A stretch of DNA of 63,399 bases, the filler included, from Pelomyxa schiedti (lineage: Eukaryota > Protista > Evosea), in NCBI GenBank assembly GCA_020536535.1. It is 15 parts of 15 records of this genome, joined end to end, with 100 filler letters (N's around TTAATTAATTAA, not from the genome) between each part and the next. Parts side by side here need not be neighbours in the genome. Positions count along the whole stretch, not along the records: positions 26,202 to 31,506 come from JAHLWZ010001508.1; 14 more parts are not named here. One strand, given 5' to 3'. Below are positions 1 through 63,399 of this stretch, in pieces. Below the pieces are notes generated by a model, which was not told the origin of the DNA, ran no database searches, and worked only from the letters and a program-made list of their open reading frames with translations. The stretch's first letter is position 1. The number at the start of each line of letters is the position of its first letter. Made by a program: the position numbers and the translations under genes.

Positions 1-1012
1 GGGGGGGGGGGTATACCTGGTCAGCGTTGGTGATAACGAGAACTTCGCCGTTGTCAGTGGTGACGAATCGGTTTCCAATGACGGCCAAGCAAACAACAAG
101 ATTTGGTCCTTCTCCACTGGCATAAGCAAAGGCAGTGCCTGGTTTCCGGGCCAGATATATGCCGAGTCCTAGGAAGAAAGGAAGTAAGTGGAAGAACTCT
201 GGAGTGGGAAACCCAACCTAAGGCGGAACCGTGTACAACTCTGATGCCGCGTCCCCTTTCTTTACCGGGGACAACAAGGCCTATCTTTGCGATGCTTGGT
301 ATGTTTTTAGATGCAGTCCCGTGATAGCAAGTGACAATCCTGCTGTTCTGAGCAACCCTTGTAAAGAGTCCAAGAAGATCTTTGCAAAAAAGCGGCTCCA
401 TACTGACACACACAAGACCTTGGACATACATCTTTTTATCAGAGATAGTGATGATAAAAACCTGAGTCTGAAAAGGCCCTCTCTATGTCGTAAGACATAT
501 CCCTGCCAGAGAAGACATTCAAAACAGCTCCAACAGATGGCTTGTATTTGTTGTACAGCTAATTAACCACAACCGTTGACACAGTGAGGAATGACAAAGT
601 GCAAGAATAGACAAAGCATACTGGTACTTCGTCCACATACGACGTTTCTAAGTGATTTAATTTCCTAGCAAGTTGTTCATCAGCGGCAATTTGCTTATCC
701 CGAAGTATGCGAGAACTGTCCGGGGTGTCCTCTACCAATAGTTTAGCGATTGCTGCATCATTTTTTGTCTCTTCTGCAATTTTCTTTTCTCTCTGGCGCC
801 TTTCTTCCTCCTGTTGATCCCTGGATACAGGTAAGATGAGAGGGAAAACAGGAGGGATGTCACATTTCAGCCAATCCTCGTGCCAGCTGTTCGTCTTCCA
901 AAAATTGCTTTGTGAGAAGATCTTCAGGAATGGATCTGCAACACAAAAATTCTCAGTAAAGGTGTGCAGGAAGAGGGAAGAATATTGACTTGTCTGCTGA
1001 GCGGATTTTATC
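1..1012 (-). CDS. PARP-like ADP-ribosyltransferase catalytic domain protein (multi-exon; 3' end runs off window, 5' end uncertain)
   Basis: Spliced reading gives TCYHGTASKNIPSIAKIGL...HGSALG|GIYLARKPGTAFAYA...NGEVLVITNADQVYP, which fits the H-Y-E ART signature. An upstream exon has a charged helical region (ADEQLARKL). Confidence 0.7.
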
Positions 1013-1153
1013 ATCAAATCTGTGCAATGGTCACAGGAAAAGAAGCAGTGGCGTTCTCTCTCCAAAAAAATGTGTTGACAAAAAAAAACTGCCAACCTGG
1101 ACAGGAGATTCATAACTCTGTCATGGTCCGCACTCGTCAAAGGATCCTGGGAG

Positions 1154-1573
1154 ATGGCACTCCAAACATTATCAGCAGAACCAAACGTCCAAGTTCCACC
1201 ACCCCACAAGAAATCCAGGCACAACAAGCAGCTGCCACGCCCACAGAGGCAAGTGCAAGTCCCACCCCCGCCTCAGCCGCCTACGTCAACTACTACATCC
1301 ACTACTTCCACTGCTACGGTTCCGGTCCCGGCCCCACAGCAGCAACCCATAAGTGCCCCAGAGAAAAAGAAGTCCAAGCACCGCAGAAGTCGCACCGGAA
1401 CTCCGGCCCACCCCGTTGTAATGCCTGCACCAAATGTGGGAGGAGTCCAACCAGTTTATCCCCAACAAGTCCGCGGCTCTTCCCAGCCAGGTCTTCAAGG
1501 TCCGCAAACAATCCCCCGGAGATTCCCTAAGGGTACGTAACGTGCTTTTTCTTAAAGCAAGTACATGAATTAA
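1154..1573 (+). CDS. small Pro/Gln/Thr-rich basic hypothetical protein
   Basis: 128-aa ORF with an NLS-like KKKSKHRR and a probable terminal intron (gtacgt...aaag). No domain recognised. Confidence 0.35.
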
Positions 1574-1625
1574 CTCTTTTTTTTTTTTTAATTGATTATC
1601 AAAGTTTGGCTTGTTTAATTGGTTC

Positions 1626-2936
1626 TCAAAGTTTGGTAAGGAGGTTTGTGGGTTCCTCACCCCACAAGACAGAGAGGTACTGGGTGACATCAAGTCCAGC
1701 TGAGGCGTGGGTTGCATTATCGAAACGATAGAGGTTGCTACCGGGAATATGGTTGTGGTATTCGTAGGCAGCCTTGGGTGTTATAAGTACATCTATTATG
1801 AAGTTAAGGCTTGAACAACGCAAAGTTGAAGCATACCATACTCTGCAAATACAATGTCTACTCTTCTATTGGCAACATTGCTCCAATTTATTTCCACGGG
1901 GTGCAACCAGGTAGTTCCGATGCTACTGTAGCCTCTGTCACTGTGTTGGGTCACACATTGCACCATTTCTTCGCAGATTGCATCAACTCCCCCAGGCATG
2001 AGAGAAGCCAAGTGAATAACTTCTTCAGGGGTGCCGGACATTGTAAAGAAACTAGTACAATTGTTTTGGAGCATGGGTACAATCATATAGTGGACCAGAA
2101 CCTGGTCAGAATTTTAACTTTTTATTCAGATTTGCATGAAGTAGTACCTCCGTTATTCTGGTATGAGCACACAGCCAAAGGAAGAATTTCCCACCGAGAC
2201 CATAGTCATACCATGTTGGATCTGGAGGTGCACCTACCACAAGTAAGAGCTGGCCCACTAAATCTGGTGCTGTGCTTGCCATAACAGCGGCTGGAAGTCC
2301 TCCACCTGACCACCCGGCGACGCCAGCAAATCTGTTGGCCAGTAAGTAAACGAAATTGGAAAAGATGTAATACTTGGTGATTCCCAGATGGCTTGCCAGT
2401 TGTTCGATATCTTTGTAGTATGTAGTCCAAGGGTCTGCAGTCTCCTTCCATGTACTATAGCCATATCCAGGAAGTGTAGGACATATGGCACGGAGGTTGT
2501 GTTCAGAAAACAGCCTAGCAAGAGAATTTTTACAACAAATCACAATGAAGCAGTAAACGATGTACTTGTCCGCGAGAAGGCACACAGTTTTTCCAGTCTG
2601 TAGAGTGCCCTGGAACAACAAAACGGGTGTTCCCTGTGGGTCTCCTGCCATGTGGTACTCCAAGTACCTTCCGTCATCCAATTTTACTACACAGTATTTA
2701 GTGCCACTCAAACTAGCAAAATTGTACAACATGTGTTATTTAAAAAGCGCGAAGTGCACGACCCATACGATACACCACTCACTGAAATTGATGCCGGCCA
2801 GTTTAAGCATTTCCGGGGGTGGTTGGGGCCTCTCCTGCATCGCATGCATAACCAATAAAGGATACGCTATAGCCAATCCCAAGGCCACAAGTGCCCCCGT
2901 AATAGCGACACAACGACAGCAACACCGGCAAGCCAT
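1626..2936 (-). CDS. alpha/beta fold hydrolase with N-terminal membrane anchor (multi-exon)
   Basis: VKLDDGRYLEY..GDPQGTPVLLFQG, PTLPGYGYS, nucleophile elbow GWSGGG, C-terminal His (FDNATHA) and a hydrophobic N-terminus. Confidence 0.85.
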
Positions 2937-3324
2937 CTGGGCCCCTCCAAGTCAGAATAATAGGATAATGTAACTGTCAATGATTTTCACAGTCTCTTTT
3001 ATGTAAAAAGGGAGATGCGGATCTCGATCCTTCGCCAAAGTTCGACAGAATTGCTAGATTGCCAGGAAGCTTTCGTCTAGAGGCGCAAGGACATTAATGT
3101 GGTTCCAAAAAACAGTTGATGTGATGTGTTGTAATTGTCGAGTTTTGTGTGTTTTTTTCTTTTTTCTTCTCTCACCTTGCCACGAGGACATGGTGCCTTC
3201 GCTCATGTGGAATTCACAGAGCGATGGAACCGACAAAATGGGTGGTGAGATAATAGTACACAGTGAAGTGTGGTGGGTGTGGTTATTGTGAGTGAGGTTG
3301 GGGAGTGTGATATGGGTTGTGGGC

Positions 3325-4497
3325 TCAGAGGGCCACGGGGCAGCTTGACAGTGCGCGGATCATCAGCTGGATTGCTGTCATGGCCTCTAGTATTTGCTGC
3401 TGCTTAACTGCAGTTGCCGGTTGTTTGACACCTGAGAGAGAAGTTGGTAAAAAGGCGTGATTGCGGTACGGAAAGCAAGATAGTACCTTGCGCCGAGGTA
3501 TTGCGAGGAGCCAATGATGACGGGCCAACGTTGGTACTCGTAGAAGAAACCACCGGCATATGTGAACTGGTTGGTACTCGAGTGGCTGGAGCGGCATTGC
3601 GTGCGGGGGCAATGTCTGGGTGGATTTGACCATTACTAGTTAACGCAGATGTGGCCAGCATGAACAGAAGATCCGCCGGATTCGCGGCTGTTGTCATTGG
3701 CTTGCTACCAGAATTCGTAAGGTTCTGAGAGATAGGCAATGGGCCAGTCGGCGAGTTCGTGGCACTCAGTGACTTGGGTGTTAGGCTCCGCGTAGGCGGG
3801 GAGCTAGATTTATGCACTGGGCTAGTAGAAGAAGAAGGGCTTGTATGTGCTGCACCCCGCCTTGATGACCTCTTCCTCTGGGGAGTATTCGTACTGAATG
3901 TTTGATCTACGAAGCAAAGTTCATGTATTGCCTCCTGGCGGCGGAGATGTTCCTTGACATGATCTCCTCTTTGCTCGTGCTGCAGACGAACGGTGAGAAT
4001 TGGGAAGATGGGGGGTGAACTTCAGATACCCCAAATACATGCCGGCTGAAGTTGTTCGACATCCTCTGGGTACACTTCTCAAAAAAGCAAACGTAGTTGC
4101 CGTCGTCGTCCTTAGAGAACAAAGTAGCGCCATATCTCATCATTTGGGCGTGCAAGTCTGCGCCGGCGTAAGCCTGGCTAGTAGCCAACGAAGGTTGCTC
4201 CTGTATATTATGATCCTGAATGACATCCGGAGGCGGCGAGCGTTTCCTGTGCGAGTTGCCTCCGTGGAACTGAATCGGGGAGTTTGCTCGCGAGGAGTCG
4301 CTGCTGCTGTCCATTGGAGTAGAAGACATCCCAACCAAGGCGGTAAGGGCATTAGCTATAGCGAGGCGATCGATCGACTCGACGGTGGACTTGTCGGTTA
4401 GGGCCGGGCAGAAAGATACCGGAGACCTCTCATTGCACTCAGTCTCAACCTTGCGGCTTCTTTTGGAACATGGAGTTTGAGCCTTGTCCTGATCCAT
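3325..4497 (-). CDS. Ser/Pro-rich protein with a C2H2-like zinc finger (putative transcription factor); 3' end uncertain
   Basis: YVCFFEKCTQRMSNNFSRH..|QHEQRGDH across an intron, flanked by low-complexity regions. Confidence 0.5.
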
Positions 4498-5163
4498 GCG
4501 TTAACGTAGGGAATCGTAGAAAAAGGGAGGAAAAAAAAAATAGTTGGTTCATGGTGTACCATCTTGTCGTCAAAACAAAGGAAAGAAACAGAGAGCCTTT
4601 GGTCCTTGGCTGCCGTACTGCCTTGCATGTTTGTGTGCTGTTGTTTTTTTAAAAAATGTGCCCCAATCAATCAGGAAAAAAAACGTCCCGCTGGAAATGT
4701 GCCGTCATCACTTTGTCCGAAGTGCAAAAAGCTCGGTTTTTGTATGATTGTTCGAAATCACTTCCAGGAAAAAATTTGAAGAACGGCGCCGCTTCTTTGT
4801 TGCAGACTGGACCACACAGGCAGGTTCCCCACCGAAAACAGGTACCGGAATTTTTCGGCGATTGTCAGTCCGCAGATCGACTATGAAGCTCCAGAATAGC
4901 AGTGATTCGGTGTACCAAACCATCAAATCGATCTCCCGTCCTGGGGATCTGAGCCATTCTCTCACTTTACAAACTTAGTGCAAGAGCTCAGGATACACAA
5001 ACATTCTTAAGAAAGACCAGCAGCAGTTTGTTTGGGATGAGAAAGTATCGCAGCCTCTTTCCTGAGAGTGTTCACAGCGTGGAAACGGGAATCTGTTGGG
5101 GTGATTTGCTTCGAAGTCGAGCAACAACTGTTCCTCCAAATAAAACCAATAAAGATCTATCGA

Positions 5164-7552
5164 ATGACAGACACAAGCGCGACAACCGCGACTGCGACAG
5201 CTACAGCGACCACGACAGCGGCGGCGTCAACTTCAACTACCGTTGTTTCGACACCCAGCTTGTCGGTGGACGAAAAAGTTGCGCTTATCACCAGGTTCGG
5301 AATGGCAGATCGCCGTTTTCATCCCTCGTACTCTAACTTTTGTTGTTGGATTTTTGCGTTTGTAGAAACTTGCAGGAAGTTATTGGAACTGAGCAAGTAA
5401 GGGCAATTGTTCAAGAAGGACGCCCGTTGAAAATATACTGGGGTACAGCGCCCACTGGAAAGCCCCACATCGGTACCTCAAATAAACCAACTGTTACTTC
5501 TTTGAAAGTGTAACTCCCAACAGGATACTTCGTGCCTACCACTAAAATTGCGGATTTCCTCAAGGCTGGTTGTGAAGTTACTATTCTTTTTGCAGACTTG
5601 CACGCGTTTTTGGACAACTTAAAGACATCTTGGGACCTTCTTACATTTCGCACTCAGTACTATGAGGTATGAAGACTGAGTCAGGAACTACCGATGACAT
5701 TTTTGCCAGATTGTGATTAAGGGGCTTCTTGAAAGTGTCGGTGCCCCCATTGAGAGATTGAAATTTGTGCGCGGAACTGACTTCCAACTCTCCAGGGACT
5801 ACACTCTGGACATGTATAAGTTGGCATCCAAGAGCACCTTACACGATGCAAAAAAAGCTGGAGCCGAAGTTGTGAAGCAGGTAATTCCTTCAAACCAAGT
5901 CCATCATGACTTACAGAATTAAAGGTGGATAACCCTCTTATGAGTGGTCTGATGTACCCCCTCCTTCAAGCTCTGGATGAACAATACCTTGGTGTTGACG
6001 CACAGTTTGGTGGTGTTGACCAGCGCAAAATTTTCATGTTTGCTGAAGAGAACCTGCCAGTTATCGGGTACAAAAAACGCATTCACTTAATGAATGCCAT
6101 GGTTCCTGGTTTCTCTGCGTAAGTGCCTTTCAAGTCTTCACTTTCCCATTTTTGATTGTGGATTTCCAGTGCTCGTCCTGTTGTTACCTCCACCCCAGCA
6201 CCGGAAAGTACTGCAGCTACCACAACAACCCCAGCTGCCACTGCACCCACTTCCACAACGCCAGCGACACCCTCAACGGCTTCAGCGGCTTCAACCTCTG
6301 CAGCAAGTGCTCTAACGTACGAAAAGATGAGTGCCTCTACTACAGATTCGAAGATAGACCTTCTTGATGACCCTGCAACAGTCATGAAGAAAGTCAGTAA
6401 GGCTTTTTGTGAGCCTGGGAACATTCGAGAGGTTGGCTCGGCCCTCATTCGTCAAACAAGTAACTATGATAGAATGCTCTCCTTGTATTCTGCAGATTGG
6501 TTCTATTCCCGCTGCTTGATGGGAAACCACTTGTTATCCCCCGAGCTGACAAGTATGGTGGTCCAATAAGTCTTACAGACTATGCTGAACTTGAAACTGC
6601 GTTTGGAGCACAGAAATTATTCCCTCCCGACCTAAAGCTTGGTATAGTAAAGTACCTGAAAAGCCCCTTTAATTTGTCACAGGGGTCCATACCTACATCA
6701 ACCACTTCTTGGCACCTATACGTGCCAAGTTCACCACACCCGAACTTCAGCAACTAGTTGCCAAAGCCTATCCTAACGGTACAACATAATCTTCCTTGTA
6801 CGGGGTACTAACCAGTACTAGATCCAGTCCCAGTGTTGACATCGACCCCTGAAACACATGGAGCAGCTGTTGCAAAGCCGAAGGCAACACCAAAAGGAAA
6901 ACCTGCTGCTAAGGTAGCCCACAGACCCCAAATGCAACCAACTTTTCTGACGAAACTAGCCTGCAGAAAAACCCATGGATATATCTCGGGCCAATCTGTT
7001 AGTTGGTCTGATTGAGAAGTGTGAAAAACATCCTGGTGCTGACTCCCTTTTTGTTGAGACAGTGGACTTTGGCCGTATATTTCATTTTTTTAATGTGCTT
7101 CGACTTATTTTCATCTAGCACACGGAAAAGCAACCGTTGTCAGTGGTCTTGCGAATTTCATGAAACCAGAGGACCTTACAGGGAAGCGTGCCGTTTTCCT
7201 CAAGAACCTTAAGCCCAGTAAGCTCCGGGGGGTAATGTCTGAAGCTATGATTCTAGCTGCCTCCAATCCGTACTTCCTTACATACTTTCAAGCAATGAAT
7301 GAATCTAACTGCAATTGCAGGGAACACACGCAAGTGGAGGTAGTCTTCCCACCTGCTGACACACCCATTGGCGAGCGAGTCACAGTTGCAGGCTTCCCTG
7401 GGGAACCCGACGATGTACTCAAGGTGTGGGACAAAATCCAGCCGGATTTGTCCACATCAACCACCCTTTCTGCTACCTACAAGGGCGTTCCACTTGCAAC
7501 CTCAAGGGGTGAATGCAAAGTCAGGTCTCTTGTTGGTGCTAATGTCAAGTGA
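5164..7552 (+). CDS. YARS: cytosolic tyrosyl-tRNA synthetase with C-terminal EMAPII/Trbp111-like OB tRNA-binding domain (many introns)
   Basis: [15 protein letters not shown]|Y (HIGH), [44 protein letters not shown], then C-terminal [25 protein letters not shown]. Confidence 0.95.
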
Positions 7553-7637
7553 GCAAAACCAAAAGTAATCCAGCAATAGAACCCAAAAAAGCTTCGTCTT
7601 TTTTCCCCATAGCTTTTTGTCCATTCCTTTTCAATTT

Positions 7638-10600
7638 TCAATTGTGATTGTGGCTGTCTTTGTTGGTGACTTGGGGTGGGTTTTGTATGAGGCGCTTGCG
7701 TAGCTCCAGCACGGTTTCCAGTGTTTGTTTGATTTGTTCCTGAGGCTCCTGGAGTGTTGCTCGTATGGTTTCTGTCTCGGCATGTGAAAGTGGAGCAGTG
7801 CACTCGAGCGGAATAAGCTGTTCTCGCTCCGCAATGACCTGTGAGTATTGTTGATTTGAGTGTTGGTATTATTGATAGGAATTTGTTCCCTACTTTATCT
7901 GCTTGTTCTCTCAAATCATCCAGCCTGGTTTCCATGGCCCTCAGCTGCTCCAAGTATTTGATGACGGATGGCTCAGTGAAAGGTGGTGTGAGGACTAGAT
8001 TGAGAAGCTTGATGAGTCTGGCTCGTTGCTCAACTTGGGTTTTCCGAACCTGAGAATTTGTCATGGAATGTTTGTGTGAATTTGAACTTTTACCTTATTT
8101 CTAAGAACTTCGAGTTGTCTGTAGGTCTGTTGTGCTTCGCGGAGTTGTTGCTGGATTTCTTTTACACGTTCCTCCTGTTGCATCATAGTCTGTTTCAGAG
8201 AGGCACGTTTTTCTTGTATGTGTGGAATTACATCCTAAAGAGGGACTTACTATAAATGCGTGACTATTCATGCGGAACCAGTACAATACACACATTTAAG
8301 TAATCAATGGTAGGTTTTAACTGCTCCGAAGCCGTTTGAATGAACAGATCAGCTTCCCGTTTTGGCATTGTCTTTTGTGATCTTGGGAAGCAGTACTGTG
8401 GAGGTGGGGGAAGAATTGATATGGGTTCACAACGGTCTGGGGTGATGGAAGCCAGTGCAGATGTTGCCTAATAGGAACGTTAGAATGTAGATGGGTGCTG
8501 TGGGGAGATTGAAGATTCCAACCTGGTTAACAGAAAGGTCCACCACTTTTATTTCCCCGTCGAAGGTGAGGGCAATTGCACAGGTACCAACAAGCTTGGT
8601 GTTAACGACTGCAAGGCCAATCAGAGGAGAGAGCACACAACTGAAAGGGGAAATGTGAAGAGAGGCTCTTTGATAATACTACATACGATTTATCTCCAAG
8701 TGGAGTAGTGCATATCAACTTGTGAACTAACTGTTCGGATGGCAAAGCCTCATCTGATTGGGTGAATACATCTAAATGTGCGACATGAAGTCCAGAGCTG
8801 TGTTGACGGTTAGATTTTATAAGAAATGTTAAGCGCGAAAAAAAAAACAAACGAACCTGTGGTGGAAAAACACCTTGTTGGGTAAGTCAGAGAAAGTATT
8901 CATGTGCCTGCATATAAATTAGACAAAAGCAGACAACCAGGTATGAAGTGTTTCACATGGCTGAATGGAAGCTATCTAGCCTCGAACAAAACTGTGGGAA
9001 TTGTAAATCTATTTCTAGAACCTGCCTGCAGGTGACATGTCCTTCAGATATCAGTTATTATATAGTCAGTGGTATTATTTGGCATACTATCCACTAGAGG
9101 TGACACTTCTTGAAGGTTTACTGCATAGACACGCACAATGCCAGCCTTGCTGCCACAAACAAGATATGCACCAAACGACTGCTCCAAGAATAAAAGACTG
9201 CAAGTGCCCTCAAGCTTTCCAAACCTTTCTGTAAATGGCGTTAGGTTGGCCAGCAACTGCGAGTTGGGAAAAACCAAGATGATTTTGACGAGCTTTCCCA
9301 TACCAGTTTAGTGTATAGTTAGGGCTGCAAGAATGCTCCTACAATCAAATTAGAAATCCTTGTAATATTACAAGTGTTCACGCACCTCGACCTCGGCAAT
9401 TTCTGGGAAGTCAGCTGGAACAGAATCCTTGAGTTCTTTGAACAATTCCTGGGAGATCACCCTGGAAAATAAAGTGGGTTAAAGGAACAGGTGAAGACGA
9501 AAATAAAATCAAAAAATACTTACTGTCCAGGAACAAATACTGGGCACATAAAAGATAACTGTCCTTCTGGGCCACAAAACCACACGGAAAATTGACCCCA
9601 CAGATGGCCTCTGCCCCACGCAAATGCTTGGGGGGAACTGGAGGGCACATGCTGGTATTTGGCAGCGTGATCAAATTCTGTGTTCCACACCCTGCAAGAA
9701 AGTGATTTAAAATTGTATACAACTCTGCTTTGTGGAATATTTTTTTTCCTCCTTTCTATCACCTCAAATTTTCAGTGGGTACTCACATGAAAAAGCCCTC
9801 TTGAGTCAGCACTCCCAGTATCGCTTCACAATGTGGATGCCACTCGGCTTGTTTAATAATATATGAAGTCCTTTTATTTGGCCCGGGAGATGCTGTGTAG
9901 TTGTGTAATACTCTGGCCTGGTGATATCTGAGTACAGTATGTGGTAGGGTATTACGTACGATGTCAAGTTGACCAATCTTTGGGGGGCTGGCGAGTACAT
10001 CAACAGGGAAGAACACCTCATTTGGGATCTCAACAACAATTATGTGTGCTAGTTTAAAGGTGAGCACTTTGTGAATGCTTTTCTATATATTTTTATATCT
10101 GCTGAAAGAAAAACATTACCTTCTCCAACAATTGCAAGGTATTTCCCATTTTTGCTGAGAGAGATTTTAAGCACAACAAGGGGCATCAAACTCGGGGTAA
10201 TAGGGATACTTTTCTGCATGCAACATTATAAACAAAAAGGGGAGGATACATCAACGAAATTGAATAGAGCGAAACAAAGGAAAAAGAGGCAAGGAACCGC
10301 ACCGAGACTTCGAGATTGCTCATGCTGCTCACATAAATCGCGCAATTCTTCACAGTGTAGAGCAAATTGTTATCAGCATCAACGGCCAACAAATTCCTGG
10401 GCACCATGAGCCGCAGCGGGGTGTTCCCAGGCGCCGGCGAGGCCGAGGCCGCGGCCGCGGGGGAAAGCGACGCGGCGGACATGGCGCGGCCCGGGGACGA
10501 CGGGACCCGCATGCTGCCCACGACCGCGTGCGGGGGCATGGGGGCGAAGGCGCGGGGGTCCCTGAAGGCCACGTTGGCGCTGAGCTGCCGGCACACCCGC

Positions 10601-10869
10601 TGCGACATGGGCGGGGGCAGGTCCCCTCCCTCCGCGTCCCCGGGCAGGGGCTCCGCCGTCGCGGTCGAGGTAGAGGTAGCGGTAGCGGGCGAGGGAGTGG
10701 TGGTCGGGGCTGCGGCGGTGGAGAACATGGCTGAGGCTGAGGGCGTGGTAGAGGCGGTGGAGGTGGCGGGAAAGAGTGGGGAGGCCGGAGGGAAGAGCGA
10801 GGAGGTGGTGGGGGGCCGGAGCGGGGGGGCTGCGGCGGTAGTGTTGGGCGTGGTCATGGAAGAAAACAT
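7638..10869 (-). CDS. NUP88: nucleoporin Nup88/Nup82-like (beta-propeller plus C-terminal coiled coil; many introns)
   Basis: PRNLLAVD, LKISLSKNGKYLAIVG, IKQAEWHPHCEAILGVLT and the terminal helix LSHAETETIRATLQEPQEQIKQTLETVLELRKRL match the Nup88 layout. Confidence 0.7.
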
Positions 10870-11063
10870 GGTTATGGGATGGGTGCGCTTATTAATGCCC
10901 TGCTGCGGCACCAACAACAAGCAAATCTTTTGACTGAATAAGTGATCCCAGCAGATGTGGGTCTGTCCCGATCTGTGGGTGTACCTGCCAACTTCACCTG
11001 TGCAAAAATAAAGTACCCTTAGTTTTCCAGGTCGGAGTCCGGCACAGTGGGCTCTCCTCAGGT

Positions 11064-14000
11064 ATGATGTTAGAGGAAAATCCCGTCGTCGTTGACCAAC
11101 GGACAGAAAATATACAAAAAAAAAAACTTTCGGTGATGCTCCGCAGCACGGAGCTTCGCGGTCCAGATCTGGGACCCACATTGACACTGCCCGACGCACC
11201 CAACGAACCACGGCCGACTGGCGTAGGATTCGTGCGGCTTCCCCCGCCGATGCCGAGCGTCGACGAAGCGACGGTTGGCTTTTGTACAGTCACAACAGCA
11301 GCAACAGACGACGCACTCGTCGCTCCTGCGTCGGCCCCGACGACGACGACGGCGACGACGCCGATGGCGATGGCTCTGCCGAAGGCGTCGGTGTATTTCC
11401 CCAAAGAAAAGGCATTCTCTGTGTACGAGCCGAGGATGATAAAGGCTCACAGAGCCGTCAGTATCCCGAGTGCAGCGCCTCCTACAGTTGGCATTGTGAC
11501 ACCCCAGGACTCTGTCCCAATCCCGCCGGCCAACAGCTCACCCGTTGCGCGGCCTGTATCACCGCAACCGCCGCAGCAGCCGGCGTGCGTTCCTCCCCCT
11601 CCTGCGCCAGTGAATCCTCAGCTCGGAGTCAGATACAGCTTCGGGTCCAGGCTGAGGCCAATGTCACCTCACATGCAAGCAAAGGTGGCTGCCAGAGCAA
11701 CGCCCTCGCCTTCTGTGTTGTTGCAACAGTTGATGACTCGAAGTGCAAATGTGCTTCCAGTGCCACTGGAAGACGAAAACTGTGTGGCGAGGGGGACGTC
11801 CAATTTGCAGGAAGTCGCACTCAATGAGAAAGACTCTGGTCCAGCACACGGGAAATCGAACTTAAAACTTTCACTGTCACATTTCATTTCTCCGGACTCA
11901 ATCACATCCCTTTTGCGGAAAGCCAGTCTGGTACCTCAGATGTCACGTTTGTCAGCTTCTCCATCACCTGGGTTACCGACTTCACCAAAAGCGCCAGCAA
12001 CACAGAGTCAGCTATCTCAGGAACAATCGGAACTGCCACAAGTAGGCAGGCCAGTAATTCCATCCATTCCGCCTCCCTTGCCATCGTCGGATGAGCCAGT
12101 GATTGCTATCCGCATGCCCGCACCTGTGCCACCCCCCCTTCAAGCGCCGTCTTCAAATCCTGTTTTCCCTTCATGCTCAGTGGATTCCCATTATGGTACC
12201 ACTCTAAAACTTGGTGCTCCTATTTTGCCAAAAGCTTTACCAATGGCATCAACTTGTGATGGGGGACTGTCTGGGACGAGACCTCCTGCAGGACCTCAAA
12301 TGGCACAGTCTTCAATTGCCGTTCCCTTTTTGCCATCCCCTCTGTCTCTCCCCCAAAGTATTCCTTCGTTGCATGCACCCCCCAGCCAGTCACATTATGC
12401 TGAAGGGAGCCAACTACGTAATAAAATTTTCCCGACTCTTCCAAATACTGTGTTGGAAGTTCCGCTACCAAACACACTGCCCCTTGCACCTCCAGTATTA
12501 CATTTACCTGATTTATCCTCGACTCAGGCGACTCAGGCACCTAACTCTCCAACTTCACAGGATACTGGGACTCTCTCCCCATCCCCTCTTATGGCCATTC
12601 CTGTTTCGACTGTCAATGCGCTTTCACTTCCGATCCCCTCTGCCAACGAAAATCCTTTAAAACGAACCAATGCCTCTGGTTATTCTGATGGCAAGTCATT
12701 ATCTTCCAGGGTGCTGGGCGGACCAATTACTGTACCCTGCCTTCCACAGGCTGTACCATCTCTTGAGAGCGAAGCAAGTAAGATCCCTGGAAGTCTTCAA
12801 CAAAATCAAACAAGAGCAGAGGCCCTACCTCTTCCTACGCCTCTATCACAACTTTTACACCTCCCTCAGCCCAGCGACTTGTCACCTCTAAGGCAAGAAG
12901 CTGAGGTTGCACCCCTGCCAAAACCCACCCCACTACCAGAGTCCTTGTCACAACAAACCGTTGAGCACACAACAGCCCCGCCTGCTCCTCTATTTCAGCC
13001 TGCATCAGCCTATGCAACAAGTAGACCATTATCGGAAGCAGTCACTACAAATGATCCCATTCAACAAGCGCCTCCAGCCATACGTTCTCACTTACCACTA
13101 AAAATCCCACCTGCAACCAACTCTCAAACTCCAGATCTACCTTCCGCAGCTCCTCCTATTGTGCCACCACTCAAATTGAACAACCACAAGGCCTCCCCAG
13201 TAACAGCACATTTCCCAAAAGATAAAAGCCTTCTTCTATGTAGGGCACTTCAAAAGACTGCTTCTACCACAGCTAATGCCTTGCCAAATAAACAGCTGCT
13301 ATATATGAGCAGCCCAAGAAGTGCTTCCGCTGTAAGGAGGTCACACTTACGATTTTCTGTGGAGGAAACAAACACAGAGGACAATAACATCCCCCTTCCG
13401 AGTATGTATTAGGAGTATGTTTTCTCCTACTTGTGCTAGCTCCCAACGAGTTTTCAGGTTCTCTCTCGGGAAATGTTGATTGGAACACTGAGTATCAGGT
13501 AATCCCCTCCTCCTTATCTCCTCTGATTTTTTACTAGGCAATATTGGATTTGCCGGACTCGGAGGTGAAGTTTCGCAAGCTTTTTAATTTGGAACATGAC
13601 TTTGTCTATGGTACAAACCTCTGAAAGTCCTCACTCCACTCACGAATTCCCAAGCTTCAATTGCCTATGCCAAAATAATTATTTCTGAGCTTTGCATGCC
13701 TAGGGAGGTGAAGACGATCAAAGTGTTTTCCCTTCCACTCAATTTTGTAAGTAACATGGGTTTAGCCTATTTCAGTTGGTGGTGTTGCTGGAGGCCAAAA
13801 GTATCTTTGTCAAAACATTCTCTTCAAAGTATTAGTTGACACACTCCTGCCTTCCAAAGTTTACCTCTATGGTGGGTCATCCCCTGACCAGCAGTCCGCA
13901 ATGAAATCTGGTTCTCATGATGTAGATACTCCGTAAATGTAATCTTCATTTCATTGACAGACGTTTTTTTTTTGTTGCAGTTAAAAGGAATGATGGCTTG

Positions 14001-17000
14001 GAACTCAGCAGGCATTGAAGGAATTAGATTTCCTCTTGTGTGTTCTGTGAAAATCACTGATTGATTTCTTTCTGACTTTGAGATGGGGTGAAGATGGCAG
14101 TTATCGGCTTCAAAGGATTCCGAGTCATTGCCTTGTCTGTGCTACCTGTGAACAAAGAACAGACCTTAAAGTTAGCTATGTTCCCCTCTCAAGCACTTCC
14201 GTGATGCACTTGTTTAGGTATGGTACAGCTGATGGCGGGGAAATAATACACAACGATGATACTATTCTTAGTAGAAAGGTTGCTCACCCATTAACTTCTT
14301 CTGTGTTACTTAATGTCGTAGATGGCCAATGCTGCAGCAGAAATCAATCTCGCTCCTCACTATGGTACTACTCTTTTTCATTCTCTAGGAAACGGGCGCA
14401 CTCAAATCAACACAGTTGGCAATGACGACGCTGGTACAACTCTGTGTGGACCAGCCGATCTGGAAGGGCATAGCGGACTGGTTTGTATTGAAATGCAAGG
14501 GGAAAGCTGAGATCTCACTCCTACTTCAGGATGGAAAGTACTACCTCCTTGATTTTTCACGAACATTCCCGCCTGAATGGCCCAACCGAAGCCCACAAGC
14601 CATTTTCTATGAACTGGTAAGACCTGAACTTGTGAGAAAGTGGCCAGTTCCTTTGAGCAGTGATGCTTTCTCAAGATTCGAGATGTCTGATCAGAAAGCT
14701 GAAGACCATCAAATAGGTGGGTATCTGAATTTTGACCCCCTCCCGTTTTTACATGTATAGAACTCACCAAACTTTCTGCTCATTTGCATGGGGTCGTTAT
14801 TCCGCAATTTGCTCAGGAATTGGTTGGCAGAAGAGCATCTTTTAGTTACTTCTAAGTGAGTTCTAGGACAAGATTGACTGTGTCAACGAAAACAATGGTG
14901 CGTCAGAGAGCATCGATAAATATTTTGCAAAGATGAGGTGGAGACCAGACTGAAAATTTCTCACTCTCACCATTCCCCTCAGAAGTAATCAAATTGAAGC
15001 CACGTTCAATGAACTTCGCCTTGTTGAACGCATGCATAGGTGCCTCCATCTCTCTTGGCATTGGCATATTTACCAATAACTACCCAGGCAAGGAATAAAT
15101 TTACGCCATTTAGGAATGGTGTATAAAGCTAGTGAATCCCCATTAATTAGGTTGTGCCTTGCTGTGGAAATGGTAGCAAGAATTCTTCGACGTTTTATTC
15201 AAGAAGCGGTATTTTCTTTTTTTGTTGGAAGTTTTATCACTTTTTCCTATAGCACGCCTGCACAATGGACTCAACAATGTCCTTACGGGATGAGTACTTC
15301 AAAGAGTCCATTGTGCTTATTCTGCAGAAGCTGATTGGATCGAAGTTTGATCCTGACTTCTGGCAATCTGTAAAAAAAGCAATCACCAGTAACTTTTAAT
15401 TGTAACTTTTTATAATCTTGATTGACGACATTTAGAAAAGTTCTGTGGGGGAGATGAGAGCTTACTCATGACTTTACCTTTCTCGTCCATTCCACTTTCT
15501 CTTCTTTGTACTCGATTGGAACAAATTGGAGGTGTTCCATCCATTGTATCGAATTTCTTTTTTCCCCCACTCTGACCAGCTCTAGGTTTCAAATTCAATT
15601 CCATAGCGTTAGAATCACTCCGTCATGCCCATAAAAGTTTTGAGTTTGTGGATAGTGATATTGAGTCTGTCATACCAATGGTTGGTTTCCAGCACCTCCT
15701 TCGATTTCATTTATTGTTGTCCATCTTAGGTGAAGCATACAAATGTAATCGACAGTGCTGAAGCCATGAGCCTGTTCATGGCCGGGAAGAGTAAGGTGTT
15801 CACACCCTCGCCTTCTGGCTACGACTTATTTCCACAGAAAGGCATGGCTAGAGAAAGACTACTTAACTTGTCTTTCCAGAAGTTTGAGCAGGCACTCCTC
15901 AGGCAACCAAACAACTACCGCAACTATTACCAGTGGGGCTGCGCCTTGCTCCTGCAATCTGTGGTTTCTTACCCTTATTCTTTTACCCTTGTGTGCCTTC
16001 CTTTATTTTTTCTAGGAAACCAAGACATTGGCAACAAAAAGAATAATTTTGAGAAACGCGTGCCAGAAATTTCGGAGTGCTATGAGTATCAACCCCAACT
16101 TCGTGGACGGGTAGGATTTATCCCCTAAATTCATGCATACCAATGCTTTTCTCATCATAAGACTTCTTGGGCTGGCTGAAGGTCTCTGGGAGCTCAGTAT
16201 AACATACACACCAACGAAAGGCCAGTCAAAAGCTCCAACTGGTGTTTTAAGCTCAGAGAGCGTCGATCAGAGTGTTACCCCAAATTCTACCGTTGAAAGC
16301 AGCAGCTCTGCGCCCTCTACCCCTCAAGGGAATCCTACTCTCAACAGTAACAGCGAATCTGATTTCAAGGCTGCTGTGGAGATCTTTGAGACACTCATAA
16401 GGACAAAGCCCTCCACGCACAAGTACTTTAACTAGCGCTTCTCATGCACCTTAACGTGATATTCTTTCATGTAGATTTTGTGCTGCATTCATACAAAATC
16501 AATTCTTGGGCGCGGAGTTATCACATTTAGGCCTTTTATCCCTCACTTCTATATGTTCCACTTTGAAGGTGAACATTGTACCAATGCCACCTTCATCTTG
16601 TCATGTAATTGGAAAATCGAACACGTCTACTGGAGTGCTTCCTCTACAGAGCACGGAGTGCACCCACAGACCTCAATTCCATTGCATCGAGGAATCAGGA
16701 GGAGTGACAAATAATTCCTTTCATTCAACAATTGCTTCTTCTGTGAAAAGTCTCCAAACTCAAGTTCTCTTCATCCACTTTCAATTGCAGTTAATGCTTA
16801 CCTTACAATCCACCGATCTGGAATCCCTGCTTGTTGCACCTCCCCCAGTTTCTGTTGCTCTACAAGTAAAGGGCTTGCATTAGAATTTCCCAAACTCTGA
16901 CTCGTTTCTGAAGGATCTTCTTGTGTTAGACCAATCATATGCTCAATACATATGCCGTACTGCTGAATGCTTGATCTCTCAGAGAAGAATTATGACCTAT

Positions 17001-19585
17001 GCTACTTGTAAAAATAAATTGAAGAACCAACCAAGTCTTTACTGAGTCATTCAAAAACAAAAGGTTTCTGGATTTTCAGTATTGTTAAGCAGATACTACC
17101 TTTACCACCAATTTTTTGTAAGCTAGTGACTGCATTACAAAACTGTGCATTGAATTTACAGCTTCAACGAAGACAATGTAGATTAACCCTTCTTCACCCC
17201 CTCAAAGAATCCTAATGACACTCATAAAAGGTGCCGATTTTTACGCAGAAGCTGGAAATAGATTGCTTGAACTACACCAATTAGACCCTGCAGCTGCCAC
17301 AGATTATATAAAAACACTTTTCAGAAGCGAAGCCAGGGAAAACAAGCTCATTTTGCCTTTGTATGACTGACTATCTGTTGCTGTTCCTTTTCTCAATTGG
17401 AGCTAGAATGTGTACGAATAATGATCAAGTATCTCGCTTATGTCAACCGTTCTTTGACGAAGTCACTGATTGTTATTTGTCCCACACATCTGCCGACGAT
17501 TCAACCTTATTGGCTCTTTCAATGACTGCTCGACAGCTTAAGTGCCTTAGCCTCAGCCAGTGCCAAAAAGTTACTGACGCCTCACTTCCTTTCCTTCTCA
17601 ATGTAAAATATCTCTGCCTGAACGTTACCTTTGTTGATTTAACTCTATAGTTCACGGTTCTTGGAACGCTGAACCTCACAAATTGCTCACGGCTTTCGTT
17701 CACAAATTTCTCCCAGTTTCCGCCTTCTTTGATTGAGTTGAGGCTAGCTGGGTGCTACATAGAGTAATTAATGATATTTGATTTCTAGTATCGAATTTCT
17801 AAAACAAAGCCCCCTCCCCCCTTTATAGGGATGCCACCATCGAGGCCATCGCCAAATCTTGCACGAAACTTGAAATTCTTGACCTCTGTCGATGCCCTAA
17901 AATAACATCTGTGGCGGCTCTCCAATCTCTTCAGGCCCTACATACACTCCTCCTCCAAGGCTGTAGCTCAGTGCCCACTCAATCCATAAACCTTCTTGTG
18001 CTCAGCAGATTGAGTCCCTCTGCATCGGAACTTCTCACTGCATCCACCAAATCTCCTCACGGAGATATCATCCAGAAGAATACAAGCTCTCCAAGCTCAC
18101 CACCACCATCCACGGAAGGAGCTATATCTGCAGCTATATTACCTTCATCCTGTTGTCCTCTGAAATGCCTATCAGTAGGAGGATACAGTGTCAAGGAAAA
18201 TCTGAGATCTGGTGACATGAGTTATATTGTCAAGATGTTGCCCCTCATTCCTTCCCTTACGGAATTGTCTTGCACTGAATGTACACTTGATGACCAAGGC
18301 TTAACAGATATATGCAAATATCTCCCAATGTTAAGGTGTGAGGTTAGAAATTTGAGAGATTTCACCTGTCTGACAATATTTTTCTCATGAAAGATCTCTG
18401 AATATTAACAAGTCCTTAAAAATTTCAAGTGCTTTCCAGCACATAACACTTCTCACACAATTGGAATCCCTGGAACTCTCTGCCACCAAAGTCACTGCCG
18501 AGCATCTGGAAGCGTTCTCTCGACACCTGTTGAGATTAACTCATTTTGATATTAGTCATTCGCAAATCCCATGTTATCTCTCCTTTTTCTTATACGTGTG
18601 TCTCAGCAATAAACCTGCTAGATAGCGGATTCAAATCGTTCTTAAGTGGAGCCCCAGAACTCCTTTCATTTCGTGCATCCCATTCCAAACCAATGAGACT
18701 ATATCCACTTGACAACCACATAAAAGTATTCATTTCATTGCCGAAAGTGTTCCTTATTGGATTTCACACCAATACAGTTGCAAGAGTTGGATGTAGGAAG
18801 ATCGACACTGACCAACAGTGCTGTTGCCGAAATAGCAATCAAGCTCACTAATCTTACAAGTCTGAGCATTGCAAATCTAAATAATGTATTTTCCCCTTTT
18901 TTCCCCATTTTCTTCCCATTCCCTAGGTTGATAGCCAAACAGTAAAGCTTCTTGGAAACCTTACTCATCTCCGGAAACTCAACCTGAGTTCCTGCAGTGC
19001 TGTTTCTGATTCCAACTTTGCGCCACTATTGCCTCATATGACTGAATTGCGGGTACTGGACCTGTCCTATACACATATTGGTGATCAAACTGTTTTTAAG
19101 TACTTAAACCCCTTCCATTTTCCATTCACTATTTGCATTTTTTTTTGAGAAGAAAACCTCCAACTAACACAAACCAACTACTAGTATTATAAAGTACCTT
19201 TTACATCTGGAGGAGTTGGATGTGACAACTACACAAATTACAGAACAAGCTGCCATTGAGCTGCACCATTTACAAGCGGTAGGTCCAACCAGATTTGATG
19301 ATTTCCATGTGCTAACCACAACAAGCATTCCAAAGTCTGCTGTGATCAAAATCCCGATTTACTATTCAGCAAAACTTCCCAGTAAGCACCCTCCCTATTT
19401 TGGTTTGTTTTACTAACTCCGCATCCAGCCGAATTATCACTGCATCCATGCCAGTAGCTAAGTTGCTGAAACACCCACCTCTGCCCAGAACACAACCACA
19501 ACTGCCCACAAGCACTACACCATTAGTGCTTGTACCTGTTTATCCCCCACCACCCACCAAAGTTGATGACAACAACACACACTGA
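11064..19585 (+). CDS. large Clu-domain + TPR + leucine-rich-repeat protein with about 780-aa Pro-rich N-terminus (many introns)
   Basis: DWNTEYQ, GGVAGGQKY..NILFK, YGTADGG, GPADLEGH, DGKYYLLDFSRTFPPE, RPELV, PLSSDAFSRF (Clu domain). TPR-like FEQALLRQPNNYRNYYQWG. Cys-containing LRRs (LKCLSLSQCQKVTDASL, LEELDVTTTQIT). Confidence 0.8.
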
Positions 19586-19739
19586 TGTAACAACACCTGT
19601 AAATTCACGTGTTTCACCTGCTTTTTCTTCCTTTTTTTTGTTTTATTTTTCTAGAAAAAAACCGAATTTGAATGGTACGCGTGCCCGTGGTAACGGATGC
19701 GAGGTAGCGGCCAACCGCCAATTTGGTTGAGGAATAATT

Positions 19740-20636
19740 ATGGGCGTCCAACATGAACAAAAAGAAGTGGAGCAGCGTGCTGTTGGTTTGGGTTCATGTT
19801 GTTCTGCCCATCCATTGCAGTGTTGGCGTACTATGCTGTGCGTGTAGCACAAGAAAGAGTGGTTTGGAGCTCTTTTTTTTTTTTTTTTTTTTTATGGGAT
19901 TTGGCTATCTGGCTAACATCAAGAATACAGTGAGTGTTGGTTACTATTTTTTATGTTGTGCAGTTCAACTAATGTTGGGACAGTGACACTGGGGGTATGT
20001 TGCAGACTGGGGCTTATGTTACCAATGTTTCTACAATATACAATGGTAATATAGGGAAGTGCCGAGGTGTGGAATGTGACCACCACCTATGGAAATGTGA
20101 AGTACACTTTGACTATATTACCTTGGGTGTGCTATGGAACTTTTTTGTCTCGACTCACTTGTTGCTAAATGCAGATGGAGGTGAAACAATGAAAGGAATG
20201 TGTTGTAACACTAAGCCTTGCAAATTCTCTGTCTGCAAAAAGGCTGTTAATAGTTTCTGTGATGACTATTCCTTGGGCCAAACCATTTTTGTGTGGTATT
20301 CTGTGAATTTCATTCCATTCCTTCTTATTTGCATCACAGGTACTTTAAAGATGACACTGATGAGGTTTCCGTTACTCTGCAAAGGCTAACCCCAATTCCT
20401 CACAATAAGCAGGTCTATTGTTACCTTGAACCTCATGTACCAATTGACTGGATAATTGCCCTTGTGTTTGGATGCATTTTTGTTTCCTTCAGCTTGTTTC
20501 TATGCATGTTTTTTGGCTCCTTGTAAAAAAACTAAGGCACACAATAGGTTTGATAGCGGCTCCCGGAGCCCTGAAGGTCTTTAAATGCTCACCTGCCGTT
20601 CCAACTCCTCCACCAGCTCCCGTACCAGCTCCCTGA
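19740..20636 (+). CDS. small membrane protein with Cys-rich luminal region (multi-exon; boundaries uncertain)
   Basis: Exons TGAYVTNVS..CRGVECDHHLWKCEVHFDY, MKGMCCNTKPCKFSVC and hydrophobic WIIALVFGCIFVS. Confidence 0.4.
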
Positions 20637-20720
20637 ACACCTAACAACACCGCCGTTCATGTATTATCTGTGAGAGCTTTATTTCATTCTTCAAAACAAC
20701 AAAAGAATTGTCGAACTTTT

Positions 20721-22224
20721 ATGGGAAACACTACGGGGTCGGCTCCTCCAACGGCCCAGGTACAGCACGGGAGCCCCCTCAAGCTCGTGACTCCCTGCTT
20801 GCCGCCGCCCGAGTATCATGGCAAGCTCGCCATGTGCTTGTCAACGTGGTACAGGGCGCAGCCCGAGTCGCTGCGGCGGGCGGCGCAGTCGTCCTCCTCC
20901 TCCTCCTCGGCCGTCGACTGCTCGTGGTGCTACTCCCCCGGCGGCGGCTCCACGTGGGGCGACTCGTGCTCGTCGTCCCCGGCCGTCCACGGCGTCGCCC
21001 TCTGCCTGGCCCTCGCGACCCACCCGCGGCTGGGCGCCCGCAGCCCCCTGCGGCTCCTCCCGCCCGCCGTGCTGCGCGACATCGCGGCCATGGCGGCCGC
21101 CCCGCTGCACGTCCTCGTGGCGCTGGCCAAGGGCACCGTCGCGGTCTTCGACGCCCGGCGGGCCCACGACGGCCCGACCTCCGAGGCCCACTGGGCCCCG
21201 TCCGCCCCCGGCCAGGCCCCCATCTCCTCGTGCTTCCTGATCGAGGGCGGCCGCCGCCTGGTCGCCATCAGCTACTTCTACGCCCCCAGCGGCGGCAACC
21301 CCACGTCCCGCGTGGGCACGGCCGCCGTGCAGCGCCTGCTGGGCGGCGGCGCGACGCTGGTGGTGGACAAGAAGGAGGGGGACTGGGAGGGGCAGGGGGA
21401 GGCCCGCAGCACCCCGCTGTGGCTCGCCAAGGCTGTGACGGGGGCCAACTCGTGCCACGAGGTGGCTTCTTTTGCAATGGGGAACTGCGGGAGGCTCGTC
21501 ACGATACCAAAGGGAACTGTATCTATGAGGGTGTGGACCGACACGGGCGAGCTTGTGGCTGATGTGCCTAAGGACTCATCCTCGGTTACGAGTATGATTC
21601 ATGTGGATCATCGCGTTGGGGATGGGCCTTCTGTGCCATATATTCTATTTTTCACTTCTAGTGGGCTGGAGTGCTGGTCTCTGGAGACTGGGCAATTGCA
21701 AGGGATGTACCCGGCAATGACTTATGGTGGGGCGGGGTGCTATGACGGGAAGAGATTTGTTGTTTTTGGGCGTGACCGGAGAGTTTTCTACTTCTCTCTT
21801 CCGCATCTTACGGTTGAGAAGAACTACTTCCTCAAATACCCAGAAGTCGAGCACATAACTTTCGTCCGGCCGAATTCGTTCCTCACAACACACTATGTAT
21901 GGAGCAATAACCTCTGGTTTTCCTAACACCCCCAAAAAGGCTTGCATACGTATATTCACCATCAATGACAAAACCGACGAGGTCAGTGTACAAACCCTGA
22001 AAGGAGACAACTGTTCGGCAAGAGGCATCTACCTCACCCGCATTGACCCGAACCGCACCACCAAATTTGACTGGGCACTCACAGTTGTCTACTTCCAGTC
22101 AGTGTATGTTTGGCACATCAGCACTGCACGGAATCCACCGACAGAGGCCAAAAAGGTTGGGGAGTTCCGGTTCCCTGCTGAATGGGGTAGCACCTCAGCC
22201 TCCTTTGCCCTTCCACAGTGGTAA
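20721..22224 (+). CDS. hypothetical protein with 'HPRLG..SP..LP' F-box-like motif followed by beta-propeller-like region; possible N-myristoylation (MGNTTGS)
   Basis: ALCLALATHPRLGARSPLRLLPPAVLRDIA and WD-like strands (MRVWTDTGEL, CWSLETGQL). An intron at about 21897-21939 with a CTAAC branch point joins the two ORFs. Confidence 0.65.
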
Positions 22225-22402
22225 CGGGGTACCAAAAACAACACACGGCGGCCAGTGACATGCCAATCCCTTTGTATTAAGACTAAAAAAAACGAAAAAA
22301 AAAGAGAGCAAAAAATTTGCTTGTTCACTCTTTTCTGTTGGTTTTGGTTTGGTTCACTGGGGTGGATGTGATGATGACACTGGCGGCCACTCTTGCTCGG
22401 CA

Positions 22403-25400
22403 TCAATCGTCGATGACAATCACATCTTTATTGGGTACTTCTTGTTCATGTACTTGAGCTTGTTCAGAATCGGAAGAGCAGTAGGCATCGACATCAACAA
22501 TTTCGGTGTCACGGTCACTATCGGGATCGGGGTCGGGATTTGCATCAGCATCATTACGTTCTCCCTCAGGTGCTTCTTCTTCTTGTTGTTGTTCGTCCTC
22601 AGCACCTTCAAGACAGTCATCATCTTCAGCTTCATCTTCATCTTCAGCATCACCTTCATCAGCCTCTGAGTCGTCATCATAGTCAACAGGGTCAGCTTCG
22701 TCTTCGTCCTCGTCTCCGAGGGTCGCTTTGTGTGGGGAGTACAAGGCTTCCAACCTACGGACGACTTGGGCGATTGTTGGCCTCTGTGCGGGTGTTAGAG
22801 CTCATTTTTTGTGTGTAGTTTTAAATAAAACCAATCTTTTTTGGATTCTCTTCCACACAGTTTTCTATCAGTTGTATCTGAAGATTGTTTGACGGTTAGT
22901 TATGTAATTAGGGAGGAAAATCCTCACCAAATCTCGGGGCACAATCTTCCCCTTGTCAGGTCCCTTGGGGATAATTTCTGGAACCGGTGGCCTCTCTCCA
23001 TTGATGACTGCTTTTTTCAGAACATCAACTGCAGCATCGAACTCCGGCCCCTCGTAGACCTTTAAGTGTTGGAAGTACTTTTGGAAGGGCTGCTCCTGCG
23101 TCACAATCTCGGTCAGCATTATTCCGACAGCGTACCTAGAGAGAGAAACCAGAGAGAGTGAAGTGAGTCCCTGAGAACAAAAGGAAATTGGGTGGACTTA
23201 CACATCCAAAGCAAACTTTGTTGCCATTACATCTCCTTTCATCACTTCAGGCGCAAGATATTCATCTTTAAGGGTTGTCAGACAAAAAAAAGCCAAGTCG
23301 TTCAACTATGGCACACATGTTCCAGGCGCGTCTAGCTCTGGACTCAATACAAACGGGAACTTCTTGCCAGATCCTAAATCAGCCACCTTTTAAAAGGGAT
23401 TTTAATTAGGCACACCAGTTAGAGACATAGGAGTAGTAATTTTTTAATGCTCTAACCTTGACATTGCCTGAGACATCTACCAGGCAGTTGGAGGACTTCA
23501 AATCCCTGCGTTAATGCTGTTTAGTGTGCTGGGGAGGCATGATGAAGAAGGTTTTTTTTTAAGATTAAAACCTATGAACAATTCCGTGAACCCTCAGAGC
23601 ATGGACTCCACGCGCCTGTTAAACATTAATTAAAATCAATTGCCAGGAGAAGATACCACTCCAACACAGTACTTCAACATGATTGGAAGGGACCAGCCGT
23701 CCCCTTTCCAATGCTTCAGGAGCGCTTGGGAGACCTTGTCCTTATTTGGGTCATGCAAGATGTGCCAGAGATCCATCCGCATCCATTCCAATAGTATCAT
23801 GCGGAATCCATCATGTACACAGACACCTGATGATGGATTGTTCAGTATTTAGGGGAAGAGCAATAGAATTATTATCAACACTACCCTGCAGGCGCACTAC
23901 ATTCTTTGAGGAACATAGACTATTAAAAAGTGAGATATGTTTTGAAAAAAATTGCGAAAAGTCTCGTACCTAAGAAGCTGAACCTCGTCAACAAAAGACT
24001 CATCCGAGGTTTTGGTGCCCAATACTTTCACTGCTATGGGGGAATCCCATAGTTTCGCTGCGGGAAAAAACAAGTTATCTTATATCAGTGTAATAACAGA
24101 TGTGTTATTAGAGAGGGTTTATTTCACCAAACACAAACCTCGGAGAACAGCACCGTATGTACCCTTGCCAATGATTCTTTTCGACTTGCTGAACTTGATT
24201 TTGGCGACCGGCACCAACTGGCACTGGAGCCCCTTGAGCATCTCAACGAGAGGGTTCTTATTCTGATCTTGGTTGGCGTTTTGAGGCATATGCTGCTTGG
24301 GACCGGCAAGTGCTGCATCGTGACGAGACTCGTAGTCGAGGCCAGCAGCTCCAACAGGCTGAGGTGGTTGTTGGTGGTACTGTGGCAATTGTGATTGTGC
24401 CTGAGGAGCCTGTGACGAAAGTGACCGTTGTGGTGATCGCTTTTGGATTTCGGCTTCTGCAGAATCAGACTTTTCCACACTTCTTTGACTTTGTTGATGA
24501 TTATGAGGAGGTCGCTGTGCGGGTGCTGTCACACGAGGAGGAGGAAGAACTTGAACTGGTGGAACTTGCTGCTTCTGTTTTTCCTCCAGTGATGGTGATG
24601 GTTGTGGGAGCTCAGGTTTTTCTACATTTTCAAACTCTGCCGGTGGTGTGTCATGATGAAGAACTCGCAAGGGCCGTAGCGGTGCTACTGCCGTTGGGTG
24701 TTGTTGTGATGGTGGTGGAATCCTAGATTCAGATTCAACTTCTGCGCTTTCCTTCCAATTCTCACTGGCCTTCTCGCGGTGGATCACAACCACAGGCTGG
24801 AGACGTCCCATGGCGGCGTCCAGCGCTGCACTACAGTCATTGTGGGTCTCGAAAGAAATAAACACCTGATTGCTGTCAAACTGCTTGCTGACTCTTTCCC
24901 TGGCAGAAAGCAAAAAAGAGAGAGAAAATTTCAAAATCAGCTTGTGGCTATTGTGGAAGTGCAATGTATGAAATGAAATTGGTCCAGAGAGAGAAAGAAA
25001 TGAAATACTCACACGTTATTAAACATTGAGGCAACTTCTTTGGCTGTTAGATCTGACAAATGTGTGCAAACAATTGTCTGGTATCTATCTTTCCCCGTCT
25101 CCTTGTCGTAGCAACTTGCCCAATTGTAACAGTTGACGGCTTTTGCAATTTTGGGATCCTCTGATTTTGCTGAGAGAATGAGAGGCGGGGGAACAACTCT
25201 ACTGCGAGGAGGCGCCGCACGAGGAGAAGTCTGCAGTTGCGAGATTGACTTTGAATGGTGCCTGATGTACCGCATTACGTTGGAGCTGGAGCGGGAGGGA
25301 GCACTGATTATGGGAGGAGCTCCTACGCGGTGAGGAGGCAGTGCAAATGCAGAGGCGCAACAAAAACCAGAAGCAGACGAGGCGGAGGTGGTCGTGCTCG

Positions 25401-25779
25401 TAGTCGCCCTCGTGGTCGGCACCATCGGCCACGCCGGAGTAGTCGTCGGTGTGGGCAGCAGCCCGCCCCCGCCGCGGCCCCCACCGAAAACAACAGGGGG
25501 AGGGGGAGCAGGGGGTGTGGCCAGGAGGCCAGCCCCGCCACGCAATGCACCCACTCCATAGCCCCTCCCTACCTCAGGAGCACCACCGCGCCAGGCCCCC
25601 ACCAACGACGGGGGGGGCGCACCGAACACCGACGGCACGTGATATGAATGGGAACGGTGTCCCCTACCCCCCGGCACCCACATCGTCTTCTCTTGGGTAC
25701 TTTTTTTGTGTCTTCTTCTAAAAAAAGGCCGCAGCTCAGCCCCAGTTCTCCGGTAATTTTCTCCCAAATCGCCAAACAT
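22403..25779 (-). CDS. TKL-type protein kinase with RRM-like N-terminal segment and acidic C-terminal tail (multi-exon)
   Basis: IGKGTYGAV, IAVKVL, HR|DLKSSNCLV, VADLG, YLAPE, DV|YAVGIMLTEIVT and RPTIAQVV spliced to the D/E-rich ORF 22403-22753. VFISFETHNDCSAAL is RNP1-like. Confidence 0.85.
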
Positions 25780-26101
25780 TTCCCGCCACCAAAAAAATAA
25801 AGTGACACATAAAAAGTAACACAAAATAAAAAAAAACCAACCAGGCAGGCGGTGGTTTCGCGGTCGCTCGGTGTGCCCGGCGAACGGACGTGCTCAAAAA
25901 AACCAACTTCAATAACACAACATTAATTTCCAACCACACCCCATACAACAACAACCACTTTCCCGATTTTAAATTCCCTGTCACTAAACTAGTACTGTTT
26001 AGGTCACTCTAGGGTCTACTACAACAACATTTTCGGCGCGGACTTCTTCTCCATCCACAACCTCTCTCCACTCTCCTACATGAAATTTAGCATCCCCACT
26101 T

Positions 26102-26201
26102 NNNNNNNNNNNNNNNNNNNNNNNNNNNNNNNNNNNNNNNNNNNNTTAATTAATTAANNNNNNNNNNNNNNNNNNNNNNNNNNNNNNNNNNNNNNNNNNN
26201 N
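26102..26201. other. artificial contig-joining linker N44-TTAATTAATTAA-N44 (first of 14 in the window)
   Basis: An identical six-frame-stop spacer recurs at about 31507, 34854, 37054, 41922, 44310, 45656, 46856, 49524, 52549, 53947, 55095, 58902 and 60572. Confidence 0.97.
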
Positions 26202-29200
26202 TGAGGAAGTGTGCAAGTTGGTTTGCTTGTTTGTTGAGTTCATCATAACTCACTGTTTCATTCCCAAACATCAAGGCTGGGAGATTTCCATGCTTTGTGA
26301 CGGACTCCTCGAACAGGAAGTGGACTGCTTTTCTCGTTTCTTCTGTGGTTGTGGTGTTGAACACCTTCTCTGTGGAATTCCACACTGTCAGGCTCTTGGT
26401 CTCCGACTCATGAATGCAATTCAACTGAGAGATGGGCTTGTCAGGGCAGGACACAACACTCTTCATGAGAGTCTCCATGTTGTTTGCGAATCTGACGACT
26501 GTTGAGTCATCAAGGATATCCTTGGCGAACTCGAACTGGAGCTCAAGGGAACCGTCGCTCTGTGGAACAGCATTGAGGGTGAGATCAAACTTGGACATGA
26601 CGGGGTGGATGTTGTAAAGAAGCTTCACGTCTCTGATTCCTTCCATGGTGAAGTTCTTATTGTTCACGAACTTCCAGTCGTCCATCACGAAGCTGACTTG
26701 AACTAGTGTGTGCATGCTCATCCTTGTTTCGATTCCAGCAGTGTCAACAATCCAGTCCAATGGGATGTCCTGTGCCTCCTGCACAGAAAGCACCTTTCTT
26801 TTCACGGACTCCAGTGTTTCTTTGAAACTTCCTGCATCTTCGACAATAGTCCTGATGGGGAGTGTGTTCACGAAGAACCCAATCAGAGATTCCACACCAG
26901 GGTAATGCCTGTTCGCTGTTGGAATCCCGACCACGATGTCGCCTTGTGGATTTGACGGTGTTCCGGGTGTTGTTTCTTTGTCTGGTTTGGCCCACCGTGG
27001 GCTGTGGAGGTGCAAAAGGATGTTGAACACAGTGAGAACTGTCATGAAAGGTGTGGCTGTGCTGATGCTCTTTCCGAGTGTTGTCAACGCCGAAAACAGT
27101 GACGGTGGGATCATGTGGATGTGGAATCCGGCGGAATAAGTCCGGTTGTCAGTCCTTGGCCTGTCGAGTGGCAGTTCGCAAACGGAGTTCACTCCCTCAA
27201 GTTCCTTCTTCCAGAACGAGAGTTGCTTCTCTTTCAGTTCGCTTGAGGTGCCCAGGAGTTCCCTTTGCCAAACCGCAAAGTCGGCGTACTGGAACGGGAG
27301 TGGATTGGAAAAGGAAGATTTGGTTGGGTCTATGGGGGTCGGTGTGGCAGTGCTGCTGGCGGGACGGTTGTTGAGAATCTCTTGGTTGTACCGATAGGAG
27401 AGCTCTCTTACAAATACAACCATTGACCACCCGTCGGTGATAATGTGATGCGCATTAAAGAAAAGAACTGCCTCTTCAGCACCAAGCCGGAACAGAGTGA
27501 GCCGCATGAGGGGCCCTGTTTTCAAATCAAAGGGAGTGCTCACTTCCTTGCGGTACTCCTTAGCAAGCCAGTCCTCAGGCGATGATCCGGTAGCTGGGGG
27601 ACAGAAGTTCACCTCTCTGATCCCAATCACGGTCGTGGCATCCTCTGGAGGGAGTATAACCTGAACTCCTTGCCCTGATCCTGAACTCTCCTCCGCGGCG
27701 AACCTTGTGCGGAGGATCTCGTGGTGAACGGCCATAGCATGAGTGGCCTTCCACAGTGCACTGCTGTCAAGATGTCCAAACAAATGGGCACCTCCGAAGA
27801 CAGAGTATTGAACCGAGTTCGGCTGGAGCTGATCCAAGAAGAACAGCCTGTGTTGCGTCAGTGACAGTGGTGCAACCTTCCTTTTGTTAGATGGTGATGC
27901 TGGTAAGGGCTTGATTGGCGGGAACTTGAACTTGGTTGCTGAGTTGCTTTCAGCAAGGAGAGCCGCCATCGACCTTATGGTTCTGGCTGAAAACAAATCG
28001 CTGAGGTTGAGGCTCAACCCCCGTTTGTCAGCGGAAGCAATTGCCTTGAGCATTCCAATTGAGTCTCCACCAGCTTCGAAGAAGTCCTCATCGATCGATG
28101 ATGGTTGTGCTGGGAGCACCTCACACCAAATCTCAAGAACCTTTCTCTCCATTGGTGTCAGAGTCTCTGTGTCAATTTTCGGCCTCGAAGGTTCTTTTGA
28201 TGACGATGGAGAGGGAGGCACTTTGGGGGTATCATGAGCAGTGACACAGTTAATAAGGGTGGACTTCTTCTTTAACACAGAGGCGCATAAGGCGTGAGTT
28301 AAAAAACCAACACCTGGTGGTCCGAAATCAAATATCTCAACTGAATCGCATCCTCCGTTGTGTGAGACAATGGCTCTGTACAAATGTTGGAAGCGAAATA
28401 AAAATGGTGGACAGCCACTTGACAGTTTCCGGCCAATCGATAGGGAGTCCCATTCCGTCTGTGTGAACAGTTTCACAGTAGCGAAGCGCCTCCAACTTCA
28501 CAAAATAGATTAATTGCCAATCGATCAAGAGGGAAGGAAAGCGTGAACAACCTGGGATATGTCTGCATTTAAGCTCGTGCTGAAAAATGCGGCACTGTTT
28601 GGAACAGGATTCCAGAGGGAATACTTTGTGGGTGGGACGCGGCGAAGGAATTGATTCATGATTTCAATTAGATAGAACGGTGCATGGAAGCCCTCCGTCA
28701 CTTGCAGAACTTTGACTTGACGTGGAGGAAAAAGACTCTGAAGTTGGGCCAGAGGAGTCGGGTGACCTGGGTATAACGAATCAGAGATAAAAGCGACAAC
28801 AACAGAGGCAGAGGGAATACGGAACAAAGAAGTGGTACAAACCAGAGACAACTGACTGGGTGGGTGTCAACCTGATGCTCAAAAAAAGTGGTGTTGAGGG
28901 GAACTCAGAATTCACAGCTGCAATGTGCTTCTCAAGCGTGGCAACTGGAACCTTGAACATGCACATCCAATACTCGGACATCACTTCTTTCCCCCACTGT
29001 TTGATGTGTATCTCAAGGGTTGAAAGCATCATATGAAATCCTCTTTTGCAACCGCTCAAGCACATGGCTTGGAATTGGGCCACCGAATCTGCAGAATGCA
29101 TTTTAGAGAAAACGGTAGCATTCCCCACGTCGGAAAAGGGATTATGTGGAACCTGCTTTGAGGATGGCAGATACCGGTATTTGTCCGGCAGAATAACCCA

Positions 29201-29882
29201 CACAGACATCAAATGACCTCGCAAAAGCCAAGAATCTCTTGTTCCCATCAGGGTCATCCTCATCAGAGCCTCGTTCAAGAGCAGCAGCAAGAAAACAAGC
29301 ACACGAATATATAGTTTGCAGTGGGATGCAAATCAAAGGTATCGCAAGAAGCTTGTTTGATGGTCGGCTCTCTCGGTCATGAACCCTTTTTTAAAGTTAT
29401 TCTTATTAATATTAATAATAAAAGGCTTATATAAATATTTATTTAAATATCGTTCATATGAACAGGAATTGTGTTGGTCACCACAAAAAAACCGAAACGA
29501 AAAAAAAACAAACAAATACAACCAAAATCTCTCCCATCCCACAATTTCAACTGTCAGTTGCGTCGGATACGACATTTGTTACATACCACGAGTGAGGGTC
29601 ATATTTCCTCGCGAAGGAGCCGTCGCCGTTTGGCCTGAAGAACGCGTCGGCGTCGGCACCCACCGCGTCGCACAGCCGCTTCATCGTTATGGGTTTGTTC
29701 ACCGTGCGGGTCAGCACCTCCAACGTCCGGCGGATCCACGGTCCCACAATCCCCGGCGAGGCCGCCGACCACTCGGCCAGTTTGTCGAGCAGCCACTTGG
29801 CGGTGTCGGGGTCGTCGTTGAATCCCGAGCACAACGCGATCCTACGAAGTCGAGGTGTTGTCGGTGGTACTACGGCCGACAT
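26202..29882 (-). CDS. non-ribosomal peptide synthetase, AT(SAT/FabD-like)-T-C-A..., truncated at contig end
   Basis: PCP motif FFEAGGDSIG. C domain PLSLTQHRLFFL, HHIITDGWS, LPLDRPR, IGFFVNTLPIR, SKFDLTL. A-domain start SYDELNKQANQLAHFL. Upstream AT motifs VGYSAG, TPTQSVVSG, LQVTEGFHAPF, IFDFGP. Confidence 0.9.
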
Positions 29883-30571
29883 TGTGTGGTGTTGCTGTGT
29901 TGGTTCAGAACAAAATCGTGTTTATTTGGCTTTTCGCGTTTCAACGAGGAAGCACCGGCTCCGTGAACCGGCGAAGAAGCAGAGTTTCGACTTTGTTAAA
30001 AAGGAAGATCTCTCAGCGAATCGCATGCGCGGTGAGAGAAAAGTGAAAAGAACAGATAGACGCGGGACAAAATCGAGCATCGTTACTTTTTTGTACGGTG
30101 GATGTTTCGAGCTACTGAATTGCTTAACGGCCCAATCACCCGCGATTTTTAATTACGCATCGGCTTATGATTCAAACGAAGGTGTGGAGAGCAACTCCGC
30201 CTTCAGTGCCTTTGGAGGCACGGTGGTCGCCACACCTACCACCGTAGCAGAAGAACCAGTCCACTCTCAGAGGAGACACCAACTTGGTTTCCAGCTACTT
30301 TGACACACAGAAGGGAAGACAACGGAAACACAAAAACACAAAAATGCCACGAGCAAACACGATCAACGCACCTGCCAGCTCTCAGCAGGTATGCGCCACA
30401 GGCTCCTCCACACCAACACCAACTCATTCTGCCCGCAACAATCGCCGTTCATAGATAGATGACTTCCTGAACACCACCTTCCAACACACCACAATGTACA
30501 TAATAATACATTTTCGCGGGAAGTATTAATTGCTAGTTGCTTTTCAATACCAACAATCAGGACCCTGGCCT

Positions 30572-31506
30572 TCAGCAAGAATAAGGCCTTGAGAGTGACA
30601 CTGAACTCGTGGCACCCACAATCCCGAACGACACGATGTACATTCCCGAGAGTGCCTCGGTGCACGCAACCGTCCCATCATCGCACTTTGTGAACAGCAG
30701 GCCGTCACCACCCCACACCCGCGTCCTGCACTCCCTCCACTCCACAACCATCCTGTTGGTCCCAGTCTCGAAGATGCCACTGGCCTGTGGGTTACTCTGG
30801 TGGTTCTGCCCGGGGCCGAGGTTGGTGCAGACTCCAAAGTGGGTGTCATCCACAGGCGAGACTCCAAACGCGCGAATGACGGTGCAGGCCCCAGAACTCA
30901 CGCACTGGACAACAGTGACCGGCTCGGTTGGGTAGGAGACCCACAGAATGACAAACAGGCCCTTGTGCCGGTCACCAAACACGTGGAACACGGTGGCTTG
31001 TGCCCACGGAGCGTACCGGGCTACACTGTGCTCAGTGGTGACGAGGATTCGGCGCGATTCCCAGCACTTATGCAAGTCCAGGATCCTCAGTGTTAGACTG
31101 CTGTCACTGTAAGAAACCAGGCACAGCTCATCGCCCTCTGGGATGCACGCACTTGACCTGGTGAAGAACACTTTCGCCTGGAGGTCCTGCCTGTTGGGCC
31201 GAGTACAGGCGGGAACGACGCCCCTGAGGTCCAGGTTTTCCAAAGCAGATACCCATAAGTCCACCCACGCCCCTGCTCCTGCTGCTCCTCCTCCCTTGCC
31301 CAGCCCCAGCCTCCACACACACAAGTCTCTGTCGACTGTGCACACAACGAGCCACTTGGCGGGGCTAGCTGCCAGAGACGAAAATGGCCTGCCCAGGATC
31401 TCCACCGCCCTGAGGCTCGCCCCGGTGGTGTCCCCGAGGGCGACCCTCCCAGAGGAGTACGCGAGCACGGGCGCCGCGGGGCTCAGCAGCGCCAGCGGGA
31501 GCGGCG
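30572..31506 (-). CDS. lineage-specific intronless beta-rich hypothetical protein (5' truncated)
   Basis: Long clean ORF. C-terminal GGDGLLFT..VACTEALSGMYIVSF is shared in style with 37235-38590, 57917-58834 and 62671-63399. Confidence 0.6.
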
Positions 31507-32021
31507 NNNNNNNNNNNNNNNNNNNNNNNNNNNNNNNNNNNNNNNNNNNNTTAATTAATTAANNNNNNNNNNNNNNNNNNNNNNNNNNNNNNNNNNNNNN
31601 NNNNNNAGTACAACAGGAGGATAAAGTGCTGGGATGCACCCTCTGGGTTTCACATTGCCTCATTCACTGTGCCAGGGGACAAGGACTTCAGACTTTCCGA
31701 ATGCTTTACGCTCCTGTAAAACAAATTACAGTGCTTGATTGGTGCGGCACATACATGAAAACCTGGAACTTCATCTTGGAATGGATACATTTGGCTCTCA
31801 TCTGAAACTGTGAGTGTTCCTTGTGCACAGTTTGCTTCGGGTTTTGGGCCCCAATTTGTGGTGAAGAAAAATCGCAAGTCAGGTGTTTAGTGAGGTGGTT
31901 CCTAACAGCCATATATTCAGAACGTGTTGCACCTTAGCTCCTCAATTTTGAGTATGTTGTGCTTGCTGCAGGCAGGCCTAAGTCACAGCATCTGAAACGA
32001 TTGTTGGAACTACGAAACAAG

Positions 32022-32077
32022 AAAAAATAAAAAATAAAAAATAAAAAATAAAAAATAAAAAATAAAAAATAAAAAAA
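32022..32077. repeat. (AAAAAAT)n heptamer microsatellite
   Basis: About 7 tandem copies are visible. Confidence 0.8.
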
Positions 32078-32777
32078 ACCTAACGTGTCGGTGGTGCCTG
32101 GACCAACATAAGTGCACATGGACAGCGATTGTTGTGTGGTTGTTTGTTATCGTCTTATTTTCTTTTCACTAAAATTATGTACTTTTGTCTTTCACTAGAA
32201 ACACCCCTCTTTGTTTCGTTTTGTGTTGGTTTTTCTAACACAACCTCCGTGGCGATGGAAGTGAAGTGGGGGAGGGATACCGATGGTATCAAACTTGTTT
32301 TTTTTTTTTTTTGTTAACTTACTGCTTTCTGACTAGATGTTAGGTTGGCCCCCTTGTGTTGTCATTCTCTTCCTCTAACGTTTTCCACAGACTGAAGCTG
32401 AAACCGTTCCAGAATTGTTCCTCAGTGACTTGGGATTTGGTATGTCCTTAACCATCATTGGCTCCGCTAACATGCTTACAGATAACAGGAATGATGGAGC
32501 CACAGCGGAACAATAAGGTACCTTGTTGTTCTTCTTTCCAACCCTGCTAACTCCATTTTGCAGGTGTGGATGGCGTGGCATACTGTGGACTTGGCTTCCC
32601 TACTGCTTCCTCTGACTGACACTCTTGTTGTCTGCAGTGCTCTGCCGTTACCCACACCTCACACCCACACCTAAGGGAACAAAAAAAAGGAGAATTAAAA
32701 AAGCCAGCACATTTTGGAAGAACACAAAACGGGACCACAGGGTGGCGTCTAATGAATGTGCGGTGGTGTTCTCCAAT

Positions 32778-34145
32778 TTAAATTGAGTGCAATGAGTTGA
32801 GAGCATCAGAAGCAGACAGCCTGGTGGTGCGATCACGCGACATCATCCCAACAAGAACCTGCGCAATGGTGCCCATCACTCGGCCAGTGGGTCTTGCTGT
32901 GGTTGCTGTTGCCGTGGTGCAGTTGTTGTTCCATTGTGGAGGGAGTGGAGGGAGCAACTCAGTGGAGAAGGTGCACATGTCTTGTTTGAACTTTCCAATG
33001 AACTTGTTGGTGGGAGGAAGCATCGCATCGTAAAAGGTGAGGGCGAGGGAGAAGGAGTCACACTTGGCAAACGAGAACATGCAGGACGAGCCACGCATCC
33101 TCATGAGGTCCCTGGAGAGTGCACTCACCTCGGGTGGCATCGTGCCCGTGTTCCCCCACACCTGCCCGTTGTCTGCCCTCGTCAACATGACTTGCAGCGA
33201 GTTGTCATCATCATCATCTTCGGCGGAACAACACTCCACAGCTTCTCCAAAGTCGATCAACGTGAGCTTGTGAGTGGCTGGGTCAACAAGGATGTTGTCT
33301 CCTTTGATGTCTCTGCGAATCGAATGGGAATCGTGAACAAAAACTGAATTTGAAAAAAAAGAACAACCTGTGGATCACATGTGCTCTTTCAATGTGAGCC
33401 ACAGCACTCAGTGATTGGAAAAGCAAGTTCCTCACTGTGCTGGTTGTGCTGGCCTCGGTGCCAACCTGATGAGGGGTGGTTGATGCTGCAGATGTGGCGG
33501 TGGCACAAGAAGGCATATTTGACAGAAACTTAGGCAATGGAACACCACAGAAAGGAAGAAGGAAAGCAAGTGACTTGTTCAGTGCAAACTCTTTGTAAAC
33601 TGGCTGATCAGAAGGTATTGCCTCAATGAACTCTGGTGGAAATCTTTTTTTTATGGTTTATATCTTAACAACAAGAAGGTCTTTTTTTTTATGTATGTTT
33701 TTTACAATTGTTCTCAAGAACTGCTTAATTTCTTTATTTTTGGTCTTCATTCTAATAGTTTATATCATAACTTCTACTTTTTATTCCATTTATTTATTTC
33801 TTATGGAGTGTATAAAACACACACACACCTTGGAATGACAAGAGTTCCAAGAGGGTGGATAACATTTGGATGAAGTGGGACAGATGCAAGGACGATGCAC
33901 TCTTTCATGTACTTCTGCTTGATCAGTGTCTGCTGTGGTGTTTTCTCCCAGTTGAACAGAACTTTCATTGCCATTGTTGGTGGTTGTGCGTTGTTTTGTT
34001 CATTGTTTTTGGTGTTGTTGTCCTGAGGAGGTTGTGTGGTGGTGGAAGGAGGAGGAGGAGGAGAAGAAGAAGAAGGTTGGAGGAGGGGCAACAAAAGCAC
34101 ACTGCCGGTTGTTCCCCTGGGGAAAAATTTCACCTGGAATGTGGC
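32778..34145 (-). CDS. PINK1-like Ser/Thr protein kinase (multi-exon; 5' end in gap)
   Basis: AMKVLFNW, HPNVIHPLG, HR|DIKGDNILV, IDFGEA, WGNTGTMPPE, KCDSFSLA, MMSRDRTTRLSASDAL. Confidence 0.8.
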
Positions 34146-34245
34146 NNNNNNNNNNNNNNNNNNNNNNNNNNNNNNNNNNNNNNNNNNNNNNNNNNNNNNN
34201 NNNNNNNNNNNNNNNNNNNNNNNNNNNNNNNNNNNNNNNNNNNNN

Positions 34246-34853
34246 TGAACTTGTTGGTGGGAGGAAGCATCGCATCGTAAAAGGTGAGGGCGAGGGAGAA
34301 GGAGTCACACTTGGCAAACGAGAACATGCAGGACGAGCCACGCATCCTCATGAGGTCCCTGGAGAGCGCACTCACCTCGGGTGGCATCGTGCCTGTGTTC
34401 CCCCACACCTGCCCGTTGTCTGCCCTCGTCAACATGACTTGCAGCGAGTCGTCATCATCATCGGCGGAACAACACTCCACTGCTTCTCCAAAGTCGATCA
34501 ACGTGAGCTTGTGAGTGGCTGGGTCAACAAGGATGTTGTCTCCTTTGATGTCTCTGCGAATGGGAATCGTGAACAAAAACTGAATTTGAAAAAAAAGAAC
34601 AACCTGTGGATGACATGTGCTCTTTCAATGTGAGCCACAGCACTCAGTGATTGGAAAAGCAAGTTCCTCACTGTGCTGGTTGTGTTGGCCTCGGTGCCAA
34701 CCTGATGAGGGGTGGTTGATGCTGCAGATGTAGCGGTGGCACAAGAAGGCATATTTGACAGAAACTTAGGCAATGGAACACCACAGAAAGGAAGAAGGAA
34801 AGCAAGTGACTTGTTCAGTGCAAACTCTTTGTAAACTGGCTGATCAGAAGGTA
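34246..34853 (-). CDS. partial near-identical second copy of the PINK1-like kinase
   Basis: Matches 32999-33617 including the intron, with a few SNPs and two small indels. Confidence 0.75.
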
Positions 34854-35640
34854 NNNNNNNNNNNNNNNNNNNNNNNNNNNNNNNNNNNNNNNNNNNNTTA
34901 ATTAATTAANNNNNNNNNNNNNNNNNNNNNNNNNNNNNNNNNNNNNNNNNNNNCATCGCCTATCTCTCCACAACCACCAAGACTATGTCCAACCCAACAA
35001 TGAGTGCCATAGACCTCACTACATGCGCAGTGCTTTGGAGTGTACCACTTCCTGCTGCCTTGTTCTACCCAGGATTAATGTAAAACTATCACTACCGAAA
35101 TCAGCAAGGGTTTTTTTCAAAGAAAAATTCTGCTTGATGAATAAACAGCCTGGTGGCGAAAACGAGGGGCACGATTTCGGCAGTGCTCTCAAATTCCCTT
35201 TGCAAACCACTCCAGACCTCAGTACAAAGCCACAGAATCAGAACGTGGTAACAGGTACCACTCACTCACACATTCTTTGTGTTTGGCACTCAACAGAGAC
35301 AGTGCACAAGGAGAAGGTTTGCAGACCAACTTTAACTTCATGTTTGATGGAGAGGTTTGGAAGTCGTACTGTACAGGGCAACTAAACAGATTGAAACAAA
35401 CTGAGGAATACCCATGACGGATGTGAAACCAGACAGAACCCATAATCCAGTTTTTGTCACGTTGGGAGGGTGGTTCAAACCAACCAAAAACAAAGTGGCT
35501 TCAGTCTAGGATGAATTTTACTAATTAGACTATGACGGAAAGACCAAAATCCTGGTTCCAATCAGAATCTGACTCCTTCTTTTTTACAACACGCAACACA
35601 GACCGAAACCGTATTGTAACTCAACACAATAAAAACGTAC

Positions 35641-35712
35641 TGGCCCCGCTCAGAATCGAACTGAGATCAAGAGAGCCAAAATCTCCCATACTAACCATTA
35701 TACTACGGAGCC
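35641..35712 (-). tRNA. tRNA-Gln(TTG)
   Basis: GGCTCCG/CGGGGCC acceptor, GGAGA-TTTTGGC-TCTCT anticodon arm, CTCAG-TTCGATT-CTGAG T arm and a downstream T5 terminator. Confidence 0.9.
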
Positions 35713-35812
35713 TTGCACCACAAAAATCTGTGTTAGGTTGTTTAACCTACGCCTTGGCAAAAAGGGAACGGCATGTCAAATTTGCTTGTTTACACGAGAG
35801 ATGTTTTTGCAA

Positions 35813-35884
35813 GCGCTGTTAACTCAGAGGAAGAGTATTGGACTTCGGATCCAAGGGTCGCAGGTTCGATCCCTGCACAGCGCG
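35813..35884 (+). tRNA. tRNA-Arg(TCG)
   Basis: GCGCTGT/ACAGCGC acceptor, TTGGA-CTTCGGA-TCCAA, GCAGG-TTCGATC-CCTGC and a T-run terminator. Confidence 0.92.
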
Positions 35885-37234
35885 AAACTTTTTTTTTCTC
35901 GGTTTTGGGTTAGCTTTCTCTGCGCTGGAAAATTTACTACCTACGTTTTATGGTATTTCTTTGTAATCCTAGCTAGTGTTGAGCACAACAAGGAAAAAAT
36001 CAATATCGAAATAAACCTTGTTCCTGGTTTTTGCAAGCAAAATTATATATAAACAATCAAGGACATCTCACGTAATTTGCTGGGTCACAGCCTCCAGAAT
36101 TCACAACTGTGGGAAAAAATAAATATAAATATGGGAGGAGGAGTCATAACACGAAAATTTTGAGGCTGTGACTAACAGGTGACCCCCGTCACAGTTATTT
36201 CATGCTCGAGTTACCTAACTCGTTAATAACCGGCTCATTTTACTAACCTGTTAATACAATGACTCTCATTCAACAGCAGACCAAGCTAATAAGTCATTGT
36301 GTTTAGCATGAAGTGCAACTCCGCAAGAAGAACCAGAAAAGAAAGAAGGATACCACGTAATCACAGTTTGGAGGGAATGCGTAATAAGTGCAAGAGGGGA
36401 GTGGGGAAAATTAAAACGGTCATGCTCATCAACGCTTCAAGAAAGAAAGAGGAGATATTACCAGAACTTGATCAATAAATATTTCCTCTTTCTTTCTTGA
36501 GTGAAGCATGTGGTTGTGGGCTCAACGTGTCACCATGTGGGCACCGCGGTGTGTGCATAGAATAATACAATTCGTAATGTATTGTTTCTGTTTCTCACAC
36601 CGACAGGTGCCTACATGGTGTCGCGTCGAGGACGCAACTGAGGTTTTTTATTTAATGAACATGCCATGTGAATTTCGTTGTGTAGTGGTTTCTGCACAAG
36701 GATCCGCAGTATCTAAAATTATATTTGTGATCATATTACTTGGTTGTATTAATTGTATTTCTCGCATAGAAGTATCTTGGTTGCGATTCACTTGTACTAT
36801 TCAAGTCGACATAAATGCAGTGAGTTCTTGCCCGGTTCGGCGGGTGTCTACAGAGGTATTTTATCATTACCGAAACTACGCTTTTTAATTAACTATACAT
36901 CGCATTCTTTTTGAGCATAATGTGATACAGATCCCAGAATAAATGAAATGTTCTCCGTATCTATACGTATTCTTTCTGTAAGAATATAATTTAATTTAAT
37001 AAGAGCAATACCGATGCTGTGGCCTAGTTTGACCACAAAATTTCTCATTCATCNNNNNNNNNNNNNNNNNNNNNNNNNNNNNNNNNNNNNNNNNNNNTTA
37101 ATTAATTAANNNNNNNNNNNNNNNNNNNNNNNNNNNNNNNNNNNNNNNNNNNNGGTGAGTTACAATAATCTAAAGGATGATGCCTGAATCCATCATCCCC
37201 TTGTTCCAAAGAATGGAATGGAAAGATTGGTTGG

Positions 37235-49360: not shown

Positions 49361-51557
49361 AATTTTTCTTCTTCTTCTTCTTTCTTCATTCTTCGTTTGT
49401 TGAGTGTTCTCTTCTCTTGGTTTTTTTTGGGGGGGTTTTTCTTTCCCTGTTTTGTTCTGTTGTGTTTGTTGCTCCTGCTTTTCCCATTTTAATGTTCTGT
49501 TTGTTATCCTTTTTTTTTTTTTTNNNNNNNNNNNNNNNNNNNNNNNNNNNNNNNNNNNNNNNNNNNNTTAATTAATTAANNNNNNNNNNNNNNNNNNNNN
49601 NNNNNNNNNNNNNNNNNNNNNNNATGCGTGATTTCGGGCCCCCCCCCCACCCCCGCCCTCGCCACACACACCGTGTGCACCCCACCACCCTCCTCGATGC
49701 ACGGCTCATGCGATGGCCTCTGGTCAGATTGGTTCTATTTGTTTCTTTCCTATCGGAACACAACACAAAGCTTGGTGCTTCGTCATCGTCTTTATTTTTT
49801 TGGCTTGGAATCTGCCGCTTCAAGGGGCTAGGAAATAAAAATGAATCAGACAGTTGGAGGGAAATCACATGCATTTCAGACGGCAATTCCAATCTCATCT
49901 CGCGACAGTGAATGGGTGGCGGTGGAACGCAACCGTGACAAGCCCAGGGTCCAGAGCAACATTATGGGCTTATACGAAATCAGCACAAAGTCGTTCTGAT
50001 TCCAGAGAATGAAGCGGCCACACGACAACGACCAAGTAGAGTTGTCTTCGTCAACACCGCCCACCAACGACGACAACGTCACCGGGGTGGTTCCTTCTTC
50101 GTCGGGCGTGAGCAATGCACCTTGCCCCCAGCCCCCTCCCACAATTGGTTGTAGCGCGGGGGATGCGAGGAGGATGCGGCGGGGGAGGGGGAAGTCAAAG
50201 GGAAAGGGGATGCCGGTGAGAGGGTGCTGGTTTATGAGGAGAGAGATGTTGTGAAATTATGCTTTGATTGTTGAAAAATGACCACTTAAATACAATACAG
50301 GATGAAATTGCCTTGGTCAAGAAATGGAGAGAAACAGTGTATTCAGAGGAAATTACACAACTGGGTAAACTCACTGAGCTTCTTTCCACAATGAATTCCA
50401 ATAGAATGGTTTTTCAAATCAAATTTCTGTATTGTCTCTAATCCACTGTAGGTTGGGGAATACACCTGGCTAGAATTTCTCCTTGATAATGATTTTACCT
50501 CAAAGTCATTGGCCACACTTCTAAGCAATGTCAGCAATGAGGTTCAGAATTATTCTGAAAAGCTCAAGAAGCAATTAGAAAAGCAAATCCATTCTACACC
50601 CCCCAAGCTAATGTCCACCACTCACCAGTTGAAACATATGGCTACCCAGGCACCAGCTACACAAAGTTGCTTACTGGCTTGCAACTGGAATAAGGCCTTA
50701 TTCGATCTTATGAGACACGGAACGCACTAATGCGGACTGCAGTGGTGATTGATTCTGAGGCAATCTTGACTGAGAATTGGACAACAGCATGGCTTTGAAG
50801 CTAACCACACCTAACCACACCAAAAATTAATTATCCTTTTCCCACGTTCAACCCAAGCACGAGAACAACCAAGAGAACCTTTACACTCTCACTCTCTTTC
50901 GTTCTCTTCCCACAGAAGCTAACACACAGAGCGGTTGTGCGATTCGGTTACAAGGCTGTGATGTTCAAATGGATTCTCGGACAAGAGTGCATGTAATCAA
51001 AACTGCCACATTCTTGTTGCTGTATTTGCACCCAGCTGTGCTGTGTGCTGATCATTACCTTCGCTGTCTCATTCTGGTAATAGTCCAGATTCGGCTCAGT
51101 CTCTCCAATCCCGCTAAAGCACACCAGACTTCAGAGCCTTGCAAGCAAGGCCGAGTTTGTGTACTTTGTGGAAGTACACACAGTGAGGCGTGTCACAGTG
51201 ATACTAATGAATTGACAGATGGTTCAAGGCCAACAAGTAGGCCCAGGGGACAATAAAAAAAGCAAAATTGTTTTTCTCACAACTTATTGTTGTCTAAGTT
51301 TTCCTTCCTTTTGAAAGGTGATGACTTTAAACAACAACAAGTTGTGAGTAAAAACAATTTTTCCTTCTTTCCAAAAAAGGAAATCTGCTCCATTCTCCCC
51401 AATTCATCACAACCAATGCCAACATTGGAAGTGAGTTTTTGGCCACCCTTGCAGTGGTGTTGAATTGGGGTGCCCTAAACTTGCAAATGCTGGAACACAA
51501 AGCGCTTCCTGAGAGTGAAAGCACCTAAAGTGAACCCAAGCATGAAGTATTCCTTCT

Positions 51558-51601
51558 CCACCCAAAAGTGTGTGACCACAGGGAGCCACACTTTTGGGTG
51601 G
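51558..51601. repeat. perfect 15-bp inverted repeat (14-nt loop)
   Basis: CCACCCAAAAGTGTG ... CACACTTTTGGGTGG. Confidence 0.85.
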
Positions 51602-54046
51602 TTACCTCTGTTTCCAGCATTTTATTTCAGATGCCCAAAATCACTGCAGATGCAGGGCTTGCTGGATCTGAGTGACAATCACGAGAACCTCTTGAGGGGG
51701 ATTCAGCATCACATTTCTCTATTCTGGCTTCTGTTTGTGAGCAAGTTCCAAGAAGATGAGAGCCAGCTTTCTTCCCCCTGTTATTGTTTGATTGGGCTTC
51801 TGGCTGCGTGTTTGCAGGAACCCGCCGGACATTGGTTTGATGAGTTCAGCGAAGCCAGACGAGGGAAAAGAACAGAAGCGTGTGTTCAGGTTCGGCGCTT
51901 CCGATGTGGGAAGTGCTCGTTATTTTCATCAACACGGCAACAAGCACATCCTTTTTGGATCAAATCAATGCCCTTTCCTCGCCTTGTCTTTCCCCACCGC
52001 GTTTATAATTCGAAGACACACATACAACAGTGACAATTTCCACTATCAAACCCACAAACACATAACATTCTTCCCAACAAACAACACCACACACACAGCA
52101 CAATTCCCCATCGTCAAAAGACACTTGAGGTTGAATGGCCAGTAGTACCAACACTAGCAGTGGAGATTGTTACAAGTTGGCTCCAGCATCATCACCACCA
52201 CCGCCAGCGACTCCGTCGCCGTCACGCGAGGACGTGGAATTGATGAGGAGCATCGCCAGCGGTTCGTCGGGATCAATGAGGGACTCAACTGTGGCCAAGG
52301 CGCTCACTGCCAACATGACGCAGTTGCCACTCACTGACAAAATCCACAGGATGTTCAGAAACCTGCCGTAATCTGTCTATCTATTCTGTGTTCCTTCCTA
52401 GAATTAATTGCCCGTGATATGATACTATCTTATTAATGTACCGCTTAGTATTATTATTTGTGATCAAGTGCTTATTCCGTGCATTAGGGGGGCTTATGAC
52501 ACAAGGACGCATCAGTCAGAGGATGCAAACGAACTTTATGTGACGAAANNNNNNNNNNNNNNNNNNNNNNNNNNNNNNNNNNNNNNNNNNNNTTAATTAA
52601 TTAANNNNNNNNNNNNNNNNNNNNNNNNNNNNNNNNNNNNNNNNNNNNGTGAATTGGTACTGGAAAGCTGGCAATGTGGGTTAGAGAACTGGACAGGGAT
52701 ACAAAGAACTATATCTGTGTTGTGTATTTGCTTTTCACATTTTTGATAGCAAATGCCAGCCAGCAAGGAAGGCATTGATTCACCTCATCAGTCTTGTTAT
52801 CATTAGATTAGAATCTAAACAAATGGTATGCTAGCCTTTCCATGCAAGTGGTCTGTGGTGGAGCTGGTACCTATGCTTTCTTTGAACTGCCAGTGCTAGC
52901 AGTTTCTTATGTGGTTCCATGTCCAACTCCACTGGAGAAAGTCCCATAGTTGCCCATGATTTGTAATATCTAATATGGGTGGTGGCTTGGGTTGCATGAG
53001 AAATCTGGCTATGGCAAATGTGACTCAAATGCGGAAAGCACCAGAACAGAACCAACCATTGGGGGAAGGTAATCCCACTGTTGTTCTCAAATCTGTGAAG
53101 AATTAGGTACATACTGTACTTTAATTATGTAATGTCTCACTTGTGGGCAAGCTGCTTCTTCTTATTGCGCCTTGGCCAGGAGCACGCCACAAGCCAGCAG
53201 GGCCATCTTGGAGGCCTCAACGAGGGCGGGAGGCGTGATGGCGGCGGGTGCCGACGTGGCGGCGGCGGCGGTTCAGCCCGCGGCCGGGGGGGTGTGCGAG
53301 AGGGTAGGGCCGGCACCTCGAGGGGGACGGGGGCCAGCGTTGTTGAAGGGGACTGCTGCTGTTGCTGGCTGGGGCGGGTCACCCATATCATGACCCCTTC
53401 TCTGTAGAGGCAAAGCCCTCTTCAACCAGGTTTGATATCCTATGAACCCGAGGTGGAAATCAAATACTCTTGTGGGTAATCAGGGTTAAGAGTTCCTTAG
53501 CTAAGGAGTTACCTGCTTGAAGAAGAGCCCTGCATGACCAGCATGTTACATAGAAATCAGAGATCGTCCAGCAGGAAGAATGGCGGAGACGATGACTAAG
53601 GTTTGCTGGAAATGTAGAGTTAGTACTGCATTAACGACATGGGGTATTGTAAATATACCGAACATATTACAGATTCAACAAGGAATACTGTTTCACTGAA
53701 ACCATCTCCTGAGTGGGGCACAAAAAGAGAAAGGCGCTGCATGCACAGGTATTTTCATATTTAGGGAAATGTGAAAATGCCAGCCAAGATGGCGGCAATA
53801 CATCAAGACAAGAAGATACACAGCATTGCATAAGTTCGCCAAGTAGAGGAAATTACAAAGCGTTTTCAAATTGGGCCTTGCTGGAGTTAGAAGCAAACTA
53901 TGAGGAAGTAAAATAGACCTGCAGTTGCCAAGCATCTTCAGCTCAGNNNNNNNNNNNNNNNNNNNNNNNNNNNNNNNNNNNNNNNNNNNNTTAATTAATT
54001 AANNNNNNNNNNNNNNNNNNNNNNNNNNNNNNNNNNNNNNNNNNNN

Positions 54047-55094
54047 GGAAGGACTCACATTTTTCACACAAATAAACATCGTTGCAGTGGAGGCACTTGA
54101 AGAACACTTCCATTGGAAACGCTTTGCAGTGGTCACATCCTCTGTTCGTTGGTTTGTTTTTTTTTTTGGAGAGGGGAAAAGTGAAAAGGCGTGTTTGAAT
54201 GAGAGTGAGAAGGGATTTTACATGTGTGAAACATCGAAGAATATTTTCTCCCACCAAGAGGCATCATTGCAACCGGTGGGCAGAACGATCCTGCTGTGCG
54301 AATATGCAGCAACAATTTTTGAGGGAATGGCAGCTTCATCTGCGTCGACTTCCGTAGTCTCCTCGTCGTCGTCATCAGGCTCAGGTGGTTCAGAAACAGA
54401 GGCTGTCCGGATAAGGGCATCGGGAAACGCCGGGTCATTGGGATCAATTCTAGGCGGTTCGGTTGAACCACTGGATGTGTCAGGGGTTGCTGTGGCGGTG
54501 GGAACAGAAGGTTGTGACTCTTGCTCTCCACTCTGTGATTGATGCTGTGCCATTTCCGCTGCTGCGGCAGCTTGTTTCTCTCTTTTGGCTTGCTCCTCAG
54601 CCACTGCCCTTCTTTGGAGTTCTCTCTTTTTGACAGGGGCGTGGTGTCCGCAGCGACGTAGGAAGCGATGGCTACTATTACACTGTCGGGGAGGTACACG
54701 AGCCCAAAGTGGTTGCTACGTGATGCAACCCCTGGGGCTTCTCCCTCGTCGTTAGCGCGGTCCGAGGGTGCAGAGACAGCTTCAACCCCCCGCCGTACTT
54801 GTGACCGCGTTCCGAAAACAATTTGAATGCTGTTGATAAATGGTGACCCTCAGTCTTAGACTGAGAAATTACACGAATGCCAGATCCCCAATAACCATTA
54901 AATCGATTTTTAACGCAGTCATAAGTCTGTCGGCGGGTTGTTGTGTCGTTTCCTCTGGGTTCATCAAGCCGATTTTCCATTTCGGGGAAGCCCCAAATCC
55001 CGAGACGCAGTTGCAGGTCGGCCAATAACTAATCGGTTTTGATGATGGATACCAGCCCTGCGACCACCTCAGCTTTGCCATGCAGCGGCATTCC
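54047..55094 (-). CDS. fragment of a protein with HPR/F-box-like motif and ZZ-type zinc finger (frame joins uncertain)
   Basis: LSLHPRTAL..YLPDSVIVAIASYV and GCDHCKAFPMEVFFKCLHCNDVYLCEKC. Confidence 0.6.
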
Positions 55095-55927
55095 NNNNNN
55101 NNNNNNNNNNNNNNNNNNNNNNNNNNNNNNNNNNNNNNTTAATTAATTAANNNNNNNNNNNNNNNNNNNNNNNNNNNNNNNNNNNNNNNNNNNNGATTTA
55201 TGCCGATACGAGATCAACGTGGGTCTTTGGTCAAAGTACAAAAGTGCACCATGGAGGGCGCAGGGTGTACACTGTGCGTAAACAAAACAAAAAAAAAAAA
55301 ACCCCAACTGGCATTTACTAATTGATTTAAAATTGAAATATAGTTACAGTTTTATTAATATCCACACAGGGAGTTTAACTTACAGTCACTGGTTGCAACT
55401 AGGTCATTAATCTTATTCTGGGCATTGACTATACTAAGAGTAATGAGGAGACGGGGAGAATATCTTTTGGTGGGTGGGTGGTTGGTGTCTCCACGCCATT
55501 CTTGGAAATGAGCTGAACCCTTATTGGGTATTTTTTAACTCCCGCAAGTTTTTATTTGCAAATTTTAAATTAAACATGCACCCTCATGAGTCTACCTTTA
55601 TCAATGATCCTTGATAGACCTGCTACGGCTTTGGGGATTTTTCCTCACAAGGTACTGGTGGTGCTCTTCCCTTCTGGCCGGACGGGAGACCCTGCCGAGG
55701 TGATGGGTGTGTATTTTACTTTTTGGTTCGTTTTCATCTAAATAAACAACCAGCGGTCTTTCAGAGGAAACTCAGATTACACCATGTATTCATTTGTGGG
55801 ACCAACTTACCCTTACACCCTTACTGTGAGCAACTCATCCCTTGCAGGACAAGACAATATAACATGCACTGGTAATGTGCGTTACGTTCATTTGAGATAA
55901 ACTTATTCACTCCTTTTTTTTTAAAAA

Positions 55928-57830
55928 TTAAAAAAATCGCAGATGGCCAAGTGAATGATGGTGGTGCAACAAGGGGATGATGGTATTTTGTTGTTCAGTT
56001 GCCACCTCGTGGATAGAACGCCGTTGAGGCCATGAACGCATGTGGTATGACATGCTCCGCTGCTTCCTGCGTGTTTATTGTTGTTAATAGTGTGAGCAGA
56101 ACACATTGCGGGAAGCTGGGTATATACCTGTACGAGGCAAAAAGGTCTTCATTTGCACCTAGCCCAGGTGTGAACTCACCATCCTCTTTGGTGTGGTCCG
56201 GCCTATATATTTTCATTGTTTAGAGTGGAAAATAATGAAGGATCGGGAAAGAACGAAAGAAATGTCACTTGTTCCATCGAGACCTCCTGTTTTTGTGTTG
56301 TTAAAATCGGAATGAATTATGAAATTAACACACAAAGTTACCTGTCACCATCAGTGGATCCTCTGCGGTCCTGATCCCTGGACGATGATGATGACCCACC
56401 GGAACCACCGGAATTCCTGTCGCGGTCATAGGAACGCCGGTCCCGGTCCCTGGTAGGTTCCCTGTCTCGCTCGCGGTCACGCTCTCTGTCTCTATCCCTG
56501 TCTTTGTCCCTTTCCCTATCGCGGTCTTTTTCTCTGTCTCTTTCGTGACTCTTGTCACGATCTCTATCTCTGCTGTGGGTCCTGTCTCTGCTTCTATCCC
56601 GGCTCCTGGCTCTGCCTCTTTCAGAGTCTCTTTCTTTGTCCCTTTCTCTGCTTCTTTCGCGGTGTCCATCTCTTTCCTTAGCTGCGTCCTTTTCGTCTCC
56701 TCCTCTATCATATTCAGAAGCAGGAGCCCATCTTTAACAACCAGAAGGGCATCCTTAGCAAGTACACCAGGAGGATCAAAAGATATGATGGGTAAGTTCA
56801 TCGCATTAATTGGAGAGTGCAGGGTATAGGAGCTTTTCCGGCCTGAGTAAGGTCAGAAGGAAACTTGAGAGGGAAAGTGTACGATTTTCAACTGAGTGAC
56901 AAGCACTCCCAGAGGTAGAGGATTAGCGGGGTCAAAAGACAGAGGCTGCTCCACTTGTTGCTGCGTTGTTACTGTTGAACCAAGGTCCTGTTGAATAGCG
57001 GGATTTACTGCTGGGATCGTGGTTGGCTCTGCTTGAGGACGAGACGGAGGTTCACATGGCGGGCTTACAGCAGGCACCGAGGAAGCAGGAAGTGGCACAG
57101 GAGGAACAGGAACGGAGGGTATCTGGCAATGAAGGGGCTGGTGGGTGTGAATCTTGAGGAGTTGATGAAGGGATACAAGAGGCGGGAGGAGGAGTGATAT
57201 ACAGACTGGTGACACTAGTTTTAATTTATTGTTGCGGAATTAGTTGGCAAGATGGTCTGTGCAACTGGATGTTCAGATAATCCATCATTGTGGGATTTAC
57301 TTCTCTGAAAATAGTCAGTCGTTTTCCAAAGAAATACAGGAAGAAACCCCAAAAGAGGCTGTCATTTGTTGAATGATGTCACTGGAATAAATTTTCCTTT
57401 CTTTCCAAATATTTAAAACCTGTTTGGTTGTTGGTGTGTATTGAGTGTAACAACGTTGTACAATTCGAAGTACCTTCAATACTTTTTCCTTATCTTTTTC
57501 TAATTGGCTTTCATAAGCAGATTGCACACAAATGGCCACAGCCTCTTGTAAATCGGAAGTAGCCGCAATTCTTTCTTGAAAATGCTAGAAGAGTGACTGA
57601 GAAGAGAGACTGGACTCTGGAAAGCACACCAATTGCGCAAGTATGTCAATAAGAAGGTACAGAATGTGCAACTTCTTTGCCGGTGTTGAGGACTCCGGTT
57701 TGGAAACGAAAATATCGCCCCACACTGCGTGCTTGAGGAAGGTGGTGTGAATGAACCCACCTCTTTCCTATGTGGCGGACGAGTACTTGGCGCCGGGAAG
57801 CGAGGTCGCACTTGTTGCACCAGCACGAGC
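55928..57830 (-). CDS. CHERP-like CID-domain / RS-RD-rich RNA-processing factor (5' end unresolved)
   Basis: CID PAKKLHILYLLIDIL..KVLNIWKERKIYS, LPLGVLVTQLK, RD/RS repeat region 56400-56700 and C-terminal GLGANEDLFASYR|KQRSMSYH. Confidence 0.65.
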
Positions 57831-57916
57831 ACCGGCACGCCTGCCAGGGCCTCGTCGTCGACTTCGACCGGTTTGGCGCCGAAACGCGTAAGGACAGGAT
57901 AGGAAGATGATAATAA

Positions 57917-58834
57917 TCAAGAAAGAGGGTGGGTGTCTTGGAACTTATTTGACACAAAGAACTTTCTTTCTTCGAAACAGCACCTCGTCTTTGTTGGTGC
58001 AACGCAAACAATTTCGTTGTAGGAGGACTGGCGTGGCAATGGAACGACGTTGAGAGCAAGGGACAGAATGGGCGTCCTCGTTGTTGGGTCGGTCGCCTCA
58101 ATCCTCGTTTCCATTTTCTCTGGCGATTTACGTGCCACGGGTGTGGTGCTGGTGAACATGAGGCCACCCTCAAAGAACACAGAATCCCAGTGATCAAGAG
58201 GTGATGGGCAACCGACGTCAACACATCCCATTGCGCCACCACCAGTGTTGTTGATGTCCCAGATTTCCAACATAGGCCGAGGGCCTGAAACGCAGAACAG
58301 TGATTCGCTCATCTGCCAAACTCCATGGATAGTCTCGTGGCAAGTCTTCAGGGGCATCACTGGCGCATCCGTGAATCCCTCCTCAACTTGTATGATGACG
58401 CTTGGTTCTACTTTGAGCATTTGGGAGAATAGTCGTTGCAAGGCACTTTCACTTTTCTGCACAGTGAGTACGAAGGAACGAGCACTATCATTCTTTTTGA
58501 ACATGAGAGCGGCACGGACTCCTTCAATATCTTGTGCCCGGAACCTTGTTGAACTCAACACAGCCAGTCTCTTTGTTGCCCACGACTCCTCACATTGGAA
58601 CACAGTGACCTCAACTACGACGTTGGATGCCTGTACCCAGTCCTCACACAGTATCACTTCATCAGAATTGAGGTTGTTGAAAAAGAATGATACACGGTCA
58701 GAAACTTCTTGCCTTGGCATTGTGACTTTGTGTGACACAATCCCCCCAGAACAGTTCTCCCTCTGTGAAATTTTGCCAATTGTTTCCTTCAGTGGGTGGG
58801 AAGGAAACTGCACCAAAGGAGAACAAAGAGGCAC
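57917..58834 (-). CDS. lineage-specific intronless beta-rich hypothetical protein
   Basis: QMSESLFCVS, EIWDINNT, EGGLMFT, IEATDPTTRTPIL; same family as 37235-38590. Confidence 0.65.
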   Translation of the reverse strand: MPLCSPLVQFPSHPLKETIGKISQRENCSGGIVSHKVTMPRQEVSDRVSFFFNNLNSDEVILCEDWVQASNVVVEVTVFQCEESWATKRLAVLSSTRFRAQDIEGVRAALMFKKNDSARSFVLTVQKSESALQRLFSQMLKVEPSVIIQVEEGFTDAPVMPLKTCHETIHGVWQMSESLFCVSGPRPMLEIWDINNTGGGAMGCVDVGCPSPLDHWDSVFFEGGLMFTSTTPVARKSPEKMETRIEATDPTTRTPILSLALNVVPLPRQSSYNEIVCVAPTKTRCCFEERKFFVSNKFQDTHPLS

Positions 58835-59001
58835 AAAGTATTTTATTCATCTTGGAATGGATGGGTACATTTGGGTGTAGGTATTTGTGTTGGGATTTTG
58901 TNNNNNNNNNNNNNNNNNNNNNNNNNNNNNNNNNNNNNNNNNNNNTTAATTAATTAANNNNNNNNNNNNNNNNNNNNNNNNNNNNNNNNNNNNNNNNNNN
59001 N

Positions 59002-60207
59002 CCCCAGTAACAACACCGGCCACACTTACACATATTAATGCACTTCTTGTGCACGATCCCTCAAACCCCAAAGCAGAAGCAATAAGGGTGCTCCTTACCA
59101 AACTTGGCGTAAAAGTATGCACTACACTACCTTCCCCAACTGCCGAATCTCCCACAGAATTACCCAACGTTGTCATTGTTGCTGGTGGTGATGGAATGAT
59201 GTTGCATGCCATCCGTTCACACTGGCGTCTTCGGATTCCTTTCTTGGGGATCAATTGTGGGCATGTTGGATTTTTATTGAATGAACCTGATGCCGTTTTT
59301 TCACTTGAAGCCACCAGTTGTACACCTATCGACTGGCCCAGTTTAGCCTCATCGTTTAGCTCTGCTGCTCTTCCAACTCCTCCACCCCTTCCAACACCAG
59401 TTTCTTCGACAACCACAACAGCTGAACCTCCCCTTCCAACTCCATCCTGTAGTGCTACAGCACTAACCCGGACCCCAAGCCTTCGCCGTATTGTGGGACC
59501 AAACGAACTCACCATTCACAAGCTTCCACTGCTGTTTGTTGAGGCTATTCAATCTTCTCCAACCTCCTCATCAGAGCCGATTGTGCGGCAACTTGCATTT
59601 AACGACGTATGGGTAGAGCGATCAACAGGCCAGACTGCTTGGATGGAATTGTCCGTAAACGGAGAAATCAGAATTCCAAAGCTAATAGCTGATGGACTGC
59701 TTATTAGCACAGCAGCCGGAAGTACCGCTTACGCACAAGCCATGGGTGCATGCCCTATACCGGTTGGCTGCCCGCTACTATGCGTTGTGGGTAATAATGT
59801 AGCATTTCCATTGTCCTGGTACGCAATTCCTTTCCCTAATTCATCACGGAAATAATAACATTTTATATATTCCCAAACCAAACAATGCCCGCCTAAGCGG
59901 CTTACAATAGAATAGAATTCTACCCCGCCATAATTGAATTTTTTAACAAACAAACCAAATATATACTGAACCCTAATTCCATGTACACAGGAAATGTGCA
60001 TATCTACCTCTCGACGCGGAAATCACGATCAAGAGCGTAGACCCGGCGAAGCGTCCCATAAGGGGCTTTGTTGACGGGCTTGAAATGGGCAATCTACTGA
60101 CTCTGAGGCTGCGGGCCAGCAGCATCGCGGACTGCAGCCTCCTGTTCCTCAAATCACACGACATGGTCACCAAGCTCAGCAGCCTGCAATTCCCTCACAC
60201 ACTGTAA
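59002..60207 (+). CDS. NAD(+) kinase (5' truncated, one intron)
   Basis: VAGGDGMML, PFLGINCGHVGFL, AFNDVWVER, ADGLLISTAAGSTAY; second exon IRGFVDG. Confidence 0.92.
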
Positions 60208-60290
60208 CTCTAATAACACAAACCAGAGACCGAGAAGTTTGACTGATTGATTCACGTATTTTTTTATTTGACTGATGTTGGCCAATTCTC

Positions 60291-60571
60291 TCAGTCGTGG
60301 GTGTGGGAGCCCACGAGGCGCATGAGAAGTTGAAGTATGAAGGGGTCCTGACTCAGCTTCATTATGCAGGGTGGGTCCCGGCATAACTCCTGGACAGTGG
60401 GGGAGTGCTGTTCCAGTAGAAACTTAGCTATCGACGTGTGTTCGGCTGCGCAGGCTCGGCGGATGCACGCCACAGCTTGTGATTGGGCAATCTCGGGGTA
60501 GTTGACAGATATCCACTTGACAGCTGCCATGTTTCCGTTGGAGGTGTATATTTCCAGTGGTGTGCGTGGGC
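60291..60571 (-). CDS. ankyrin-repeat protein C-terminal fragment
   Basis: TPLEIYTSNGNMAAVKWI, IRRACAAEHTSIAKFLLE. Confidence 0.6.
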
Positions 60572-60671
60572 NNNNNNNNNNNNNNNNNNNNNNNNNNNNN
60601 NNNNNNNNNNNNNNNTTAATTAATTAANNNNNNNNNNNNNNNNNNNNNNNNNNNNNNNNNNNNNNNNNNNN

Positions 60672-62382
60672 GGTACGAAGATGCATGCCCTATGTATGAA
60701 GAATCTCTCAAAATCCGTAAACGTCTTCACGGTGAAGAATCCCGCGAAGTAGCAGCCTCCATGTGCAGCTTGGCCATTCTGTTCAGGTTTGTCATGTCGT
60801 GTTTATCATAGTGTGTCAACCTAGTTCCCAAAGGAAAATGGGAAAGTATGACAAAGCTGAGCCTCTTTATTCTGGATCTTGTGTATTGCGAAAAAAGGTA
60901 ATAATCTGCAAGTCCAAACTCGTTATTTTTTCCTGACTCACGATCAGCTGCTTGGTCTGAACCACCCGGAAACCGCAATGTCATACAACGGATTAGGTTG
61001 CCTGTACCAAGACACTGGAAAAGATAAGGTTCTTTCTTTGTTCGAAATTTTCTCCAAGCATCAGTGCTTACTCCGTTTAAGTTATCCGAGGAACATTTTG
61101 GGATTGCTCTACAGATTAGGGAACACTGTCATGGCCCTAACCATCCTGATGTTGCGATGACGCTATCTAACATGGCCTCTCTGTATCTTTCTCAAGCTCG
61201 TTATGATGAAGCAGGTAATTGGGTACCCAATGCCCGCATCTTAATTCATTCACGTGTAGAGCGGCTCTTTGAAAGAGCCCTTAGAATATATGAAGACGTT
61301 TATGGTGAGTCACATCCCGATGTTGCACATACGTTAGCTTACATGGCGGGTGTATTTGTAAGTATTGCCTTTGCTTTCTTTTTATCGTAACTTGTAAAAA
61401 GGTAGAAAAGGGGAAATATTCCCAGGTGCATTTTATTCCCTTCGTTTATTTCTGTTATCAACACCTCCCAAGGCCAAACCATTATTTGAGAGGGCTATTT
61501 CCATTAAGCAGCAAGCCTTTGGACGCCGCCATCCAGAAGTTCTTCAAACCTTCAAATAATAATACATTTAGTGTTCTTAGGTTGCCCAATCTTTAAGTGA
61601 CTATGGAGTCCTTCATGCACGGATGCGCGACTACGACAGGGCTCTTCAGTTATACCAGCAGTGTCTTGAGATACGTAGAGAGGTATAGCGAAACACCATG
61701 GAGTTGAAGCTAACACAGTGTAGGTTCTTGGGCAGGACCACCCGGATACAGCACAGTCCATGTGAGTAATATTTTACTCTTTGGCAGCTTTTGCTTAAGG
61801 GAATTTTCCGCAGGAACAATGTAGCTGCAATTCTTACGGACAAGGGTCAATACAATGAAGCAGAGAGCATGTTCAGGGAGGCCCTTCAAACAACCGAAAG
61901 GAAGTTTGGAGCATCACACCCAAATATCTGCCAAACCCTGCTGAAATTGGCAAACCTGTACCAGCGCCAAGGAAGGTGGGCAAGGACTTCCAGATCTAAT
62001 TTATTTCTTACCCCCATACTCCAATGCAGGATAGCCAGTGAGATACTTCCTTTGTATTCCAGGAGTCTTAACATCCTACGCTCATACTACGGCGAGGTTG
62101 TGAGTTTTTTCCTTCCTCATTCTTCACTGACTTTTTTTCACTCAGACACACCCCGACATTGCCCTCACACTCAACGACATGGCAATACTAAAATACACAC
62201 AAGGCCAGCCGCGAGAAGCCGAGGCACTCTATCTCCAAATGCTATCAGTGTATGAGAGGTTGTTCCCCTCCGGACACCCCGATATAGTCAAGGCCTGCAA
62301 AAACATAGCCGCGTTCTATGCCGCCCTTGGCAACTCAGCAGAAGAAAACAAGTTCCTCACAAGGGCTGCTTCATCCAACTAA
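60672..62382 (+). CDS. kinesin-light-chain/NPHP3-type TPR repeat protein (5' truncated, multi-exon)
   Basis: Repeated 42-aa units: ALQIREHCHGPNHPDVAMTLSNMASLY, ALRIYEDVYGESHPDVA, ERKFGASHPNICQTLLKLANLY. Confidence 0.88.
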
Positions 62383-62670
62383 TGCAACTGCCAAAACAAA
62401 CATTATGTCACTTTGCCAACTCTGCCAAGACCGACCAGTAAAAGAAAGAAAAGTTTTACAGTGGGTGCTTCTTTCTTTTCAACAAGCAAAGTGAAAAACA
62501 AAAAGAATGGTTGCTTTGAATTGCAGAGTTCGTGGAGCATGGTGGTACTAGGACCTGACAATCGGCGTTCTTGATGCTTGACTGGCAAACACCAGTTTTT
62601 CCAACAAGTATTTTCCAACAAGAACCCGGGTGGGAATGCCAACTGGGCAAAACTTCCAAGTTGGCACCAA

Positions 62671-63399
62671 TTAAAGGTCAGTTCTGTGACGATCAGTGAC
62701 ACCAACAGAAAACAGAGTGAAGGACTCCTCAATAACCTCGAAATCAGAGGGCACAGGCTGACTGAGAACCACTGTGCCGGTGACAGCATCAACAATCACG
62801 AACTTGTCATCCTCCTCAAGGAACGCAATTAACCCAGCAGCGCACTGGAACCCAATCCTGGTCTCGTTGTGTATCACGTTGCAAGGGTGCACAAAGTCTT
62901 CTGTCGAGAACACCTCGAGCCTGTGGTTGCAGTGTGTTACCTCAACAAAGTGCCGCGAGTCAACCTTGTGCGGTGCTGATTTGCACTTCCTCAGAACCTT
63001 GTGTGATCTCGGTCCCAGGCTCCGGATATCGTGCGCTTGGTTGCCCTCCGGCCCAATGCACATCAGAGTGATGGCTTTGTGACTGTCAGAGTGCAGGATC
63101 TTTTTCGTGCTCTGGAAGCACTTCAAACGGTCTTTGATGAGCAGTGTGCCACAGGCAAAGCTTTCCTTGAGGTCAACAAACAGCAGCAAGGTCCCCGACA
63201 CTTGCTTCAGGCACAGAGCGGCCTCGTCGAGGTCCCCGGTGCCGGTGAAGTACACCCATAATATCGACCTGGGGCGCAGCACGTCGAAGCCGCGCACGTC
63301 CAGGGTCACGGACGGCAAGGCCCCGTCGGCGCCAGTCCCGCGGCACGCCTCGACGACCGCGTCCACGTCGCAGATCGTCAGATAAGCGGCGCCCACGCG
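62671..63399 (-). CDS. lineage-specific intronless beta-rich hypothetical protein (5' outside window)
   Basis: KVDSRHFVEV, EVFSTEDFVHP, AAGLIAF, IVDAVTGTVVL. Confidence 0.6.
   Translation of the reverse strand, partial: RVGAAYLTICDVDAVVEACRGTGADGALPSVTLDVRGFDVLRPRSILWVYFTGTGDLDEAALCLKQVSGTLLLFVDLKESFACGTLLIKDRLKCFQSTKKILHSDSHKAITLMCIGPEGNQAHDIRSLGPRSHKVLRKCKSAPHKVDSRHFVEVTHCNHRLEVFSTEDFVHPCNVIHNETRIGFQCAAGLIAFLEEDDKFVIVDAVTGTVVLSQPVPSDFEVIEESFTLFSVGVTDRHRTDL

Follow-up and report, generated by a model that had tools for sequence, protein, structure and literature searches.

Known starting points of NRPS assembly lines are an A-T pair, a starter C domain and a T0 carrier that a separate enzyme primes. 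How, then, does a synthetase start in which exons with acyltransferase motifs precede a T-C-A unit? This question is raised by a gene of Pelomyxa schiedti, an archamoeba as had been assumed from the DNA alone, within the window analyzed here (the whole stretch of DNA, 63,399 nucleotides including filler). A SAT-type acyltransferase fused to NRPS T-C-A is an unusual way to start an assembly line. We therefore asked whether the parts belong to one gene, what the upstream exons encode and which role they may have.

Gene structure

The features of the locus are listed in Table 1. The public spliced protein P0152, which also served as the query in whole-protein searches, equals our exon model over 522 residues. 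Our own joined exons entered the mapping of coordinates and the dN/dS calculation only. Similarity of the paralogous loci L002 and L003 to exon A starts at 29846, and the initiator methionine of the paralogue P0086 has the same distance to the fold as in the window gene. The original prediction had placed the start at 29882, which held, but its range was too short at the 3' end, as the gene reaches the edge at 26202.

Table 1. Features of the Pelomyxa schiedti locus (positions in the window).
Feature	Position	Strand	Remarks
Partial gene, 5' 3.7 kb, 6 exons	26202..29882	minus	JAHLWZ010001508.1, Pelomyxa schiedti; remainder past contig end
Exon A	29587..29882	minus	ATG at 29882; SAT-like N-terminal part; RRIALCSGF 29846-29820; P0152 residues 1-98; ends in phase 2, donor GTATGT next
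Intron 1, 201 nt	29386..29586	minus	AT-rich, GT..AG; gaps against paralogues not multiples of 3; intron of P0086 gene at matching position
Exon B	29153..29385	minus	PLQTIYSCACF; nucleophile elbow GYSAG 29198-29184, Ser164 codon 29192-29190; tblastn with P0086 E 6e-18
Intron 2, 64 nt	29089..29152	minus	98-100% identical to L002/L003, flanking exons not so
Exon C	28843..29088	minus	small ferredoxin-like subdomain of acyltransferase fold; 3' end TPTQSVVS(G); tblastn with P0086 E 7e-20
Intron 3, 76 nt	28767..28842	minus	splits TPTQSVVSG (28867-28765)
Exon D	28552..28766	minus	GFHAPF 28692-28675; presumed catalytic His286, codon 28686-28684
Intron 4, 56 nt	28496..28551	minus
Exon E, 77 nt	28419..28495	minus	3' end ...IDWPETV(K); matches P0086 residues 383-408, separate exon there too
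Intron 5, 43 nt	28376..28418	minus	GTGGCT...ACAG; introns of L001 and L005 at same position and phase
Exon F	26202..28375	minus	open to piece edge; acyltransferase-fold end (EIFDFGPPG 28338-28312), linker, T0, C, A start; Pfam and MCAT alignment
PP-binding (T0)	28146-27955	minus	PF00550, 48.8 bits; GGDSI, Ser codon 28062-28060
Condensation	27882-26389	minus	PF00668, E 5e-75, profile 2-455 of 456; intact HHIITDG 27450-27430
AMP-binding start	26313-26203	minus	first 37 residues, cut by edge; PF00501 profile 1-38, 19.3 bits, below cut-off
ORF, 298 aa	30572..31468	minus	outside the gene; no recognisable family, without match in Pfam, NCBIfam and PDB

Compared with the paralogues, the gaps in exons are multiples of three while those in introns are not. 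Moreover, five intron positions and phases are common to the window gene, L001 and L005. The acyltransferase fold ends in the exon that carries T-C-A (IDWPETVK...EIFDFGP) and requires the first 50 residues of this exon, and the GenBank models P0152 and P0086 are both fused SAT-T-C-A proteins. These observations support the predicted organization of the SAT-like domain and T-C-A as one gene. Besides, GenBank calls a 109-aa gene at about 30025-31096 on the strand opposite to the 298-aa ORF. No tandem repeats were found within the piece.

The T-C-A core

A Pfam search with positions 26203-28476 of the window (minus strand) and the coordinates of the motifs recovered the three elements proposed for the long exon, namely a GGDS carrier, an intact C domain with the HHxxxDG motif and, at a score below the cut-off, the start of an A domain. 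At the matching place the A domain is complete in the paralogues P0164 and P0162, and in P0086 it is cut by the end of the gene model (profile 1-330 of 384). The C domain scored 193 bits with the elongation-type domains of Txo1/Txo2, 181 bits with DhbF C2 and 66 bits with the surfactin Cs chains 8f7f/8f7h. Judged by these bit scores, it is predicted to belong to the elongation-type domains rather than to the starter (lipoinitiation) subtype. We consider a dual E/C domain improbable; a second N-terminal HH motif was not seen by eye. The T-C-A part is closest to bacterial and not to fungal synthetases, and purifying selection acts on T and C (dN/dS 0.08 and 0.28, respectively).

The upstream exons encode a SAT-like domain

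The acyltransferase motifs were found on the minus strand where they had been reported. Single exons had no match in Pfam, NCBIfam or PDB, and the motifs alone are therefore without statistical support. At the level of whole proteins, however, the SAT family PF16073 (cut-off 22.8 bits) was detected above its cut-off, as had been predicted, with 28.1-31.2 bits in P0152, 29-33 bits in P0086 and 36-40.5 bits in P0164; in the latter two the profile stops at the presumed catalytic His. The canonical AT family PF00698 matched neither the exons nor P0152. In a protein language model the neighbours of the SAT-like domain were SAT and AT clusters (0.93-0.97). When a profile of the paralogues was searched against PDB, it matched only acyltransferases, and the catalytic His fell in register. 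In the profile alignment His286 was paired with the His of the AFHS motif of DisD and human MCAT, and in the MCAT alignment IDWPETVKAIV...EIFDFGP corresponded to VKWEQTMHAIY...TFEVGP. The spacing of Ser164 and His286 is 122 residues; the family pattern is G-x-C/S-x-G followed by His about 120-135 residues later. A comparison with four PKS ATs by hhalign gave a probability of 27.6% and an E-value of 6.5e-4. The GQGxQ oxyanion motif is absent, and SGFNDD stands where GQGSQ is expected. As to the Arg that binds the malonyl carboxylate in canonical ATs, the window copy carries Arg192-Gly193 and P0086 carries Val, in a register that is uncertain. The connection of the domain to canonical ATs is weak.

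The AlphaFold model is modest, with a mean pLDDT of 54.8, and is best in residues 220-280 (exon C, pLDDT 81-91). Its top Foldseek and VIA matches were all acyltransferase folds, covering residues 10-397 with an rmsd of about 5 Å, which is in line with the AT/FabD fold that had been proposed. The Z scores were 12 for the acetyltransferase of the fungal FAS beta subunit, 10.8 for PksA, 10.4 for CTB1 and 9.7 for FabD. We also considered GYSAG and GFHAP as marks of an alpha/beta-hydrolase (thioesterase) but rejected this, since the NxPxQxVxSG-like, WxxTV and FxxGP motifs, like every fold match, are specific to acyltransferases. The data thus support that the upstream exons encode a domain of the SAT/FabD superfamily of the fungal FAS acetyltransferase and NR-PKS SAT type.

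A family of synthetases in Pelomyxa schiedti

The search for further proteins with this domain order, suggested along with the prediction, revealed SAT-T-C-A at seven loci of the genome. The paralogues are only 30-47% identical. Nevertheless, the G-Y-S/C-x-G motif and the catalytic His are kept at all seven, the nucleophile being Ser in six and Cys in L004 (the protein P0164 carries Cys), and about 60 further positions are invariant among five sequences. Between the window gene and its nearest paralogues L002 and L003, dN/dS in the SAT core (exons B-D) is 0.8-1.05. This value fits relaxed constraint and equally a changing specificity of the domain.

The locus L005 encodes KS-AT-DH-MT-ER-KR-ACP-SAT-T-C-A-T-C-A-T in one open frame. 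Its highly reducing (HR) PKS part lies upstream of the SAT and is uncalled in the annotation; the frame ends after T, without R, TE or terminal C. The position of the HR-PKS and ACP in frame before the SAT indicates a PKS-made chain as the donor.

Relatives of the SAT part outside Pelomyxa were found neither in word-indexed protein searches nor when bacterial and archaeal genomes and metagenomes were scanned for patterns. The exhaustive profile search covered the T-C-A part, and no Atlas cluster combined SAT, PP-binding and Condensation. The architecture had been called non-canonical, and in the NRPS literature we found no description of a SAT-type loader in cis ahead of T0-C-A. These synthetases are also unmentioned in the Pelomyxa genome paper (PMC8887013).

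Discussion

The gene product has the order SAT-T0-C-A, and we consider it probable that the predicted acyltransferase is active as the loader that starts the assembly line. For catalysis, donor and product we infer the following steps from the domain order and the conserved dyad. The Ser of the SAT-like domain would take up an acyl group and hand it on to the phosphopantetheine arm of T0. The most likely donor is either the fatty or polyketide chain on the ACP of a separate HR-PKS or an acyl-CoA. The C domain could then couple the acyl group to the amino acid loaded by the A domain onto the next carrier, resulting in an N-acylated peptide. In the original prediction this was described as a self-contained starter without a KS. 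Accordingly, no PKS-like sequence was found on the contig upstream of the window gene. That the unit is self-contained is doubtful, however, because the domain of L005 stands in frame behind a complete HR-PKS and ACP.

More specifically, the SAT-like domain may be a chain-transfer catalyst at the border of PKS and NRPS that passes the chain from the ACP of an HR-PKS to T0. Transfer would occur in cis in L005 (ACP-SAT-T0-C) and in trans for copies without a PKS such as the window gene. As to origin, a eukaryote-type SAT with introns and an intronless bacteria-like NRPS core would have been joined in an anaerobic amoeba. We put forward this combination of function and origin tentatively, as possible though somewhat less likely than not. 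If true, it would represent a third route of coupling polyketides to peptides beside the direct hand-over from ACP to C and lipoinitiation by a ligase or starter C domain.

Alternatively, the SAT-like domain could be a relic or a non-catalytic adaptor while T0 is primed by a separate acyl-AMP/CoA ligase. It would then be the remnant of an L005-like PKS-NRPS fusion that has lost its PKS and could do no more than dock a partner, with priming of the fungal echinocandin type. The dN/dS of the SAT core, the low family score of the window copy (28-31 bits) and the missing GQG motif are in line with a relic, and priming of T0 in trans is a known fungal mode. We regard this as unlikely, though, as nucleophile and His are retained at every locus despite the low identity of the paralogues, and as an exchange of Ser for Cys at this very site is the behaviour of active acyl-enzymes. 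The further invariant positions also speak against it.

The domain might also be active without loading a starter, either by editing or hydrolyzing mis-acylated T0, comparable to the acyl-hydrolases of trans-AT PKSs, or by shuttling aminoacyl or peptidyl units between carriers like VinK. Elongation-type C domains normally accept aminoacyl or peptidyl donors, and the feature neighbours of the domain include a VinK_C cluster. By fold and family, however, the domain is closest to starter and acetyl transferases, and the position in L005 between the PKS ACP and T0 suits forward chain transfer, which makes such an activity quite improbable.

It is highly improbable that the architecture is unreal, i.e. 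two adjacent genes for SAT and T-C-A, an amplification chimera or a contaminant contig: GenBank annotates L002 and L003 as split genes and the assembly was made from single cells of a mixed, polyeukaryotic culture after whole-genome amplification (PMC8887013), but the split models read through the donor of intron 4 into a stop and place a start within intron 5, the acyltransferase fold extends into the T-C-A exon, the same SAT/T-C-A junction occurs on seven separate contigs, no close relative was found in the sampled organisms, and L001 lies on a 71-kb contig amid eukaryotic genes.

The proposed loader resembles the SATs of fungal NR-PKSs (PksA, CTB1, CazM) and the acetyltransferase of FAS beta in several respects. 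PF16073 scores above threshold, the modelled fold reaches Z scores of 10-12 with a Cys/Ser nucleophile and His, and the domain is N-terminal in the synthase and adjoins a carrier-dependent condensing step. Moreover, the SAT of NR-PKSs accepts a chain from another synthase, as L005 suggests for Pelomyxa. In contrast, the NR-PKS SAT is followed by KS-MAT-PT-ACP and the Pelomyxa SAT by a PCP-type carrier and an NRPS C domain. The nucleophile in Pelomyxa is mostly Ser, the identity to the SAT/FAS systems is only 12-16%, and in L005 the SAT is internal, between ACP and T.

In modular PKSs such as DEBS and that of avermectin, the acyltransferase of an AT(L)-ACP(L) didomain loads the starter directly onto the adjacent carrier. 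An acyltransferase and an adjacent carrier at the start of the line are common to both systems. However, AT(L) belongs to PF00698 and is followed by a KS, whereas the Pelomyxa domain is of SAT type without a PF00698 match and is followed by C. In fungal PKS-NRPS hybrids (KS-AT-DH-MT-KR-ACP-C-A-T-R) an HR-PKS and NRPS modules are likewise encoded by one gene, as in L005. The latter differs by SAT-T between ACP and C and by two NRPS modules, and the window gene is without any PKS part.

Fungal lipopeptide synthetases begin with T0-C-A and depend on an acyltransferase or ligase for priming in trans, as described for emericellamide (EasD/EasC to the first T of EasA), scopularide, W493-B, pneumocandin (GloD) and pleosporacin (PleB) (PMC3901194, PMC4515620, PMC12177691). 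They share with the window gene the carrier ahead of the first C, which in the fungi is loaded with PKS- or FAS-made acyl groups. Unlike in these lines, the Pelomyxa transferase is in the same polypeptide and not separate, and T-C-A is nearest to bacterial synthetases. Bacterial starter C domains (Cs), for example of surfactin, also lead to an N-acylated first amino acid (PMC7804268, PMC8949500), which equals the outcome proposed here. Yet Cs takes acyl-CoA or acyl-ACP directly, without T0 or acyltransferase, and the surfactin Cs is only distantly similar to the window C domain.

If active, SAT-T0-C-A would provide a compact and portable lipoinitiation unit for NRPS engineering. The fusion in L005 is a natural test case for the passage of a polyketide into a peptide line via two carriers and a transacylase. 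Given the expanded synthetase family and the PKSs, lipopeptide chemistry is likely, on the basis of these genes, in an archamoeba lineage from which none is known. Pelomyxa schiedti itself is a free-living, anaerobic organism with prokaryotic endosymbionts, and its genome encodes seven or more of these synthetases as well as PKSs.

Identity of the N-terminal domain

P0152 (1026 aa), the GenBank protein of the 5305-bp contig JAHLWZ010001508.1 (gene at 29882-26271), carries the label 'non-ribosomal peptide synthetase', with SAT (starter unit:ACP transacylase) already among its precomputed Pfam entries. The candidate upstream exons searched singly gave no match in Pfam, NCBIfam or PDB, and therefore the motifs alone are without statistical support. 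For the whole-protein searches P0152 or its paralogues were used as queries, while the joined exons served only for coordinates and substitution counts. Against PF16073 (SAT; curated cut-off 22.8 bits) P0152 scored above the threshold, with 28.1 bits for the whole protein and 31.2 bits for residues 1-330, and the paralogues P0086 and P0164 reached 29-33 bits and 36-40.5 bits (E 3e-10), respectively. Among the protein-language-model neighbours of residues 1-400 the nearest clusters were all SAT, FAS-AT or malonyltransferase (0.93-0.97). A four-paralogue profile retrieved only acyltransferases from the PDB (DisD, human MCAT, PksE, PksC and a PKS AT) at marginal E values of 0.07-1.6. In these alignments TPTQSVVSG...GFHAPF was placed against NSPSQVVISG...AFHS and, for MCAT, IDWPETVKAIV...EIFDFGP against VKWEQTMHAIY...TFEVGP.

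Moreover, we built an AlphaFold model from 11 rows, including the exons of the PKS-fused locus L005. Its pLDDT was 54.8, with 81-91 in the small subdomain, and all of the best 50 Foldseek matches contained acyltransferase folds. VIA-align matches, which spanned model residues 10-397 at an rmsd of about 5 A, were obtained with the acetyltransferase domain of fungal FAS beta (residues 90-525, Z 12), the SAT domains of PksA (3-349, Z 10.8) and CTB1 (5-353, Z 10.4), and E. coli FabD (Z 9.7). The link to canonical PKS AT domains was weak, as four of them gave an hhalign probability of 27.6% (E 6.5e-4). Because five lines of evidence agree, we conclude that the domain is a much diverged member of the SAT / FAS-acetyltransferase branch of the FabD superfamily. 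The FabD/SAT-like acyltransferase of the original prediction is thus supported; regarding the families expected in the N-terminal region, PF16073 was found whereas PF00698, the canonical PKS AT, had no match.

A predicted single gene from SAT to adenylation domain

The longest open frame on the minus strand runs from 28476 down to the contig edge at 26202. It contains a carrier (T) domain, a condensation (C) domain and the beginning of an adenylation (A) domain, and therefore the T-C-A start described earlier is correct. A six-exon model was built from GT/AG sites and reading frames (see table).

Features of the SAT-T-C-A gene, in window coordinates
Feature	Position	Strand	Details
Exon A	29882-29587	-	GT/AG + frame
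Exon B	29385-29153	-	GT/AG + frame
Exon C	29088-28843	-	GT/AG + frame
Exon D	28766-28552	-	GT/AG + frame
Exon E	28495-28419	-	GT/AG + frame
Exon F	28375-26202	-	GT/AG + frame; cut by contig edge
PP-binding domain	28146-27955	-	motif GGDSI
Condensation domain, complete	27882-26389	-	E 5e-75; HHIITDGWS at 27450-27424
AMP-binding domain, first 37 residues	26313-26203	-	

The first 522 residues of this model are identical to P0152. The GenBank model then drops 16 residues (VAPLSLTQHRLFFLDQ, the C1 motif of the C domain; 27876-27829) as a 48-nt intron and substitutes a 23-residue frame-shifted tail for the A-domain start (26386-26271), near the contig end. Since the uninterrupted frame fits Pfam better, both deviations look like annotation errors.

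The last strand-helix motifs of the acyltransferase fold (IDWPETVK and AIVSHNGGCDSVEIFDFGPPG) span intron 5, and the fold ends within exon F, which continues uninterrupted through T, C and A. All five intron positions and phases are shared with the annotated P0086 gene (L001) and with L005, with GT-AG ends. Compared with loci L002 and L003 (81-82% DNA identity to the window's gene), any gaps in exons A-E and in the initial 229 bases of exon F had lengths divisible by three. Some gaps in the variable part of the C domain did not, and gap lengths in the introns included 1, 2, 4, 5, 10, 17 and 22. At L002 and L003 'SAT' and 'NRPS' are modelled as two genes; this split is an artefact, in which the intron 4 donor is read through to a stop and the second model restarts inside intron 5. 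Gene models of this genome were refined with transcript data, a genome-wide statement that is no proof for the window's locus, and the assembly is based on amplified DNA of single cells taken from a mixed culture (PMC8887013).

Similarity to L002 and L003 starts at 29846, 36 nt past the ATG; P0086 likewise has its Met 12-13 residues ahead of the conserved RRIA(V/L)C(A/S)GF. The 1.6 kb upstream of the gene held no PKS-like sequence, in line with the proposed starter without a KS, and this copy thus begins with the SAT-like domain and lacks a KS. This region contains only one ORF, GC-rich and of 298 aa (30572-31468, minus strand), which has no detectable family; here GenBank instead calls a spliced gene of 109 aa on the plus strand (about 30025-31096).

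A family of seven loci and a PKS fusion

When the T-C-A frame was searched exhaustively with phmmer, about 106,000 NRPS matches came back. Two of them were close relatives, P0086 (1408 aa, 68% identity) and P0052 (79%), both from the same Pelomyxa schiedti assembly (GCA_020536535.1). SAT-T-C-A was found at seven loci of this assembly: the window's gene (L006), L001 (P0086), L002 (P0154 plus P0052), L003 (P0151 and a separately called SAT gene), L004 (P0164, SAT-T-C-A-T-C..., cut by the contig end), L005 (P0162) and L007 (P0153, limited to the SAT part, on a contig of 2994 bp). Six of the seven have Ser as the nucleophile (GYSAG or GYSSG), and L004 has Cys (GYCGG, P0164 residue 94), as in fungal SAT domains. 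The His at the catalytic position is kept in all seven, 121-122 residues from the Ser or Cys. P0162 provides one complete C-terminal end, T0-C-A-T-C-A-T (T0, first carrier), with a stop seven residues past the last carrier; TE, R and terminal C domains are all absent.

On the L005 contig (JAHLWZ010000753.1) we identified an uncalled highly reducing PKS (758-10141, plus strand). An open frame at 2185-9105 (2306 aa) encodes AT, DH, C-methyltransferase, ER, KR and ACP together with SAT exon A in the same frame, and two exons immediately upstream encode the KS (DTACSGS, HGTGT). With the five conserved introns, the predicted gene reads KS-AT-DH-MT-ER-KR-ACP-SAT-T-C-A-T-C-A-T and would encode about 5400 aa. 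A second PKS (KS-AT-ACP) adjoins it in divergent orientation. This fusion points to a PKS-made chain as the substrate that the SAT-like domains handle in the copies lacking a PKS as well.

In both L002 (2367-6139) and L004 (6690-8788) the SAT-NRPS gene has a divergent MFS transporter gene upstream, and L004 also carries a class-III aminotransferase close by (1-1167); these surroundings may represent a cluster-like context.

Proposed loading and known initiation modes

In the best-supported mechanism, an acyl-Ser intermediate would form on the SAT-like domain, the acyl group would pass to T0, and the C domain would join acyl-S-T0 to the aminoacyl-S-T that the A domain provides. Similarly, fungal lipopeptide lines start T0-C-A with an acyl-primed T0; they are primed in trans, for instance by the EasD/EasC pair on the first T domain of EasA or by the acyl-AMP ligases GloD and PleB (PMC3901194, PMC4515620, PMC12177691). 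Three caveats apply: the C domain is predicted to be an elongation-type domain (scores of 193 bits for Txo1/2, 181 for DhbF, 117 for TycC6 and 66 for the surfactin starter C), the closest matches of the T-C-A core are bacterial synthetases (33-35% identity), and the SAT core evolves fast (see below).

Literature searches on NRPS initiation modes, which took in a review of rule-breaking NRPSs, revealed no cis SAT or AT loader ahead of T-C-A. NRPS and PKS are not mentioned in the genome paper (PMC8887013), and among the top literature results no paper described such genes in Pelomyxa or other Archamoebae, including Mastigamoeba. The parts are all known, but the domain order and the ACP-SAT-T-C junction of L005 appear to be new.

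Selection and possible gene conversion

Compared with L002 and L003, the T (dN/dS 0.08) and C domains (0.28) are constrained, whereas the SAT core showed 0.8-1.05. In exons C and D (28552-29088) the ratio was about 1.0 with no third-position excess of changes. The high values may reflect a shift in substrate choice or a decaying function. Intron 2 (29089-29152, 64 nt) shows 98-100% identity with L002 and L003, compared with 88% for the flanking exons. Exons B-D also have a low dS (0.12-0.14), pointing to recent gene conversion in this tract. The window and L002 contigs stop at the same base (26202-26389; L002:9421-9608), and their last 188 nt are 98.9% identical compared with 83% in the C domain. 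Here the assembly seems to have broken at an A-domain start that is either shared or gene-converted.
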